A stretch of DNA of 63,196 bases, the filler included, from Candidatus Tectimicrobiota bacterium (lineage in GTDB: Bacteria > JACPSX01), in NCBI GenBank assembly GCA_016193065.1. It is 5 parts of 5 records of this genome, joined end to end, with 100 filler letters (N's around TTAATTAATTAA, not from the genome) between each part and the next. Parts side by side here need not be neighbours in the genome. Positions count along the whole stretch, not along the records: positions 1 to 14,188 come from JACPSX010000025.1; 4 more parts are not named here. One strand, given 5' to 3'. Positions within the stretch are counted from its first letter, which is position 1. Each line of letters begins with the position of its first letter. Below, piece after piece: positions 1-63,196 of the stretch. Position numbers and translations under genes: made by a program. A model generated the notes under the pieces. That model did no database searches, was not told where the DNA came from, and worked only from the letters and a program-made list of their open reading frames with translations.

Positions 1-514
1 AGAAGACCGAGCAGCGCCGGCATTCGGTGCACTGGTAGAAGTAGTAGAACCACTCCTTGAGGACACCTTCGATGAGATCGCGCGCTCCGGCCAGGCCGCG
101 CAGGATCCGGCCGGCGAGCGTGAAATACCTCCGGTAGACCGAGCGCACGAGCTCGGCGCGCAGGACCGGCATGTTCTTGGGATCCCCGGAGCCCAGGTAG
201 AACTGGCACTTGTCCGCGCAGGCCCCGCAGCGCACGCAGATGTCCATGAAGAGGCGGAAAGAGCGGTACTTCTCCAGCCTCTCCTTCATCCCCTTCAGGA
301 TGATCTCTTTCCAGTTCGGGGGGAGCTTCCAGTCCTCGTCATAGGGCTGCCACTTGCGCGGGTTGGACAGTCCCAGGTATTCCAGGTGCTTGGGCAGGGC
401 GCTGTAGCAGAAGACCCCTTTGCGGAACTCCACGGCCGGATCTCGCCAGTCCTTCTCGGGGGGGCTGTAGTCGATGCGGGCGACTTCTTCGGGTTTGGGG
501 GATGGTTCCGCCAT
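1..514 (-). CDS. dsrK: DsrK, heterodisulfide-reductase-like Fe-S subunit of DsrMK(JOP); runs off the window edge
   Basis: Manual translation from ATG 514: MAEPSPKPEEVARIDY...FMDICVRCGACADKCQFYLGSGDPKNMPVLRAEL...YQCTECRRCSVF; directly follows dsrM. Confidence 0.95.
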   Translation of the reverse strand, partial: MAEPSPKPEEVARIDYSPPEKDWRDPAVEFRKGVFCYSALPKHLEYLGLSNPRKWQPYDEDWKLPPNWKEIILKGMKERLEKYRSFRLFMDICVRCGACADKCQFYLGSGDPKNMPVLRAELVRSVYRRYFTLAGRILRGLAGARDLIEGVLKEWFYYFYQCTECRRCSVF

Positions 515-517
515 GTT

Positions 518-1510
518 CTAGCCCTTCTCCAGAGGCAGCCCGGCCGTCCGGATCTTGTCCCGGAACTCCTCTTCCCACTCCTCGTAGGTGTGGACCTTGA
601 CCGGGTAGTCCCAGGGATTGACGTGTCGCTTCATGCGGTTGTTGTTGGCCAGGTTTCTCGTGGGGCTCAGAAAGACCCCCGCCATGTGCATGAGCTTGCT
701 GAAGGGGAAGTAAGCCACCAGAACGCTCAAGAGGAAAAGGTGAACAAAGAACAGCGGCCCCACTTCTTTGGGTATGACCGGTGAGAAGGTCACCAGGCCC
801 ATGGCGAGCTGCTTGGCGGCCACCGTGTCGATACGGAAGAAGTACCGCATGAGGACTCCGGCGAGGACAACCCCGAGCAGCAGGTAGAGGACGAAGTAAT
901 CGGTGAACAGGGAGACGTAGCGTACCGGGGCGTCCCTGAGCCTCCTGAACAGCAGGTAGCCGAGCCCCGCCAGAATCAGAATGTCCGTCATGTAGAGGTC
1001 CGGCACACCGATCTGGAAGAACCCGTCCAGTCCAGAGAGCAGGTTCACGAAACCGGGGATCGGTTCCAGGAAGAAGCGCAAGTGCCGCAGGAGGATGAAC
1101 AGGAAGGACCAGTGAAAGGCCAGGGCGGCAAGCCAGAGGGCCTTGTTTTCCCCGTAGACGAGCCTGGGACCCGCCCGGAGCTCCGCCCGGGTATTGCGGA
1201 AGAGGGACCGGAACAGTCCCACCTCCAGAGCCATCCGGGCCACCACACCCGCTGTGGAGTCGGGGCTCTCCAGCCATCCGGTCTTGATCCACGGCAGGGA
1301 TTTCTGCTGCCCGCAGGTGGTGGGTATGCGGAAGGGGACGGGAGAGCGGGCCCAGCCCGCGACCCTCCAGGCGACTCCCAGGAGAAAAAGAGTGAGGGCG
1401 GCATAGGGTGCCAGGACGCCGAACAGAAGTCGCAGGGGCTCGACCAGGCTCCCCAGGAAGGGGACGGCGGCCAGGACGAGCACCAGGAGGAGCGAATTCA
1501 GCGCCTGCAT
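518..1510 (-). CDS. dsrM: DsrM, membrane cytochrome b subunit
   Basis: PVPFRIPTTCGQQKSLPW, heme His motifs AFHWSF..LLRHLRFF and YFPFSKLMH, SPTRNLANNNR. Confidence 0.95.
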   Translation of the reverse strand: MQALNSLLLVLVLAAVPFLGSLVEPLRLLFGVLAPYAALTLFLLGVAWRVAGWARSPVPFRIPTTCGQQKSLPWIKTGWLESPDSTAGVVARMALEVGLFRSLFRNTRAELRAGPRLVYGENKALWLAALAFHWSFLFILLRHLRFFLEPIPGFVNLLSGLDGFFQIGVPDLYMTDILILAGLGYLLFRRLRDAPVRYVSLFTDYFVLYLLLGVVLAGVLMRYFFRIDTVAAKQLAMGLVTFSPVIPKEVGPLFFVHLFLLSVLVAYFPFSKLMHMAGVFLSPTRNLANNNRMKRHVNPWDYPVKVHTYEEWEEEFRDKIRTAGLPLEKG

Positions 1511-1516
1511 AGTCCC

Positions 1517-2032
1517 TCACCCCGCCTTTCTTCCCTGCATTCTTTCCACCAGGTACATCCTGCGCCTGGACTCGCCGGCCTGGATGGCCAGGATCTGCTC
1601 CCGGCACTTGGCGTAGAGCCCGGAGGCGAGCAGGGCCAGTTCGTCAATTCTGCCTTCCAAAGCCGTCAGCGCGTCCGCTGCTTCTTCCCCCTCTTTTCGC
1701 GCCTCTTCCCGGATGATGTTTTTCAGCAAAAAGATGAAACCCACTGCCTGGGCGGCGCTGAAATCCTGAACGGCCCGGATCCGCACGATCGTGTCCAGAA
1801 GACCCTCCAGGCGTGCTCCGTCCCTCTCCCCCAGGAGCTCGTCGAAGAGAGCCGGAAGAGCTTCCTGGAAGGCGTGGCCCACCGGATTGCGAAAGCGATC
1901 CTTCTCCCGCAGGAGAAAGCGGCGGGTGTGCTCGGGATACGTCTCCAAGGTCCGCGTGAGCCAGACCTCGACCACGGTCTTCTTCCGCGCCTTCAGTACC
2001 TCCATCAGGGAACAGTCGCCTTTGGGCTTCAT
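1517..2032 (-). CDS. dsrT: DsrT (RsbRD N-terminal-like domain)
   Basis: EKDRFRNPVG and IVRIRAVQDFSAAQAVGFIFLLK motifs; between dsrC and dsrM; start may be ATG 2005. Confidence 0.9.
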   Translation of the reverse strand: MKPKGDCSLMEVLKARKKTVVEVWLTRTLETYPEHTRRFLLREKDRFRNPVGHAFQEALPALFDELLGERDGARLEGLLDTIVRIRAVQDFSAAQAVGFIFLLKNIIREEARKEGEEAADALTALEGRIDELALLASGLYAKCREQILAIQAGESRRRMYLVERMQGRKAG

Positions 2033-2072
2033 GGCGCCTCCACCAAGTCCGTTCTCGCCTCCGGTACCTTCG

Positions 2073-2393
2073 CTAGACGCAGCCCGTGGGCTTGGGGAGG
2101 CCGGCCACCTTGCAGGCCCCCTTGGCCGGGCCGGACGGGAAGAGCTCGTAGATCTTCTTGAGCTGGAAGCCGGTCTCCTTGCAGAGCTTGCGGATCATGG
2201 GGGCGATCCTGAATTCCTGGTAGTAGGTCCGCAAGTAGCGGACCACCTTCCAGTGATCGTCCGTCATCGGCTCGATCCCTTCCTCCCGCTTGGCGATCTC
2301 GGCGGCCACATCCTCATCCCAGAGCTCCGGGTTCTGGATGAACCCGTCCTCGTCCACCTCGAATTCCTTTCCTGCCAGGACAACGGTTCCCAT
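2073..2393 (-). CDS. dsrC: DsrC sulfur carrier
   Basis: C-terminal GPAKGACKVAGLPKPTGCV with both conserved Cys (CX10C). Confidence 0.97.
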   Translation of the reverse strand: MGTVVLAGKEFEVDEDGFIQNPELWDEDVAAEIAKREEGIEPMTDDHWKVVRYLRTYYQEFRIAPMIRKLCKETGFQLKKIYELFPSGPAKGACKVAGLPKPTGCV

Positions 2394-2434
2394 CTTTGCT
2401 CCCCTTTCACATGGCGCCTTGTGAAATGGTTCCT

Positions 2435-3973
2435 TCAGCTTCCTCTTGTTTCCCCCCTCACCCCGACCCTCTCCCGCCCCTCAACCTCACCTTCCCCCCA
2501 CAGGGGAGAAGGGAGGGATGAGGGGTGAACTGCGGCAGCGCGACGGCGGTTTGCGTGCAGTCGCGCCTGTCGGACCAAAGCGCTTGCCCATTCGCGGGTC
2601 CCGCCCGCATGGAAGTGACAGAACGAAGCGAGGACGTTCTTGTACACGAGACCGTCCCGTTTCCCGTCGAATCCGTAGCCGCGCTCCATGCGGAAGGCCA
2701 TGCGGAGAGCCCCGGGCCGGGCGCCGCGCACGCGGGAGTAGCGGAATTCGTGGCCCCGCAGCACGGTCCCCGCAGCGAAAAACGGATTGGTTTCCCCCAC
2801 CTCGACCCGGGTGTATCCGTGTCCTTGCGGTCGGCTGCCCAGCTCGAAGGTCACCGGGAAGACGCCCACCATCGGTTGAGCCACGCCTTCCATCACCATG
2901 GCCTCCCCGAGATAGATCAGGCCGCCGCACTCTGCGATGACGGGGAGTCCAGCTTCGATCTCCCGCCGCAGGGCTTTCCGGAATCCGGAATTGGCCGCCA
3001 GTGTTCCCGCGTGGGTCTCGGGGTACCCCCCGCCAATGTAAAGCGCGTCCAACGGGGGAAGGTCAGGATCGGTCAGGGCATTGATCTCCACCAACGTGGC
3101 CCCAAGGCGCTCCAACGCCTCCAGGTTCTCGGGGTAATAGAAGGTGAAGGCGCTGTCTCTCACGACCCCGATCCGTACACCCCGTGCGGAACCCAACGAT
3201 TTCACCTCATTCGATTCGGATGTCCAGGTGAGGGGAGGCACGGCGGTGGCCAGAGCCCGAATGGCTTCCAGGTCCGCATGGTTTTCGACCGCCCGGCGGG
3301 CGACCGTGATCGGCAAGGCTGCCTCCCGATGTTCCGCCGGAGTGAGGAGCCCCAGGTGCCGTTCCGGAAGCTCCGTGTCCGGGAGGCGGGGAATACTTCC
3401 CAGCACGGGCAATCCGCAGATCTCCTCCACGGCCGTTCGGATCGCCGCTTCCTGACGGGGTGTGGCCACCCGGTTTAAAATGACGCCCGCCAGATGCACC
3501 TCGGGGTCCATCCGCTGGCACCCTAAAACCATGGCGGCTACAGTGCGCGTCGCTTTCGTGCAATCCACCAGGAGAACCACGGGCGCTTGCAACAGTCTGG
3601 CCAATTCGGCGGTGCTGCCGGCCGGGTACCCAGGCCCAGGGTCTGGGTGGGCGTCCAGGCCGTCGTACAGACCGTGGTTTCCCTCCACCACCAGGATGTC
3701 CGCGCCGCTGCCGTGCTCCCCTGCGGAGAAGAGAATTTGCTTCTCGGACATCAGGTAGGTATCCAAATTGCGGCACGGTCGGCCGGCAGCCAGGGTAAGC
3801 CAGGCCGGGTCAATATAATCCGGGCCTTTCTTGAACGGGGCGACCCGGATTCCCTGCGCACGCCAGGCCGCGATGATCCCCATGGTCACCAGGGTCTTGC
3901 CGGTGCCGCCTCGCAGGCTGCCGATCACCAGCCGGGGACAGGGCTGACTCTTTACTGCGGTTTCGTTGCGCAT
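2435..3973 (-). CDS. dsrN: DsrN, cobyrinate a,c-diamide synthase family (siroheme amidase)
   Basis: GGTGKT, FKKGPDYID, LPERHLGL, AECGG, GHEFRYS motifs; inside dsr operon; ATG 3973; C-terminus extended by a repeat. Confidence 0.9.
   Translation of the reverse strand: MRNETAVKSQPCPRLVIGSLRGGTGKTLVTMGIIAAWRAQGIRVAPFKKGPDYIDPAWLTLAAGRPCRNLDTYLMSEKQILFSAGEHGSGADILVVEGNHGLYDGLDAHPDPGPGYPAGSTAELARLLQAPVVLLVDCTKATRTVAAMVLGCQRMDPEVHLAGVILNRVATPRQEAAIRTAVEEICGLPVLGSIPRLPDTELPERHLGLLTPAEHREAALPITVARRAVENHADLEAIRALATAVPPLTWTSESNEVKSLGSARGVRIGVVRDSAFTFYYPENLEALERLGATLVEINALTDPDLPPLDALYIGGGYPETHAGTLAANSGFRKALRREIEAGLPVIAECGGLIYLGEAMVMEGVAQPMVGVFPVTFELGSRPQGHGYTRVEVGETNPFFAAGTVLRGHEFRYSRVRGARPGALRMAFRMERGYGFDGKRDGLVYKNVLASFCHFHAGGTREWASALVRQARLHANRRRAAAVHPSSLPSPLWGEGEVEGRERVGVRGETRGS
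2452..2525. repeat. REP-like palindromic element (CCCCTCACCCC..CCCTCTCCC..GGGGAGA), compound copy inside dsrN 3' end
   Basis: C-rich arm followed by complementary G-rich arm; related copies at 3988, 15164, 19231. Confidence 0.75.
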
Positions 3974-3987
3974 TACCCGCTCCCGGT

Positions 3988-4037
3988 CCCCCCCCACCCC
4001 ACCCTCCCCCTCGGAGGGGGGAGGGACAGGGAGGGGG
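3988..4037. repeat. REP-like palindromic element between dsrD and dsrN
   Basis: CCCCCCCCACCCCACCCTCCCCCTCGGAGGGGGGAGGGACAGGGAGGGGG; hairpin CCCTCCCCC/GGGGGAGGG. Confidence 0.75.
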
Positions 4038-4061
4038 TGAGAAAGGCATTTTCAGACAGGC

Positions 4062-4313
4062 TTAGATCTCCGTGCCCTCCTCGGGAGGTAGCTCAACGAA
4101 GCTCCCCCCGTAGTACGTATAGACGCAGCGCCCGGAATCCATGAGGCGGCGCAGGGCCTCCTTGCAGGCTTCCTTGCTGCAGCGCTCCGGGCCGAAGTGC
4201 TCCATCATGGCCTTGGTCAGGTCCGTGGGCTTGAGCTTCTTGACGCCGGTGGCTTCCTTGACCATCCGGTACATCGCTTCCGACAGCTCCTCGATCGTGA
4301 CGGGGTTCGCCAT
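4062..4313 (-). CDS. dsrD: DsrD
   Basis: 83 aa from ATG 4313 with GAGGAGG RBS; KKLKPTDL and GRCVYTYYGGSFVELP motifs; immediately after dsrB. Confidence 0.9.
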   Translation of the reverse strand: MANPVTIEELSEAMYRMVKEATGVKKLKPTDLTKAMMEHFGPERCSKEACKEALRRLMDSGRCVYTYYGGSFVELPPEEGTEI

Positions 4314-4323
4314 GGTGCCCTCC

Positions 4324-5406
4324 TCACGACTTGATGTGCACGGAACGCTGGTAGGTAAGACCGGCATGCCGGAAGTCGTCAATGTGCTGCTTGGTGAACG
4401 GGATACCGGTCTTCTGGAAGAAGCGGGGCCAGCCAATCCGCTCGATCCACTCGCCCATCCGCTCGTACTTCCGGGCATCCTTCGCCCACACCTCCACGAT
4501 GTTCTTCACCGCGGCCACCACCTCCGGCCAGCGGGGGGGATTGTTGGGCAGGTACGGGATCGCCAGTTTGGAGAACATCGGGGCATGCCGGGCGTTGCTG
4601 ACCTTTCCCCCTACCCAGATGGACACGCCGTCGTTCAGCGCGTTGCTCAAGGGCATGGCGGGGCACACCGTGTAGCAGTTGCCGCAGAACATGCACTGCT
4701 CCTCGATGACCTCCACCGTCTCTTTTCCGTTGATCCGCTTGGGGCGGATGGCTGCGGTGGGGCAGGAAGCCACCACCGTGGGGATCTCGCAGATCTTGGA
4801 GAGCTTCTCCTGGTCGACCTTCGGCGGCCGCCGGTGGATCCCCAGGATTGCAATGTCCGAGCAGTGCACCGCCCCGCACATGTTCAGGCAGCAAGCCAGC
4901 GCCAGCCGCAGCTTGGCCGGCAGCTCCATGGTCTGGAAGTGGCCGATCAGTTCGTCCATCACCGATTTTACGATCCCCGAGGCGTCGGTGGCTGCCGAGT
5001 GGCAGTGGATCCATCCCTGTGTATGGACCATGCTGGAGATGGCGTTTGCGGTTCCACCGACCGGAAAGCCTCTCGTTGTGAGCTCAATGATCAGAGGCCC
5101 CACCTTGTCCGGGTCGGTGAGCAGGAACTCGATGTTGTGGCGGCTCGTGAAGCGCAGGTAGCCGTCGCTGTAGGTGTCCGCCAGGTCGCAAAGCTCGCGG
5201 ATCGTCTGAATGCTCAAGAGCCGCGGCGTCCCGGCCCGCACCGTGTAGAGCTTGTCTCCCGATTCCGCCACATGAACCAAGACCCCGGGCTGAACGATCT
5301 CGTGGTACTTCCACTTCCCGTAGTTTGCCTTCACCACCGGGGGCAGGAACTTTTCGTAATGAGGAGGGCCGATATCGGTCTTCCGTTCCGCAACGGTGTC
5401 AGCCAT
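4324..5406 (-). CDS. dsrB: Dissimilatory sulfite reductase beta subunit
   Basis: [58 protein letters not shown]. Confidence 0.98.
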
Positions 5407-5429
5407 GGCTTTCTTCTCCTTACAATTGT

Positions 5430-6650
5430 TCACCCTTCGGTCTCGCTCGCCGCTTCGGGCTCTTCTTCGAAGTACTCTTCGTAGAACACGTAGGGGTTCT
5501 CCCGGGGATGGGCCACCATTTCGGGCTTCGGCTCCAGGCCGATGGCCTCCAGGAAATTGCCCAGGCCCACGCGCTGGATGAACTCCCCGACCCGCTCCCG
5601 GCTCTTCCCTTCCTCGGACCAGAGGTCCAAGATCTTTCCCACCAGCTCCTTCAGCTCGGTGTAAGGCGGTTCCATCTTCATGAACGGCACCAGGACCGAG
5701 GAGAGCATCGCCCCCTGCACGATCGGCGCTTTCGAGCCGATGAGGATGACGGCCCCCCTCTCCTGGCCGGGGCGCAGGGCCTTGGGCATGGCGTTGATGC
5801 AGTGCATGCACTTCACGCACCACTCGTCGGCGATGCGGAGTTCCTTCCCGTTCCAGGACATGCACTGGCTGGGGCAGCGCTCGCAGACGTCGGCCTGGAT
5901 GTCGATTCCGTTTTCCGTGTACTCCTTGAGGGCGGCTTGGTCGATCTGGATCTCGTCTCTCCAGGTGCCGATGATGCTCAAGTCCGCCCGGGCGATGGCC
6001 GCCACGCAGTCGTTGGGGCACCCCGAGGCCTTGAACTTGAACTTGTAGGGGAAGGCCGGACGGTGCAGTTCGTCCTGGAAGTGCATGGTGATGTCGTAGG
6101 TGAAGTTCAGGGTGTCGTAGCAGGCCCACTCGCAGCGGGCCGGCCCGACGCAGCAGCTTGGTGTCCGGACGTCCGACCCCGACCCGCCCAGGTCAAACCC
6201 GGCCTTCGTCAGATCGGCAAACGTAGATTCCAGCTCTTCCGTGCGCGTTCCCAGCAGGATAATGTCCCCGGTAGAGCCATGGAGATTCGTAAGTCCCGAG
6301 CCGTGTCGCTCCCAGAGGTCGCAGATGGCGCGCAGGGCCTCGGTCCGATAAAACCAGCCGGCCGGCTGGTTGACCCGCAGTGTGTGGAAGTGGGCGACGT
6401 TGGGGAACTTCTCGGGGACGTCGGAATAGCGGCCGATGACGCCGCCCCCATAGCCCCGCACCCCCACGATCCCGCCGTGCTTCCAGTGGCCGACCTTCTC
6501 CTCGTACGAGAGTTCCAGAACCCCCAGGAGGTCCCGGGCCATGGGGCTTTTCGTGGCGGCCCGCTTGATCTCCCGCACAAAGCTGGGCCACGGCCCTTTC
6601 TCCAGTTCGTCCAGCTTCGGTGTCTGAGAGGGCTTGTTCTCATCACCCAT
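5430..6650 (-). CDS. dsrA: Dissimilatory sulfite reductase alpha subunit
   Basis: [26 protein letters not shown], siroheme/FeS CVGPARC..CPNDC, HPRENPY; ATG 6650 with GGAGG RBS. Confidence 0.98.
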
Positions 6651-6685
6651 TGTTGTCTTCCTCCCTGGTGCGACGGCCTCGGGGC

Positions 6686-8365
6686 TCACACCATTTCGAT
6701 GTAGCCGCAGGGGCATTCCTCTGCGCACTTCTTGCAGCCCTGGCAAAACTCCAGCTTGAACCGGTAGGGTTGGCCCTTCTCGAAGGGCTTGATCACGGCC
6801 TGGTCCTGGCAGTACTTCCAGCAGTTGTCGCATTCGGAGCACAGGCCGCAGCTCAGGCAGCGCTTGGCTTCGGCGATGACCTGTTCGCGGGTCAGGCCCA
6901 GGTTCACTTCCCGGTCCGGGTCCTGCAAGCGCTCGTCTACCGGGACACGCTCCATCTCCGTGCGTGGCTGCTTGGGGTAATAGTCCAGCCGCATCCGGTC
7001 ATAGGTGATCACCGGAGGCGCAGGAGCGGACTCCACCGGGGTTCCTCGCAGCCGGGAGTGGATAACCTCGGCGGCGCGACGGCCATGGAAGATGGCGGTG
7101 GTGACGATTCCCAATTCCAGGACGTCGCCGCCGGCGAAGGCACCCGGCACTGTGGTTTCCCCGCGGTCGTCTACCGGGATTCCTCCACGCTCGGCTGTGA
7201 AAGACTCCAATCCGGTGAAGTCCGGCTCCTGGCTGATTGCCGCAATGATAGTACTGGCGCCCACGTAGAACTCGGAGCCCGGGATCGGTACCGGGCGGCG
7301 CCGGCCGCTGGCGTCCGGCTCTCCCAGTTCCATCCGCAGGCAGGTCAAACCCACAGCGCAGCCGTTCTCGGTCGCCACCGCGGATGGCGCTGCCAGAAAT
7401 TCGATCTGGATCCCCTCGCGCTTGGCTTCCTCCACCTCCTGCCTGATGGCGGGCATTTCCTGGATGGTTCGGCGGTAGAGGATGGTGGTTTTGGCTCCCA
7501 GGCGCGCCGCCGCGCGGGCCGCGTCCACAGCGGTGTCTCCGCCGCCCACCACGACAACCGTCTTCCCAACGTCCGGTCGCTCACCCGCGTTGACGCGGTG
7601 CAGGAACTCCACGCCGGAGAGCACGTTTGGCGCTTCATCCCCCGGAACCCCGAGGGAGAGCCCTCGGTGTGCGCCGATGCCGACGAAGATCGCCGCATAG
7701 ACCTGGCGGAGATCTTCGTAGGGCACGTCCTTCCCCACCATCGTTTCACAGCGGAGCTCCACGCCCAGGGCAAGAATCCGCGCAATTTCCGCGTCCAGGA
7801 TTTGGCGGGGCAGGCGGTAGGTCGGGATGCCGTAGCGCAGCATGCCGCCTGGCTTCGGGAACGCCTCGAACACCGTCACCGGGTAGCCGCGGCGGGCCAG
7901 TTGGTAGGAGCAGGAGAGACCGGAAGGGCCAGAACCAATTACTGCGATCTTTTCCGGGAGACGATCCTCGCTCAGGCGACGCAGCGGGAATCCTTTCTCC
8001 AGCGCAAAGTCCCCGATGAACCGCTCCAGACAATTGATCGAGGCGGGAGCATCCAAGTGATTCCGGTTGCACGCTTCCTCGCACGGGTGGGGGCAAACCC
8101 GTCCGCACACGGCCGGCAGGGGGTTTCGCTCCGCGATGATATAAAACGCCTGCTCGAAGGCCTGGTCGTACGATTTCCCGTGGGTCTCGGCCTGGGCAAT
8201 GTTGGTGAGGACGGCGCGAATGTCCGTGTGGTTCGGACAGACGTCCGAGCAAGGCGGCGTCTTGAGCACGAACTGGGGTCTGAGCGGCGAGGTTGCTCGT
8301 GCACCTGGCCCTGCGGCTATGCCGGAGAGTCCTCCGAGCTTTCGAACCTTCTTGATGACGGGCAC
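6686..8365 (-). CDS. dsrL: DsrL (DsrL-2-like) FAD/Fe-S NAD(P)H oxidoreductase
   Basis: [19 protein letters not shown], two Rossmann motifs, ILYRR motif, C-terminal ferredoxin [29 protein letters not shown]; directly upstream of dsrA. Confidence 0.92.
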
Positions 8366-8438
8366 CTGGGAGCTCTCCTTTCTATCACCCGGCTCAATTC
8401 GGCAATCGGCACACCCGTTCCCTCACGTTCTTATCCCA

Positions 8439-8454
8439 AGCAAGGACTTTGCCA
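8439..8454 (-). promoter_or_regulatory. Sigma54 (-24/-12) promoter of the dsrL-A-B operon
   Basis: Minus strand TGGCAAAGTCCTTGCT = GG-N10-GC, ~75 nt upstream of dsrL start. Confidence 0.85.
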
Positions 8455-8519
8455 GCTTGGCTCTGCGCTGGAACTGCTTGAGAAAAGTGCCCTGAGGGTT
8501 GGGGAGAGAGTCGGGACAG

Positions 8520-8566
8520 GTTACCCAAAGGTAACAGGTCATCCCTGCACGTTACCTTTCGGTAAC
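8520..8566. promoter_or_regulatory. Tandem palindromes GTTACC-N4-GGTAAC (8520-8535, 8551-8566); putative enhancer-binding-protein sites
   Basis: GTTACCCAAAGGTAAC and GTTACCTTTCGGTAAC, 31 bp apart, upstream of the sigma54 promoter. Confidence 0.8.
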
Positions 8567-8790
8567 GCGGGGGGCCATGAAACACCCAGATGCTTCAGCT
8601 TCTTCCACAAGGTCTTCCGGCTGATCCCGAGGATCCGGGCGGCCCGAGCCCGGTTTCCTTCCGTGATTTTCAGGACAGAGAGGATGTGCTCGCGCTCCGC
8701 CTCTTCCCGCACTTTCCCAAGCGACTGGTCCTGTACACCAAGAGGAAATGGCTCCATCGCCTGTGCTCTCTTTCTCATGTTGGATGCCAT
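8539..8790 (-). CDS. Stand-alone Fis-type helix-turn-helix protein (C-terminal domain of a sigma54 activator); start uncertain (8817/8790/8778/8757)
   Basis: LGKVREEAEREHILSVLKITEGNRARAARILGISRKTLWKKLK; no AAA+ domain. Confidence 0.75.
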   Translation of the reverse strand: MASNMRKRAQAMEPFPLGVQDQSLGKVREEAEREHILSVLKITEGNRARAARILGISRKTLWKKLKHLGVSWPPALPKGNVQG

Positions 8791-8905
8791 CGCAAAAAGA
8801 GAATGGACACGGGGCAAATCATGATGGCGGCCCCGCGCGGCCTGTTTTTTTTCACCTTCTTACTTATCCATCCGTGCAGACCGCGCCGGCGCCGCCATTC
8901 CGGAT

Positions 8906-10432
8906 CTACTTAATCACCGGCATCGGGAAGAGGGTTCCTCCAAACAGGAGATATGCCAGGATCAGCGTCCAGATGATGTTGAAGCCCTGGGCTCCCAGGA
9001 AAGCCACAGCCGGCCGGCCCCCTTCCATACTCGCCAGTTGGCCGAACCTCGTCTCCAAGCCGATGCAGGTAAAGGCCAGCGCAAACCACACCGTCCGCAG
9101 CCCGCCCAGTACCCCCTTGGTGGCCGAGACGGTCGTCGCAGGCAGGAAGAAGGAGAAGACGATCGAAGCCACCAGGAAGCCCAGGACGAACTTCGGGAAG
9201 CGCTCCCAGATCACCCCCGCGCTGGGCCGCTCGCCGGTCTGTGCGCCTGTCTTGAAGGCCCACCAGACCGCCAGGATGAAGGCCGCCACGCCGATCAGGA
9301 CGTTCTGGGAGAACTTGACGATTACGCCCACCTTCATGGCGGCTTCGCTGACGAGCGATCCGGCAGCCACCACGGAGCCGCTGGTGTCCAGCGTTCCTCC
9401 CAGCCAGGCCCCGCCGACCACGTCCGGGATTCCGAGGACCCTAACGATCCAGGGCATCAGGACCATCATGGGGACGGCGCACACCAAGATGATGGAGGTG
9501 GTGTAGCTGAGCTTCTTCTTATCCCCCTGGATGGCCCCGCAGGCGGCAATGGCGGCGGAGACCCCGCAAATGGAGACGCCGGTGGCCAGGATCGCCGCGA
9601 ACTCATCATCCACTCGTAGCTTCTTGGCCAGCCAGAAGCAGGTGTACCAGATCACCGAGACGACGAGAATCGCCTGAATGATCCCGTAAGCACCCGCCTG
9701 GAGGATCTCGAAGAAGAGGATCCCGGCCCCCAGGATCACCAGCCCCGTCTTGATGTAGTACTCGGTGCGGATTGCCTCCTTCAGCCACTCGGGCACTCCG
9801 AGAACGTTGCTGATGAAGAGGCCGATGATCAGCGCCCAGAGGACGTATTCCAGCCCCCAGTAGCTCACGGTGAAGTTCCCGGCAATGAACATGGAGAGCC
9901 AGGCCAGAATGTAGATCACCGGGAAGCCCAGGAGAAAGGCCCCCACCTTGCGCCCCATCAGCGCGTTGCCGATGGTGGCAAGGATGAGGAAGCCGAGCCC
10001 GATGTAGATAGACCAGAGGATGTTCCCTGAGGAGAACACCTTGCCGACCAGTTGACCTGCTGCTCCACTCACGTCCTTGCTGATCGCCCCGGCCTTCTTT
10101 TTCAAGGCGGCATCCTGCACCTTCGCGGCTCCGAGCGTCTTGGCGGCATCACCGATAGCCTTCCTGTCCTGACCCCCCATGGCAGTCCTGAGGGTCGTAG
10201 AAGCCACCAGCAGGTCCGCCTCTCCTTTCTCCCCGGCGGACTTGACGAGGGTCTCCACTGCCGGCGTGTTCTCGGAGACCATGGACATGAATTCACCATC
10301 GGTGGTCCACTTAAACGACGGCATCTTTGCCTGAACACCCAGGACAATGAGGGCAATGATGAGGAACCCGAGCCAGACCCCCATCCAGTCCTCATTCTTT
10401 AAGAGACTCAACCCCTTTTTCTCTTCCGCCAT
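8906..10432 (-). CDS. YeiH/UPF0324 family membrane protein (putative sulfate/sulfite exporter family)
   Basis: EYYIKTGLV, GVSICGVSAAIA, GAWLGGTLDTSGSV, IWERFPKFVLGF; multiple TM helices. Confidence 0.9.
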   Translation of the reverse strand: MAEEKKGLSLLKNEDWMGVWLGFLIIALIVLGVQAKMPSFKWTTDGEFMSMVSENTPAVETLVKSAGEKGEADLLVASTTLRTAMGGQDRKAIGDAAKTLGAAKVQDAALKKKAGAISKDVSGAAGQLVGKVFSSGNILWSIYIGLGFLILATIGNALMGRKVGAFLLGFPVIYILAWLSMFIAGNFTVSYWGLEYVLWALIIGLFISNVLGVPEWLKEAIRTEYYIKTGLVILGAGILFFEILQAGAYGIIQAILVVSVIWYTCFWLAKKLRVDDEFAAILATGVSICGVSAAIAACGAIQGDKKKLSYTTSIILVCAVPMMVLMPWIVRVLGIPDVVGGAWLGGTLDTSGSVVAAGSLVSEAAMKVGVIVKFSQNVLIGVAAFILAVWWAFKTGAQTGERPSAGVIWERFPKFVLGFLVASIVFSFFLPATTVSATKGVLGGLRTVWFALAFTCIGLETRFGQLASMEGGRPAVAFLGAQGFNIIWTLILAYLLFGGTLFPMPVIK

Positions 10433-10495
10433 GTTTGTTCCTCCCCTAAGAAATGAAAGCAGATTGCGGCGGACTCGATATCCATCCTTCTCAAT

Positions 10496-10511
10496 AGCAA
10501 GGACCTTGCCG
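10496..10511 (-). promoter_or_regulatory. Sigma54 promoter of the YeiH-family exporter
   Basis: Minus strand CGGCAAGGTCCTTGCT (GG-N10-GC), 14/16 identical to the dsrL promoter. Confidence 0.82.
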
Positions 10512-10585
10512 GATGAACAACTCGTCGGAAGCGCTGGAGAAAGCGTGTCTTACACGCCAAGGGGGGTCGGAGCGCTCGAGTAGAG

Positions 10586-10633
10586 GTTACCGAATGGGAA
10601 CATTCCTTGGAGAAACGGTTACCTCTCGGTAAC
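10586..10633. promoter_or_regulatory. Second tandem GTTACC-N4-GGTAAC pair (10586-10601, 10618-10633)
   Basis: GTTACCGAATGGGAAC (1 mismatch) and GTTACCTCTCGGTAAC, 32 bp apart. Confidence 0.8.
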
Positions 10634-10680
10634 CCGTCTCTTAGTGCGCCGTGAGCCGTTCAGAATCCGGATCAGGGACC

Positions 10681-12177
10681 TCAGCTCTTTATCCAGCCTT
10701 TGAGCTGTTTCACAAAGGTGTCCTGGAGGTATGGCCAGGCCAGGAAGGCCGCGGTCAGGATCAGGATGACCAGCGAGATCGGCTTGGTCACGAACACGGA
10801 ATAGGATCCGTCGGAGATCAGGAGCGCCCGGTGAAACATCCGCTCGATCAGGCTCCCGAGGACCAGACCCAGGACGAGGCAGGCGGGGGGATAGCCGGCC
10901 TTTCTGAGGATAAAGCCCAGCAACCCGAACAGGAGCATCGCCAACACGTCGAAGAGGTTGGAGCGGAAGGCGTAGGTGCCGTAAACAGAGAGGGCGACGA
11001 TCAGCGGCACCAACAGCGCCGAGGGGACGACCACGATCTTGGCGAAGAAGCGAGCCAGGATCAAGCCCAGGATGAAGAAGGTGAACTGGGCCAGGAGGAT
11101 CCCCGCAAAGACCGCGTAAGGGACAACGCCGCTCGAGAAGAAGTCGGGACCGGGCTTGAGCCCCTGGATCGTGAGCGCAGCGAGCAGAATGGCCGTGGTC
11201 GCCGAGCCCGGAATTCCCAGCGTGAAGGTTGGAACCAGGTCCCCCACGACGCAGGCGTTCTTGGCCGTCTCCGGGGCGAGAAGTCCCGCTGGGTTTCCTT
11301 CCCCGAAGGTCTCGGGCTCCTTGGAGAACTGCTTTTCCACGAAATAAGCCGAGATGCTGGCGGAAATGATCCCCAGAGCGGGCATGACACCCATGAAGAT
11401 GCCCACGAGCCCCCCCCGGATCAACGTCAACGGCCTTCGCAAGATTTCCTTCAGTCCCCTCCAGATGCTGTCGGCCACTTTCCGGACTTCTCCCGCCTGG
11501 GCGCTTTCCTCCGTCAGGATCATGGCCTGAGAGAGGGCGAACAGCCCCACGGTGACGGGGATCAGATTCACCCCGTCTTCCAGGTAGAGGCTGCCGAAGG
11601 TGAACCGGTAGGCCCCGCGGATGGGGTCCTGGCCGATGAAGGACAGGAGCAATCCCACGCCGCCCATGACCAGGCCCTTGGTCGTCTCCCCCCTTGCCGC
11701 GATGGAGAGCAGGGAGAGGGCCATGATTCCCAGGGCGAAATATTCCGCCGGGCCGATCTTGAGAGCCACGCTCGTCAGCAGCGGAGCGATCAGTACCAGG
11801 CTCAACCACCCCATCACCCCGCCGATCATGGAACCGAAGGTGGAGATGCCGAGAGCCATGCCCGCCCGACCCTGTTTGGCCAGAGGATAGCCGTCCCAGC
11901 AGGAGGCGACGGACCCCGGGCCCCCCGGTACGTTGATGAGAATCGAGGCGATGGAGTCTCCATAGGCCGTGGCGGCGTGAATGGAGCACAGAAAGATGAT
12001 GGCCGTCGCGGGAGGCATGAAGAACGTGAAGGGGAGCATCAGGGCGACACCGAAGATGGGCCCCAGGCCGGGGAGGACGCCGATGGCCAGGCCGATGAGC
12101 GCCCCCACCACAAGATAAAGCAGGTTGGTTCCCGACAGGGCCAATTGGAATCCCGCCATCCAGAGGTCCATGGTCAT
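10681..12177 (-). CDS. tctA: Tripartite tricarboxylate transporter large permease TctA
   Basis: GVLPGLGP, SILINVPGGPGSVASCWDGYPLA, APETAKNA, TLGIPGS motifs. Confidence 0.93.
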   Translation of the reverse strand: MTMDLWMAGFQLALSGTNLLYLVVGALIGLAIGVLPGLGPIFGVALMLPFTFFMPPATAIIFLCSIHAATAYGDSIASILINVPGGPGSVASCWDGYPLAKQGRAGMALGISTFGSMIGGVMGWLSLVLIAPLLTSVALKIGPAEYFALGIMALSLLSIAARGETTKGLVMGGVGLLLSFIGQDPIRGAYRFTFGSLYLEDGVNLIPVTVGLFALSQAMILTEESAQAGEVRKVADSIWRGLKEILRRPLTLIRGGLVGIFMGVMPALGIISASISAYFVEKQFSKEPETFGEGNPAGLLAPETAKNACVVGDLVPTFTLGIPGSATTAILLAALTIQGLKPGPDFFSSGVVPYAVFAGILLAQFTFFILGLILARFFAKIVVVPSALLVPLIVALSVYGTYAFRSNLFDVLAMLLFGLLGFILRKAGYPPACLVLGLVLGSLIERMFHRALLISDGSYSVFVTKPISLVILILTAAFLAWPYLQDTFVKQLKGWIKS

Positions 12178-12198
12178 CGCTGCATTCTCCCGGGAGGG

Positions 12199-12684
12199 TT
12201 AGAAAATCACCTGCGGCATGGGGATCCTCAACAGGTAGGTGAAGGGGTAGTAGAGAGCGGCCGTAATACCCACCGCCACCGGGATCACCACTTTCCAGCG
12301 CCCGTAGTGGAGCATGAAGGGGATCAGGAGAGTGTAGGCCAGCGTGGGCCACAGCAACCCCAGCAGCGGGATGAGCAGGAAGTAGCCGACCATCGCCGCG
12401 TAGGACCACCAGGCGATACCTGCAATGGAACCCCCACGGCGAGCCCCGCCGGTCTCAGCGCCCGCTTCCGCCGTCTCCGTCTTGCCGGCCTTCACGACAC
12501 TGCGTATCCTCCCGACCAGGAGGCAGGCCGTGGCCAGAATCACGAGGCCGGAGACGAGGCGGGGAAACAGCGCCGGGACGGGCCCGTACCGGAACGTCTC
12601 GATCAGGAACGTGAGGGAGAAGATCAGGATGACCAGCGAAACCAGGGATCCCAGATTCAGCAGACCTGTCACGATTCCACCCAT
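12199..12684 (-). CDS. tctB: TctB small permease
   Basis: 161 aa, ~4 TM helices, PALFP motif, ends LRIPMP; between tctC and tctA. Confidence 0.85.
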   Translation of the reverse strand: MGGIVTGLLNLGSLVSLVILIFSLTFLIETFRYGPVPALFPRLVSGLVILATACLLVGRIRSVVKAGKTETAEAGAETGGARRGGSIAGIAWWSYAAMVGYFLLIPLLGLLWPTLAYTLLIPFMLHYGRWKVVIPVAVGITAALYYPFTYLLRIPMPQVIF

Positions 12685-12780
12685 GGCGCCTCAGACTCCT
12701 GCCGGGAATTTCACCTCGACCCGGATCTGCCGCTGCTCGTGTCCTCAGCCGGATATCCGGGCCATCAGATCTCCTTTCCC

Positions 12781-14154
12781 CTAATCCATCCCGGCTTTCA
12801 GCGCCGGGAGCATTTCCTCGACCATCTTGCTTGACTCCAGAATCATCCGCCGGAACTCGCCGGCAGAGGCCGGGGCCAGGGTGAAATCGGACCTCCTGGC
12901 GATGGCCACGAAGGCGGGGTCGGCCACCGCCTTGGCGGTGGCGCTCTCCAGGGCCTTCGCGATGTCCTCCGGCATCCGGGGCGGACCGAGGATCCCCAGG
13001 GAAATGTCGAAGCCGACGTCGCGATAGCCCAGTTCCACCAGGGTCGGAACCTCCGTAAAGGAATCGTGCCGCTTGGGGCCAAACCCGGCAATCACCCGGA
13101 TTCGCTTCTGCTCCGCCAGGGGGCTGAAGCTCACCACGCTGCCGGTGGCCATGTCCACCTGCTTGGAGATCACCGCGAGGGCGGCTTCGGTGCCGCTGTC
13201 AAAGGGGATGTATTTGACGTTCAGGCGCACCTTCTCCTTCAGGAGAACGAAGGCCAGGTAGCTGTTGTTGCCGATGCCGGAGCCCGAGACCTTGATGCTT
13301 TTCTGTTTCCCCAGATTCTTGAGGTCCTCCAGGGTCTTCAGGGGCGAGTCATAAGGCACAGCCAGGTAGTTGTAGTCCCCTCCGGTGATGTTGTAGATCG
13401 GGGTCATCTCCTCCATCTTGTAGCCGGGGTTGTCCATCTTCTGGGAGATCATGGGGGCGGGAACCCCGGTGAGGACCAGGGTGTAGCCGTCGGGCTTTGC
13501 CTTGTAGACCTGGTTTCTTCCCACCTTCCCTCCGGCCCCGGCCACGTTCTCGATCACGACGGGGGCGTTCAGGTACTTGGACAGGAAGGGCTGAAGGGTG
13601 CGGGCCACCTCGGGGTACTGGATGTCCCCGCACACGAGGACTCCCAGGCGCCCGATGGGGGTGTCCACGACGGGGAAGAGCGCCTCCTCGCCGAACACCT
13701 CGATGAATCGCCGGTAGACGTCCCCCGGACCCGTGTAGGTCGTGTTCAGATTGTTGGGTCCGTTGTGCTTTCGGTAGGTCAGGACGATTTCGCCCCGTGG
13801 GTCGATGATCACCGTGGTGTTGAAGTAGCGGCCCGGGAACTCGGGGTGCCGCTCCAGGAAGTGGCCGACCAGGTAAATCTCGAACTTCCTGGCCGTCTCT
13901 CCGAGCAGATCCGTGGCGAAGTTGGGGATGGGCAGGGCGATTTCGATCCATTCCTCCGTGGATCTGGGGCGGTACTGGCCGAACAGGGAATACTCCCCGG
14001 TAACTGCCAGCTTGACCTCGCCGATGCGGTGGAAGAGAAACCCGATCAGGTCGGTGATCCGGCGGATGTTTGTCTGGATGTGGCTCTCCCGTTCCTCCAG
14101 GCGGCGGACTACCTGACAGGGGCTTTGAATCAAGACGCCGTCGTAAGGGTCCAT
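12781..14154 (-). CDS. Chimeric ORF: N-terminal carbon-nitrogen hydrolase fragment (aa 1-~185) fused to TctC/Bug substrate-binding protein lacking its N-terminus
   Basis: Nitrilase-type triad E54/K129/C175 (VCGDIQYPEVAR), then TctC VVIENVAGAGG..AKPDGYTL..VPTLVELGY. Confidence 0.85.
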   Translation of the reverse strand: MDPYDGVLIQSPCQVVRRLEERESHIQTNIRRITDLIGFLFHRIGEVKLAVTGEYSLFGQYRPRSTEEWIEIALPIPNFATDLLGETARKFEIYLVGHFLERHPEFPGRYFNTTVIIDPRGEIVLTYRKHNGPNNLNTTYTGPGDVYRRFIEVFGEEALFPVVDTPIGRLGVLVCGDIQYPEVARTLQPFLSKYLNAPVVIENVAGAGGKVGRNQVYKAKPDGYTLVLTGVPAPMISQKMDNPGYKMEEMTPIYNITGGDYNYLAVPYDSPLKTLEDLKNLGKQKSIKVSGSGIGNNSYLAFVLLKEKVRLNVKYIPFDSGTEAALAVISKQVDMATGSVVSFSPLAEQKRIRVIAGFGPKRHDSFTEVPTLVELGYRDVGFDISLGILGPPRMPEDIAKALESATAKAVADPAFVAIARRSDFTLAPASAGEFRRMILESSKMVEEMLPALKAGMD

Positions 14155-14188
14155 GCCTTCCTCCCTCGCGTTCGGAACAAACCTCCAC

Positions 14189-14288
14189 NNNNNNNNNNNN
14201 NNNNNNNNNNNNNNNNNNNNNNNNNNNNNNNNTTAATTAATTAANNNNNNNNNNNNNNNNNNNNNNNNNNNNNNNNNNNNNNNNNNNN
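14189..14288. other. Artificial contig linker
   Basis: 44 N + TTAATTAATTAA + 44 N. Confidence 0.99.
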
Positions 14289-15225
14289 CCGGTTGCGCCT
14301 GGTCTATGGGGACTTGAACGATGCGAGCTCTTTGAACAAGATCCTGCGCACGGTGCAGCCGGAGGAGATTTACAATCTAGGGGCTCAGAGCCACGTGCGG
14401 GTAAGCTTTGATGTGCCTGAGTACACGGCCGAGGTCAGTGGGGTCGGGACAGTTCGGCTTCTGGAAGCGATTCGGGAATCCGGGATCCATCCCAGGTTTT
14501 ATCAGGCCTCGAGCAGCGAGTTGTTTGGCAAAGTGCGGGAAGTTCCCCAACGAGAGACTACTCCATTTTCCCCGAGGAGCCCTTACGGTTGCGCCAAGGC
14601 CTATGCGTATTACATCACGGTGAACTACCGGGAAGCTTACGGGATCTTTGCCTGCAACGGGATCCTGTTTAACCACGAAAGCCCGCGCCGGGGGGAGACA
14701 TTCTTGACCCGCAAGGTGACCCGGGGGGCGACCCGCATCAAGTTGAGTCTGCAGGAAAAGCTTTTTCTGGGGAACCTGGAGGCCAAGCGGGACTGGGGGT
14801 ATGCACCGGAATACGTCGAGGCCATGTGGCGCATGGTACAGCAGGAAGAGCCTGATGATTATGTGATTGCAACGGGGGAGACCCACTCAGTGCGCGAGTT
14901 TGTGGAGGCGGTTTTCAGTTATCTAAAGTTGGATTGGAAACAGTACGTGGAGAAAGACCCGCGCTACCTTCGTCCTTCAGAGGTCGATCTCCTGGTGGGG
15001 GATGCGGCGAAAGCCAGAGGCAAACTGGGGTGGGAACCTAAGGTGAAGTTTGATGAGCTGGTGCGGATCATGGTGGAGGCAGACCTGGAGCTGGCTCGTC
15101 AGGAAGCTCACATGAACACGTATGCGGATGCAAAGGCCCCGGAATCGTTCTCCGGGAAAGGAACCCTCACCCCGTCCCTCTCCCTGGGAGGGAAAGGGAG
15201 AAAGATCCAAAAGGGAAGAGGCTGA
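14289..15225 (+). CDS. gmd: GDP-mannose 4,6-dehydratase (5'-truncated by contig edge)
   Basis: [45 protein letters not shown]. Confidence 0.96.
15164..15200. repeat. REP-like element inside gmd 3' end
   Basis: CCCTCACCCCGTCCCTCTCCCTGGGAGGGAAAGGGAG. Confidence 0.65.
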
Positions 15226-16206
<981 letters not shown>

Positions 16207-16245
16207 AGGCTACGGCCAAGAAAAAGCTTGCGCTGGGAAGCGAGG

Positions 16246-17463
16246 ATGAGTAAGGTCCTGCTGATCAATCAGTTCTTCTACCCCGATGTAGCCCCGACCG
16301 GGCAAGTTGCCACCGATCTCGCCGAGGACCTAGTGCGACGGGGCCTGGAAGTTTCAGTGCTGTGCAGCCGCCGCCGCTATGGAGGGGTTGGATCTCTGGC
16401 ATGGAGAGAGACCTACCAGGGTATTCAGATTTATCGGACCGGGTCCACCCGATATGGCCGTCGGAGGACCTTGGGGCGGGCGCTGGACTACTTCTCGTTT
16501 TACCTGACGGCAGGGGTGAAAGCCCTGGTTCTCCCCCGCTATGATTTGGTCATTTGCCTTTCCACTCCTCCTCTGATCGCGGGCCTGGGGGTTCTCCTCA
16601 AATGGGTGAAAGGGAGCCGTTACGTTTACTGGGTGCAGGACCTCTATCCCGATGTGGCTGTAGCTTTAGGGGTGCTTCGGAAAAAAGGGATGGTTACGGG
16701 TCTGGTTCGACATCTCTCTCGGTTGACTCTCTGTCGGGCAGACGCGGTGGTGGCTCTGGGGGAGGTCATGGCAGAGAAGCTTTCGGCCAATGGTTTCAGG
16801 CCCAAGAACCTGAGTGTGCTCCCCTGCTGGGCTGATGGGGAGGAACTCCGTCTTGTTCCCCACAAGATGAATCCGTTTATAGAGGAGCAGGGCCTTTCGG
16901 GGAAGTTCATTGGACTCTACTCGGGAAATATGGGGAAGGGGCATGAGCTTGACACTCTCCTGGGGGCAATTGAAGCTCTACGGGAGGTTGAGGACTTACT
17001 TTTTGTTTTTATCGGAGATGGTGCAAGGCGCTCGGAGATTGAGAGGTTCCAAAAGACAAAGGGACTCCAAAATCTTCGTCTGCTCCCGTATCAGGACCGG
17101 CACCGTGTTTGCCTGAGCCTGAATGCCGGAGATGTCCACTTGGTTACTCTGCGGGAGGGGCTCGAAGGTCTGCTGGTGGCCAGCAAGATCTACAGTAGTC
17201 TGGCCACGGGAAAGCCCGTGATCTACATAGGGCCCGAAAGGAGTGAGGTGGGGGAGATTGTGAGGCGGGCTGACTGCGGCTATGTACATTGCCCGGGGGA
17301 CGTGGAAGGAGTCGTGCGCTCCGTGCGGGAAATGATCAGTCGCCCCGAGAAGCGTGAGCGGTTGGGAAGAAACGGCCGAGCGTACTTTGAAGCCCATTTT
17401 GAGCGGCGACAAATAACGGAAAAATTCTATCAGGTCATTCGGGACGTCCTCTCAGTAGCCTGA
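16246..17463 (+). CDS. Glycosyltransferase family 4 (WcaI/WbuB-like)
   Basis: NQFFYPD, STPPL, WVQDLYPD, YSGNMG, VASKIY. Confidence 0.9.
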   Translation: MSKVLLINQFFYPDVAPTGQVATDLAEDLVRRGLEVSVLCSRRRYGGVGSLAWRETYQGIQIYRTGSTRYGRRRTLGRALDYFSFYLTAGVKALVLPRYDLVICLSTPPLIAGLGVLLKWVKGSRYVYWVQDLYPDVAVALGVLRKKGMVTGLVRHLSRLTLCRADAVVALGEVMAEKLSANGFRPKNLSVLPCWADGEELRLVPHKMNPFIEEQGLSGKFIGLYSGNMGKGHELDTLLGAIEALREVEDLLFVFIGDGARRSEIERFQKTKGLQNLRLLPYQDRHRVCLSLNAGDVHLVTLREGLEGLLVASKIYSSLATGKPVIYIGPERSEVGEIVRRADCGYVHCPGDVEGVVRSVREMISRPEKRERLGRNGRAYFEAHFERRQITEKFYQVIRDVLSVA

Positions 17464-17490
17464 ACCGGCGGAAAGGAAGCCACACGCGAG

Positions 17491-19068
17491 ATGAGTACGA
17501 TCGATAACCTTGCCATCAACTTGATTCTCATCGGTAGTGGTTCGTTTTTGATCGCGCTTCTCTTGACGCCCTTGCTGGCCGCCTGGGCCCTGCGTAAGGG
17601 ATGGGTGGATCAGCCCGGGAACCGCAAGATCCACCTCAGAGGAACCCCGCGAATCGGTGGAGCGGCCATTTTTGTCGGGATCTTACTCCCCCTGGTTTCA
17701 TTCATGGTCTTGAATGGAGAGGAAATCCGGCAGACGATTCCCCATATGCGGATCGTTCCGGCCCTGCTGGCGGCAGGTACAGGGATCTGGCTCCTGGGGA
17801 TCTATGATGATCTTGTCGGGGCCAAAGCCTGGCAGAAGTTCTCTCTCCAGACCCTGGCGGCTTACTTCCTCTACACGGAGGGGGTGCGAATAGAGGAGCT
17901 CAGCAATCCGCTGGGGGGAAGTTTTTCACTGGGGGTTTTGAGCCTGCCGGTCACTTTGCTCTGGATTGTGGGGGTGAGCAATGCCTTCAATTTGATCGAC
18001 GGGATTGACGGTCTGGCAGCCGGAGTGGGCATGTTTACGGCCGCCATCCTGGCGGTCATTGCCGCGCTGAACGGCCAGATTCTCATTACGTTCGTTGCGA
18101 CGGGGCTGGCCGGGGCTCTCCTGGGGTTCCTGCCCTTTAACTTTCATCCGGCGCGCATCTTCATGGGGGATTCCGGGAGTCTCTTGGTGGGGTTTATTTT
18201 GGGCTCCCTCTCGATCTTCGGAAATGAGAAAGGGACGACGGCCGTCGCGACACTGGTTCCTATCATCGCCCTGGGGCTTCCGATCATGGATACCTTTATT
18301 GTCATGGCGCGCCGATTTATTCAGGGAAAAGCTTTGTTCCAGGCGGACCGGGAGCACATTCACCACAGGCTTCTCTCGCTGGGATACACCCAGAGACGGG
18401 CGGCGCTGGTGCTCTATGGTTTTACCGTGCTCTCGGGAGTCGCGGCGCTCGTCATGGCCGTGGGGAAGGAACGCTCGGGGATCGTGCTGGCTCTGTTGCT
18501 GGGGGCCGTCGCCGCGACGGCGGCGCGCAGGTTGGGATATATCGATCTCACCTCCGTGGTGGGGAGGATCCGCAGCGGGAATAAGAGGCGGCGGACGCCG
18601 CGCTACAAGAACCTCTTCGTGAGGAAAATGCCCGGGACGCTGCGGAGGGTTCGGGAGCTGGAGCATCTGAAGCCGCTCCTGGTCGACGTGCAAAAGGAGC
18701 TTGAGCTGGATCTGGTGCGCCTGAGCTTTGATCCTTTTCGGAATGAGAGTTTGAACCTGCCGGGAGCCTTCGAGTGCCAGAGCCTCCCGGCGGACAATGG
18801 CGGATCTGGAAAACCTGCAGGAGCGACCGACGAGATCTGGTCGGCCACGGTTCCTCTCAACGGCAAGCGGGGTGTTCTCGGCGAGCTGACGGTAGGGAAG
18901 TTCGCCTGGAAAAGACGGCGCAGGGGGGAGGACGACGAAGAGTGGGCTCAGCAAGTTGCCGAGGCAATCTCCAGATGGGTTCAGTCCCATTGTATTAGGA
19001 CTCCACAGATGCACGTTCAATTCCTCAAGGACCTGCAGACTTGGCCGGACAAATGGGTGGTGATGTAG
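17491..19068 (+). CDS. WecA/TagO-like polyprenyl-phosphate GlcNAc-1-P transferase with C-terminal soluble extension
   Basis: TPRIGG, GIYDD, NAFNLIDGIDGLA, PARIFMGDSGS, DREHIHHRL. Confidence 0.9.
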   Translation: MSTIDNLAINLILIGSGSFLIALLLTPLLAAWALRKGWVDQPGNRKIHLRGTPRIGGAAIFVGILLPLVSFMVLNGEEIRQTIPHMRIVPALLAAGTGIWLLGIYDDLVGAKAWQKFSLQTLAAYFLYTEGVRIEELSNPLGGSFSLGVLSLPVTLLWIVGVSNAFNLIDGIDGLAAGVGMFTAAILAVIAALNGQILITFVATGLAGALLGFLPFNFHPARIFMGDSGSLLVGFILGSLSIFGNEKGTTAVATLVPIIALGLPIMDTFIVMARRFIQGKALFQADREHIHHRLLSLGYTQRRAALVLYGFTVLSGVAALVMAVGKERSGIVLALLLGAVAATAARRLGYIDLTSVVGRIRSGNKRRRTPRYKNLFVRKMPGTLRRVRELEHLKPLLVDVQKELELDLVRLSFDPFRNESLNLPGAFECQSLPADNGGSGKPAGATDEIWSATVPLNGKRGVLGELTVGKFAWKRRRRGEDDEEWAQQVAEAISRWVQSHCIRTPQMHVQFLKDLQTWPDKWVVM

Positions 19069-19230
19069 TGGTAGGGAGAAGGAGGAGAGAGCAGGGCTCT
19101 AATTGTTGAGGATTAAGGGTATTGGACTGTACAGGAGCCTTCCGGAAACGGAGGGCTCTTTTTCTTGGTGCGCTTTGCCTCCTCCTGTGCGGCCGTGTCT
19201 TAAATGCCACCGTCACAGAGACCTGCATTT

Positions 19231-19271
19231 CCCCCTCACCCGCACCCTCTCTTCCGAGGGTGGCGAGGGAG
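19231..19271. repeat. REP-like element (degenerate)
   Basis: CCCCCTCACCCGCACCCTCTCTTCCGAGGGTGGCGAGGGAG. Confidence 0.6.
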
Positions 19272-19557
19272 ATAAGATTCAATTTCCTCTCAGGTTCGTT
19301 TTGGATGAAATGACGGTGAAACAGGTGCTCAGGGATGGTAGATTTTGAGGTTGTGTGCCGGGCTCTGTGTGCGGGTTTGATGATGTGACAATCAAATTGC
19401 TGAGGTGGGGGCGATGAAATTCCTGCGTAAATTCAACTGTATCCGTCCTTCGACAAGGCACAGGACGAACAGGATCGAAAAGCTCAGGATCGGTGGTGGA
19501 GTCGAAAAGTTTGGGACGAACGGGGGGCGAAGGGTTCAGAACTCTTGAGACACGGTG

Positions 19558-20490
19558 TTAGAAGGGGGAGCGGGAGTTGTAGTCCGGTTCCCGGTCGAAG
19601 TGGTGTTCGGTGCTCAGAAATCGAATGGTGCCGGACTTGGAGCGCATGACGATGGAATTCGTCGTGGCGCCTCCGCGGACGAAGCGGACCCCCTTGAGGA
19701 GATCTCCATCCGTGACTCCCGTGGCGGCAAACATCACGAATTCCGTGGGCACCAGGTCGGAGAGGGTTAAGATGCGCTCCGGGTCTAACTCCTTTAGCTT
19801 TTCTTTTTCCTCTTGGGATTGAGGAAGTAATCGTCCCTGGAAGTCTCCCCCCATGCATTTCAGGCCAGCCGCGGTGATGACGGACTTGCTGGCGTCCCCG
19901 ATGCCCATGACCACATCGATTCCCCCTTCCCGGTGGCAAGCAGCCAGAGAAGTGGACACCTCACCATCTCCGATCAATTTAACGCGAGCGCCACTCTTGC
20001 GCACCGCCTCAATTAAGGCCCGGTGACGCGGCCGGTCCAGGATGGCCACGATCAGGTCTTCGCGCTGGCACTGCAAGGCAGAGGCAATGTTGTCCAGGTT
20101 CTCGGCGGGGGTGAGGTTGAGGTCGATTGTCCCTCGGGCCTTGGGCCCAACCACAATTTTCTCCATGAGCATCATCGGCAAGGGGACAAGCCCTCCCGGG
20201 GGCGCGATGGCGATGACCGAAATCGAATTGGGTCCGCCTGTGGCGCAGATGTTCGTACCGTCCAGGGGGTCGAGCGCCAGATCCACCTGATCCGGGTTGG
20301 GTGTGCCGACGGTTTCGCCGCTGTACAGGGTGGAAGTCTCCGTGGCTTCCCCCATGCCGATGACGACCCTGCCTTCCAGGGCGGCTGCCTGCTCCGCCAG
20401 GCGCTCGTCTCCCCGGCCCATAAAGCGCGCGGCGGCCAGAGCTGCGGCCTCAGTGACCCGGACAAATTCCATGGCTAGATTTCTATCCAT
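19558..20490 (-). CDS. glpX: GlpX-like class II fructose-1,6-bisphosphatase homolog, degenerate active site
   Basis: VRVTEAAA, DPLDGT, LDRPRH, FAATGVTDG; several conserved residues changed and ~12 aa missing. Confidence 0.85.
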   Translation of the reverse strand: MDRNLAMEFVRVTEAAALAAARFMGRGDERLAEQAAALEGRVVIGMGEATETSTLYSGETVGTPNPDQVDLALDPLDGTNICATGGPNSISVIAIAPPGGLVPLPMMLMEKIVVGPKARGTIDLNLTPAENLDNIASALQCQREDLIVAILDRPRHRALIEAVRKSGARVKLIGDGEVSTSLAACHREGGIDVVMGIGDASKSVITAAGLKCMGGDFQGRLLPQSQEEKEKLKELDPERILTLSDLVPTEFVMFAATGVTDGDLLKGVRFVRGGATTNSIVMRSKSGTIRFLSTEHHFDREPDYNSRSPF

Positions 20491-20660
20491 CTCTGCGTCC
20501 TGGAAAAGGTTGTCGCTGCCAGGAAAATAGCATGACCTCCGGAACCCTGCAAGGGTTCAAAAGGAGAGGGATACTGAAAGGGAAGCGGCTCCCATGTCGA
20601 AGGCGCGCAGAACCCTGCATTGCTGGTGGTCACGCACTGTAGAAGAGAGATAACCGGCAG

Positions 20661-20690
20661 AAATAAAAAAAGGCCCCCACCTTGGGGGCC
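20661..20690 (-). terminator. Intrinsic terminator
   Basis: Minus strand GGCCCCCA-AGG-TGGGGGCC followed by TTTTTTTATTT. Confidence 0.9.
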
Positions 20691-20691
20691 A

Positions 20692-20875
20692 GGCAGAGTT
20701 CCCGTTAGGCCCGTGTATGTCGGACAAGGTGCCAGAGATTCCACAGGAACCTGTACGCAGGGCGCTCGGAAGTCAACTGGAAGAGCCCCCGAAAGGTCCT
20801 TACCACCGAGAAGCGCCGAGCGCGGAACGACTTCGATTTCTGCAGAACCTGACCCAGCACGATGGAATTGCTGCC
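20692..20875 (-). ncRNA. Candidate 184-nt rod-shaped structured RNA (6S-like size and shape)
   Basis: 5' GGCAG pairs with 3' CTGCC; nested helices incl. 15/16-bp AGGTTCTGCAGAAATC/GGTTCCTGTGGAATCT and GCGCTCGG/CCGAGCGC; apical UUCG loop; own -10 and terminator. Confidence 0.65.
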
Positions 20876-20881
20876 GGTTAA

Positions 20882-20890
20882 ATCATAGCA
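20882..20890 (-). promoter_or_regulatory. Extended -10 promoter (TGcTATGAT) for the rod RNA
   Basis: Predicted +1 falls on G20875, the first base of the closing stem. Confidence 0.65.
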
Positions 20891-21057
20891 CCGCATTTTC
20901 CATAACCTCCCATATACAAAAGGAGATTTCCAAAATCTATCTTCAAATTAATGCGTTTCCAGAGAATGTCAATAGGCTGGCATTTCGAGCTTGTTGAATT
21001 GATTCTCGGCCATGAGGGTGGTGCTTGCGAGGATTCGAAACCTTCAAATCAGCCTTG

Positions 21058-21151
21058 AAAAGGAGGGGGAGAGGCAGCCACCACGCTTTGTGGCTGCCTC
21101 TCTGTGGAGGTGATGATGGAAGGATGTGTAGGGACTTGCATCCGCTCGGTT
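21058..21151 (-). ncRNA. Candidate sigma54-dependent sRNA with anti-SD seed
   Basis: 5' hairpin GGATG/CATCC, single-stranded CATCATCACCTCC, 13-bp hairpin at 21069-21102, no ORF on this strand within it. Confidence 0.6.
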
Positions 21152-21160
21152 CTTTAAGAT

Positions 21161-21177
21161 ATGCAATCGGTATGCCA
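21161..21177 (-). promoter_or_regulatory. Sigma54 promoter
   Basis: Minus strand TGGCATACCGATTGCAT, near-consensus -24/-12. Confidence 0.8.
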
Positions 21178-21273
21178 AGAAAACCGAATGGAAGGGATGC
21201 TCGTAACTATTTGAGAATTCAGGAGGAAGAAAGGCGACAACAAGCCCCAATCCAGGGAACGACTGTGACAAGG

Positions 21274-21312
21274 TGTCAGAATTACCGACAGGGGGTGTCG
21301 AAAATGTCCGCA
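21274..21312. promoter_or_regulatory. Tandem TGTCR-N7-CSRCA sites, putative activator sites for the 21161 sigma54 promoter
   Basis: TGTCAGAATTACCGACA and TGTCGAAAATGTCCGCA, 22 bp apart. Confidence 0.5.
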
Positions 21313-21350
21313 AAGATTAGGCCCGCCAGCTTACTTCCTTGAAAAAGCTA

Positions 21351-21379
21351 TTGCAGATCGAAGGAAAATCTAGTAAAGT
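21351..21379 (+). promoter_or_regulatory. Sigma70 promoter of pheA operon
   Basis: TTGCAG-17nt-TAAAGT. Confidence 0.55.
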
Positions 21380-21418
21380 CTTGGCTTTCAAATCCATACG
21401 GTAAGGTGGTCCCGGGTT

Positions 21419-22492
21419 TTGGACAATCTCTCCAATTTACGAAAGAAGATCGATGCGCTCGATGACGAGATATTGCGGCTTCTCAACGAGCGTGCCCGCT
21501 TAGTCCTGGAAATTGGCCGGGAAAAAGCCCGCTCATCGAGCGGGCCCCATGTTCCCGAGCGCGAACGGGAAATTCTGGAGCGTCTTACAGCGCAAAACCC
21601 CGGACCGTTCCCCAATGACGGCATCCGCACTCTGTACCGGGAAATCTTTGCCGTAAGTCTGGCTCTTGAAAGCCCGAAAACGGTGGCCTACCTGGGGCCG
21701 GAAGCCACCTTTGCTCATCAAGCCTGCCAGCGCTATTTTGGATCTGGTGCCAGCCTCCTCCCGTTGGAGACAATTCCGGCCATCTTCCGGGAAGTGGAGG
21801 CGGAGAGAGCCACCTGCGGTCTGGTTCCTGTGGAGAACTCGATCGAGGGGATGGTGAGCCACACGCTGGATCTCTTTATGGAATTCGACCTGAAGATCTG
21901 TGGAGAGGTCCTCCTCAAGATTACCCACTACCTGGTTTCTCGGGCAAAAACACCGGGGCAGGTGAGAAAGATCTATTCCCATCCCCAGGCGCTGGCCCAA
22001 TGCCGGCAGTGGATCGAGCACAATTTCCCGCGCGCGGAACTCGCTGAGGTAACAAGCACCGCCCGGGCTGCAGAGCGGGCGCGAGAGGAACAGGGCGCGG
22101 CCGCGATAGCCAGCATCCTTGCGGCTGATCTGTACGGCCTGTCCGTGCTGGCCCGGGGCATCGAAGACAACCCTCACAACTACACCCGCTTCCTGGTGAT
22201 CGGCAGGCAGTCCCCAGCTCCCAGCGGGACCGATAAAACCTCCATCTTGTTTTCCGTCCGGGATAAGCCGGGAGCCCTGTTTGAGGCCCTTGGGCCCTTT
22301 GCGGAGCAGAAAGTCAACCTGACCAAGATTGAGTCCAGACCCTCCAAGAAAAAGCCCTGGGAGTACGTCTTTTTCGTTGATATGGAAGGGCACCTGGAGG
22401 ACAAAGCGGTTCGCCAGGCCATCGCTGCGTTAAGAGAGGACGCAGTGGATCTGCGCGTGCTGGGCTCCTACCCCCGGGGGGAAATGGCATGA
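21419..22492 (+). CDS. pheA: Chorismate mutase/prephenate dehydratase
   Basis: LRKKIDALD, AYLGPEAT, PVENSIEG, SHPQALAQC, NYTRF, LTKIESRP. Confidence 0.96.
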   Translation: MDNLSNLRKKIDALDDEILRLLNERARLVLEIGREKARSSSGPHVPEREREILERLTAQNPGPFPNDGIRTLYREIFAVSLALESPKTVAYLGPEATFAHQACQRYFGSGASLLPLETIPAIFREVEAERATCGLVPVENSIEGMVSHTLDLFMEFDLKICGEVLLKITHYLVSRAKTPGQVRKIYSHPQALAQCRQWIEHNFPRAELAEVTSTARAAERAREEQGAAAIASILAADLYGLSVLARGIEDNPHNYTRFLVIGRQSPAPSGTDKTSILFSVRDKPGALFEALGPFAEQKVNLTKIESRPSKKKPWEYVFFVDMEGHLEDKAVRQAIAALREDAVDLRVLGSYPRGEMA

Positions 22493-23580
22493 CGGACTGG
22501 GTTGCCCCCCATATCAAGAGCCTCCCCTTTTACGTTCCTGGCAAACCGGTCGAGGAACTGGAGGAGGAGTTGGGCATTCAGGAGGCCGTGAAGCTCGCCT
22601 CCAACGAAAATCCTTTGGGACCATCTCCCAGGGCTCTGGCTGCCATGGAAAAGGCCATGTCCCAAGTTCATCGCTATCCCGAAGGGGGAAGCGTCTACTT
22701 GCGGCGCCGCCTGGCCCGGATCCATGGGGTGGACGTGGAGCAGATCCTGGTCGGTAACGGCAGCAACGAGATTCTGGAGCTGATTGCCAAGACCTTCCTG
22801 CGGCCGGGCGAAGAAGGGATTTATGCCGAGCAGGCCTTCGTCGTGTACCCGATGATCGTGCAGTCCCTGGGCGGGGTCAAGGTAGGGGTCCCTCTCCAGG
22901 ATTTTTGCCACGATCTGGAGGCCATGGCGGACCGCATCACCCCGAACACCCGCCTGATCTTCATCGCCAACCCCAATAACCCAACCGGCACTTCCGTCGG
23001 AGCCCGGCAGATGGAGCGTTTCCTGGACCGGGTGCCGCCCCGGGCGCTGGTGGTTTGCGATGAGGCCTATTTTGAGTACGTGGAGCGGCCGGATTTCCCC
23101 CGCAGCCTCGAGTACCTGGCTCAAGGGCACAATCTCTTCGTCCTGCGGACGTTCTCGAAGATCTACGGGTTGGCCGGAATGCGGGTCGGATACCTGGTGG
23201 GGAAGCGGGAGCTGGTCGAATATGTGAACCGGGTTCGGGAGCCGTTCAACGTAAACAGTCTGGCCCAGGCCGCTGCCCTGGGCGCTCTGGAGGATACGGA
23301 ACATGTGGCCCGCACCCTGGATGTGAATTCCCGGGGGAAGAAATTCCTGTACGCGCTGTTTGGAGATCTGGGCCTGCCCTTCGTGCCCACCGAGGCCAAC
23401 TTTGTGCTGGTGCAGGTGGACCGGGAGAAGGAGATCTACGAGAAGCTCCTGCGGGAGGGGGTCATCGTCCGACCCATGAGCGGTTGGGGCCTGCCGGGTT
23501 ATTTGCGGGTATCGATCGGGCTGCCCGCTGAAAACGAGCGGTTCGCCCGCGCCCTGCGCAAGATCTGGAGGGGAGAGTAA
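22489..23580 (+). CDS. hisC: Histidinol-phosphate aminotransferase
   Basis: KLASNENP, ANPNNPTG, DEAY, RTFSKIYGLAGMRVGY. Confidence 0.95.
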   Translation: MTDWVAPHIKSLPFYVPGKPVEELEEELGIQEAVKLASNENPLGPSPRALAAMEKAMSQVHRYPEGGSVYLRRRLARIHGVDVEQILVGNGSNEILELIAKTFLRPGEEGIYAEQAFVVYPMIVQSLGGVKVGVPLQDFCHDLEAMADRITPNTRLIFIANPNNPTGTSVGARQMERFLDRVPPRALVVCDEAYFEYVERPDFPRSLEYLAQGHNLFVLRTFSKIYGLAGMRVGYLVGKRELVEYVNRVREPFNVNSLAQAAALGALEDTEHVARTLDVNSRGKKFLYALFGDLGLPFVPTEANFVLVQVDREKEIYEKLLREGVIVRPMSGWGLPGYLRVSIGLPAENERFARALRKIWRGE

Positions 23581-23582
23581 GG

Positions 23583-24440
23583 ATGGGGCCCCTTTTCCAC
23601 AAAGTATGCATCCTCGGAGTCGGATTGATCGGGGGCTCCCTGGCCATGGCCTGCAAGCGCTACGGTCTAGCGGACGAAGTGGTCGGTGCGGATGAGGATC
23701 ACTCCGTACTGGAGAAGGCTTTCCATCGTGGGGCCATTGATTGCCTCACCTCCAACGCGAAAGTGGCCGTGGAAGGCGCCGGCCTGGTGGTGCTGGCGGT
23801 TCCCGTGGGGGCCATGGCAGCGGCCGCCCGCGCGATGCGGGAAGCGGTGCCGCCGGGGGCCATCGTGACCGATGTGGGAAGTGTGAAAGGGGAGCTGGTG
23901 GGCGTTCTCGAAGAACTCTTTTCTCCCCGTTCTCCTTTCGTCGGGGGGCATCCGCTGGCCGGAGCGGAGACCTCGGGCCTGGAATCCGCCTCGGCGGATT
24001 TGTTTGCAGGGTCCCGCTGCATCTTGACTCCAACCTCGCGGACAGATCCCCGGGCCCTCGACCAGGTGTCCTCCCTGTGGAGGGGAGTGGGTGCCGAGGT
24101 GGTGACCCTGGATCCCAAGGAGCACGACTGGGCCATGGCGGCCGTCAGCCATCTTCCGCACGTAGCGTCTTACGCCTTGGCCAAGGCCGTGTCTACGGTG
24201 GACAGGGGACGTTTGTTCGTCGGGCCCGGGTTTCGGGATTTTAGCCGGCTGGCCTCCAGCCCCGCCGCGCTATGGAGCGACATTTGCCTGAATAACCGGG
24301 ACAGCTTGCTGGCCATGATCGGCCGCTACCAGGAGGCCCTGGAGACGATTCGCATGCTGATTGCCGCCGGGGCGGGCGCCGCCCTGGAAAGGGAGTTTCA
24401 AAAAGCCAGGGAAGTGCGAGAACAGTTGATCCGTTCCTGA
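23583..24440 (+). CDS. tyrA: Prephenate/arogenate dehydrogenase
   Basis: GVGLIGGS, TDVGSVK, GGHPLAG, HD..SHLPH, GFRDFSRLA. Confidence 0.93.
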   Translation: MGPLFHKVCILGVGLIGGSLAMACKRYGLADEVVGADEDHSVLEKAFHRGAIDCLTSNAKVAVEGAGLVVLAVPVGAMAAAARAMREAVPPGAIVTDVGSVKGELVGVLEELFSPRSPFVGGHPLAGAETSGLESASADLFAGSRCILTPTSRTDPRALDQVSSLWRGVGAEVVTLDPKEHDWAMAAVSHLPHVASYALAKAVSTVDRGRLFVGPGFRDFSRLASSPAALWSDICLNNRDSLLAMIGRYQEALETIRMLIAAGAGAALEREFQKAREVREQLIRS

Positions 24441-24449
24441 GGAAATGCG

Positions 24450-25113
24450 GTGGGGACTGGTAAGGAGTTGCTGATTACAATTGACGGCCCGGCGGGGGCG
24501 GGGAAAAGCACGGCGGCGGAACAGTTGGCCGCCACCCTCGGCTACATCCATGTCAGCACGGGGGATATCTATCGAGCCGTCGCCTGGCTTGCCTTGCAAG
24601 CGGCCGTGGATCCGCGGGAAGAGGAAGCGGTCCTGGAGCTGATCCGGCGCTCTGGGCCGGAGTTCCGCCTCGTGCAGGAAAGAGCCCGAATGTTTGCGGC
24701 CGGCGAGGATATCTCTGCCCGCCTGCGCTGCGAGGAGGTCNNNNGTCCGCGAGGCCCTCCTGCCTGCCCAGAGGCGGACCGCGGAGTGGGGGGGCGTGGT
24801 GGTGGACGGCAGAGACGCGGGCACGGTGATCTTTCCCGATGCAGAGATCAAATTTTTCCTTGATGCTTCTCCGCGGGAGAGAGCCAGGAGAAGATACCTG
24901 GAGCTTAAGAACCGCACGCAGGGACTGGATCCATCCCAGGTTTTGGAGGATCTCAACCGGCGGGATCTTCAGGACAGCCGGCGGGCCGCGGCCCCTCTCC
25001 AGATACCCAAAAACGCGGTGGTGGTTGACAGCACGGGGTTGACGCCGGACGAGGTGGTGGCCCGGATGGTGGAGACCGTTTCCGCCTACCGGATGCCGAG
25101 CACCTGCGGGTAA
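24450..25113 (+). CDS. cmk: Cytidylate kinase; frame broken by NNNN assembly gap at 24741-24744
   Basis: IDGPAGAGKST; DGRDAGTVIFPDA and RRDLQDS in the second frame. Confidence 0.92.
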
Positions 25114-25203
25114 AATTTTTCAGGAAGGGGGGAGTTTTCAAACACAGCGAGTTCCGGCACTGATCACAAGTTAAATTTCAATTTCAGGGAGGTTTGTGTC
25201 GCG

Positions 25204-27024
25204 ATGCAAGAAGAGAGTGGGTATCTATCTCATCCTAGGGCGGATGACGCCGTGGAAGCCAAAACGCCGGGCAGTGAGCCAGCGGGGAATACGGGTCCTG
25301 GCGACTCCGGAGAGGAGTCGCTGAGTCAGGAGGAGCTGGAGAAGATTTATGCGGGTAGTTTTGAGAGGATCCGCGAAGGGGAGATTGTCCGGGGCCGGGT
25401 GGTGAGTATTGAAAAGGACATGGTCCTGGTCGATATCGGCTACAAATCCGAGGGCGTCATTCCCATCTGGGAGTTTCCCCGGCACGGACGGGACCTGCGG
25501 GTCGGGGAAGAGGTGGAAGTGTATCTGGAGGAGGCGGAAGACACCGAGGGTCTGGTGGTGCTCTCCAAGGAGAAGGCCAACCGGATCAAGATCTGGGACG
25601 ACATCAGCCGGGCTTACGAGAACAACCGGCCCGTGGAGGGGGAAGTGATTTCCCGGATCAAAGGCGGTCTCACGGTGGATATCGGTCTGAAAGCCTTCCT
25701 GCCGGGCTCCCAGGTGGATTTAAGACCCGTGCGGAATCTGGAAAAGTTGATCGGTCAGAGGCTGCAAATGAAGATAATCAAACTGAACCGCAAGCGGGGC
25801 AATATCGTCTTGTCCAGGCGCGTGCTCCTGGAAGAGGAGCGGATGGAGGCGAAAAAGGAGACTCTGGCCCATCTCCAGGAGGGGCAGATCCTGGAGGGAG
25901 TCGTCAAAAACATCACCGAGTATGGCGCCTTTGTGGATCTGGGGGGAATCGACGGCCTCCTGCACATCACCGACATGTCCTGGGGGCGTGTGAATCACCC
26001 CTCGGACCTCTTCGCGGTGGGCGACCGGATCAAGGTCATCGTGCTGAAGTACGACCGGGAAACCGAACGGGTCTCCCTGGGCTACAAGCAGATCACGCCG
26101 GATCCCTGGAGCAAGGTGGAAGAGAAATATCCCATTGGATCCCGCGTTAAGGGGAAGGTCGTCAGCATCACCGACTACGGGGCCTTCGTGGAGTTGGAGG
26201 AGGGGATTGAAGGGCTGGTCCATATCTCCGAAATGTCCTGGACCCGGAGAGTCCGTCATCCCTCGAAGGTCGTGGCCGTGGGGGATGTGGTGGAGGCTCA
26301 GATCCTCAACGTGAACAAGGAGGAAAAACGGATTTCCCTGGGCATGAAGCAGGTGGAGCCCAATCCCTGGACGACCATCGCGGAGAAGTACCCGGTCGGC
26401 AGCGAGGTGGAAGGAAAAGTCCGCAACTTGACCGACTTCGGGGCCTTCATCTCCCTGGAGGAGGGGATCGATGGCTTGATCCACGTCTCGGATATGTCCT
26501 GGACGCAGAAGGTGAAGCACCCCTCGGAGATACTGAAGAAGGGGCAAAAGCTCAGGGCGGTCGTTCTGAGCATCGACCAGGAAAACGAACGCCTCTCCCT
26601 CGGCATGAAGCAACTCAGCGAAGATCCCTGGAAGGACGTGGCGCAGCGCTACCGGGTGGGGCAAGACATCCGGGTGCGCGTCGTCAAGGTCACAAACTTC
26701 GGCGCGTTTGCCGAGCTGGAGCCCGGCATTGAGGGGCTCGTGCACGTCTCCGAACTGGGCCGGGGGGAGATCGACAATCCGGAAAAGGTCGTCAAGCAGG
26801 GAGACGAACTCGACGTAAAAGTCATCAAGATGGACGTGGAATCGCGCAAGATCGGCCTGAGCGTCCGGGCGCGTTTGGACGATCAAGACAAGGCCGATAT
26901 TGCCCGCTACGGTCAAGATGTTGGAGGAGAGTCCACGATTGCTGATCTGCTCTCCCAGCAATCCCGCCGGAGGCGGCGTAAGGAGAGGGATTCCGAATAC
27001 AACGGGGATGCCGATTCGGACTAG
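25204..27024 (+). CDS. rpsA: 30S ribosomal protein S1
   Basis: Repeated S1 domains (GAFVDLGGIDGLLH, GIEGLVHISE). Confidence 0.97.
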   Translation: MQEESGYLSHPRADDAVEAKTPGSEPAGNTGPGDSGEESLSQEELEKIYAGSFERIREGEIVRGRVVSIEKDMVLVDIGYKSEGVIPIWEFPRHGRDLRVGEEVEVYLEEAEDTEGLVVLSKEKANRIKIWDDISRAYENNRPVEGEVISRIKGGLTVDIGLKAFLPGSQVDLRPVRNLEKLIGQRLQMKIIKLNRKRGNIVLSRRVLLEEERMEAKKETLAHLQEGQILEGVVKNITEYGAFVDLGGIDGLLHITDMSWGRVNHPSDLFAVGDRIKVIVLKYDRETERVSLGYKQITPDPWSKVEEKYPIGSRVKGKVVSITDYGAFVELEEGIEGLVHISEMSWTRRVRHPSKVVAVGDVVEAQILNVNKEEKRISLGMKQVEPNPWTTIAEKYPVGSEVEGKVRNLTDFGAFISLEEGIDGLIHVSDMSWTQKVKHPSEILKKGQKLRAVVLSIDQENERLSLGMKQLSEDPWKDVAQRYRVGQDIRVRVVKVTNFGAFAELEPGIEGLVHVSELGRGEIDNPEKVVKQGDELDVKVIKMDVESRKIGLSVRARLDDQDKADIARYGQDVGGESTIADLLSQQSRRRRRKERDSEYNGDADSD

Positions 27025-27150
27025 GGGGCTGCTGAAAAATGCCTTTCATGCTTCGACAAGTCTCAGCATGAACGGGTAGGTATCGGTGATACGAGGCCTC
27101 TGCCGTTCGCAGCGTGTCGAAGGACGGGCGGTCGATTTTCTGCAGCCTGT
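27025..27150. mobile_element. MITE-like hairpin element
   Basis: Terminal IRs GGCTGCTGAAAA / TTTTCTGCAGCC next to the CTAG of the rpsA stop; nested CTTCGACA/TGTCGAAG and GAACGG/CCGTTC. Confidence 0.65.
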
Positions 27151-27196
27151 TGAGACTGACCGTGGGGTTGGGTCCTTATAAGTGGGGAAAGCGCCA

Positions 27197-28096
27197 ATGA
27201 AGAAGCAGAATATTGTGACCGGTTTCATCCTCTTGGGGGTGCTTGTCCTCCTGTTCTTCCTGTTTGTGGCGGGCATTAACTACTTTTCCGGAGGGATGGA
27301 GGGCGTTGCCGCGGGAGGAGACAAGATTGCCATTGTAAGCGTCCGGGGGACGATCCTGGATGCCGAGGACACGGTCGAACAACTCAAGAAATACGGGGAA
27401 GACGCCACGATCAAAGGGATCATCCTCAGAGTGGACAGCCCGGGCGGCGCCGTGGGCCCTTCCCAGGAGATTTATACCCAGGTTCTCAAGACCCGGATGA
27501 GCGGCAAGAAGGTCGTGGCTTCCCTGGGCAGCGTGGCGGCCTCGGGAGGTTATTATGTGGCCGCCGCCACCGACCGGATCATCGCCAACCCGGGAACCCT
27601 GACGGGGAGCATTGGGGTGATTTTCCAGTTTGCCAACCTGGAAGAGCTCATGAAGAAGATCGGGTTGAAGACCGTGGTCATCAAGAGCGGGCAGTACAAG
27701 GATGTGGGTTCCCCCATGAGACCTCTGCGAGAAGACGAGCGCCGGCTTTTGCAGGGGGTTATCGACGATGTCTACGAGCAGTTCGTGCAGGCAGTCGCCA
27801 AGGGGCGCAAGCTCCCCATCGAGAAGGTGAAGGAAGTCGCCGACGGCCGGATCTTCACGGGCAGGCAGGCCAAAGAGTTGGGACTCGTAGACAAGCTGGG
27901 AAGTTTGCAGGATGCCGTCGAGGAGACGGCCCGTCTGGCCGGCATTTCCGGCAAGCCCCGGATCGTTCGGGAGCGCGAGGATCGGAGCTGGATTTTCCGC
28001 CTCCTGGGAGGAGTGCTGGGGAATGAGGGCTGGGTGCGTGACGTTGCCGGAGTCGGGGGAACTTCCGGATTGCAATACCTGTGGCGGTTTCCCTAG
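27197..28096 (+). CDS. sppA: Signal peptide peptidase SppA (S49)
   Basis: RVDSPGG, AASGGYY, TGSIGV, DGRIFTG. Confidence 0.95.
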   Translation: MKKQNIVTGFILLGVLVLLFFLFVAGINYFSGGMEGVAAGGDKIAIVSVRGTILDAEDTVEQLKKYGEDATIKGIILRVDSPGGAVGPSQEIYTQVLKTRMSGKKVVASLGSVAASGGYYVAAATDRIIANPGTLTGSIGVIFQFANLEELMKKIGLKTVVIKSGQYKDVGSPMRPLREDERRLLQGVIDDVYEQFVQAVAKGRKLPIEKVKEVADGRIFTGRQAKELGLVDKLGSLQDAVEETARLAGISGKPRIVREREDRSWIFRLLGGVLGNEGWVRDVAGVGGTSGLQYLWRFP

Positions 28097-28118
28097 GAAC
28101 AACCGGAGGTGGAAGGGG

Positions 28119-28394
28119 ATGACTAAGGCGGATCTGGTGGAGAGGGTTTCCGAGCGGATTACCCTTAACAAGAAACAGACGGAAGTCTTGGTGGACACGG
28201 TCTTCGGTACGATTACAAAGGCCCTTGCCAAGGGGGACAAGGTGGAACTGCGGGGGTTCGGCAGCTTTCGAGTCCGCACCAGGGATCCTCGAGAGGGCCG
28301 CAACCCGAAGACCGGGACTCCCGTGCGGATTCCCGCCAAGAGGGTCCCCTTCTTCAAGGCGGGCAAGGAACTGCGCGACATCGTTGATCGCTGA
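28119..28394 (+). CDS. ihfB: IHF-beta/HU family DNA-binding protein
   Basis: MTKADLVE, VELRGFGSF, GRNPKTG, PFFKAGKELR; rpsA-sppA-ihfB synteny. Confidence 0.9.
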   Translation: MTKADLVERVSERITLNKKQTEVLVDTVFGTITKALAKGDKVELRGFGSFRVRTRDPREGRNPKTGTPVRIPAKRVPFFKAGKELRDIVDR

Positions 28395-29310
28395 TCGCCG
28401 CTCTTCACCTTCCTCGCGACTGATCGTCCTGGTGGGTCCCACGGCCGTAGGCAAGTCTTCTCTGGCCCTGCGATTGGCCGCCGATCTCCGGGCCGAAATC
28501 GTCAGCGCGGATTCCCGTCACATCTACATGGGAATGGACGTCGGCACGGCGAAGCCGACCCCCGAGGATCGCCTTGCGGTCCCCCACCACATGGTCGATT
28601 TGATATCCCCGGACCAAACCTATAGTGCCGCCCGGTACGGCCGCCAGGCCGGGGCGATCGTGGACCGCCTTCTTGCGGGGGGTAAAGTGGCACTCGTGGT
28701 GGGGGGAAGCGGGCTTTACATTAAAGCCCTGCTGCGGGGCTTGTTCCCGGGTCCGGTGGCGGATCCGGCCCTGCGGGAAAGCCTGCGAGGAAAAAAGCCG
28801 GAGGAGCTGCGACGCGAGCTGGAAAGGTTGGATCCCGAGGCGGCCGGACGGATCCATCCCAGAGACATGGTGCGGACCGTTCGCGCTCTGGAGGTCTACT
28901 ACTTGACCGGGAAGCCCATCTCGACCCTGCAGTCCCGCCATGCCTTCCCCAACCGGTATCCCGATGCGGTGCTCATCGGTCTCACCCGGGAGAGGGCCGA
29001 TCTGTACCGCCGGATCGAAGAGCGGGTCGATGCCATGATCCGGCAGGGCCTGTCCGAGGAAGTGGCAAGCCTGGTGAAGGCGGGCTATTCTCTGGATCTT
29101 CCCTCCATGCAGACCCTCGGATACCGTCATCTGGGGCGGGTGCTTCGGGGGGAATGGAGCATGGCCGAAGCGGTGCAACGCTTGAAGAAGGATACGAAAG
29201 CCTTTGCGAAGCGCCAACTCACCTGGTTCCGGGCTATGGAGGGCGTTCGTTGGTTTGATCTGAGCAGCAGCGGCGAGGAGGAAGTGCTGAAGGCCCTTGT
29301 GACGCTGTGA
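28384..29310 (+). CDS. miaA: tRNA dimethylallyltransferase
   Basis: GPTAVGKS, SADSR, GTAKP, VGGSGLY, AKRQLTWF; start approximate. Confidence 0.95.
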   Translation: MIADRRSSPSSRLIVLVGPTAVGKSSLALRLAADLRAEIVSADSRHIYMGMDVGTAKPTPEDRLAVPHHMVDLISPDQTYSAARYGRQAGAIVDRLLAGGKVALVVGGSGLYIKALLRGLFPGPVADPALRESLRGKKPEELRRELERLDPEAAGRIHPRDMVRTVRALEVYYLTGKPISTLQSRHAFPNRYPDAVLIGLTRERADLYRRIEERVDAMIRQGLSEEVASLVKAGYSLDLPSMQTLGYRHLGRVLRGEWSMAEAVQRLKKDTKAFAKRQLTWFRAMEGVRWFDLSSSGEEEVLKALVTL

Positions 29311-29345
29311 AGTTTTTGATAGGCTTGTTGCAAGAAAGATAGAAG

Positions 29346-29900
29346 ATGGAAACGGCGCGCAAGAAAAATGTAATCTTAATGGGATTTAAGGGGTGCGGTA
29401 AGACCACTGTGGGGGGGCCGCTGGCCGACGCACTCGGTGTGCCCTTTGTGGATACGGATCGCCTCATCGAAAAGATTTACGAGGAGAAAGAAGGCCCCTC
29501 CCTGACCTGCCGCGAGATTTTCCAGAAGCGCGGGGAGACCTTCTTCCGGGACCTGGAGCGCGAGGCCCTGGAGAAAGTCTGTAACTTAGGAGAAGCCGTG
29601 ATCGCCTTGGGCGGTGGAGCCATCGAACACCCGGAACTTTTGGCCCGGCTCAAGCAGAACGGCCTGTTGGTATACCTGCAGGTAAGCTCCGAGGAACTCT
29701 TCCGGCGTATCGAGAGCCAGGGACTGCCTCCCTTTTTGTCGCCGGAAGACCCGCGGAGGGCCTTTGAAGAGCTGCTGCAAAAGCGCTCCTCCCTCTATGA
29801 AGAATGGGCAGATGCGGAAGTTTCCAATGGCGGGGGGCCCGTTTCCGAGGTAGTGTCCAAGATTGCGGCGCTTGTTGGGGGGAAATATGCCAGGAAGTAG
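29346..29900 (+). CDS. aroK: Shikimate kinase
   Basis: [23 protein letters not shown]. Confidence 0.93.
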
Positions 29901-30966
29901 TTTTGGAGTCTGTTTCCGGGTCGCGACCTGGGGCGAGTCTCACGGAGAGGCGGTGGGGGTGGTGGTGGATGGCTGTCCGGCCGGTCTCCCGCTCGAAACG
30001 TCCGATGTGCAGAGGGAGCTCGATCGCCGGCGGGTGGGGCAGAGCAAGGTAACCTCCCCTCGCCAGGAGGCGGACCGTGTGCGGATTCTCTCCGGGATCT
30101 TTCAGGGGCTCACCATGGGAACGCCGATTTCCATGCTGGTTACTAACGAGGATGCGGACTCGAGCAAGTACGAGCCGATCCGGGACGTTTTCCGGCCGGG
30201 TCATGCCGATTATGGCTACTTCGCCAAATACGGGGTGAGGGATTACCGGGGCGGGGGACGCTCCAGCGCCCGGGAGACGGTGGGCCGGGTGGCCGCGGGG
30301 GCGATTGCGCGCAAGCTCCTCTTAAGCCGCGGGATCAAGATCGTGGGACACACGCAGATGATCGGCGGAATTGAAGCCGGGGCCTTCGTCGAGTCGGAAA
30401 TTGAAAACAATCTCGTCCGCTGCGCGGACCCCGAGGCGGCCCGGCAGATGGTTGACCTCATCTTGAAGGCTCGGGAAGAAAAGGACTCGCTGGGTGGAAT
30501 TGTGGAGGTGCGCGTTTCCGGGTTGCCGGCGGGTCTCGGCGAACCCGTTTTCGACAAGCTTGATGCGGACATCGCCAAGGGTCTCATGAGCATCGGAGCT
30601 ATTAAAGGGGTCGAGTTCGGGGACGGGTTCCAGGCGGCCCGGATGCGAGGATCGGAGCACAACGACCAATACCGGGTCGAAGAGGGCGTGGTGATCCCCA
30701 TTACGAACCACGGGGGCGGCGTCACGGGTGGAATTTCCAATGGCGCTGAGCTCGTGGTGCGGGCGGCCGTCAAACCCACCTCTTCCATCGAGCGGGAGCA
30801 GCAGACCGTGGACGAGGAGAGCCGGCAGCGGACCATTGAGATCAAGGGGCGCCACGACCCCTGCATTTGCCCCCGGATTGTCCCTGTCGCGGAGTCCATG
30901 GTGGCGCTGGTTCTTGCCGATCACCTGCTGCGAAATCGGGCAAGCCGGCTGAGGGCTAAGGGCTGA
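29887..30966 (+). CDS. aroC: Chorismate synthase
   Basis: [28 protein letters not shown]. Confidence 0.97.
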
Positions 30967-31031
30967 GGGCTAAGGGCTGAGAGCTAAGGGCCAAGAGCTG
31001 AGGGCTGCTCTAGGCTCTTAGCTCTAAGCTA
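30948..31031. repeat. Heptamer tandem repeat (GCTRAGR x ~8) plus inverted units
   Basis: GCTGAGG GCTAAGG GCTGAGG GCTAAGG GCTGAGA GCTAAGG GCCAAGA GCTGAGG ... CTCTTAGC. Confidence 0.85.
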
Positions 31032-31043
31032 AAGGCAACAGTT

Positions 31044-32330
31044 ATGATTTTGACCGTCCGGCCGGGGAATCTCAAAGGCTCGGTGGAGATTCCTTCCTCC
31101 AAATCCCATACGATCCGGTCCCTGGCTTTTGCCACACTGGCTGGTGGAGATTCGGAGATTCTTGCGCCGCTTGACTCCGAGGATGGCCGCTCGGCCCGGG
31201 AGGCCTGCCGGCTTCTGGGAGCTCAAATCGAGGTGGGGGAGACCTGGAAGGTGCGGGGTACGGGTAGTCTGCCCGCCTCTCCTGAAGCGATAATCGATGT
31301 GGGGAATTCGGGTACGACGGCCCGTATTGCCACGGGGATGGCCACTCTCCTGGACGGCACGTTTGCCGTCATTACGGGGGATGCCCAGACCCGCCGCCGC
31401 CCCATGGGGCCGCTGATTGAGGCCCTGGGCCGTCTGGGGGGAAGAGTCTTTTCCACCCGCGGTAACGGCTTCCTGCCCGTGGTGGCGGGGGGGAGGCTGA
31501 AGGGGGGAATCACCTCTGTGGCGGGGATCACCTCCCAGTTTCTCACGAGCTTGCTGATCTCGACTCCGCTGGCTCGCGGGGACAGTCAGATTCAGGTCAT
31601 CGACCTGCACGAGAAGCCGTATGTGGACATGACCCTGTGGTGGCTCGATCGTCTGGGGATACGTTACGAAAGACGGGGGTACGAGGAATTCTTCGTATAC
31701 GGCAGCCAGACCTACCCCTCTTTCAGGCAAGCGATTCCGGGGGATTTTTCCTCGGCCACGTTTTTCCTGTGCGCGGCGGCCATGACGGATTCCGATGTGA
31801 CCCTGACAGGTCTGGATTTGAGCGATCCGCAGGGGGACAAGCAGGTGATTGACATGCTCGCGGCCATGGGGGCCCGCATCGAATCGGGCCCCGGCGGAAT
31901 TCGGGTTCGGGGGGGAGATTTAAAGGGGATGGATCTCGATTTGGGGGACACTCCGGATGCTCTGCCGGCGCTGGCCGTGGTGGGCTGTAAAGCCCGGGGC
32001 ACCACGCGTTTACTCAATGTCCCTCAGGCCCGCATCAAGGAAACAGACCGGATCGCGGTCATGGCCCGCGAGATTACCCGGATGGGAGGCCGCATCCAGG
32101 AACTTGCCGATGGCCTTGTCATCGAAGAAAGCTCCCTGCGGGGAACCGAGGTGGATGGACACGGGGATCACCGTGTGGTCATGAGCCTGGCCATTGCGGG
32201 CTTGGTTGCCCGTGGGACGACCTGGGTGGGCACGGCGGAAGCCATCTCGGTGACCTTTCCCAACTTTCCCGCACTTCTCGCCCGGTTGGGGGCCGAGTTA
32301 ACCTTAGATCACTCCAAAGGTAATCTGTAA
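31044..32330 (+). CDS. aroA: EPSP synthase
   Basis: PSSKSHTIR, GNSGTTAR, KETDRI, DHRVVMS. Confidence 0.95.
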   Translation: MILTVRPGNLKGSVEIPSSKSHTIRSLAFATLAGGDSEILAPLDSEDGRSAREACRLLGAQIEVGETWKVRGTGSLPASPEAIIDVGNSGTTARIATGMATLLDGTFAVITGDAQTRRRPMGPLIEALGRLGGRVFSTRGNGFLPVVAGGRLKGGITSVAGITSQFLTSLLISTPLARGDSQIQVIDLHEKPYVDMTLWWLDRLGIRYERRGYEEFFVYGSQTYPSFRQAIPGDFSSATFFLCAAAMTDSDVTLTGLDLSDPQGDKQVIDMLAAMGARIESGPGGIRVRGGDLKGMDLDLGDTPDALPALAVVGCKARGTTRLLNVPQARIKETDRIAVMAREITRMGGRIQELADGLVIEESSLRGTEVDGHGDHRVVMSLAIAGLVARGTTWVGTAEAISVTFPNFPALLARLGAELTLDHSKGNL

Positions 32331-32389
32331 CAAGCTGAATTTCAAAGAGATTAGAGGATAACCGAGGGTTGACTTGCAAGGTTTTCGTC

Positions 32390-32418
32390 TTGACAAGAGG
32401 GGGGTCCCCTTATACGAT
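32390..32418 (+). promoter_or_regulatory. Sigma70 promoter of rpiB-glyA-nrdR
   Basis: TTGACA-17nt-TACGAT. Confidence 0.75.
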
Positions 32419-32469
32419 CCTCAAGATGAAGCTGGCTCGAGAGAGCTTGTGTTTGTAGGGGGTTTCAAG

Positions 32470-32946
32470 ATGAAGATGGATGGGGAACAGGATCAGAAAC
32501 GGGGTCTTGAGGTCGCCATTGCGGCGGATCATGCCGGGTATCCTCTGAAGGAGGACCTTAAAAACTTTCTGAAGAATAAGGGGTATACCCCGATCGACCT
32601 GGGGACTCACAGTGCCGACCCGGTGGACTATCCCGATTTCGCGGACCCGCTGGCCCGGGGTATTTCCAATGGTGACTACGAGCGCGGCATTCTCATCTGC
32701 GGCACGGGCATCGGCATGTCGATGACCGCCAACCGTTTCCCGGGGGTGCGGGCGGCCCTGGTGCAAGATGCCGAGACGGCCCGGTTAAGCAGGGAACACA
32801 ATGATGCCAATGTCCTGGTGCTGGGAGGCCGCGTCACTCCGTTCGAGAGCGCCCGGGAGATTCTCGAGGTGTGGCTTGCGACGGAATTTGCCGGGGGCCG
32901 GCATGAGCGCCGCATTCAAAAAATGGAACGATTGAACGGCAACTAG
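32470..32946 (+). CDS. rpiB: Ribose-5-phosphate isomerase B
   Basis: ADHAG, DYPD, CGTGIG, HNDAN, GGRH. Confidence 0.95.
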   Translation: MKMDGEQDQKRGLEVAIAADHAGYPLKEDLKNFLKNKGYTPIDLGTHSADPVDYPDFADPLARGISNGDYERGILICGTGIGMSMTANRFPGVRAALVQDAETARLSREHNDANVLVLGGRVTPFESAREILEVWLATEFAGGRHERRIQKMERLNGN

Positions 32947-32961
32947 CAGAAGAGGAAAAGG

Positions 32962-34215
32962 ATGAAAAGACTCGCCGAAGTAGACCCCGAAGTAGCCGAA
33001 GCGATTCGCCTGGAGACGGAGCGCCAGGCCGGCAACCTGGAGCTCATCGCCTCCGAGAACTTTGTCAGCGAGGCGGTCCTGGAAGCCCAGGGTTGCATCA
33101 TGACGAACAAATATGCCGAGGGGCTTCCGGGAAAGCGGTACTACGGGGGATGCCAGTATGTCGACATCGTGGAAGAGCTGGCGCGGCAGAGGGCCAAGGC
33201 GCTCTTCGGCGCCGATCACGCCAATGTGCAGCCCCATTCGGGAGCCCAGGCGAATATGGCGGTCTACATGGCGACTCTGGCCCCGGGGGATACGTATCTC
33301 GGGATGAACCTGAGCCATGGCGGGCACCTGACTCACGGCAGTCCGGTCAACTTCAGCGGCCGGCTCTATCGCGTGGTTCCCTACGGGGTGCGCAAGGACA
33401 CGGAAACGATCGACTACGATCAGGTCATGGATCTGGCCCGGGAGCACCGGCCCAAGTTGATCGTGGTGGGGGCCAGCGCCTACCCGCGCATCATCGACTT
33501 CAAAGTCTTCCGGGAAATTGCCGACACCGTGGGAGCCAAAGTCATGGTGGACATGGCCCACATCGCCGGCCTGGTGGCGGCCCGCCTTCATCCCAATCCT
33601 GTCCCCTATGCCGAATTCGTCACCACGACGGTCCACAAGACCCTGCGCGGACCCCGCAGCGGCATGATTTTGTGCCGGCAGGAGTACGCCGCCGCGATCG
33701 ACAAGTCCGTTTTCCCCGGCACCCAGGGGGGGCCGCTCATGCACGTGATTGCCGCCAAGGCGGTGGCCCTCAAAGAAGCCATGGGCGAGGATTTCGTGCT
33801 CTACCAGCGGCAGATCGTGGCCAACACGCGGGCTTTGGGGAAAAGGCTGCAAGAGCGCGGATTCCGTCTGGTCTCGGGCGGCACGGACAACCATCTCCTG
33901 CTGGTGGATCTACGGACCAAGAACATGACCGGAAAGGAAGCCGAGGAAACTCTGGATCGCTGCGCCATCACGGTCAACAAGAACACGATTCCATTCGAGG
34001 AGAGAAGTCCCTTCGTCACCAGCGGCATCCGCATCGGGACGCCGGCCGTAACCACCCGGGGCATGAAGGAGCGGGAGATGGAGATGATCGGAGAGTTCAT
34101 CGCGAACGCTCTGGAGAGGCGGCAGGATGCGGAGGCACTGGCGGAGATCCGGGAGCAGGTTCACACCCTGTGTAAGGACTTCCCTCTCTACGCCGAACGG
34201 TTGGCCGTCTATTAG
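32962..34215 (+). CDS. glyA: Serine hydroxymethyltransferase
   Basis: [31 protein letters not shown]. Confidence 0.98.
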
Positions 34216-34234
34216 AGGGGCGCAAAACAAAAAC

Positions 34235-34693
34235 ATGAAATGCCCCTCTTGTGCCAGCGTTGAAAACAAAGTCGTGGACTCCCGTCTCAGCAAGGAGGGG
34301 GACGTGATCCGCAGGAGGCGGGAGTGCCTGAAGTGCAACCGGCGCTTTACAACGTACGAGCGGGTCGAGGAGAGCCTGCCTCTGGTGATCAAGAAGGATG
34401 GTCGGCGGGAACCGTTTGACTCCCAGAAGATCTTGACCGGGATTCAGAAAGCCTGCGAGAAGCGCCCCATCAGCATCGCCGACCAGGAGGAGGTGGTGCG
34501 GCGGATCGAGAAGATGATGATCGAACGCGGGGAGCGCGAGGTCCCCAGCGAGGTGATCGGCGAACGGGTCATGAAGGAGCTGCACGACCTGGATCAAGTC
34601 GCCTACGTGAGGTTCGCCTCGGTCTACCGGTCTTTTAAGGACATCAACGAGTTCATGAACGAGCTGAAGGAACTCCTCGATGAACGCCACTGA
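34235..34693 (+). CDS. nrdR: Transcriptional repressor NrdR
   Basis: MKCPSC..VVDSR..IRRRREC..RFTTYE, ATP cone, [10 protein letters not shown]. Confidence 0.97.
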
Positions 34694-35390
34694 GGATTTG
34701 CCGCCAAAATCCGGAGCCGCTTCAGGTCTTCAGGCCCGCTATTATCCCGTCTTTCTTGACGTGGCTGGAAGGCGCTGCGTGGTGATTGGGGGTGGGGAAG
34801 TGGCGGAGCGTAAGGTGGAGATGCTCCTGGCCTGCGGTGCCGAGGTGACGGTGGTGAGTCCCCAGATGACTCCGAGGCTGGCGTTCCTCTCTCAGCAGGG
34901 GAGCATCCATCACGAAAAGCGGGAATTCTTCCTCTCTTGTCTGGAGGGGGCTTTTCTCGTCATCGGGGCCACCGATGATGAGAACGTGAACCACGCTGTT
35001 TGGCGGGAGGGGCAAAGCCGCCATCTCCTCGTCAACGTCGTCGACGCCCCGGAGCTGTGCAACTTCATTGCTCCCGCTGTCTTTCAGCAGGGGGACCTGC
35101 TCATCAGCATCTCCACCAGCGGCAAGAGCCCGGCCTTGGCCAAAAGGATCCGCCAGGATTTGGAATCTCGATACGGGTCGGAATACGCGGAGTTCCTTAA
35201 AATCCTGGGAGACATGAGGGAACGGGTCTTCTCGGCAGTCCCCCAAGTGGAGCAGCGCAAGGAGGTCTTCGAGCGTCTGGTGGTTTCGGAAATCCTGGAT
35301 CTCCTGCGCCAGGGCAACTCTGCGGAAGCACGGCGGCGGGCCGAAGAGATCGTGCGGCAAGCGGTTGAAAGCGCTCGGGGGAAGGGATAG
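34680..35390 (+). CDS. Precorrin-2 dehydrogenase/sirohydrochlorin ferrochelatase (SirC/CysG N-terminal)
   Basis: [31 protein letters not shown]. Confidence 0.92.
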
Positions 35391-35395
35391 AAGGA

Positions 35396-36358
35396 ATGTC
35401 ACTCCCGCTGGTCTACTACGGCATTATCCTTTTGTGCTACCTGGTGGGGTCTGTTTCCCACTGGGTGTACTTGAGTTCGCGGCGCCGCGAGCTGATGACT
35501 CTGGGCATGGCCGCCGTCATCACGGGCTTCGGGTTCCAGACGGTTCTGCTGGCCGTGCGGACACTGCGCTGGGGCCGCGTACCTCTCACCAACTTCTACG
35601 AATGGATGACTTTTTTTTCCTGGGCGATGATTCTTCTCTACCTGCTGGTCTATGGACGCTACCGTCTCAGAGCCCTCGGGGCGTTTGTCGTCCCCATGGC
35701 CTTCCTGGCCCTGGCCATTGTGGGAATCACCCCCCACGACGTCACCGAGTTTTTCCCGGCCCTGGACAGCGTCTGGCTTTCCCTCCACATCTTTTTCTCT
35801 TTTTTGGGAAACGCGGCTTTCGCCCTTACCTTCGGGGTGGGAATCATGTACCTCTTCCAGCAGGGGCAGCTTAAGTCCAAGAAGCTGGGCTCCCTCTATT
35901 TCCGCCTCCCCTCCCTGGAGATTCTCGATCAACTCAACTATCGCTCGTTGATGAGCGGGTTTCCCCTGCTCACTCTGGGATTGGTGATGGGTTCTCTCTG
36001 GTCACTGCACGTCAAGGGCACGATTCTCTGGGACCTTGCCCGGGTTCTCCCACAGGTGGTTTCCTGGGCCATCTATGCGTTTCTCTTCGTGGGGAGGCTG
36101 GGGATGGGCTGGCGGGGGAAACGGGCCGCGCTGGGATCGGTGATCGGGTTCGTGGTGGTTGTCTTGGGTTACGCCCATTGCGGTGAGAGAGCAGATGGCT
36201 TTTTCCGAGGCGATGCTGGAGGAGTCTCTGGAAAGCCTGCGGCGGATCCCCGATCTGGAGGAAGGGGTCATTTTGTCGACCTGCAACCGGGTGGAAATCT
36301 GCGCTCATGTCTTGAACGGAAATCTGGGACTGCCTCAAATTCAGGAGTACCTGTGTAA
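35396..36358 (+). CDS. ccsA: CcsA/HemX-like cytochrome c assembly protein; real homology ends near 36170, then reads through into hemA
   Basis: WLSLH, LPSLEILD, GFPLLTLG, GWRGKRAA; tail after VLGY is off-frame hemA sequence. Confidence 0.8.
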   Translation: MSLPLVYYGIILLCYLVGSVSHWVYLSSRRRELMTLGMAAVITGFGFQTVLLAVRTLRWGRVPLTNFYEWMTFFSWAMILLYLLVYGRYRLRALGAFVVPMAFLALAIVGITPHDVTEFFPALDSVWLSLHIFFSFLGNAAFALTFGVGIMYLFQQGQLKSKKLGSLYFRLPSLEILDQLNYRSLMSGFPLLTLGLVMGSLWSLHVKGTILWDLARVLPQVVSWAIYAFLFVGRLGMGWRGKRAALGSVIGFVVVVLGYAHCGERADGFFRGDAGGVSGKPAADPRSGGRGHFVDLQPGGNLRSCLERKSGTASNSGVPV

Positions 36359-37418
36359 AGTTCACGGCATCGATCCGGCTGACGTTGGCCGGTTTCTCTA
36401 TGCGTATCAGGATGCGCAAGCCGTGGCTCACGTTTTCCGGGTGGCGGCGAGCCTGGATTCCATGGTCGTCGGGGAACCTCAAATTACGGGACAGGTCAAA
36501 GATGCTTACGCCAGAGCCCGCAAATGCGGAGCCATAGGGCCGGTCCTGAGCCAGCTTTTCGACCGGGCGCTGGCCGCCGCCAAACGGGTGCGCACGGAAA
36601 CGGCCGTGGGGGAGAGCGCCGTCTCGGTGAGCTTTGCCGCCGTGGAGCTGGCCCGCAAGATCTTCGGCTCCCTGGAGGATAAAGTGGTCATGCTGGTGGG
36701 GGCCGGAGAAACCGCCGAGCTGGCTGCCCGGCACCTGGTCAGCAACGGGGTGAAAACTGTTTTTGTCGCTAACCGCACCTACGAGCGGGCGGTGCGGCTG
36801 GCCCAGGAGTTCGGCGGCAGCGCCGTGCACTTTGACCGCCTGGCTCAGGAGCTGAGACGGGTGGACATCGTGATTACTTCCACGGGGGCCCCGCACTACT
36901 TGATCGACCCGATTACCGTCCAGGAATGCATCCGCGTTCGGCGCCACCGCCCCCTGTTTTTCATCGATATCGCCGTGCCGCGGGACGTGGACCCGGCGGT
37001 TCACCAGATCGGCGACGTCTACCTGTACGATATCGACGACCTGCAGTCGGTCGTGGAGGCCAACCTCAAGGAGCGCGAGAAGGAAGCGGAAGTCGCCGAG
37101 AAGATTATTTCGGAAGAGGTATTCAAGTTCTGGGGATGGCTCGAAGCCAGGGATGCGGTCCCCGTGATTGTTTCCCTGCGCCAGTGGGCGGAGGAGATCC
37201 GCAGCCGCGAGCTGGAAAAAGCTCTGCAGCAGTTGGGACCCCTTTCGGAACGGGACCGGCGCACGGTGGAGATCCTGACCACTTCCATCGTCAACAAACT
37301 CCTCCATACTCCCATCGTGAACTTAAAGGATTCGGGGGAAAAAGTCGGGGAGAGGGGTCATTACCTGAAGGTTGTCCGCCACCTGTTCGGTCTCGGACGG
37401 AAAGAAGAATCATCATGA
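36170..37418 (+). CDS. hemA: Glutamyl-tRNA reductase; first ~12 codons missing
   Basis: PIAVREQ, LSTCNRVE, SLDSMVVGEPQI, GAGE, IDIAVPRD. Confidence 0.92.
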
Positions 37419-38362
37419 GCGAGCCGGTAGTCATCGGAGCGCGGGGGAGCCCGCTGGCGCTCTGGCAGGCCAACTGGGTGCGGGGCGCCCTGGAAACAGC
37501 GCGGCCCGAGCTGCGGATCGAGATCCGCAAGATCGTCACCAGCGGGGACATGTTTGTCCAGGGTCCCCTGGCCCTGGCGGGGGGAAAGGGGCTTTTCGTC
37601 AAGGAAATTGAAATGGCTCTCCAGAGGGGGGAGATCGACCTGGCGGTTCATAGCATGAAGGACGTGCCTGCGGAGTTCCCCCCGGGTCTTGGAATCGGGG
37701 CAATCCCTCCCCGCCAGGACCCCCGCGACGTCTTCCTGTCCCGGCGCCGGATTCCCATTACGGAAATGCCTGCGGGTTCGCGGATTGGTACCAGCAGCTT
37801 GCGGCGCCAATGTCAGCTCCTTCACCATTTTCCCGGGTTTCGGATCGTTGCCCTGCGGGGCAACGTGGATACCCGGATCCGAAAACTGCGGGAGGGGCAG
37901 GAACTGGACGGGATCGTTATGGCGGCTGCCGGTCTGAAGCGCCTTGGGCTGGAAGCGGAAATCGACCAGTTTCTGGAAGCCGACTTCCTCCTGCCGGCGA
38001 TCGGACAGGGAGCTCTGGGAATCGAGGTCCGTCTGAAAGATACCCGGATCCAGCAGTGGGTGGCGGGTCTTAACGACCCCGATACAGCTCGTCAGGTCCA
38101 GGCCGAGCGCGCTTTCCTGAAGACCATGCAGGGCGGGTGCCAGGTGCCCGTGGCAGCTTTCGCAAGCTTGCAGGGAGGGGAGCTTATCCTGCACGGGCTG
38201 GTGGCTTCCCTGGACGGCCGGCGGGTGGTTCGGGACCGCGTTCACGGCGACCCGGGGCAGGCGGTTGCTCTCGGAGTGCGGTTGGGAGAAAAACTCCTGG
38301 CCGCGGGCGGGCGGGAGATCTTGCAAGAAATCTTCGCGCCGGGAGCAGGTAAGACTTCATGA
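37415..38362 (+). CDS. hemC: Hydroxymethylbilane synthase
   Basis: RGSPLALWQ, GKGLFVKE, AVHSMKD, GTSSLRR, GGCQVP. Confidence 0.97.
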   Translation: MSEPVVIGARGSPLALWQANWVRGALETARPELRIEIRKIVTSGDMFVQGPLALAGGKGLFVKEIEMALQRGEIDLAVHSMKDVPAEFPPGLGIGAIPPRQDPRDVFLSRRRIPITEMPAGSRIGTSSLRRQCQLLHHFPGFRIVALRGNVDTRIRKLREGQELDGIVMAAAGLKRLGLEAEIDQFLEADFLLPAIGQGALGIEVRLKDTRIQQWVAGLNDPDTARQVQAERAFLKTMQGGCQVPVAAFASLQGGELILHGLVASLDGRRVVRDRVHGDPGQAVALGVRLGEKLLAAGGREILQEIFAPGAGKTS

Positions 38363-39368
38363 GCACAGGGAAGCTTGCAGGAAGCCGACGTGGTGATTTA
38401 CGACTGGCTTTCCAGCCCGGATCTCCTCTCCTTAGTCCCTGCCCATGCGGAACTGATCTATGTGGGAAAGCGGGCGGGAATTCACACTCTCCCTCAGGAC
38501 AAAATCAACCAGCTCCTCGTGGAGAAGGCCCGGGCGGGACTCCGTGTGGTTCGTTTGAAGGGGGGGGACCCGTTTATTTTCGGCCGCGGTGGGGAAGAGG
38601 CGGAGACGCTGGCAGGAGAAGGAATCGAGTTTGAGGTGGTGCCGGGGATTACTTCGGCTGTTGCTGTGCCCGCCTATGCGGGGATCCCTCTGACGCACAG
38701 GGAATTTTCTTCCTCTGTGGCCATTCTCACCGGATTTGAAGAGGGTGGGAAAAAAGAGTCGAGCATCGACTGGGAGAAGATCTCCACGGGTGTGGGCACG
38801 CTCGTTTTCCTGATGGGCGTCACGGCCCTGCCGCGGATCGTGCAGCAGCTCGTCCGGCACGGCCGGTCGCCGGATACTCCGGTGGCGGTCATACAGTGGG
38901 GCACGACCGCGCGCCAGCGCACCGTGGAGGGAACTCTGCGGACCATCGTGGAACTGGTCAATGCGGCAGGGCTCAGGCCGCCGGCCGTGACGGTGGTTGG
39001 CGATGTGGTCTCCTTGCGCCGGAAACTGCGCTGGTACGAATCCTTGCCGCTGTTTGGCAAGCGCATTGTGGTAACCCGGGCCCGGGGGCAGGCCGGCCGG
39101 TTCAGCGAGCGGCTGCGGCAGCTCGGGGCCCAACCTCTGGAGTTTCCGGTCATTGAGGTCCTGCCCCCCGAAAGTTGGGCGCCTTTGGATGACGCCATTT
39201 CCCGGCTTTCTTCCTTTTCATGGCTCATTTTTACCAGCGCCAACGGAGTCGGTTTTTTTGTGGAGCGGCTCTTCGCGCAGGGAAAGGATATGCGGGAGCT
39301 CAAGGGAGTCCGGGTGGCCGCCATCGGCAGCGAGACCTCTGTTGCTCTGGGCCAGAGAGGTTTAAAGG
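38359..39368 (+). CDS. cobA: Fused uroporphyrinogen-III methyltransferase/synthase (CobA-HemD); deletion and frameshift at 38374, 3'-truncated
   Basis: RLKGGDPFIFGRGGEE, AGIPLTHR, then PLFGKRIVVTR, IFTSANGV. Confidence 0.9.
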
Positions 39369-39468
39369 NNNNNNNNNNNNNNNNNNNNNNNNNNNNNNNN
39401 NNNNNNNNNNNNTTAATTAATTAANNNNNNNNNNNNNNNNNNNNNNNNNNNNNNNNNNNNNNNNNNNN
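39369..39468. other. Artificial contig linker
   Basis: N44-TTAATTAATTAA-N44. Confidence 0.99.
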
Positions 39469-40552
39469 CGAGCATCTTCCCCATGCTTTGCAGATCATGG
39501 GGAGCGGCTCCCCGGGATTGCAGAAGCTCCCGCAAAGCGCCCTCTTGCTGGAGGACGGAGTCGGGAACTCCGCCAATCTCCTTTAGCGCTCCCAGAAACG
39601 TGGCCCGCTTCCATGGCCGGGTGAGATCCACAGAGGTTCCTTGATAATCAAACTGCAACCCACCGCAGGCTTGCCGGGCGGAAGCGCTGATGAGCTCTTC
39701 CACAAAATCCATCATCTCCCGGTAGTCGGAATAGGCGGTGTAAAACTCCAGCATCGTGAATTCCGGATTGTGCTGGCTCGATACCCCCTCGTTGCGAAAA
39801 TTGCGATTGATCTCGAATACCCGGTCGTAGCCCCCGACCACCAAGCGCTTCAGGTAAAGTTCCGGGGCAATGCGCAGGTAGAGGTCCATGTTCAAGGCGT
39901 TGTGGTGGGTGACGAAGGGACGCGCCGCCGCCCCTCCGGCCACGGTCTGCATCATCGGGGTCTCGACTTCCAGGTATCCCCGGGAGAGGAGGAACTCGCG
40001 AATCTTGTGGATGATCGCGCTGCGCCGCTGAAAGACCTCGCGCACCTGGGGATTCACGATCAGATCCACGTAGCGCTGCCGATAGCGGATCTCCACGTCT
40101 TTGAGCCCGTGCCACTTTTCCGGCAAAGGCCGCAGGGATTTGCTGAGGAGAGTGACCTCCCGGGCCGCCAGAGTCAACTCCCCCGTCCGGGTCCGGAAAG
40201 GTTTCCCCCGAACCCCGATGAAATCACCGATGTCCAGAATCCTGGCCAGGCTCCGGTAGTTTTGCTCCCCCAGCTCATCGGAGCGCAGGTAAATCTGAAC
40301 CGCTCCGCTGCCATCCCGGATGTGGCAAAAGGAGCTGCGGCCGTGGCTACGGTAAGACATGACGCGGCCGGCCACCACAAACTCGGCGGAAAGCTGCTCG
40401 AGCCCTTCGGCGCTCAGGGCGGTCACTTGCTCGACCAAGCCGGAGATGCTGGAGGTGGTTTTAAACCGGTTTACGTAAGCGGGGTCCCCGCGGGATTGCA
40501 GATCCTCCAGCTTGATCAGCCGTTGCTTCATCAAATCACTGAATTCATCCAC
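39469..40552 (-). CDS. lysS: Lysyl-tRNA synthetase (3'-truncated)
   Basis: PLPEKWHGL, RYRQRY, GGAAARPF, LRIAPELYLKRL, FRNEG. Confidence 0.97.
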
Positions 40553-40662
40553 AGTCCGCCCCCTGACTTCTCCATCCCCGCGCTGTCCCCGGCCCGGGGC
40601 AGCGGGAGTTCCACAGGACTATAGCCGCCGGCCGCGACCCGGTCAAGACAAATGCCTTGAAA

Positions 40663-41782
40663 CTAAAGGGAACCATCGGATGCGGGGTACTGGCAACTGA
40701 GCAGATACGCTTCAATGAAGGGGTCCAGCGCTCCGTCGAGAACGGCATCGACATTACCAACCTCCACCTGGGTGCGGTGATCCTTCACCAACTGATAGGG
40801 ATGGAGCGTGTAAGACCGGATCTGACTGCCGAAGCCGATTTCCTTCTTCCCCGAGTGGAGTTCATCCATTTTTTCCTGGCGCTTCTGCTTTTCCAGCTCG
40901 TAGAGGCGGGCCTTCAGCACCTTGAGAGCAAAGGATCGGTTCTTGTGCTGAGAGCGCTCATTTTGCGACTGCACCACGATCCCCGTCGGAATATGAGTAA
41001 TCCGCACCGCGGAATCGGTCACATTGACGTGCTGCCCTCCGGCGCCGCTGGATCGGAAAGTGTCGATCCGCAAGTCAGCCTCATTAATCTCGATTTTAAT
41101 CTCATCCTCGATGTCGGGATACACAAAGACGGAGGCAAAGGAAGTGTGCCGCCGGTGATTGGCATCGAAGGGGGAAATGCGCACCAGACGGTGAACACCG
41201 TTTTCCGCTTTCAGGTAGCCAAAGGCATTTTCGCCGCTCACCGTCAATGTGGCCGACTTGACCCCCGCTTCTTCCCCCGGTTGCCAGTCCAATACCTGGG
41301 GGCGACACCCGTGCCGTTCGGCCCACCGTACGTACATACGGGCCAGCATCTGAGCCCAGTCTTGAGACTCCGTGCCGCCCGCCCCCGAGTGGATCATCAT
41401 GATGGCATCGCAATGATCGTTCTCCTCATGGAGGAGAGTCTCTATCTCAAACCGGGTCACGGATTCCACGAGCGGGGAAAGCTGTTGATCGACTTCTTCC
41501 AGTAAAGCAGTCTCCCCTTCACTCTCCATGAGGTCGACGAGTTCCCGTAGGTGATCCGAGTCCTCTTTCAATCGCTCCCAGCGTTCCACAATCCTCTGCA
41601 GGTGGGATCTTTCCTTGAGAATTTCCTTGGCTTTCTCGGGGTCGCTCCACAACTCTCCCCCGGCTGTCTGGGCCTCGACGGCCGCCAGGCGGGACCTCAA
41701 CCGGTCGATGTCAAAGTCGCCTCCGCAGCCCGTCGAGGCGGGCATGAAGGCCTTCCAGTGCGGTTCTTGTTTCTTCGAGCAT
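40663..41782 (-). CDS. prfB: Peptide chain release factor 2 with programmed +1 frameshift
   Basis: ATG 41782 MLEETRTALEGLHARLDGLRRRL, then GGAGG-CGA-CTT-TGA-C at 41716-41710; SPF and GGQ motifs. Confidence 0.97.
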
Positions 41783-41889
41783 TTCTCTCCCTCTCCTTTC
41801 CAATTCCTATGATCAGCGCGGACCGCCGGGAACTGGCACACTCTTCCGCTTCCCGGGACAGACGCCGCCCGCCGGCCTTGCAAGGCCCC

Positions 41890-42492
41890 TCAGCGAGGAC
41901 CCGATCTCGAGTACAGGTATTTCTTCCAGCTTTCCCAGAGAGACCTGGGGACGAGGCTTGGGTTCGCGTAGAACAACGGAACCTGGGGCTCGCGGGGAGG
42001 CCGGAGAAGGGTGAGTCCCGATTCAAGCAAAGTCCGGTTTCCCTTGCGCAAATTGCAGCGCTTGCAGGCCACGACCATGTTTTCCCAGCCGGTGCGCCCT
42101 CCCCGGGATTTCGGGATCACATGGTCCACGGTCAGATCCCGCCCGGAATGACCGCAGTACTGGCAGGTGTTGTTATCGCGGCGAAAGACGTTCTTCTTGC
42201 TGAAGGAAATCCGGTGCCGGTAGGGGCGCCGGATGAAGTGGGCCGTGCGAATCACCGCGGGCATCATGATGGTCAGCGAAGGGGATCGGATCGGCAGGCC
42301 GTCAGACTCGACATTTTCGGCTCTGCCGCTCAGAATCATGGTCACAGCCCTGCGGCCGGAGCAAAAGTGGATCGGTTCGTAAGAGTGACTGAGCACCAAA
42401 ACCTTGTATGAGTCGAGGCTACTACTAGAGAAAGCCTGGCCCTCCTCTCGATCCGGCGTCCATACGTCGGACGCGTTCACCGTGGATAACAT
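41890..42492 (-). CDS. HNH endonuclease (McrA-like small family); start may be downstream
   Basis: NVFRRDNNTCQYCG, LTVDHVIPKSRGG, WENMVVACKRCNLRKG. Confidence 0.9.
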   Translation of the reverse strand: MLSTVNASDVWTPDREEGQAFSSSSLDSYKVLVLSHSYEPIHFCSGRRAVTMILSGRAENVESDGLPIRSPSLTIMMPAVIRTAHFIRRPYRHRISFSKKNVFRRDNNTCQYCGHSGRDLTVDHVIPKSRGGRTGWENMVVACKRCNLRKGNRTLLESGLTLLRPPREPQVPLFYANPSLVPRSLWESWKKYLYSRSGPR

Positions 42493-42602
42493 TACAGGAA
42501 ATACTTTTCCCTGTCAACCGGACCCCGGCGCTATAATCAGGGCACTGCCTGATCTCTCAACCGCGCTCCGCCACGGATCCGGCAGGGAGGAACAGGCTGT
42601 GA

Positions 42603-44528
42603 GTGAACCCAATCCAATGGAGTCGTGACCGGGTGAACCGAAAGCTTATCTTGCTCTATGGAGGCATTCTCTTCCTGGCCGTCGTGGCCGGCTCGATTGC
42701 CGGTCTCCTGTCGGCCTACCTGCGCGATCTGCCCGAAATTTCCACCCTGGAGAGATACCGTCCAAGCGCTCTGACCACGGTTTATGCCCACACCGGCGAA
42801 CCCATCGGGGAGTTTTACCAGGAGCGCAGGGTGGTCGTCCCCCTGCAGAAGATCCCGCGCATCCTGCGGCAGGCGGTCTTGGCCAGCGAGGACGCCCGCT
42901 TCTACGAACACGAAGGGGTCGATCTGCAGGGGATCCTGCGCGCCCTCTGGTCCGACCTGAGGGCTCGGCGCATTGTCGAGGGAGGAAGCACAATTACCCA
43001 GCAATTGACCCGGCAGTTGTTTCTGTCTCCCGAGAAGAGCCTGGGGCGCAAGATCAAGGAAGCCATTCTCTCCCTGCAAATCGAAACCCGCCACGCCAAG
43101 GACGAGATTTTGGAGTTCTATTTGAATCAGGTCTACTTCGGCAGCGGGGCCTACGGAGTCGAAGCCGCGTCCCGCACCTACTTCGGCAAGAGAGCCGCGG
43201 ACCTGAACCTGGGCGAGGCCGCCCTCATCGCGGGTCTCCCAAAAGCTCCCTCCCAGTTTTCGCCGTTTCTTAACCCGGAACGGGCCCGGGAGAGACAGCG
43301 CTACGTCCTGGGTCGCATGCTCGCCCTGGGAATGATCACCCGGGAACAGGCTGCAGAGGCGTCGGCAGCACCGCTGTCCCTCGTCAGCCCCACACCGACG
43401 GTTCTGGCTGCCCATTTCGTGGAAGGCATCCGCCAGGAACTCCAGGACAAAGTGGGCCCGCAAAAACTCTACCGGGGAGGGTTGAAAGTTTACACGACTC
43501 TGGACGCCTCCCTGCAGCGGGCCGCCCAGGAAGCGCTGGAAAAAGGGGTCACGGACCTGGAGCGCAGGCAAGCCGGTTACCGGCGTCGCATGAAGCCCTC
43601 GCCCCCTCCCGTGGAGGGAGCTCTGGTGGCCATTGATCCCAAGACCGGCTACATTCGGGCTCTGGTGGGTGGACGGGATTTCCGGCAGAGCCAGTTCAAC
43701 CGGGTCACACAGGCCCTGCGGCAACCAGGCTCGGCCTTCAAGCCGTTTATTTACGCCGCCGCCCTGAGCAGCGGTTATTCCCCCGATGACCTGCTTCTGG
43801 ACGCCCCGGTCTCCTACGTGGCGGCGCCCGGAGCCCCGCTCTGGAAGCCGGAGAACTACGACGGCAAGTTCCTGGGGCCCGTTCCCCTTCACCAGGCCCT
43901 GGCCGAATCACGCAACGTTCCGACGGTGAGGCTCCTGGAGAAAGTGGGTCCCAACAAAGTAATCGACTTGGCCCGGCGCCTGGGGATCCGCAGCCCCCTG
44001 CAGCCCTATCTCTCTTTGGCCCTGGGGTCCTCCGATCTCACGCTGCTGGAGATCACGGCCGCCTTTGCAGCTTTCGCCAACGAAGGAATCTGGATCAAGC
44101 CGGTCTCCTGGGTCAAGATCACGGATCCGGCCGGGCGGATACTGGAGGAGAGCCAGACGGAGGTGCGGGATTCAATCCCCGCCGGGCTGGCCCAGGAGAT
44201 GAGCAAGCTTCTGCAAGGCGTCGTCGAGCACGGCACCGGACAATTTGCCAAGGTTCTGGGGCAGCCGGCCGCCGGGAAAACGGGCACCACCAACGATTTC
44301 GAGGACGCCTGGTTCATCGGCTACTCCGTGGGACTGGTGGCCGGAGTGTGGGTGGGATACGACGACCATCGCCCCCTGGGAAATCGAGAAACAGGAGCCA
44401 AGGCAGCGGGTCCCATCTGGCTTGAATTCATGCAGCAGGCCCTGCGCAAGTCCCGCTCCCCTGACACTTCCCCGTCCCTCCCCGCAGTAGACTCTGCCCC
44501 CTTGCGGTCCGCAGTGCCAATGAACTGA
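42603..44528 (+). CDS. Class A penicillin-binding protein (PBP1A family)
   Basis: EDARFYEH, GGSTITQQ, RKIKE, RQPGSAFKP, SRN, KTGT. Confidence 0.95.
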   Translation: MNPIQWSRDRVNRKLILLYGGILFLAVVAGSIAGLLSAYLRDLPEISTLERYRPSALTTVYAHTGEPIGEFYQERRVVVPLQKIPRILRQAVLASEDARFYEHEGVDLQGILRALWSDLRARRIVEGGSTITQQLTRQLFLSPEKSLGRKIKEAILSLQIETRHAKDEILEFYLNQVYFGSGAYGVEAASRTYFGKRAADLNLGEAALIAGLPKAPSQFSPFLNPERARERQRYVLGRMLALGMITREQAAEASAAPLSLVSPTPTVLAAHFVEGIRQELQDKVGPQKLYRGGLKVYTTLDASLQRAAQEALEKGVTDLERRQAGYRRRMKPSPPPVEGALVAIDPKTGYIRALVGGRDFRQSQFNRVTQALRQPGSAFKPFIYAAALSSGYSPDDLLLDAPVSYVAAPGAPLWKPENYDGKFLGPVPLHQALAESRNVPTVRLLEKVGPNKVIDLARRLGIRSPLQPYLSLALGSSDLTLLEITAAFAAFANEGIWIKPVSWVKITDPAGRILEESQTEVRDSIPAGLAQEMSKLLQGVVEHGTGQFAKVLGQPAAGKTGTTNDFEDAWFIGYSVGLVAGVWVGYDDHRPLGNRETGAKAAGPIWLEFMQQALRKSRSPDTSPSLPAVDSAPLRSAVPMN

Positions 44529-44551
44529 AAACAAGCGGAGAGAGCGGCGCC

Positions 44552-45469
44552 CTACAGGATGGAATCGGCGAAAGCCTCGGGATCAAACTCTCTCAAGTCG
44601 TCCGGGGACTCCCCCACGCCTACGTAATGTACGGGGAGCCGGAACTCATCCACGATCCGCAGGAGAATTCCGCCTTTGGCGGTGCCGTCGAGCTTGGTAA
44701 CCACCAGGCCGGTGACGCCGATGGCCTCGTGAAACAGGCGCACCTGAGAGACGGCGTTTTGCCCCGTGGTGGCATCGAGGATCAGAAGTACCTCGTGGGG
44801 AGCCGTGGGGACGACCTGGCCCATGACCCGCTTGATCTTCTTGAGTTCTTCCATGAGGTTCATCTTGGTGTGAAGCCGGCCCGCGGTGTCGGCCAGTACA
44901 ACCTGAGATCCCCTGGCTTTGGCGGCCTGCAGAGCATCGTAAATGACGGCGGCCGGATCCGCCCCGCTCTGATGCTTGACGACCTGGGCCCGGGCCCTCT
45001 CTCCCCAGATCTCCAGCTGTTCAATCGCTGCCGCTCGAAACGTGTCGCCGGCGGCCAGGAGGACAGCAGACCCCTCGTCCACCCAACGCTTGGCCAGCTT
45101 GCCGATCGTAGTGGTTTTCCCGACCCCGTTGACCCCGACCACCATGATGACTCGCGGAGCCTGCGGGCACGGGCCGGGAGCGGGCACTCCCTGGGAGAGA
45201 ATCTCCACCAGGATGCGGCGCAGGATTTCCTTGAGATCGCAAGCCTCCCGAATTCCTTCCCGGGCCGCTTTCTCCTGCAGCCGAGCAACAATGTTGCCCG
45301 CCGTCTGAGGACCCACGTCCGCCAGGATGAGCGCCTCCTCCAGCTCCTCCAGCAACTCCTGATCAAGGCGGCGGCCCGCCACTCCCCGCAGCCAGTCCAG
45401 GCGACTTTGCAGGTTCTGGCGGGTTTTCGCCAGCCCCTGTTTCCAGCGGTCCAAAAAGGCCAGTGCCAT
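44552..45469 (-). CDS. ftsY: SRP receptor FtsY
   Basis: GVNGVGKTTTIGK, DTFRAAA, DTAGR, TKLDGTAKGG. Confidence 0.97.
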   Translation of the reverse strand: MALAFLDRWKQGLAKTRQNLQSRLDWLRGVAGRRLDQELLEELEEALILADVGPQTAGNIVARLQEKAAREGIREACDLKEILRRILVEILSQGVPAPGPCPQAPRVIMVVGVNGVGKTTTIGKLAKRWVDEGSAVLLAAGDTFRAAAIEQLEIWGERARAQVVKHQSGADPAAVIYDALQAAKARGSQVVLADTAGRLHTKMNLMEELKKIKRVMGQVVPTAPHEVLLILDATTGQNAVSQVRLFHEAIGVTGLVVTKLDGTAKGGILLRIVDEFRLPVHYVGVGESPDDLREFDPEAFADSIL

Positions 45470-45554
45470 CTCGCTCCCTTCCAGAATCGTTGATTCTCGG
45501 ATTCTCGCCCCAGCGAGGAGACGCAACCCCGATCGCTTCCGGTTCAGCCCCGAT

Positions 45555-48500
45555 CTAGGAGGGTACCTGGTGGCCGTTGAGGATCACGCTCACCAGTTGG
45601 GAGATCCCTTCTTCCTCCATCGTGACCCCGTAGAGGCGGTCCGCGATCGTCATGGTCCGCTTGTTGTGAGTGATGATGAGGAACTGGGTCCGGGAGGAGA
45701 TTTCCCGGACCATCTCGCCGAAGCGCAGGACGTTGGCTTCATCCAGGGGCGCGTCCACCTCGTCCAGGATGCAGAAAGGACTGGGGTTGACCAGGAAAAT
45801 GGCGAACAGGAACGAAAGGGCCGTCAAGGCCTTTTCCCCGGCGGACAACAGGGCCAGGTTTTGCAGCTTTTTTCCCGGAGGCTGAGCAATGATATCCACG
45901 CCGCTTTCCAGGGGTTCAGCGGGGTTCGTGAGGACCAGAGTGGCCTCGCCTCCCCCAAAGAGCCGGATGAAAACCTTCTCGAAATTGTTTTTGATCTGCT
46001 CAAACGATGTGGTGAATTTCTCGCGGATCGTGAGGTTGATCTTGCGAATCGTCTCGTGCAGATCCCCCAGAGATTTTTCCAGGTCTTCCCTCTGGGAGTC
46101 CAAAAACCGATGGCGCTCCTTCAACTCCTCGAACTCCTGCAGCGCCGTCATGTTGATTTCTCCCAGCCGCTGCATGGAATCCTTTACTTCCCCGGCCCTT
46201 TGCTTCCACCCCCCCACATCCACCTCGGGCTGGGACTGGAAGAGATGGACAATTTCCGCGATGGGACGCCCGTAAGAGCTCACACCGCGATCCTCCAGAT
46301 GCCTCAGAGTGACCCGTTCTTCGGTCCATTGGATTTCCGCTCTGGAAAAAGTTTCCCGCGCCTGATCCAGTTCAAGGTTCGCCTCTTTGACGGCGACCTC
46401 CAGCTCCTCAAACTGTGCGCGCCCGGTCTGCAGGGACTCCTCCATCTCTTGCAGAGACGCCGAGCGCTGGTCCTTCAAAGCCGAGAGATCCTGGAGAGAT
46501 CTCTCCCCCTCGTCGATGGTCTCCCGGGCCATTTGGATCCCCTGCCGGGCTTCGGACTGGCGGGCCCGGAGTTTTTCCCTGGCAGCCTCCAGGTTCTCCT
46601 GCTCGCCGGTGAGATCTCGCAGAGTGGTCGAAAGCCCCTGTTCTTTTTCTCTCAAGGCTCCAATTTCAACCCGCAGCTCCGTGAGAGCAGCAGAAATTTC
46701 TGCGCTTTTCCTGTTGCGATCCTCCAGGTCCCCCTGCCCGCAGCGGATTTCCTCTTCGACCCGCAGGCACTGATGCTCCAGAAGAGCGCACAGCTCTTCC
46801 TGCTTGGCGACCTCCTCCCGGAGCCGGGCTTCCTCCTCGGCAAGCATACCCCGCTCGTATCCCAGCGCCCGCCGCCGCTCGGTCCAGCGTCTGATTTCTC
46901 CCTCCTGCTGTTCCACGTCCCGCCGGCAATTGACCCGTTCAATCTCGCTTTCGCGCAGGAGAGCGGCGATCCTCTGTTGCTCCTTCTGAAGATCCTCCAG
47001 CTCCCGCAGGAGCGCTTCTCTGCGGCCTTCCAGGCCGCGGATTTCCTCGCGCAGAGCCACCGCCTCGGAGTCGAGTTCCTGGATCCGGCGGCGCCTGGCC
47101 AGCAGCGTCCCGCCCTCGCTCTGTCCCTGATCACCCCCTCCGATGACCAGCCCGGTGGGATCCACCACGTCCCCTTCCAGAGTCACAAGGGTTCCCGGAA
47201 AGGCATGGCGTTGCCAGAGATCGAGGGCATCCTGCAAGGTTTCAACGACCAGGACCTCCCCCAGCAAGCTGTAAACCGCCGCCCGAAACTCCTCGGGGCA
47301 GCGCACCAGATCCAGGGCCATCCCGACGATCCCCCGATCGCCGTTGGGGGAATAGGCAAAGGAGCCGTTGGATTTGGGCTGCATGGGAAGGAATCCGCCC
47401 CGGCCCCCGGTTCTGTCCTTCAAAAAAGAGATCGCTCGCAGCGCCGTCTCGTGTCCATCGACCAGGAGGCACTGCAGTTTTTCTCCCAGAGCAGCCTCGA
47501 CGGCCTTTTCGAACCGCGGCGAGGTCTCCAGCACCTCCGCCACCACACCTTTGAGCCCCGGCAGCGCGAGCCCGGACCCCTCCTGCACCAGGAGACTGCG
47601 CACGCCCCGGGCAAAACCCTCATAATTCCGCTGCAGGTCCCGTAAGGTCTGCAGTTGGGAGAGAACCCCCTGGAGCTGGCCCCGGCGTTCTTGAATCCCA
47701 TTTTCCGTTTCCTGAACCTCAACCATTTTTTCGCGCAGGCGGTCCTGGAATACAGCTTGCTCCCGGCCAAGTGAGAGGACGCACTCCTCGCTGGCCCGCA
47801 ACCTGTCCGAACCCACCTGCAGCAACCGGGTCGATTCCCTCTCCCCCTCGCGGATCCGGCCCTCCTCCTGCAAGAGCCGCTGGGAGCGGCCGGCAAAATC
47901 TTCCTGGCGGCTCAGCAAGGACTCCCGCTGGGTGCGGCCCTGGGAAAGGCGGCTGTGCAGATCGATGTAGGCGGTCTTTTTCTCCTCCAGGCCCTGGGCG
48001 AGAAGCCTTGACTGCGCCTGCAGCCGGGTCATCTCGCCGTCGACGGCAACCCGGCGCTCCTCGAGGGCTTCGAGCTGGCCCAGCAACTCGCCCCTTTCCT
48101 GCCGCCGGCGGACCCTCGTCTGTTCCAAGCGCACCCCGCGCTCGCTGAGTTCTCCGAGCTCCTCTTCAAGGCGCTCCAGCTCTTTGCCCCGGCTGACAAT
48201 CTGCTCGCGGGCCACATCGAGCCGGCTGCGGGCTCGATCCAGCGCACTGACCACTTCCTGAAATTCCAAGCGCAGGACGGAGAGGGTCTTCTCCCGATCC
48301 AGGAGGCTCATCTTGGCCTGCCCGACCCTGTTTTCCGCCGCCTCCTTGCGGGCCGAGATTTCCTCCATTCGAGCGCGCAGGGCTGCGCAGCTCCGCGCAC
48401 TTTCCTCGGCGCTCCCCCTCACAGTCACGTACTCGCAGCCCAGGATCAGCATTTCCAGGCGGAGCAATTCCTGCTGGAGGTTGCGATAGGTCTCGGCCTT

Positions 48501-49148
48501 GCGGGCCTGGCGGGACAGGGAATTCATCTGGCGCTTGACCTCGCCCAGGATGTCGCCGACCCGCTGCAGGTTCTGCTGGGTGTCCTCCATTTTGCGCAGA
48601 GCTTCTTCCTTGCGATGCTTGTACTTCAAGACACCGGCGGCCCCATCGATGTAGGAGCGGCGCTCCTCCGGCTTGGCCTGCAACAGCTCGTAGATATCCG
48701 CTTGCTCCATGAGAGCCAGGCCGCTGCTGCTGACGCCCAGATCCAGGAAGGCATCCACCACATCCTTGAGGCGGACAGGGGTCTTGTTGATCAGGTATTC
48801 GCTCTCCCCCGAGCGGTAGAGACGGCGTCCCAGGCTAATTTCCGAGTACTCCCGCAGGGCCGCATTGGTGATCCTGCCATCGAGGTCGGTGATCAGGACG
48901 TTGGCTTCCGCCATGCCGCTAGAACGCCGGTTTTGCGTGCCGTTAAATATGAAGTCCTCCATCCGCTTGCCGCGCAGCGTCCTGGCGCTTTGCTCCCCAA
49001 GCACCCAACGGATGGCATCCACGATATTGCTTTTGCCGCAACCGTTGGGTCCGACAATGGCCGTAATCCCGGGTTCCAGGGTAACTTGAGCCTCATCCCC
49101 AAAAGATTTAAACCCTACCAGGTCCAACCGTTTAATATACAAACCCAT
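45555..49148 (-). CDS. smc: Chromosome segregation protein SMC
   Basis: GFKSF, GPNGCGKSN, coiled coils and hinge, LSAGEK, LDEVDAPLD. Confidence 0.97.
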   Translation of the reverse strand: MGLYIKRLDLVGFKSFGDEAQVTLEPGITAIVGPNGCGKSNIVDAIRWVLGEQSARTLRGKRMEDFIFNGTQNRRSSGMAEANVLITDLDGRITNAALREYSEISLGRRLYRSGESEYLINKTPVRLKDVVDAFLDLGVSSSGLALMEQADIYELLQAKPEERRSYIDGAAGVLKYKHRKEEALRKMEDTQQNLQRVGDILGEVKRQMNSLSRQARKAETYRNLQQELLRLEMLILGCEYVTVRGSAEESARSCAALRARMEEISARKEAAENRVGQAKMSLLDREKTLSVLRLEFQEVVSALDRARSRLDVAREQIVSRGKELERLEEELGELSERGVRLEQTRVRRRQERGELLGQLEALEERRVAVDGEMTRLQAQSRLLAQGLEEKKTAYIDLHSRLSQGRTQRESLLSRQEDFAGRSQRLLQEEGRIREGERESTRLLQVGSDRLRASEECVLSLGREQAVFQDRLREKMVEVQETENGIQERRGQLQGVLSQLQTLRDLQRNYEGFARGVRSLLVQEGSGLALPGLKGVVAEVLETSPRFEKAVEAALGEKLQCLLVDGHETALRAISFLKDRTGGRGGFLPMQPKSNGSFAYSPNGDRGIVGMALDLVRCPEEFRAAVYSLLGEVLVVETLQDALDLWQRHAFPGTLVTLEGDVVDPTGLVIGGGDQGQSEGGTLLARRRRIQELDSEAVALREEIRGLEGRREALLRELEDLQKEQQRIAALLRESEIERVNCRRDVEQQEGEIRRWTERRRALGYERGMLAEEEARLREEVAKQEELCALLEHQCLRVEEEIRCGQGDLEDRNRKSAEISAALTELRVEIGALREKEQGLSTTLRDLTGEQENLEAAREKLRARQSEARQGIQMARETIDEGERSLQDLSALKDQRSASLQEMEESLQTGRAQFEELEVAVKEANLELDQARETFSRAEIQWTEERVTLRHLEDRGVSSYGRPIAEIVHLFQSQPEVDVGGWKQRAGEVKDSMQRLGEINMTALQEFEELKERHRFLDSQREDLEKSLGDLHETIRKINLTIREKFTTSFEQIKNNFEKVFIRLFGGGEATLVLTNPAEPLESGVDIIAQPPGKKLQNLALLSAGEKALTALSFLFAIFLVNPSPFCILDEVDAPLDEANVLRFGEMVREISSRTQFLIITHNKRTMTIADRLYGVTMEEEGISQLVSVILNGHQVPS

Positions 49149-49181
49149 TCCTCCCTGATCTTGGAGTCAGATTTGGCGGCT

Positions 49182-49210
49182 ATGGTAACACTCACAAAAT
49201 GAGATGTAAA
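49182..49210 (-). promoter_or_regulatory. Sigma70 promoter of smc-ftsY
   Basis: TTTACA-17nt-TACCAT with extended TG. Confidence 0.65.
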
Positions 49211-49218
49211 GGGGAAAG

Positions 49219-49264
49219 TCCAACAAATGGTGGGGATGAAGAGGCCATACAACAAGATCTAGTG
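49219..49264. promoter_or_regulatory. Tandem NrdR-box-like sites
   Basis: TCCAACAAATGGTG (49219) and AACAAGATCTAGTG (49251), 32 bp apart; resemble CACwATATnTwGTG. Confidence 0.5.
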
Positions 49265-49365
49265 CCCGGTGAGGGCTGGCCATCCGCCAGGGGGGTAACC
49301 CCCGCCGGCGACGGGTTTGGAGGAGGAGACCGGGTGTGCCCCGCACGGGCGACTTAAAGTTTTGC

Positions 49366-49465
49366 NNNNNNNNNNNNNNNNNNNNNNNNNNNNNNNNNNN
49401 NNNNNNNNNTTAATTAATTAANNNNNNNNNNNNNNNNNNNNNNNNNNNNNNNNNNNNNNNNNNNN
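49366..49465. other. Artificial contig linker
   Basis: N44-TTAATTAATTAA-N44. Confidence 0.99.
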
Positions 49466-50095
49466 CTGGGGGTCTGCCTGGTGGACATCGGCGGCGGCAC
49501 CAGCGACATTGCCGTTTTCGCCCAGGGCTGCATACGCCACACGGCGGTTCTGTCCCTGGGCGGAAACCACGTGACCAACGACATTGCCGTGGGTCTTCGG
49601 ACCCCGACTCACGAGGCGGAAAAGCTCAAGAAGAAGTATGGATGCGCCTTGCGGGAACTGGTCAAGGAACAGGAAACCATCGAGGTTCCCAGCGTCGGGG
49701 GACGGGAGCCCCGCGTCCTTTCCCGGCAGCTCCTGAGCGAGATCATCGAGCCCCGCATGGAAGAAATCTTCACCCTCATCCAGAGGGAGATCATCACCAG
49801 CGGGTTTGCGGATCTGATCAGTTCGGGAATCGTCCTGACGGGAGGGGCGACGATTATGGAAGGAGTGCCGGAGCTCGCCGAGCGGGTGATGCACCTGCCG
49901 GTGCGGCGGGGGATCCCCGCCGGTGTCGGAGGTCTGGTGGACGTGGTGAGCAGTCCGCTGTACGCCACGGGCGTGGGGCTTCTCCTGTACGGCAGGCGGT
50001 GCCAGCTCCAGGGACGCAATCACCAGCTCAACGGCCATAACGTGTTCGATCGGGTAATGAGCCGCATGAAGACCTGGTTCGGAGAATTTTTTTAA
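49466..50095 (+). CDS. ftsA: Cell division protein FtsA (5'-truncated)
   Basis: DIGGGT, GGNHVTNDIA, AEKLK, VLTGG, C-terminal amphipathic helix WFGEFF. Confidence 0.96.
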   Translation: MGVCLVDIGGGTSDIAVFAQGCIRHTAVLSLGGNHVTNDIAVGLRTPTHEAEKLKKKYGCALRELVKEQETIEVPSVGGREPRVLSRQLLSEIIEPRMEEIFTLIQREIITSGFADLISSGIVLTGGATIMEGVPELAERVMHLPVRRGIPAGVGGLVDVVSSPLYATGVGLLLYGRRCQLQGRNHQLNGHNVFDRVMSRMKTWFGEFF

Positions 50096-50125
50096 CGGCG
50101 CAGCGCAGAGAGGAGGCAGGACTCT

Positions 50126-51271
50126 ATGTTTGAATTTCACGAGGAGCACGACCGCTCCGCCCGGATCGTGGTGGTGGGAGTCGGCGGCGGCGGGGGCAAC
50201 GCGGTCAACACCATGATCGCGGCCGGGCTCAGCGGGGTCGATTTTGTCGCCGCCAACACGGATGCTCAGGCCCTGAAGATCTCCCAGGCCCCGGTCGTCT
50301 TGCAGATGGGAGCGGAGTTGACCCGGGGTCTGGGCGCCGGGGCGGACCCGGAGGTCGGGCGCAGGGCCGCCCTGGAGGATGCGGATAAGATCGCCGACTT
50401 CCTGCAGGGGGCCGATATGGTTTTCATCACCGGCGGGATGGGCGGAGGAACCGCCACGGGGGCTGCGCCGATCATCGCCCAGATCGCCAAGGAGCAAAAA
50501 TCCCTGACCGTGGCGGTGGTCACCAAGCCGTTCCTCTTTGAAGGCAAGAAGCGCATGACCCGGGCTGAGGAAGGAGTGCGGGAGCTGCGCAACACCGTGG
50601 ACACGCTGATCACGATTCCGAACCAGCGCCTGCTGAACGTGGTGGGACGGCAGACTCCCCTGACGGAGGCGTTCCGCATCGCCGACGATGTCTTGCGCCA
50701 GGCGGTCCAGGGGATCTCGGATCTCATCATGGTGCCGGGCCTCATCAACCTGGATTTCGCCGACGTGCAGACGATCATGGCGGAGATGGGGATGGCCCTC
50801 ATGGGGAGCGGAATAGCCGGAGGTGAGAACCGGGCCGTCGAAGCCGCTCAGCGCGCCATTTCAAGTCCTCTTCTGGAGGAGTCTTCCATCGAAGGGGCCC
50901 GAGGGGTTCTCATCAACATCACGGGGGGGAGCGATCTTTCCCTGTACGAGGTGACCGAGGCCTCCTCTCTCATCCAGGAGGCAGCTCATGACGATGCCAA
51001 CATCATCTTCGGCGCCGTCATCGATCCCGGCATGGAGGAGCAGGTGAGGGTGACCGTCATTGCCACGGGTTTCGGGCTCCCGGAGCGGATGAACCAGACC
51101 ACGCCCGAGAAATCCAGGGGGATATCGGAGCGGGAGAACCTGGAGATTCCTACCCACGTCCGGCACAGGGTGCAGGTGAAAAAAGAAGTGAACAGCCGCA
51201 GTCCCGGGGTCATCCTGTACGACGATGAGGAACTGGACATCCCCACCTTCTTGAGGCGGCGTCCCGATTGA
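50126..51271 (+). CDS. ftsZ: Cell division protein FtsZ
   Basis: [32 protein letters not shown]. Confidence 0.98.
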
Positions 51272-51345
51272 GGGGACAGGGCAAGGAAGCGATCAGCGGT
51301 CAGCGATCAGCCGGACGGCAGGGCAGCTTGAAAGCTCAGAGAGCA

Positions 51346-52626
51346 ATGAATTCGCTTGCCCTGATCTTTCCAAGGAGCCCGGGCTCAACGAGCGGCGATC
51401 GGGAGTGGAAGCCGTTCCTTGGGCACCTCAGGGTCCCTAAAGGCTGGCAGGTGTCCTGGCAGGGAATCCCCGATCCTCCCCCTGCCGGCTTCATCCCGGA
51501 AATTGGCTCCCCTTCGATCCTCCTGTTCTGTGCCCGGTCGGAAGTGGATTACCCCTTCATCGTCCGGGTGCTGGATCTTCTGGGACTGGACCGCAGCCGC
51601 CGGAGTCATAAGAAGGGCCGCTCCAGTTCCCCCTGGGTGCTCGTCTATCTGAAAACACCGGGAATTAATCCGGAACCCCTGGCCCCGTTCGTGGACGGAT
51701 TTCTCCTGGGCGAGCCGGAGAAAATTCTTCCCCCCGTCTGCGTTGCTTTCCCCCGGAACCGGGAGTTCTGGACGTCGCCGGCGGCGATCGTTCCCGGGTT
51801 GTACGTTCCCCGAAACTATCGTGTCGAGTATACCCCTGCAGGCGTGATCCGGGGGATCAAGCCCCGTTCCCCGTTTTCTCAGCCGGTGCCGTATCGTTGC
51901 CCCTTGCCGGCAGCCTGGTGGCGCCGCCACTTTCCCGGTGCAAGCGGCAGCGGGGCGGTTGCGCGGGGGAAGAGAGCCGCACTGTGGCCCGTGGGCAGCA
52001 GCGCGAAGCTGCGCCGGCTTCTCGGCAGGCCTCCCGAAGAGGAGCATTACCTCTCGCAAGTGCCGGGCCTGCTTCAGCGCGGAGCTGAAAACTTTACCCT
52101 CCACTTCTTCGTGGGACTGCCGGGAGAAGGAGCCGAAGACCGGGAAGGGATCATTCGCCTCGTGAAGCGCCTGAGGCATGCGGTGTTCCAGTTCCGCCGC
52201 CCCACTCTCTTTAGCGGCCTGATTACTGTGAACCTGGTCAGCTTCTCCCCGAAGCCCTTTAGTCCCCTGCAGTGGGAAGGCATGTTCCCGCTTTCTCTCC
52301 TCCAACTCCAGATGAAGGCCCTAGTGTCCAAGTTGCGGGCAATCCCTGGAGTTCACGTAGTTCACGATCTACCCAAGTGGGCTTACCTTTACGGAATCTT
52401 GGCCCGGGGAGACCGGCGCGCGGGGGAGTTCCTGCGGGCCCTGGCCCGCCGGGGAGGGGACTGGTGGTCTGCCTTGAGCGAGGTGAACCTCAACCCGGAT
52501 TTTTACACGGTGCGTCAGCGCTCTCTGGAGGAGTCGCTGCCCTGGGACCACCTGGAGGGACCTGTCCCGCGGCAGAAGCTGGAAGATCAGGCGAGGGCCT
52601 GGCGAGAGCAAGCGGTTCGGTCTTAG
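51346..52626 (+). CDS. Degenerate radical-SAM-family homolog lacking CxxxCxxC
   Basis: NPEPLAPFVD, GLYVP, FFVGLPGE, FSPKPFSPLQW, LARGDRR, LPWDH match the family usually found after ftsZ. Confidence 0.7.
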   Translation: MNSLALIFPRSPGSTSGDREWKPFLGHLRVPKGWQVSWQGIPDPPPAGFIPEIGSPSILLFCARSEVDYPFIVRVLDLLGLDRSRRSHKKGRSSSPWVLVYLKTPGINPEPLAPFVDGFLLGEPEKILPPVCVAFPRNREFWTSPAAIVPGLYVPRNYRVEYTPAGVIRGIKPRSPFSQPVPYRCPLPAAWWRRHFPGASGSGAVARGKRAALWPVGSSAKLRRLLGRPPEEEHYLSQVPGLLQRGAENFTLHFFVGLPGEGAEDREGIIRLVKRLRHAVFQFRRPTLFSGLITVNLVSFSPKPFSPLQWEGMFPLSLLQLQMKALVSKLRAIPGVHVVHDLPKWAYLYGILARGDRRAGEFLRALARRGGDWWSALSEVNLNPDFYTVRQRSLEESLPWDHLEGPVPRQKLEDQARAWREQAVRS

Positions 52627-52753
52627 GCTTAGAGCTGAGTGCTAAGGGCTAAGGGCGGGGCAACACCCACAAGGTGGGTACCCGGCCCCGGCAGCGGCCA
52701 GTCTTAAGTTTTCCTTGAAATTTAGGGCCTTGGGTGCTATAGGACACACCCAT

Positions 52754-53467
52754 ATGGTGGATCAGTCCCTGCAGGAAAGCCTGGCTCGGGTGCGGGAGAG
52801 AATCGAGCGGGCAGCCAGAACCTCCGGCCGCCGCCCTGAGAAAATCAAGCTTGTGGCAGTCACCAAAACCTTTCCGGTGGAGGTGATCCGGGAAGCTGTA
52901 GAACTGGGGGTTACCTGCTTCGGAGAAAACCGGGTGCAGGAAGCTCGGGAAAAGATTCCCGCCATTGGCCGGGGGGTAGAGTGGCACCTGATCGGCACTC
53001 TGCAGCGCAACAAGGTGAAGTACATCTTCGATTTGTTTGATATGGTGCAGTCCCTGGATAGTTTCGCGCTCGGACAGGAGATCGAGGATCGGGGCCGGGC
53101 CCGGGGGAGGGTCATGCCTGTTCTGGTGGAGGTCAATGTGTCCGGGGAAGCGAGCAAGTCGGGCGTCCGCCCCGAAGAACTCCCCGAGTTGTTGAGAAGG
53201 CTCTCCGACTTTCGCCATTTGGCGGTTAAGGGACTCATGGCGATTCCCCCCCTGACGCCGAACCCGGAGGAGGCCCGCCCCTATTTTCGGGAGTTGCGCC
53301 GTCTGCGGGATCAGGTGGCGTCCGAAGGGATTCGGGGGATTGAGCTGGAAGAACTCTCCATGGGCATGTCGGCGGATTTTGAAGTGGCCATTGCCGAGGG
53401 GGCAAGCATGGTCAGGATCGGCACGGCGATTTTCGGCGCCAGGAACCCTAAGGCGGAAAGGAATTAG
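52754..53467 (+). CDS. yggS: PLP homeostasis protein YggS
   Basis: VAVTK, FGENRVQE, WHLIG, LSMGMS, VRIGTAIFG. Confidence 0.95.
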   Translation: MVDQSLQESLARVRERIERAARTSGRRPEKIKLVAVTKTFPVEVIREAVELGVTCFGENRVQEAREKIPAIGRGVEWHLIGTLQRNKVKYIFDLFDMVQSLDSFALGQEIEDRGRARGRVMPVLVEVNVSGEASKSGVRPEELPELLRRLSDFRHLAVKGLMAIPPLTPNPEEARPYFRELRRLRDQVASEGIRGIELEELSMGMSADFEVAIAEGASMVRIGTAIFGARNPKAERN

Positions 53468-53470
53468 GAG

Positions 53471-54298
53471 ATGTTGTCCAAGAAACGACTGGCCATCATT
53501 GGCGGCGGCAACATGGGCGAGGCCCTCCTGCGCGGCCTTTTGAAGGTCGATTTCATCAAGCCGGGCAACGTCTTTGTGACCGATATACGCGCCGAGCATC
53601 TGGAGGCACTGCGTCAGGGCTACGGTGTCGAAGTCACCCCGGACAACCTGGAGGCCGCCCGGGCCTGTGACATCGTCCTGCTGGCGGTCAAACCGCAGAT
53701 CATCAAGAAAGTTTACACCGGGATCGTGGGCGGCTTGGACGAGAAGAAGGTCATCATCACGATCGCGGCGGGCGTCCCTACCGCGGCGCTGCAGGCCCTC
53801 TCGGATAAGAAGCTGCGGATCGTCCGGGTCATGCCGAACACCCCGGCTCTGGTCCTGGAGGGGGCGGCGGCCATCGCCGCAGGGGAGTACGCGGAGAGTG
53901 AGGATCTGGAAATCGCCGAGAAGATTTTCCAGGCGGTGGGCAAGACCGTGATCATCGAGGAAGATCTCATGGATGCCGTCACCGGTCTCAGCGGCAGCGG
54001 TCCGGCCTATATCTTCCTCATCATCGAGGCTCTGGCGGATTCCGGAGTGAAGATGGGGCTATCCCGGGAGGTTGCCATGTTCCTGGCGGCCCAGACGGTC
54101 ATGGGGGCCGCCAAAATGGTTTTGGAGACGGGGGAACATCCGGGAAAGCTCAAAGACATGGTAACCTCTCCCGGAGGTACTGCAATTGCCGGCCTGCACA
54201 CGCTGGAGGCGGGAGGGTTGCGGACGACGCTCATCAACGCTGTGGAGACCGCCACACTGCGCTCCCGGGAGCTGGGCCAGAACCAGGGTAAAAAATGA
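53471..54298 (+). CDS. proC: Pyrroline-5-carboxylate reductase
   Basis: GGGNMG, AVKP, RVMPNTP, SGSGPAY, VTSPGG. Confidence 0.97.
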   Translation: MLSKKRLAIIGGGNMGEALLRGLLKVDFIKPGNVFVTDIRAEHLEALRQGYGVEVTPDNLEAARACDIVLLAVKPQIIKKVYTGIVGGLDEKKVIITIAAGVPTAALQALSDKKLRIVRVMPNTPALVLEGAAAIAAGEYAESEDLEIAEKIFQAVGKTVIIEEDLMDAVTGLSGSGPAYIFLIIEALADSGVKMGLSREVAMFLAAQTVMGAAKMVLETGEHPGKLKDMVTSPGGTAIAGLHTLEAGGLRTTLINAVETATLRSRELGQNQGKK

Positions 54299-54338
54299 CC
54301 TGCACTGCCATCGAAACAGCTAAGATTGGGGAGGCGGA

Positions 54339-54641
54339 ATGTTCCTCGTCGGCAACTTCCTCTCGGCGCTAGCAACCGTCCTCGACTACGCCTTGAGTCT
54401 CTACATGATCATCATCATCATTCGCGCGCTCATTTCCTGGGTGAGCCCTGACCCTTACAACCCCATCGTGCGCTTTCTCTACGCGGTCACCGAGCCGGTC
54501 CTGAGCCCGGTCCGCCGCTGGCTGCCGTTTGCCTCCATGGGGATCGACTTCTCGCCGGTGATCGTGTTTTTTGTCATCATCTTTCTAAAAGGTTTTGTCG
54601 TCGCCTCCTTAAGTCAACTGGCTTTCCGCTTGAAGTTCTAA
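54339..54641 (+). CDS. yggT: YggT family membrane protein
   Basis: ISWVSPDPYNP, TEPVL, IDFSP. Confidence 0.93.
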   Translation: MFLVGNFLSALATVLDYALSLYMIIIIIRALISWVSPDPYNPIVRFLYAVTEPVLSPVRRWLPFASMGIDFSPVIVFFVIIFLKGFVVASLSQLAFRLKF

Positions 54642-54693
54642 AAGGCTCGAGGGGTTCTTAGACGGGGAGTGTCGGGGAAAAAGGAGACCGAGG

Positions 54694-55287
54694 ATGAAGA
54701 TCACGCCGTTGGATATCCGCCAGCAGCAGTTTGGAGTCAAGTTCAGGGGCTTTGACCCGGCCGAGGTGGACGCTTTCCTGGATATGGTCGCCACCGAGAT
54801 GGAAGAGATTATCCAGGAAAGGGACAGTTTCAGGGATCAACTGGAGCGGCGGCAGCAGGATCTGGCGGAATATAAGGAGCGGGAACGGGACCTGCAAAAA
54901 TCCCTCTCCGCCGTCCAGCAGGTGCGGGAGAGTCTCACGGAAGGCGCCACCCGGGAGGCCCAGCTCATCGTGGAAGAAGCCAAGCAGCGGACCGCGGAGA
55001 TGATCACCAAAGCCGAGGAAGAACTGGGCAAAATCCGCGCCGAAGTGCACCGCCTGCAGGGGCTCAAGAAGACTTTTGAAATCCGGCTCCGCTCCACGCT
55101 CGACTCCTTCCAAAAGATGCTGGAGCTGGACGAGGCGGAAGTCTTCGAAGAGCCCGGGGCGGCCGGGGAAGTCTCGGGGAAGGCGGGAAAGAGAACGGCG
55201 CAGCGGGAAAGGTCTCCCGCCGGTGCCTCTGCGGAAGCCTCCGACGACGAGAGGGAAGAAGGGTTCGAAGGAACTGATGGGGATTGA
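54694..55287 (+). CDS. DivIVA domain protein
   Basis: ITPLDI..F..KFRGFDPAEVDAFL followed by coiled coil. Confidence 0.92.
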   Translation: MKITPLDIRQQQFGVKFRGFDPAEVDAFLDMVATEMEEIIQERDSFRDQLERRQQDLAEYKERERDLQKSLSAVQQVRESLTEGATREAQLIVEEAKQRTAEMITKAEEELGKIRAEVHRLQGLKKTFEIRLRSTLDSFQKMLELDEAEVFEEPGAAGEVSGKAGKRTAQRERSPAGASAEASDDEREEGFEGTDGD

Positions 55288-55588
55288 ACCTCTTCCGGTC
55301 GTAGAGGACGAGGGTGGAGTGGCCTTTCCCATCCATGTTCAGCCCCGCTCCTCGCGCTCCGAGGTGGTCGGCGTGTCCGGTGAGTTCCTCAAGGTTCGGG
55401 TTTGCGCCCCTCCGGTGGAGGGGGTTGCCAATGAGGAGTGTCTTCGCATTTTGGCCAAGTGGCTCCACGTTCCCCGTGCTGCCGTCGCGATTGTGGCGGG
55501 TGGAAAGTCCAGGCGAAAGCGGGTCCGGGTCGAGGGCCTCAATCGGGCCCAACTGATGGCTTGCCTCGCCCGTGTGCCACATGATTAA
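55277..55588 (+). CDS. DUF167/YggU family protein
   Basis: VQPRSSR, APPVEGVAN, GGKSRRK. Confidence 0.9.
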   Translation: MGIEPLPVVEDEGGVAFPIHVQPRSSRSEVVGVSGEFLKVRVCAPPVEGVANEECLRILAKWLHVPRAAVAIVAGGKSRRKRVRVEGLNRAQLMACLARVPHD

Positions 55589-56627
55589 GCCCCTCGATTA
55601 CCGCGACGGAGTCCTCTACTTTCTTGATCAGAGGCGTCTGCCCCAGGAAGAAACTTACGTGCCCTGCCGGACCGACCAGGAGGTGGCCGAAGCGATCCGC
55701 TCCATGATCGTGCGCGGTGCCCCGGCCATCGGGATTGCCGCAGCGTTTGGAATGGTCCTGGGGGCCCGCAGGCTCGCTGCCCGGACCTCCGGGGAACTTT
55801 TGGCGGGATTGGAGGGAGTGGCAGCGACACTCACCGCGACCCGCCCGACTGCCCGGAATCTTTTCTGGGGAGTCGAGCGGATGAGGGCCTGCGCGCTCCG
55901 CTGTAGAGACCGGGCAGTGGAGGATATCTGCAGAGAACTGGAGGCCGAGGCCCTCCGCGTTTGGGAGGAGGACATTGCCGGAAACCGGAAGATCGGCCAG
56001 GCCGGTCAGAAATTTCTTGGAGACGGCAGCGCCGTCCTTACCCATTGCAATGCGGGCGCTCTGGCCACGGGCGGCTACGGAACAGCAATTGGTGTCGTGC
56101 GGGCGGCTGTGGAGGCGGGGAAGAAACTCGTGGTCTACGTGGACGAAACTCGCCCCTTCCTGCAGGGGAGTCGCCTTACGGCCTGGGAGCTTCTCAAAGA
56201 CGGCATCCCCTTGCGCTTGATCACGGACAGCATGGCGGGCCACTTGATGAAGCGGGGCGTGATCCAGGCCGTGATCGTCGGGGCCGACCGCATCGCCGCC
56301 AACGGGGACGTGGCCAACAAGATCGGCACCTACATGCTTGCCGTTCTGGCCAAGGAAAACGGCCTCCCCTTTTACGTCGCGGCTCCCTTTTCGACGATCG
56401 ATCTCTCGGTTTCCAGCGGTGAGGAGATCCCGATTGAAGAGAGACCGGCCCGGGAGGTGACGCATCTGGCCGGTGAGGCTTTGGCTCCGGAAGGGGTTGA
56501 GGTATGCAATCCGGCCTTTGACGTTACTCCGGCGGCCTACGTGACGGCCATGTTCACCGACCGGGGAGCTATTTTCCCCCCCTTTGCCGAGAACCTGGCG
56601 AGAGCTGCCGGGGAGAAGGTGGACTAG
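55581..56627 (+). CDS. mtnA: Methylthioribose-1-phosphate isomerase
   Basis: LDQRRLP, VRGAPAIG, RPTARNL, THCNAG, ETRP, ANKIGT. Confidence 0.95.
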   Translation: MIKPLDYRDGVLYFLDQRRLPQEETYVPCRTDQEVAEAIRSMIVRGAPAIGIAAAFGMVLGARRLAARTSGELLAGLEGVAATLTATRPTARNLFWGVERMRACALRCRDRAVEDICRELEAEALRVWEEDIAGNRKIGQAGQKFLGDGSAVLTHCNAGALATGGYGTAIGVVRAAVEAGKKLVVYVDETRPFLQGSRLTAWELLKDGIPLRLITDSMAGHLMKRGVIQAVIVGADRIAANGDVANKIGTYMLAVLAKENGLPFYVAAPFSTIDLSVSSGEEIPIEERPAREVTHLAGEALAPEGVEVCNPAFDVTPAAYVTAMFTDRGAIFPPFAENLARAAGEKVD

Positions 56628-57691
56628 CCGCGCAGGCCGGCCCTTACTTCCCCAACGGCCTCCGCAATGACGCGGAGTTTGGCGACGGCCTCATCCACGG
56701 TGCGCGTCTTGAGGCCGCAGTCGGGATCCACGTAAACTCTCTCGGGGGGGATTACTTCCAGAATCTCCCGAATCCGCTTCGCCACCGTCTCTTTGTCCTC
56801 GATGACGTGGGAGTGCACGTCCACTACCCCGAACCCCATCTCCTTGGTGAAGGGATATTTGCGGATCGCTTCCAGGAAATTTAACTGGGAGTTGGAGAAT
56901 TCCAGATCGAGACGGTCCACGGGGATTTCCAGGATCTTGGGATAAATCTTCTCGAAGGTGCCGTAGCAGAGGTGGGTGATGGTTTTTGCCTTAAGCCCGT
57001 CGACGACNNNNNNNNNNNNNNNNNNNNNNNNNNNNNNNNNNNNNNNNNNNNTTAATTAATTAANNNNNNNNNNNNNNNNNNNNNNNNNNNNNNNNNNNNN
57101 NNNNNNNTCGATGGCCAGGTTCAGCTCATCGACGCGGGCGGAAATGGCGGGCTCGTCAATTTGAATGAATCGGGCGCCGGCCGCTTCCAGCTCCTGAGCC
57201 TCCAGGCGGATCACCTCCGCCCAGGCCTGCGCCGCCCGGGCCCGGTTCGGATAATATTCGTTGAAGGACCAGTCCATCAGTGTGTAGGGGCCGGTCAGCA
57301 TGCCGATGATGGGCCGGGAGGTCAGGCTCTGCGCAAATTGGAACCACTCCACCGTGATGGAACGGGGCCGCTCGATGGGGCCCACGATGATCGGCTTCTT
57401 GTAGTAGCGGTTGCCGTAAGAGCGCACCGGCTCGCTGATGACGCAGCCCTTGATGTTCTCGGCGAAATACGTGGCCATGTCGCCGCGGTACATCTCTCCG
57501 TCCACCAGGAGATCGTAATCCATCTCCTCCTGGGTGCGGATCCAGAATTCCGTGGCTTCCCTCTCCAGTTTGTTGAGCTCCTGAGGGGAGATTTTCCCTT
57601 TCTGAAACAGAGCGCGAGCCTTCATGAGGTTTTCCGGCTTGGGGAAACTGCCCACGGAAGTGGTCGGTAACTTTGGGGACAGTGGTCTCAT
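56624..57691 (-). CDS. Cobalamin-independent methionine synthase catalytic half; interrupted by linker 57008-57107
   Basis: PTTSVGSFP, DGEMYRGDM, SYGNRYY, QIDEPA, then THLCYG, DLEF, DPDCGLKT. Confidence 0.9.
57008..57107. other. Artificial contig linker inside the metE gene
   Basis: N44-TTAATTAATTAA-N44. Confidence 0.99.
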
Positions 57692-58650
57692 CCCTTGACT
57701 CCCTCGAATTCCCGGACCAGTGTGACTAGATTCCGGACTTTGTTGCGGCAGCGATCCAGGGGCAAGAATTCCAGGTTCGCGCTGGGGGCAACGGAAAGCG
57801 AGCCGGGTTTCACAGCGGTGAGGATTTGCTCCAGGGCCTGGAAGATCTCGTCCCGGGACTCGAGGCGGGTATTCCTGGCGTCCATGATCCCGGCCAGGAA
57901 ACGGCGGTCCAGGGAGCGTCCTTTGAGGAGCCGGGCCGCGTCCGGGGTATAGGTGAAATCAAAGCCGACCTCCTCTACCGGAAAATCGAGGAGGTCGTTT
58001 AAGACGGGAGTTGCGTCTCCAAAATAGAAATAAAGTGTGGTGCTGGCCCGGATCCCCTCGAAGAGGCGCTTCATGGCCCTCTGGAACCGGGGCATCTCTT
58101 CGGGGAACTGCAGGATCGCGGGTTCGTTCACGTGCAGGAACTTGACCCCCTGCGCCTGTAGGGTCAGGAGTTCCGCGTTGAGAGACGTGGAGAGATCCTC
58201 CAAGAAATCGTCTTCTCGGGGATAAGCGGGGGCCGAGGAAAGTTTGGACAGGGTAAACGGACCGGTCACGATCACTTTTATCGGAACGGGGGAGCAGGAG
58301 CTGGCAAACTGGAAATCGCTGACCAGAACCGGGGCCTTCCAGGAGACCTTCCCCTGGGCGATGGGCTTGCGGTAGTAAACGTTCGTATCGAAATAGCGCA
58401 CCAGGCCGTTGACCGTGACCCCGGCAAGCCCCTTGGCGAGATAAGTCACCTCATCGTCCCAGCGCACGCAGCCGTCCGAGACCAGGTCCAGCCCCAGCCC
58501 CGCTTGCTCCTCGATGGTGAGGCGGGTGACTTCTTTATAGGTCTGATCCAGCGCCCCGGGACCCTGGCGGTCTGCCTCTCGAAGAGCCCGGCGCAATTTC
58601 TGATCACCAATTGTCTTGGGGTATCCCCCCACCACAGTTGTCCGGATCAT
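57688..58650 (-). CDS. MetE-like non-catalytic half (split MetE partner)
   Basis: VGGYPK, SDG, RYFDTNVYYRKP, TGPFTL, GIMDARNT; Zn ligands absent; 4-nt overlap with downstream gene. Confidence 0.82.
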   Translation of the reverse strand: MIRTTVVGGYPKTIGDQKLRRALREADRQGPGALDQTYKEVTRLTIEEQAGLGLDLVSDGCVRWDDEVTYLAKGLAGVTVNGLVRYFDTNVYYRKPIAQGKVSWKAPVLVSDFQFASSCSPVPIKVIVTGPFTLSKLSSAPAYPREDDFLEDLSTSLNAELLTLQAQGVKFLHVNEPAILQFPEEMPRFQRAMKRLFEGIRASTTLYFYFGDATPVLNDLLDFPVEEVGFDFTYTPDAARLLKGRSLDRRFLAGIMDARNTRLESRDEIFQALEQILTAVKPGSLSVAPSANLEFLPLDRCRNKVRNLVTLVREFEGVKG

Positions 58651-58853
58651 TAGGATTTCCTTGACTCAGTGGATTTATTTTACGCCTTGATGGGCCCTCT
58701 TTGCCGGCCCGATCTGGCAGGGTTCGTTCAGGGGGTAGAGCATACCAGCGGTCTGCCCGTAAAACAACCTGAAAATTCCCGTCTTTGACCTTGACCGGGA
58801 CCGGGAGTTTCAGTAAAAACTGAGGAGCCGACCGAGAGGAAGCGGAGGACAAA

Positions 58854-59051
58854 ATGACACTCCAGGAATTCTATGGGATTTGCGACCGCGTGGAAAAGCA
58901 GGAAACCGTTTATCTGGAGCGAGACGATGGCCTTAAGGCGAAGGTGCTGGGAACGTTGCGGGGGGCCCAGTCCTTTTGGGTCGAGGTATGGGGCTCGGGA
59001 AAACTCGAAGCCTGGCACCACCAGGAGGTAAAAGGGGAGACGAAACCGTAA
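58854..59051 (+). CDS. Small hypothetical protein, 65 aa
   Basis: GGAGG RBS 7 nt before ATG; fills otherwise empty gap. Confidence 0.6.
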   Translation: MTLQEFYGICDRVEKQETVYLERDDGLKAKVLGTLRGAQSFWVEVWGSGKLEAWHHQEVKGETKP

Positions 59052-59146
59052 CCTCTGTTCGCCGCCGCCTTCTGCCGGAAGAATTCCCACCTCCTTATAG
59101 CCGCAAGCCTCCGGCGGTTAGTCTTGCACTGAGGATCCGAGAAAAA

Positions 59147-60397
59147 TCAGTGAGCTGGATTGATCTGTCCCGACATCCTCCCCTCGGGCAAGTCGATCAC
59201 CGCAATGGCGTTGGCGTGAGAGCAAGCCACATAGGCGCGCTTTCCGCTCGGGTCAAAGGCGATGTGCGAAGCCCCGCCTCCGATTTGGAGCCTGGCAGCA
59301 ACCTCTCTTGTGGAAGTGTCAATCAAGGCGCATTCCCCCGAGCCAAAACAGGCAACCACCAGGAATTGCCCATCGGGGGAGAGCTCGATCCCGTGCGGAT
59401 AGGAACCCACCGGAATGCGGCCCAGGCGCCGCCAATCCTTGGTCTCGATGACCGCCACCTCATCGGCCAGAAAATTGGAGACGTAGAGAAATTTCCCGTT
59501 GGGATTCAGGCGCGGCACGTGAGCCCCGGGGCCCGAGGGGGCCGAGACCACGACGGCCTGGCTGCGGGTATCGATCACCGTGATTCCGTTGGCAAAGGAG
59601 GTGGCCACCAGAGCGTAGCGACCGTCCTCGGTGAAGGTGAGATGAGAAGCGCCGAGCCCCGAGGGAATCCGTTTGACGACTTGCGCAGTGGAAAGATCGA
59701 CCACACAGACTTCTCCCGAGACCGCGCAGGGGATGTAGGCGTATCGACCATCTGGGGTGACAGAGGGATCATGGGGCCCCTGACCGACAGGGAGGGTTTT
59801 CTCGCCACTGACGGAAGTGGCGTCGATAATGCTCACGTCACCGGACTGAGGACCTGTGACGACAATGAATTTCCCGTCGGGAGAGACGCAGGGGAGCTGC
59901 GGGCCTTTAGCCACGCCAACCGTTCCCACCTTTTCCCGGCGGGTGGTCTCGATCACTGACACGTCGTTGGAGACTGAATTTGCCACGTAGACGAAGCGGC
60001 CGTCGGGGCTCAAAGCGAGGTGAGATGCCCCCTCTCCGGTTTTGATCCTGCCCAGTGTTTTTCCACTTGAGGCCTCAAAGACCCACAGGCTCTCCCGGCG
60101 GTCCGCCGAGTAAATGATCTTCCCGTCAGGGCTGGTCTTCAGGTCGTGCAGGCCGATGCCCGTCTCCAGGGGTGGATATTCGCTGTGCCGGACTGCAACT
60201 TCCCACTCTCCTTCCTTCTCTTGGATCTGGTACTTATAGCCAGCTTCCAGGAGGTTCATGCAGGGGCCGTAGGGCTCCTCAGGGAAGGCGACCGTTAGGG
60301 TGTGCCCGGAGGGTAAGCCGCCCAGGGTGCGGCGTAGGGCGGCGGCCCACTGGGCCCGGTCGGTGGATCGCATGTCAAGTCGGGCTTCGGTATCCAT
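59147..60397 (-). CDS. YVTN/YncE-type beta-propeller with N-terminal TusA/DUF2249-like domain
   Basis: About eight SPDG..YVAN..VSVID repeats; ~70-aa N-terminal alpha/beta domain. Confidence 0.8.
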   Translation of the reverse strand: MDTEARLDMRSTDRAQWAAALRRTLGGLPSGHTLTVAFPEEPYGPCMNLLEAGYKYQIQEKEGEWEVAVRHSEYPPLETGIGLHDLKTSPDGKIIYSADRRESLWVFEASSGKTLGRIKTGEGASHLALSPDGRFVYVANSVSNDVSVIETTRREKVGTVGVAKGPQLPCVSPDGKFIVVTGPQSGDVSIIDATSVSGEKTLPVGQGPHDPSVTPDGRYAYIPCAVSGEVCVVDLSTAQVVKRIPSGLGASHLTFTEDGRYALVATSFANGITVIDTRSQAVVVSAPSGPGAHVPRLNPNGKFLYVSNFLADEVAVIETKDWRRLGRIPVGSYPHGIELSPDGQFLVVACFGSGECALIDTSTREVAARLQIGGGASHIAFDPSGKRAYVACSHANAIAVIDLPEGRMSGQINPAH

Positions 60398-60546
60398 GGT
60401 TTTCTCCCCCTCGGAGCTTGAGGATTCGCTGCGGTTCAGCGGGCGCTCGTCCCTTCGTTTCAGTCAGGCGGGTGAAGCGATGAAAACCCTAGCCTCTCCT
60501 CGGGGTGGAAGTCAACAGGGTTTTCGCTGGCTTGGGCTTGCGATCC

Positions 60547-60575
60547 TTGACACTGGTGGGGGGGTTAAGTATAGT
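60547..60575 (+). promoter_or_regulatory. Sigma70 promoter of tRNA pair
   Basis: TTGACA-17nt-TATAGT. Confidence 0.85.
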
Positions 60576-60587
60576 GGCCTTGGGTGC

Positions 60588-60663
60588 GGGCGGATAGCTC
60601 AGTTGGGAGAGCGCAGCCCTTACAAGGCTGAGGTCACAGGTTCGATCCCTGTTCCGCCTACCA
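60588..60663 (+). tRNA. tRNA-Val(TAC)
   Basis: Cloverleaf; anticodon arm CAGCC-CTTACAA-GGCTG; GGTTCGA; encoded CCA. Confidence 0.97.
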
Positions 60664-60687
60664 TGCCGTGCCTCCTCCCTTTTCGGT

Positions 60688-60764
60688 GGGGCCGTAGTTC
60701 AGTTGGTTAGAACGCTGGCCTGTCAAGCCAGAGGTCACGGGTTCAAGTCCCGTCGGCCCCGCCA
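60688..60764 (+). tRNA. tRNA-Asp(GTC)
   Basis: Anticodon arm CTGGC-CTGTCAA-GCCAG; GGTTCAA; encoded CCA. Confidence 0.97.
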
Positions 60765-61072
60765 TCAAATCCCCAAGAACCGATTGAGAAATCAGAGGTT
60801 TCGTTTTCTCCTTCGTCAGGGTCGGTCTGGCCAAATCTGCCTCTGTCGGGAATCTTTTGGCGCAAATCTGGCGCAAGAGAAAACTTCCCGAACAGATTTC
60901 CGAGTGCGGGGAATTCCAAAACGCCTCCCGAAACGCCCCCCGAAACCGTTTTGGCTCGCAACTCTCGGTTAGAAGAAGGCGCTCTCGGAATCTCTGCCCC
61001 CCGACTTTTTAGGTCGCCTCCTTCTCGTCGGCTCCATAAGTTCACCCGCGCCAAACCCTCCTGGCGCCCACC

Positions 61073-61315
61073 TTGGCTCATCAGTTTCCTTCCCAACTCC
61101 CCCAGGGGCTCCAGGACGAGATCTTCGGGAATGTAGCCTCCATCGTTGCTTTCAACCTGAGCGCCAAGGATGCTTCGGCGGTGCGAAAGGAGTTCCTGGA
61201 GGATCCTCTTACGGAAGAGCCGGCCCGGCCGGTATCTCTGGAGACGCTCGTTGCTCTCAGGCCTGGCCAAGCTGTAGCACGGCTGGGCGGTGGGGCCTTT
61301 GCCCTTCGACAGTAA
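61073..61315 (+). pseudogene. C-terminal fragment of a VirD4/TraD-like coupling protein
   Basis: LAHQFPSQL..IFGNVASIVAF..SAKDA..LVALRPGQAVAR; no Walker motifs upstream. Confidence 0.65.
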
Positions 61316-61345
61316 AGCCCCTAGTTATGCACTGAGGGACACGAT

Positions 61346-62206
61346 ATGCCTCTATTCATAAGTTACTCTCACGCAGACAAGGACTTCGTCGACAGACTGG
61401 CAACACAATTGGTCGCTCACAAGGTTAACGTCTGGCTTGATCGCTGGGAAATGCATGTTGGCGAGTCAATCATCGACCGAATCCAAAGAGCAATCATGGA
61501 TGCGAGTGCGCTTCTTGTCATCCTTTCCCCTGAGTCGGTTGAGTCTGAATGGTGCAAGAAGGAACTGAACAGCGGGCTGATCCGCGAGTTGGAGGAACGG
61601 CAGATTGTAGTTCTACCAGTCCTCGTTCGTGACTGTACCATCCCTATGTTCCTTCGTGAAAAACTTTATGCGGATTTCCGTACAAATTTTGATGACGGCT
61701 TGCGAACAATTCTAGAAGCTGTCGCGAAAGTGACAAATGAATGGCGGAACCGACTCGAAACACCAACATGGCACACTGATTGGGCGATAGACTGGGGAGA
61801 AACCGACGAGGGCATAGCAATCCTTCGGCTTACTCTTGTGGAGGTGGCTGAGAATCAACCATATTCCGTTCTCACCGTCATCAGCCTGATTCCGGGGCCT
61901 TATGCCAACGCATGGTATAGAGTCATGGCGGAACAAAGGCAGGAGGATGTTGCTCGACGTATGGTCGTCGAGGGGCTTTCTGCGGAATTAAAACGGATAG
62001 ACTTTCGAGTCCTTCTTGAAGATCAATTCCCAAAATCTACGTCTATTCCGTTTTCCATCGAGTCCGGTGATTACACTGCCAATATAACCACTAGGTTGCT
62101 TGGAACCGATACCGGTAGGGATGTTTTGTTCGATACAGCACAGCAGATTGATGGCATCAAGACCCAAATGCAGTTGGCTGCAGCGCAACGACTGGAAAAT
62201 GCATAA
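61346..62206 (+). CDS. TIR-domain protein with uncharacterised C-terminal domain
   Basis: LFISYSHAD, VWLD, LSPESVESEWCKKEL (catalytic Glu), YADFR; visibly AT-richer than host genes. Confidence 0.92.
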   Translation: MPLFISYSHADKDFVDRLATQLVAHKVNVWLDRWEMHVGESIIDRIQRAIMDASALLVILSPESVESEWCKKELNSGLIRELEERQIVVLPVLVRDCTIPMFLREKLYADFRTNFDDGLRTILEAVAKVTNEWRNRLETPTWHTDWAIDWGETDEGIAILRLTLVEVAENQPYSVLTVISLIPGPYANAWYRVMAEQRQEDVARRMVVEGLSAELKRIDFRVLLEDQFPKSTSIPFSIESGDYTANITTRLLGTDTGRDVLFDTAQQIDGIKTQMQLAAAQRLENA

Positions 62207-62217
62207 CTCCTATGAGG

Positions 62218-62277
62218 GTGTGCCCTACAAGCCACAGACACCTTACTGGTGAAAGTCCGGTCGTGGTAACCGCCAGC
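62218..62277 (+). mobile_element. 5' stub of a group II intron
   Basis: GTGTG start, then ACTGGTGAAAGTCCGGT domain-I-like hairpin; no domain V or RT seen downstream. Confidence 0.55.
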
Positions 62278-63196
62278 TTGCTCAAGATAGGTGCAACCTT
62301 GAGGTAAAAGTAAAAAGGCCCCTGTCCCTGGACACTGGGGGTAGGTATGGAAGGATCCAACCATTAGTGTCGAAAGGGGACAGGAGCCCAAAGCAGGGAT
62401 CGACTTGACGTCCCTGACATTGAAGAATCTCCGGAAGCATCTGGGTTCTCAAGATAAACCGGAGGAGTTTTTCGAGGCACTGGGGAAAGTTCCAGGGCAG
62501 TCGAACGCAGTTGGAAAGAAACTATAGAAATCTTAATTGAGAAGCGAAAGCGCTGTCAAGGAACTGCTTCCCGACTTGCGGTTTAATCAAAAGAGGCGGC
62601 TTCCTTATCAAGGCGTTTTTGCTTTACCGGTCGCTTGAGCCCCGTGATCTACGGCGTGCTGCCGAGTGACCCCAGCGACGAGGGCGGCCCTCCCTTGCGG
62701 GGATTGCTCTCACGGAACTGCCGGAAGGTGGAACCCCTGCAAAGGAAGCCGCAAAGGAAAATTCGTAACCACCGGGGTCAGCGTAGCAAGCGGATAGAGC
62801 CGATCAAGGATGGTATTCTTGCAAGTGGTGATCAGTGCCTGCGCCCGTCGAAATTAGAATACACTCCTTGGAGGGGTACTGGGGATTCTCAGGTATACCA
62901 GCGGGAAATCACCAGAGCGGGGGAGGCTTTGGGCATAGGAAACTTCCTCTTGGGGCTTGGAAAGGGATTCTGAGAAGAGTTTATAATTCAAACAGTTCGG
63001 GGGGTCAAGCCCCTTTCATTCCGAACAACTCACTCAACCCGAATCCTCAACACCAAAGAAAAAATGGTCCCGATCTTTATCCGAGGGTGGGGCCTTTCTG
63101 CCACACCCTTCTTTTCCTGTGTCATGCCTCAGTGCGGTAAAAAGGGCAGCTTCGCTTTTTTTCTTGACGCCAGTGTGGGCTGGAATGATAAATGGA

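Follow-up and report, generated by a model that had tools for sequence, protein, structure and literature searches.

The window, i.e., the whole 63,196-nucleotide stretch of DNA analysed here, stems from a Candidatus Tectimicrobiota bacterium (GCA_016193065.1; G000 below) and carries a dsr locus on its minus strand. The operon begins with dsrL (6686..8365), whose product passes PRK12771 and has the YRR motif that the accessible part of PMC8528874 gives as a criterion for DsrL type 2, to which the candidate is assigned by this motif. It is followed by dsrA (5430..6650, start inferred), dsrB (4324..5400, start approximate), a putative dsrD of 83 amino acids (4062..4313), dsrN (2435-3997), dsrC (2073-2393), dsrT (1517-2032) and dsrM (518-1510), and dsrKJOP-like ORFs, placed by position, run on into the overlapping contig C115. 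DsrA (TIGR02064), DsrB (TIGR02066), DsrC and DsrM all score above their NCBIfam cut-offs; the names dsrN, dsrT and dsrKJOP follow from family matches or position and are putative. A dsrD adjoining dsrAB, together with a DsrL of subcluster 2C, is a trait of reductive Dsr systems; the 83-aa product is identified by its position and an Atlas feature match ('putative DsrD' clusters at 0.97-0.98), with no match in Pfam, NCBIfam or PDB. Upstream of dsrL lies a gene for a YeiH/UPF0324-family membrane transporter (8906..10432, minus strand), which reaches 153.9 bits against PF03601 (cut-off 24.5) and 80.5 bits against TIGR00698, below the cut-off of 232.6. No match to sat or aprA was found in G000.

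Two sigma54-type -24/-12 sites are predicted in the window, both on the minus strand. One, TGGCAAAGTCCTTGCT (8439..8454; GG-N10-GC; predicted start near 8428), precedes dsrL-A-B-D-N-C-T-M; the other, CGGCAAGGTCCTTGCT (10496..10511; predicted start near 10485), precedes yeiH and a small HTH gene and recurs in relatives. The four GTTACC-N4-GGTAAC boxes lie where the first-pass annotation had placed them, with the spacing of 31 and 32 bp that it gave: the proximal and distal putative operators of dsrL (8520..8535 and 8551..8566) are perfect palindromes, as is the distal one of yeiH (10618..10633), and the proximal one of yeiH (10586..10601) has one mismatch. The gaps from box to -24/-12 site are 65 bp (dsrL) and 74 bp (yeiH), and the box centres stand 74-118 bp upstream of the GG, a position of the enhancer type (about 80-150 bp from the start). 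These four are the only matches to the palindrome in the window at up to two mismatches; shuffled windows contained 0.74 +/- 0.81, and none of 100 contained four or more. Sigma70-type sites were absent from both intergenic regions, a weak null because only 0.1-0.2 would be expected by chance.

Genome-wide, G000 has nine box pairs, and neither spacers of 2, 3, 5, 6, 7 or 8 nor any of 30 permuted palindromes returned one. At eight promoters the paired boxes stand 65-78 bp upstream of a -24/-12 site; GG-N10-GC is present at both window promoters and at eight of the nine genome pairs, the ninth (C65:7971) having no good promoter. Seen from the promoter side, 8 of 165 sigma54-like sites in G000 have a box within 200 bp, exactly the eight paired ones (25 permuted motifs gave 0-2). 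The predicted outputs comprise dsrLABDNCTM(KJOP), yeiH, an arylsulfotransferase-like gene with a radical SAM gene, tatA, a small cytochrome c, a nitrilase-like/Tct transporter run and two molybdoenzyme operons (Psr/Phs- or Fdh-like). The earlier proposal of a regulon shared by dsrLABD and yeiH is supported as far as common control is concerned, but its extent of two operons was too narrow. When 79 distinct promoters are compared, the gaps fall into groups of 50-55, 62-66, 72-79 and 83-86 bp that are separated by roughly one helical turn, a periodicity partly shaped by the search patterns (spacing 30-33; gap 55-85) and by kinship.

An NtrC-type regulator with a receiver, an AAA+ domain with intact GAFTGA and an HTH_8 domain is encoded at C274:7944-9287; in G000 this contig is a different one from that of dsr. 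Beside it, C274:6488-7975 encodes a HisKA/HATPase membrane kinase whose periplasmic PAS/Cache-type domain contains CxxCH, and none of the ORFs annotated beside the kinase is an AioX-like binding-protein gene. A box pair lies directly behind the regulator gene. Among the 15 NtrC-family activators (bEBPs) of G000, the recognition helix SRKxLW occurs only in this regulator, and it occurs in 19 of the 20 bEBP-containing loci among the listed matches of a genome-collection motif scan (a sample of at least 118 loci). Adjacency, co-occurrence and the shared helix make this regulator the likely activator of the box promoters.

All 26 kinase sensor domains compared keep both Cys, the His and one Met. 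The model of the domain resembles PAS/Cache sensors, Geobacter GSU0935 among them (Foldseek E 2e-5 to 3b42), and the heme-c PAS sensors GSU0582 and GSU0935 (PDB 3b47, 3b42) share with it an aligned CxxCH near the domain end and a Met in the first helices. The Geobacter domains belong to chemoreceptors, however, and that on C274 to a kinase; the resemblance by sequence is weak (E 0.87 and 0.98), and the non-heme sensors DctB and WalK score as well by fold. In GSU0582 and GSU0935 the Met is the axial heme ligand, and these sensors bind NO and CO.

The first-pass annotation had overlooked the small gene between yeiH and dsrL (8539..8757, minus strand), which encodes a 72-aa HTH-only protein (Pfam HTH_8, without AAA+) and includes the distal dsrL box in its 3' end. 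Its recognition helix, SRKTLWKK, is identical to that of the C274 regulator, and in a tree built on 47 columns its HTH and that of the regulator are sisters (support 90). There are 164 short relatives, and in 20 of 24 cases the gene and the distal box overlap. Its pN/pS of 0.11 versus 0.43 (22 sequences, 48 codons) is biased, since the collecting pattern fixed many residues. As the protein has the same reading head as the regulator but no ability to activate, its most likely role is to compete for the boxes, either as a brake in a feedback loop or to set a threshold that holds down leaky expression. We give this role about an even chance; that of a DNA-bending helper is less probable, and some other function less probable again. 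Fis, likewise a small stand-alone HTH_8 protein, arose from the NtrC C-terminal domain. Unlike Fis, whose model the 72-aa protein matches at 33.9 bits (cut-off 99), it groups with the HTH of one specific regulator and is encoded atop the presumed binding site.

The lack of an rpoN gene had been named at the outset as an observation against sigma54 control, and indeed none was found in the G000 assembly. However, contig C216 stops roughly 850 bp before the syntenic position of rpoN in the sister genome G001, so that the gene is apparently missing through an assembly gap; rpoN is present in G001 and in 5/5 relatives tested. COX1-family genes, a family that also includes NO reductases, occur in all 18 genomes searched (16 regulon genomes, G000 and its sister), in agreement with the facultative Dsr metabolism proposed earlier. 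Our analysis suggests that G000 and its relatives switch on sulfur respiration only when needed.

The arrangement is conserved in related dsr loci. Methylomirabilota loci were chosen by DsrL alone, which gave nine dsrL-dsrA loci among 251 genomes; all nine contain the palindrome and the same layout of yeiH, small HTH gene, box pair, sigma54 site and dsrLABD, which was found in 0/54 Desulfobacterota dsrA flanks (best-scoring dsrA matches, flanks of about 1.5 kb). A regulator ortholog is present in 8/9 of these dsrL-dsrA genomes (the exception being G041) versus 7/242 others; it is clustered with yeiH/dsrL in L131, L150 and L267 and lies on the dsr contig in G043. In the sister genome G001, dsrA, the ortholog and the pairs are absent together, and in G342 the paired cassette and a C274-type regulator share one 139-kb contig. 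The 16 paired-type DsrA sequences form one clade, and the agreement among paired-type loci therefore counts as one inherited event. Before aprB, a sigma54 site with a single box 163-169 bp upstream was found in 6/6 regulon genomes with aprA and in 0/3 controls. Pairs about 2 kb from aprA were not accepted as apr operators, since they point towards a divergently oriented gene (of the TauE/SafE family in the single locus scanned) and a separate single box precedes aprB.

A second SRKTLW regulator clade occurs in 5 of 40 dsrA-positive Acidobacteriota, and all five have a single box and a sigma54 site before (yeiH-)dsrA; G462 was picked by its regulator first and its promoter looked at afterwards. 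The kinase of this type has an sCache domain without CxxCH, and heme is thus not a general feature of dsr control. Acidobacteriota with neither regulator type were represented by 32 of 34 genomes (2 left out), with flanks of at least 7 kb in 15, 3.7-7 kb in 5, about 1.5 kb in 11 and 212 bp in 1.

We consider it likely that the boxes act as enhancers for a two-component system that depends on sigma54 and switches on anaerobic respiratory genes, including Dsr, and the layout, conservation and regulator neighbourhood support the earlier idea of one sigma54 activator common to dsrLABD and yeiH. Briefly, the C274 membrane kinase would sense its signal via the periplasmic domain with the c-type heme motif and phosphorylate the NtrC-type regulator, two dimers of which would bind the boxes about three helical turns apart. 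Looping to sigma54 polymerase at the -24/-12 site would then open the promoter. A redox signal or a gas read by a heme attached at CxxCH is our leading candidate for the signal, at a little under an even chance; sulfite or another sulfur oxyanion appears somewhat less probable, and other signals are improbable by comparison.

Among the closest known parallels is AioXSR of Agrobacterium tumefaciens GW4 and Rhizobium NT-26, where a sigma54 two-component system likewise controls a respiratory enzyme. The accessible part of PMC5335332 gives an AioR consensus of GTT-N10-AAC and a footprint, GTTCGGATTTCCGAAC, that equals the G000 box in length and ends. Judged from this fit, the GTTACC-N4-GGTAAC box type is not new, and among the listed matches of the motif scan perfect pairs also precede aioBA-like genes with SRKxLW regulators about 41% identical to that on C274. 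The C274 regulator is nevertheless not an AioR ortholog: it is about 41% identical to aio-linked regulators versus 74-81% within its own clade, and the two fall in separate clades (a comparison with aio-linked proteins from fetched loci, not a characterised AioR, in a quick tree with unresolved deep nodes). The G000-type system also differs in its targets, which are dsr, apr, yeiH and reductase operons, with no arsenite oxidase match downstream in G000, in the CxxCH of its kinase (0/4 aio/arx-type kinases) and in having an HTH-only paralog.

Sigma54 response regulators are known from sulfate reducers, too. According to the accessible parts of the respective papers, DVU0539 of Desulfovibrio vulgaris controls a UPF0324 (YeiH-family) transporter (PMC4641369) and NrfSR (DVU0621) an alternative respiratory enzyme (PMC5701242), and DVU0946 is a further such regulator. 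Their listed sites (TGCTAAC-N4-GTTAGCA type and GTCA-N8-TGAC type) differ from the G000 box, for which reason we rejected it as a Desulfovibrio NrfR site. DVU0539 has an SRKQLW helix, yet its listed sites are of the TGCTAAC-N4-GTTAGCA type, so that the helix-to-box code is not absolute. In the accessible material on the D. vulgaris sigma54 regulome (PMC4641369), 'dsr', DVU0402 and DVU0846 are absent from the five supplements and 'dsr' from the main text. The redox repressor Rex is predicted at the dsrABD and apsAB promoters in Desulfovibrio, and dsrABD was not induced in a D. alaskensis rex mutant (accessible part of PMC4045070); in G000, by contrast, a strictly required activator would be at work. 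In literature whose coverage left most subscription journals outside, we found no report of sigma54/RpoN control of dsr or apr, and none of a system with the literal box motif or with YeiH joined to dsrAB.

The first-pass annotation had envisaged a narrower system, in which a sensor dedicated to sulfite induces its reduction and its export together. Under the box there are indeed arylsulfotransferase-like genes and two transporter families whose names refer to sulfur export (YeiH, TauE/SafE), and sulfite is a plausible substrate given the missing sat and aprA matches in G000 and the absence of aprA in 7/10 paired-type relatives. In addition, YeiH drives sulfite resistance in Salmonella under a dedicated regulator, YeiE, as described in the accessible part of PMC12880088; YeiE, however, is a cytoplasmic LysR-type protein with no tie to dissimilatory sulfite reductase, unlike the G000 system. 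Sulfite sensing is left unsupported because regulator orthologs (71-76% identity) in genomes without dsr precede formate dehydrogenase-N (G053, G057), ArrA-like (G264, G045) and TtrA-like (G266) genes, and aprBA-qmo, needed with sulfate but not with sulfite, has the box as well. We regard a dedicated sulfite sensor as a tentative option, distinctly less probable than not.

The small HTH protein could instead be the main binder, with another bEBP, such as the GAF-GAF sigma54 activator of the C65 island, activating. Of all genes, the HTH gene is the one most tightly linked, and its overlap with the distal box fits such a role. The GAF-GAF activator was set aside, though, as its helix is TRSQLY and not SRKxLW; moreover, promoters with pairs follow the response regulator immediately, without an intervening HTH gene (C274, G053, G057), and the Acidobacteriota-type loci, with box and regulator, showed no HTH-gene match near dsrA, which leaves this arrangement improbable. 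Still more improbable is an origin of the pairs as DNA duplications or dispersed repeats that came along with a dsr island, mobile or misbinned, and that regulate nothing in G000 at present. In favour of it, C9 and C115 deviate most in tetranucleotide profile among 118 large contigs, repeat-like arrays without a sigma54 site occur in Flavobacterium, Roseobacter and Burkholderia among the scan matches listed, and rpoN is unassembled. Against it, only the boxes and -24/-12 bases are kept across the eight promoters (N4 centres and spacers vary), seven pairs and the C274 regulator are on contigs whose composition is typical (ranks 43 and 50), C9 overlaps C65 by 336 bp at 98%, and the layout tracks the regulator across phyla.

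To a wider reading of the sigma54-dependent two-component system we give slightly better than even odds. In four or more phylum-level groups, facultative reducers of sulfate or sulfite would run the whole Dsr pathway (dsrABD, dsrL, dsrTMKJOP, aprBA-qmo, exporters) with sigma54 promoters controlled by a dedicated activator that was recruited twice, once together with a heme-c kinase in a mobile cassette of Methylomirabilota type with paired boxes and once with an sCache kinase and single boxes in some Acidobacteriota. In the first version a Fis-like protein consisting only of an HTH would have split off from the activator and, encoded across its own operator, would act as a brake within the system, a compact example of a feedback regulator budding off an enhancer-binding protein. 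In a facultative sulfate-reducing acidobacterium the Dsr pathway is transcribed almost only under anoxia, and the main text of that study, in its accessible part, names no regulator (PMC10564751). Our analysis offers a candidate sensor, activator, site and promoter for such an anoxia switch in related lineages, testable without culturing the organism. If the reading is true, the box would allow inducible sulfur respiration to be recognised from sequence in uncultured genomes and could help to tell inducible dsr-carrying genomes from other types, and the ligand of the kinase would reveal what triggers sulfur respiration in the dsr genomes with this system.

It is very likely that the conserved sigma54 regulon predicted over the Dsr pathway is real and has an identifiable two-component activator. 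The four palindromic boxes (GTTACC-N4-GGTAAC) and two putative -24/-12 promoters of the first-pass annotation sit at the positions claimed for them on contig C9 (window 1-14188), one of several contigs that N runs connect in the window, before yeiH and an operon of dsrL, dsrA, dsrB, putative dsrD, dsrN, dsrC, dsrT, and dsrM; the yeiH product passed the profile cut-off for PF03601 only. Allowing up to two mismatches, the 63 kb contain these four boxes and no others (expected, 0.74), a number reached in none of 100 shuffles. Across the genome under study, G000, the spacer of 4 yields 7 perfect boxes and 11 with one mismatch; six alternative spacers yield none that is perfect and 0–5 with one mismatch.

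G000 contains nine box pairs, compared to none with other spacers or 30 permuted palindromes. Eight pairs are followed after 65–78 bp by GG-N10-GC; at the ninth (C65:7971), the best sigma54-site candidate is poor. Among 165 sigma54-like sites in G000, eight have a box within 200 bp, exactly the paired ones, as compared to 0–2 for 25 permuted motifs. Alignment of the eight promoter regions shows that half-sites and -24/-12 bases are kept and that box centres and spacers vary. The predicted regulon is far wider than the two operons initially proposed. Five predicted promoters on contig C65 precede an arylsulfotransferase-like gene paired with a radical SAM gene, tatA, a small cytochrome c gene, a Psr/Phs-like molybdoenzyme operon, and a nitrilase-like gene. 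The eighth lies on contig C274, directly behind a sensor kinase and an NtrC-type response regulator, and leads into a third molybdoenzyme operon, which includes another yeiH copy. Two more members of the operon behind this regulator are a 703-aa phosphodiesterase/sulfatase-like ORF (L004:85-2196) and a 1023-aa ORF without Pfam or NCBIfam match (L004:6290-9361). Similar short stretches recur in translations near 8100 on C65 and near 9950 and 16300 on C274, which suggests a small dispersed repeat.

The C274 regulator is the candidate activator, and it alone among the 15 NtrC-family sigma54 activators (bEBPs) of G000 has the recognition helix SRKxLW. A pattern scan for box pairs over 185,579 genomes returned at least 118 loci; among the matches listed, 20 of the 80 inspected loci with long flanks encode a bEBP, 19 of these with SRKxLW. 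Motif bias was avoided by searching 251 Methylomirabilota genomes with DsrL alone. Nine of ten matches lie beside dsrA, and all nine loci, three of which had first been found via the motif, have a small HTH-only gene, a box pair, and a sigma54 site 63–66 bp downstream; the tenth match lacks dsrA and boxes. An ortholog of the C274 regulator occurs in 8/9 dsrL-dsrA genomes versus 7/242 remaining Methylomirabilota, and within the dsr cluster itself at L131, L150, and L267. Together with box pairs and -24/-12 sites, this co-occurrence supports one activator common to the dsr operon and yeiH. The same-genus sister G001 has no dsrA, no regulator ortholog (best 46–47%), and no box pairs. The paired-type loci are not independent cases, because their 16 DsrA rows form one clade (support 99) including G000 and one Chloroflexi-labelled genome. 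In L267 (13852-15307; G060), a frameshift divides the sensor kinase between two ORFs that overlap; it may stem from an error in sequencing.

The ~1.5 kb preceding dsrA contained no box-plus-promoter in any of 54 Desulfobacterota loci, taken from the best-scoring dsrA matches, or of five further loci from G043's class. Of 401 Acidobacteriota genomes, 40 are dsrA-positive, and in four of these a single GTTAC-N6-GTAAC-type box ends 93–95 bp ahead of the sigma54 site that precedes yeiH-dsrA or dsrA. The four loci contain nine promoters of this kind, as compared to none with 40 permuted motifs. All four encode an SRKTLW regulator of a separate clade, three on the dsr contig. Searching all 40 with this regulator retrieved a fifth genome, G462; the promoter of its yeiH-dsrA, inspected afterwards, contains a perfect box at -92. 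In G342, the paired cassette shares one long contig with a C274-type regulator. Its cassette has a variant promoter region (L346:2100-3900), in which two divergent sigma54-like sites flank a single perfect box ahead of the HTH gene and another box-plus-site lies farther out. The layout was seen in none of 32 other Acidobacteriota, with flanks of ≥7 kb (15), 3.7–7 kb (5), ~1.5 kb (11), and 212 bp (1). The aprA gene is present in 3/10 paired-type relatives and 3/4 single-box genomes; in all six, aprB has a sigma54 site with a box 163–169 bp upstream, a combination found in 0/3 controls. G000 gave no match for aprA or sat, and COX1-family genes were present in all 18 genomes searched. A cytidylate-kinase-like gene immediately precedes the aprB promoter in L309 (2230-3108; PF13189), L311, and L312, in Methylomirabilota-type and Acidobacteriota-type loci alike.

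Upstream of the HTH-only gene (window 8539-8757; 72 residues, HTH_8), none of the reading frames retains an AAA+ remnant, and the gene product has 164 short relatives. Its recognition helix is that of the C274 regulator, and 24 sampled relatives form the sister group to the regulator's HTH (support 90; 47-column tree). The gene overlaps the distal box at 20/24 loci, with the stop codon inside the GGTAAC half-site position at 17/24. As the protein cannot remodel sigma54 and its gene is predicted to be transcribed from the yeiH promoter, or at other loci together with the kinase-regulator pair, competition for the boxes would be its simplest role.

Judged by sequence, the box type itself is not new and belongs to a known family, because it fits the AioR consensus GTT-N10-AAC (PMC5335332) and perfect box pairs also precede aioBA-like genes. 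DVU0539 of D. vulgaris resembles this system in helix type and in having a YeiH-family target; its binding site differs, which speaks against a strict helix-to-box code. The available portions of the D. vulgaris sigma54 regulome (PMC4641369 and five of its supplements) contain no dsr or apr entry, Rex is the predicted regulator of dsrABD in D. alaskensis (PMC4045070), and 'sigma' does not occur in the accessible text of a dsr-diversity and a marine Acidobacteriota survey (PMC10591310, PMC8528874). Further related literature comprises PMC6011840, PMC8794893, PMC3333781, PMC5701242, PMC7533571, PMC10564751, and PMC12880088. Among openly accessible papers, we found no description of this regulon; supplements of the dsr surveys might bear on novelty. 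The same paired box occurs at nap/nrf-type loci of Desulfobulbales and relatives (L007, L024, L027, L028, L041, L044, L049, L070, L075), often 50–55 bp before the sigma54 site and with SRKxLW regulators and CxxCH kinases. This looks like a separate nitrate/nitrite regulon, and its box differs from the site of Desulfovibrio NrfR. The palindrome also occurs in arrays or pairs in Flavobacterium, Rhodobacterales, Bacteroidia, and Burkholderia (L017, L019, L021, L033, L038, L048, L077, and others); no sigma54 site accompanies these, which are probably repeats unrelated to the dsr regulon.

Absence of rpoN, which the first-pass annotation held to be fatal, is true of the G000 assembly (86% complete); yet in G001 rpoN lies just upstream of hprK, and the matching contig C216 stops inside hprK, ~850 bp short of the rpoN position. 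G000 retains 15 full sigma54-activator domains, and rpoN is present in 5/5 Methylomirabilota dsrL-dsrA genomes tested. We read the missing gene as an apparent assembly gap. C9 could possibly be misbinned, although C65 and C274 have typical composition. The end of C9 overlaps the end of C65 (336 bp, 98%) and its start overlaps C115 (393 bp), so the three are probably one island. Acquisition of the dsr cassette by transfer is the best explanation, as none of the other 118 large contigs is as atypical as C9 and C115 and one DsrA clade spans differently labelled genomes. The stretch shared with C65 forms the first 336 bp of an ORF (window 12781-14154, minus strand) whose N-terminal part is nitrilase-like (PF00795, residues 30-188) and is joined to TctC (PF03401, 183-448). 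The fusion may reflect either a genuine rearrangement or a chimera of the assembly. The island part on C65 also encodes a GAF-GAF sigma54 activator (L001:9703-11991) whose recognition helix differs from that of the C274 regulator.

The periplasmic part of the C274 kinase has a CxxCH motif whose two Cys and His, along with one Met, show no variation across 26/26 aligned sequences. The sensor model (pLDDT 79.7) resembles PAS/Cache sensors including Geobacter GSU0935 and GSU0582, as well as non-heme DctB and WalK; sequence matches to the Geobacter domains are weak. All six Desulfobulbales-type kinases listed have CxxCH, as compared to 0/4 of the aio/arx type, and the Acidobacteriota-type kinase lacks it. 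The suggestion of a sulfite-sensing activator is less favoured: in dsr-less genomes, regulators of this clade stand before operons for formate dehydrogenase-N or for ArrA-like or TtrA-like proteins, likewise with boxes, which favours a general respiratory cue, putatively read by heme, over sulfite alone, even if orthologs may vary in ligand specificity. In L266 (8718-10306; G063), yeiH and dsrL are separated by two altronate/galactarate dehydratase-family genes, which follow another HTH gene with a box pair and stand among insertion-sequence remnants. We take this gene pair to resemble the sulfolactate sulfo-lyase SuyAB; if that is what it encodes, a supply of sulfite to Dsr would follow.

Follow-up and report, generated by a model that had tools for sequence, protein, structure and literature searches.

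The locus occupies a 930-bp gap between pheA (plus strand, from 21419), whose product carries CM_2, PDT and ACT domains, and glpX (minus strand, from 20490), which matches FBPase_glpX with an E of 1.3e-111. The likely start of glpX is the ATG at 20508 (MDRNLA...), which is kept in the sister genome, the mechanical ORF list giving 20490. Coordinates count along the window, i.e., the whole 63-kb stretch of DNA that was analysed, and the host is an uncultured groundwater bacterium with a 2.9-Mb assembly (294 contigs, 86% complete). On the minus strand the gap contains an enhancer-like (UAS) array, an IHF-like site, a sigma54 promoter, a conserved block interpreted here as a predicted small RNA, and a gene for a basic 63-aa protein (Table 1). 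The reference genome set holds 2 genomes for the whole phylum, i.e., this one and a sister species of the same genus, and these are the independent sequences that were compared (n = 2). The locus is syntenic in the sister genome, with gene order and strand alike and ~70% overall identity in a pairwise alignment spanning 3.2 kb. A preliminary description of this DNA had suggested searching relatives for a homologue of the RNA upstream of pheA, and the sister genome does carry a syntenic, conserved copy there.

Table 1 Features of the pheA-glpX gap and their identity between the two genomes (positions along the window)
Feature	Position	Strand	Identity to sister species	Remarks
pheA			80%	
Enhancer block	21313-21268		39/46	
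Enhancer-like (UAS) array	21266..21309	minus		two palindromes and a half-site
TGTCC half-site	21305-21309			
CGACA-N5-TGTCG palindrome	21286-21300			centre -142
TGACA-N3-TGTCA palindrome	21266-21278			centre -121
Spacer, enhancer block to promoter			61%	
IHF-like site TCAA-N4-TTA	21204..21214	minus		centre ~-58, between enhancer and promoter
Sigma54 promoter CTTGGCATACCGATTGCAT	21161..21179	minus	19/19	GG at 21176-21175, GC at 21164-21163
Stretch from promoter to +1, 9 nt			3/9	
Predicted small RNA, ~94 nt	21058..21151	minus		5' end from promoter; 3' end where conservation stops
RNA block	21151-21059		83/93 (89%)	
5' hairpin, GCAA loop (nt 6-22)	21130..21146	minus		RNAalifold consensus
Unpaired linker, G-free, C/U/A-rich	21103..21129	minus		UCCC-adjacent, CCUUCC and AUCACCUCC (21114-21106) motifs
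GC-rich hairpin, 13 bp (sister 11 bp)	21069..21102	minus		fold and RNAalifold consensus
3' tail CCCCUCCUUUU	21058..21068	minus		with the last stem C reads CCCCCUCCUU
84 nt downstream of RNA			40%	
Sigma70-like element TTGACA-16-TAATTT	20945..20972	minus		hexamers conserved, spacer varies (alignment reading)
Basic 63-aa protein gene, in tandem downstream	20705..20896	minus	64% (ORF, DNA level)	with GGAGG RBS
Canonical terminator	20690-20672	minus		after the 63-aa ORF; first canonical one downstream of the RNA on the same strand
glpX			78%	

The near-consensus sigma54 promoter reported earlier is in fact an exact one: TGGCATACCGATTGCA at 21177-21162 (minus strand) is the sole exact TGGCAY-N5-TTGCW match in the window, and the promoter is identical in the sister genome at all 19 positions. 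Shuffled versions of the window held a mean of 0.08 exact matches, with at least one match in 8 of 100 shuffles, and with 1 mismatch allowed the motif showed no enrichment in the window (4 observed vs 2.71 expected). Exact matches number 20 genome-wide, and six genomes simulated with a Markov-1 model gave 1, 2, 4, 5, 1 and 5 (~3 expected); the majority of exact matches in the host should therefore be real promoters. The looser TGGYAY form has 30 matches in the genome, and for 28 of these an ORF of 60 aa or longer begins within 260 nt (a crude criterion); the remaining two are the promoter studied here and one on contig C282. The latter (G000:C282:1039, plus strand) is a second strict sigma54 match that lacks a nearby ORF by this criterion, and the sequence downstream of it is bounded at both ends by an inverted repeat; this region may represent a further non-coding target or, alternatively, one end of a mobile element. 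Five sigma54 matches (C141:4255, C254:12855, C254:5463, C210:10326, and C276:5817) have in common upstream TTGCCA-N4-TGTCA-like repeats, which suggests that one enhancer-binding protein may serve a multi-promoter regulon.

The sigma54 machinery of the host is mostly present. A profile search of its genome with Sigma54_activat (PF00158) listed 20 matches, of which 16 are strong (E <= 8.4e-35), and among the PF00158 matches there was no enhancer-binding-protein gene adjacent to the locus. The sigma factor gene itself, rpoN (PF04552, PF04963), was not found in the 86%-complete assembly of the host; the sister genome does carry it (PF04963, E 3.4e-62).

Paired TGTC..GACA-type sites upstream of the promoter had been described as lying 22 bp apart; the sites are present and conserved, but the centres of the two palindromes are 21 bp apart, i.e., two helical turns. 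A 25-nt run identical to the sister genome spans the array (21309-21285), and nowhere else in the 2.9-Mb genome are at least five GACA/TGTC tetramers found within 48 nt. We infer that an enhancer-binding protein would bind here. The other GACA-N5-TGTC sites (10 in the genome) were set aside as a clue to the regulator: they lie inside predicted ORFs or are part of a pilin-type enhancer, and a strong sigma54 match is near none of them. Between array and promoter, the sequence TCAA-N4-TTA, read as IHF-like against what we take to be the IHF consensus (WATCAANNNNTTR), sits in a conserved island (AATTCTCAA.T.GTTAC) of a spacer that is otherwise 61% identical, and IHF may bind at this site. Taken as a whole, the layout fits a UAS placed ~80-150 bp upstream, often with an IHF site between, the palindromes being centred at -121 and -142 and the putative IHF site at ~-58. 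On its other side the array adjoins a conserved sigma70-like element, TTGCAG-17-TAAAGT (21351-21379, plus strand), located ~40 nt 5' of the TTG start of pheA, and an enhancer-bound protein could also affect pheA expression.

Given that the -12 C lies at 21163, transcription from the sigma54 promoter is predicted to start at ~21151. Conservation collapses immediately after the promoter (3 of 9 positions) and resumes at this predicted +1, where a 27-nt identical run begins, the longest in the 3.2-kb alignment. The RNA block as a whole is sharply bounded and, with 83 of 93 positions identical, reaches the level of the best-conserved windows within the pheA and glpX coding sequences. As the borders of the conserved block coincide with those of the predicted transcript, selection appears to act on a non-coding element.

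The predicted RNA has a minimum free energy of -34.4 kcal/mol (z = -3.61), a stability reached by 1 of 200 shuffles. The sequence agrees with the arrangement first drawn for it, i.e., an RNA from 21151 with an unpaired UUCCAUCAUCACCUCC just 5' of a 13-bp GC hairpin (21102-21069) and then CCCCUCCUUUU, with the exception of its 5' hairpin (GGAUG/CAUCC), which in the sister species is disrupted by a change of U to A. The 5' hairpin of the consensus fold is instead the one with the GCAA loop; all 6 of its pairs are invariant, and covariation therefore speaks neither for nor against it. The 13-bp hairpin shows one compensatory pair (C-G to U-A, columns 60/73), its other predicted pairs being invariant, and this single compensatory change between two sequences is thin evidence for the predicted stem. 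The linker is unpaired in both the single-sequence and the consensus folds, and the sister species has a 1-nt deletion within it. The tail is predicted to be unpaired with a probability of 0.70 in the host and 0.85 in the sister species. Conservation persists through CCCCCUCCUU and stops there, the conserved C-rich parts of the RNA being the invariant 5' region (with UCCCU), CCUUCC, and the 3' CCCCCUCCUU.

The stretch had been described as having no ORF start, and indeed neither strand holds a conserved ORF, owing to single-base indels and lost start codons: neither the plus-strand mini-ORF behind GGAGGTGATGATGG, nor a 105-aa plus-strand ORF, nor a 30-codon minus-strand ORF inside the RNA is kept in the sister species. 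The first two of these would matter most if the locus were read on the plus strand, with GGAGGTGAT as the RBS of the mini-ORF (ATG near 21113-21118), a possibility that the preliminary description had itself named as fatal to its proposal, or with the 105-aa ORF (21025-21342) as a gene or a pheA leader. In the host genome an ATGATG does follow GGAGG and the frame from 21025 to 21342 is open; however, GGAGGTGATGATGG, which comprises both RBS and ATG, corresponds to GGCGGTGATTGGG in the sister species, where the ATG is missing, the long frame is broken by two single-base indels with no equivalent ORF listed in the sister genome, and Pfam returned nothing for either long ORF. Judged by the comparison of the two genomes, the plus-strand reading is already contradicted, and we regard it as extremely improbable.

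The whole Rfam library gave no match overlapping 21058-21312 at E values up to 10. A covariance model built from the RNA found one full-length match per genome in both genomes of the phylum, without paralogues, and over 151 genomes it matched only the host, the sister species, and one other genome (G035, E 0.0029); this last match was rejected as a homologue, as it lacks a sigma54 promoter and resembles a gene-end hairpin. In an 18-mer scan of metagenome contigs, 15 of 16 loci were chance matches without promoter or hairpin, and the remaining one (L024) proved to come from the sister species already compared, its 14 mismatches over 3779 nt all lying outside the RNA. Of 10 sequencing runs listed none was an RNA run, and the contigs of four DNA runs, matched at 80% identity, left 21017-21251 uncovered. 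Comparative support for a conserved, sigma54-driven non-coding RNA can thus be called good for a two-genome lineage, and we consider that a sigma54-dependent non-coding transcript quite probably starts near 21151.

Where such a transcript would end is a different matter. An intrinsic terminator consists of a GC-rich stem with a U-tract immediately behind it, and of these two parts the RNA has the stem and not the U-tract: after the 13-bp stem, UUUU starts 8 nt on, and the sister species has just UU (CCUUUUC in the host vs CCUUCAAC in the sister). A terminator scan did not find the 13-bp hairpin terminator-like, and the same scan called the canonical terminator at 20690-20672. Because an adjacent U-tract is missing in an organism that does use canonical terminators, a discrete 3' end of the RNA is doubtful.

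The anti-Shine-Dalgarno sequence on which the earlier proposal had centred differs between the two genomes. We take AUCACCUCC to be the conserved 3' tail of 16S rRNA, an identity that rests on general knowledge since the organism's own 16S 3' end is unassembled (it is missing from both assemblies, and no complete 16S was found in that of the host). At 21114-21106, however, AUCACCUCC is replaced by AUCACCGCC in the sister species, i.e., CCUCC becomes CCGCC, and the 16S-tail mimic is thus not the conserved seed; the C-rich motifs that are conserved are the 3' CCCCCUCCUU and the UCCC and CCUUCC motifs.

Potential targets were sought as well. AAGGAGGGGGA, the exact complement of the conserved tail, precedes several start codons, and GGGA follows GGAGG at 38 of 2414 RBS-like sites vs 125 of 14496 sites elsewhere, only ~2x background. 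Start regions (n = 3849) were taken from crude gene calls, i.e., longest ORFs taken greedily. A duplex-energy scan of these 3849 regions gave a top-10 mean of -43.5, vs -39.2 to -44.0 in 10 shuffles, and a scan for 12-nt seeds at start regions gave 47 hits, vs 60-114 in 8 shuffles. Both scans thus stay within or below the range of their shuffled controls and do not allow a target to be named. Hfq was not found in the host or the sister genome.

A second RNA had also been suggested in tandem downstream. The tandem neighbour is, on comparative grounds, a real gene for a strongly basic protein, equipped with a separate promoter-like element and a terminator, and it may be what was first read as the tandem RNA: the 63-aa protein is 56% identical to its sister-genome counterpart, with many synonymous codon changes, and 87% identical to a metagenome homologue. 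These two (the sister copy and the one metagenome protein) are the only known homologues of this lineage-specific protein, for which no family match was found in Pfam, NCBIfam, or Atlas, and its AlphaFold model (pLDDT 54.7) is too poor for a fold search. The TTGACA-16-TAATTT element in front of the gene was missed by a consensus scan, its -10 hexamer scoring only 3/6. That the ORF has a conserved promoter-like element of its own argues that the RNA and the ORF are separate units.

Based on these features, we propose that the minus strand from 21151 to ~21058 would be a stand-alone non-coding RNA gene of ~94 nt. An enhancer-binding protein would occupy the palindromes at -121 and -142, the DNA would bend at the IHF-like site, and sigma54-RNA polymerase would thereby be activated at TGGCAT-N5-TTGCAT upon a signal. 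Of the possible modes of action, we consider it most likely that the unpaired C-rich segments of the RNA would base-pair with G-rich ribosome-binding regions of mRNAs and lower their translation. We give about even chances to the RNA being a discrete, trans-acting small RNA, and the explanation as a whole, i.e., an enhancer-activated, sigma54-dependent ~94-nt small RNA that acts in trans, seems to us to stand at a similar balance; that the RNA would work by masking ribosome-binding sites is possible, though doubtful. A bolder version, in which the RNA would be a signal-induced decoy of the 16S 3' tail, with unpaired CCUCC-type stretches rivalling ribosomes for strong GGAGG(GGGA) sites on many mRNAs as a global, Hfq-independent brake on translation under the switch of one enhancer-binding protein, and perhaps with the basic 63-aa protein as RNA partner, appears improbable.

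The doubtful 3' end gives most room to another reading of the conserved block, namely as the 5' leader of a ~480-nt sigma54 mRNA that would read through the hairpin, the second outcome named as fatal in the preliminary description, and on through the 63-aa gene to 20690-20672, and would act in cis or have a dual function, the ORF then being served by both a sigma54 and a sigma70-like promoter. The hairpin lacks an adjacent U-tract and was passed over by the terminator scan, the first canonical terminator on the same strand lies past the 63-aa ORF, and gene order and strand are alike in both genomes, all of which would suit a leader. In the host, moreover, nt 41-46 of the long transcript (ACCUCC) are predicted to pair with the GGAGGU of the ORF, whose Shine-Dalgarno sequence has an unpaired probability of only 0.04. 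This pairing, however, is absent in the sister species (CCGCC), where the corresponding probability is 0.85, which makes a conserved cis-acting anti-Shine-Dalgarno leader unlikely, though read-through as such may still occur. A continuous leader also sits poorly with the 84 nt 3' of the RNA being just 40% identical, with the conserved TTGACA-16-TAATTT between RNA and ORF, and with an RNA block that is far better conserved (89%) than the ORF itself (64% at the DNA level). We thus regard a leader as rather unlikely, while giving it more weight than the readings that follow.

The null results of the target searches could alternatively mean that a sigma54-driven RNA is made and binds a protein rather than mRNA, e.g., by titrating a regulator that binds C-rich RNA, possibly the basic 63-aa protein. 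Neither genome yielded Hfq, neither of the two scans showed target enrichment, and the RNA gene adjoins the gene of this lineage-specific basic protein in both genomes; a precedent is described for CrcZ, which binds Hfq/Crc (PMC8871633). Yet arrays of repeated protein-binding motifs, as found in protein-titrating sponge RNAs, are not seen in the RNA, two closely related genomes make adjacency a weak argument, the model of the 63-aa protein (pLDDT 54.7) is uninformative, and a direct link between RNA and protein was not seen, so we hold protein binding to be quite unlikely. A similarly low probability is assigned to there being no stable functional RNA at all, the conserved block consisting of DNA-level sites (promoter-proximal operators) or the promoter being a silent or roadblock sigma54 binding site. 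Only two genomes were compared and the conservation could have other causes; against this, the 93-bp conserved block begins at +1 and not at the promoter, the hairpin is kept by a double change, and enhancer, IHF-like site, and promoter make up a complete architecture. Among these possibilities we therefore retain the small RNA transcribed from its own sigma54 promoter as the working interpretation.

If expressed, the RNA would become the first regulatory RNA to be described for the candidate phylum, which is represented by two genomes in the reference set, and it would offer a clear example, beyond the Proteobacteria-type models, of a non-coding RNA with an enhancer, an IHF site, and a sigma54 promoter all to itself. 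The unique enhancer and the 27-nt invariant 5' end offer a handle for linking one of the 16 enhancer-binding proteins to its signal. The candidate belongs to no curated Rfam family, and sigma54-dependent non-coding RNAs as such are already known; since both sigma54-driven small RNAs and C-rich seeds are established, it opens no long-standing question.

Close parallels in design include Qrr1-5 (activated by LuxO with sigma54) and GlmY (GlrR with sigma54), RNAs of ~100 nt with a strongly conserved single-stranded seed and a 3' hairpin. The candidate has a like size, a sigma54 promoter, and the same combination of a single-stranded segment and a 3' hairpin; unlike it, Qrr and GlmY end in a U-tract terminator and Qrr uses Hfq. 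As no family matched in Rfam, which should include those of Qrr and GlmY, the resemblance is one of design and not of membership. Four sigma54-dependent non-coding RNAs are reported in the reconstructed sigma54 regulome of Desulfovibrio vulgaris (PMC4641369). These RNAs too are preceded by a -24/-12 promoter, with a site for an enhancer-binding protein further upstream, and were likewise predicted by comparative genomics in an anaerobe; they come from another phylum, and the likeness is one of design by description and implies no sequence relation. In Pseudomonas, crcZ and crcY are transcribed from sigmaN promoters activated by CbrB (PMC8871633). The shared element would be a regulatory RNA transcribed as a separate unit from an enhancer-activated sigma54 promoter, whereas CrcZ is longer, sequesters Hfq/Crc, and is encoded beside cbrB; the candidate has no regulator gene next to it, searches for Hfq in both genomes found nothing, and Rfam gave no match.

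With respect to its presumed mode of action, the candidate can be set beside RsaE/RoxS and the CCUCCUCCC 'cuckoo' RNAs, small RNAs with C-rich or anti-Shine-Dalgarno seeds. Anti-Shine-Dalgarno regions are stated to be common in small RNAs that regulate translation initiation, AbcR1 being named as one (PMC6234868). In common with such C-rich-seed RNAs (AbcR1, RsaE/RoxS, and the cuckoo RNAs), the candidate is predicted to leave unpaired some C-rich sequence that is complementary to ribosome-binding sites of the GGAGG type. Motifs of this sort usually occupy hairpin loops in the known RNAs and form their best-conserved segment, whereas in the candidate the sister species has lost one CCUCC and the C-rich motif that is conserved is the 3' tail.
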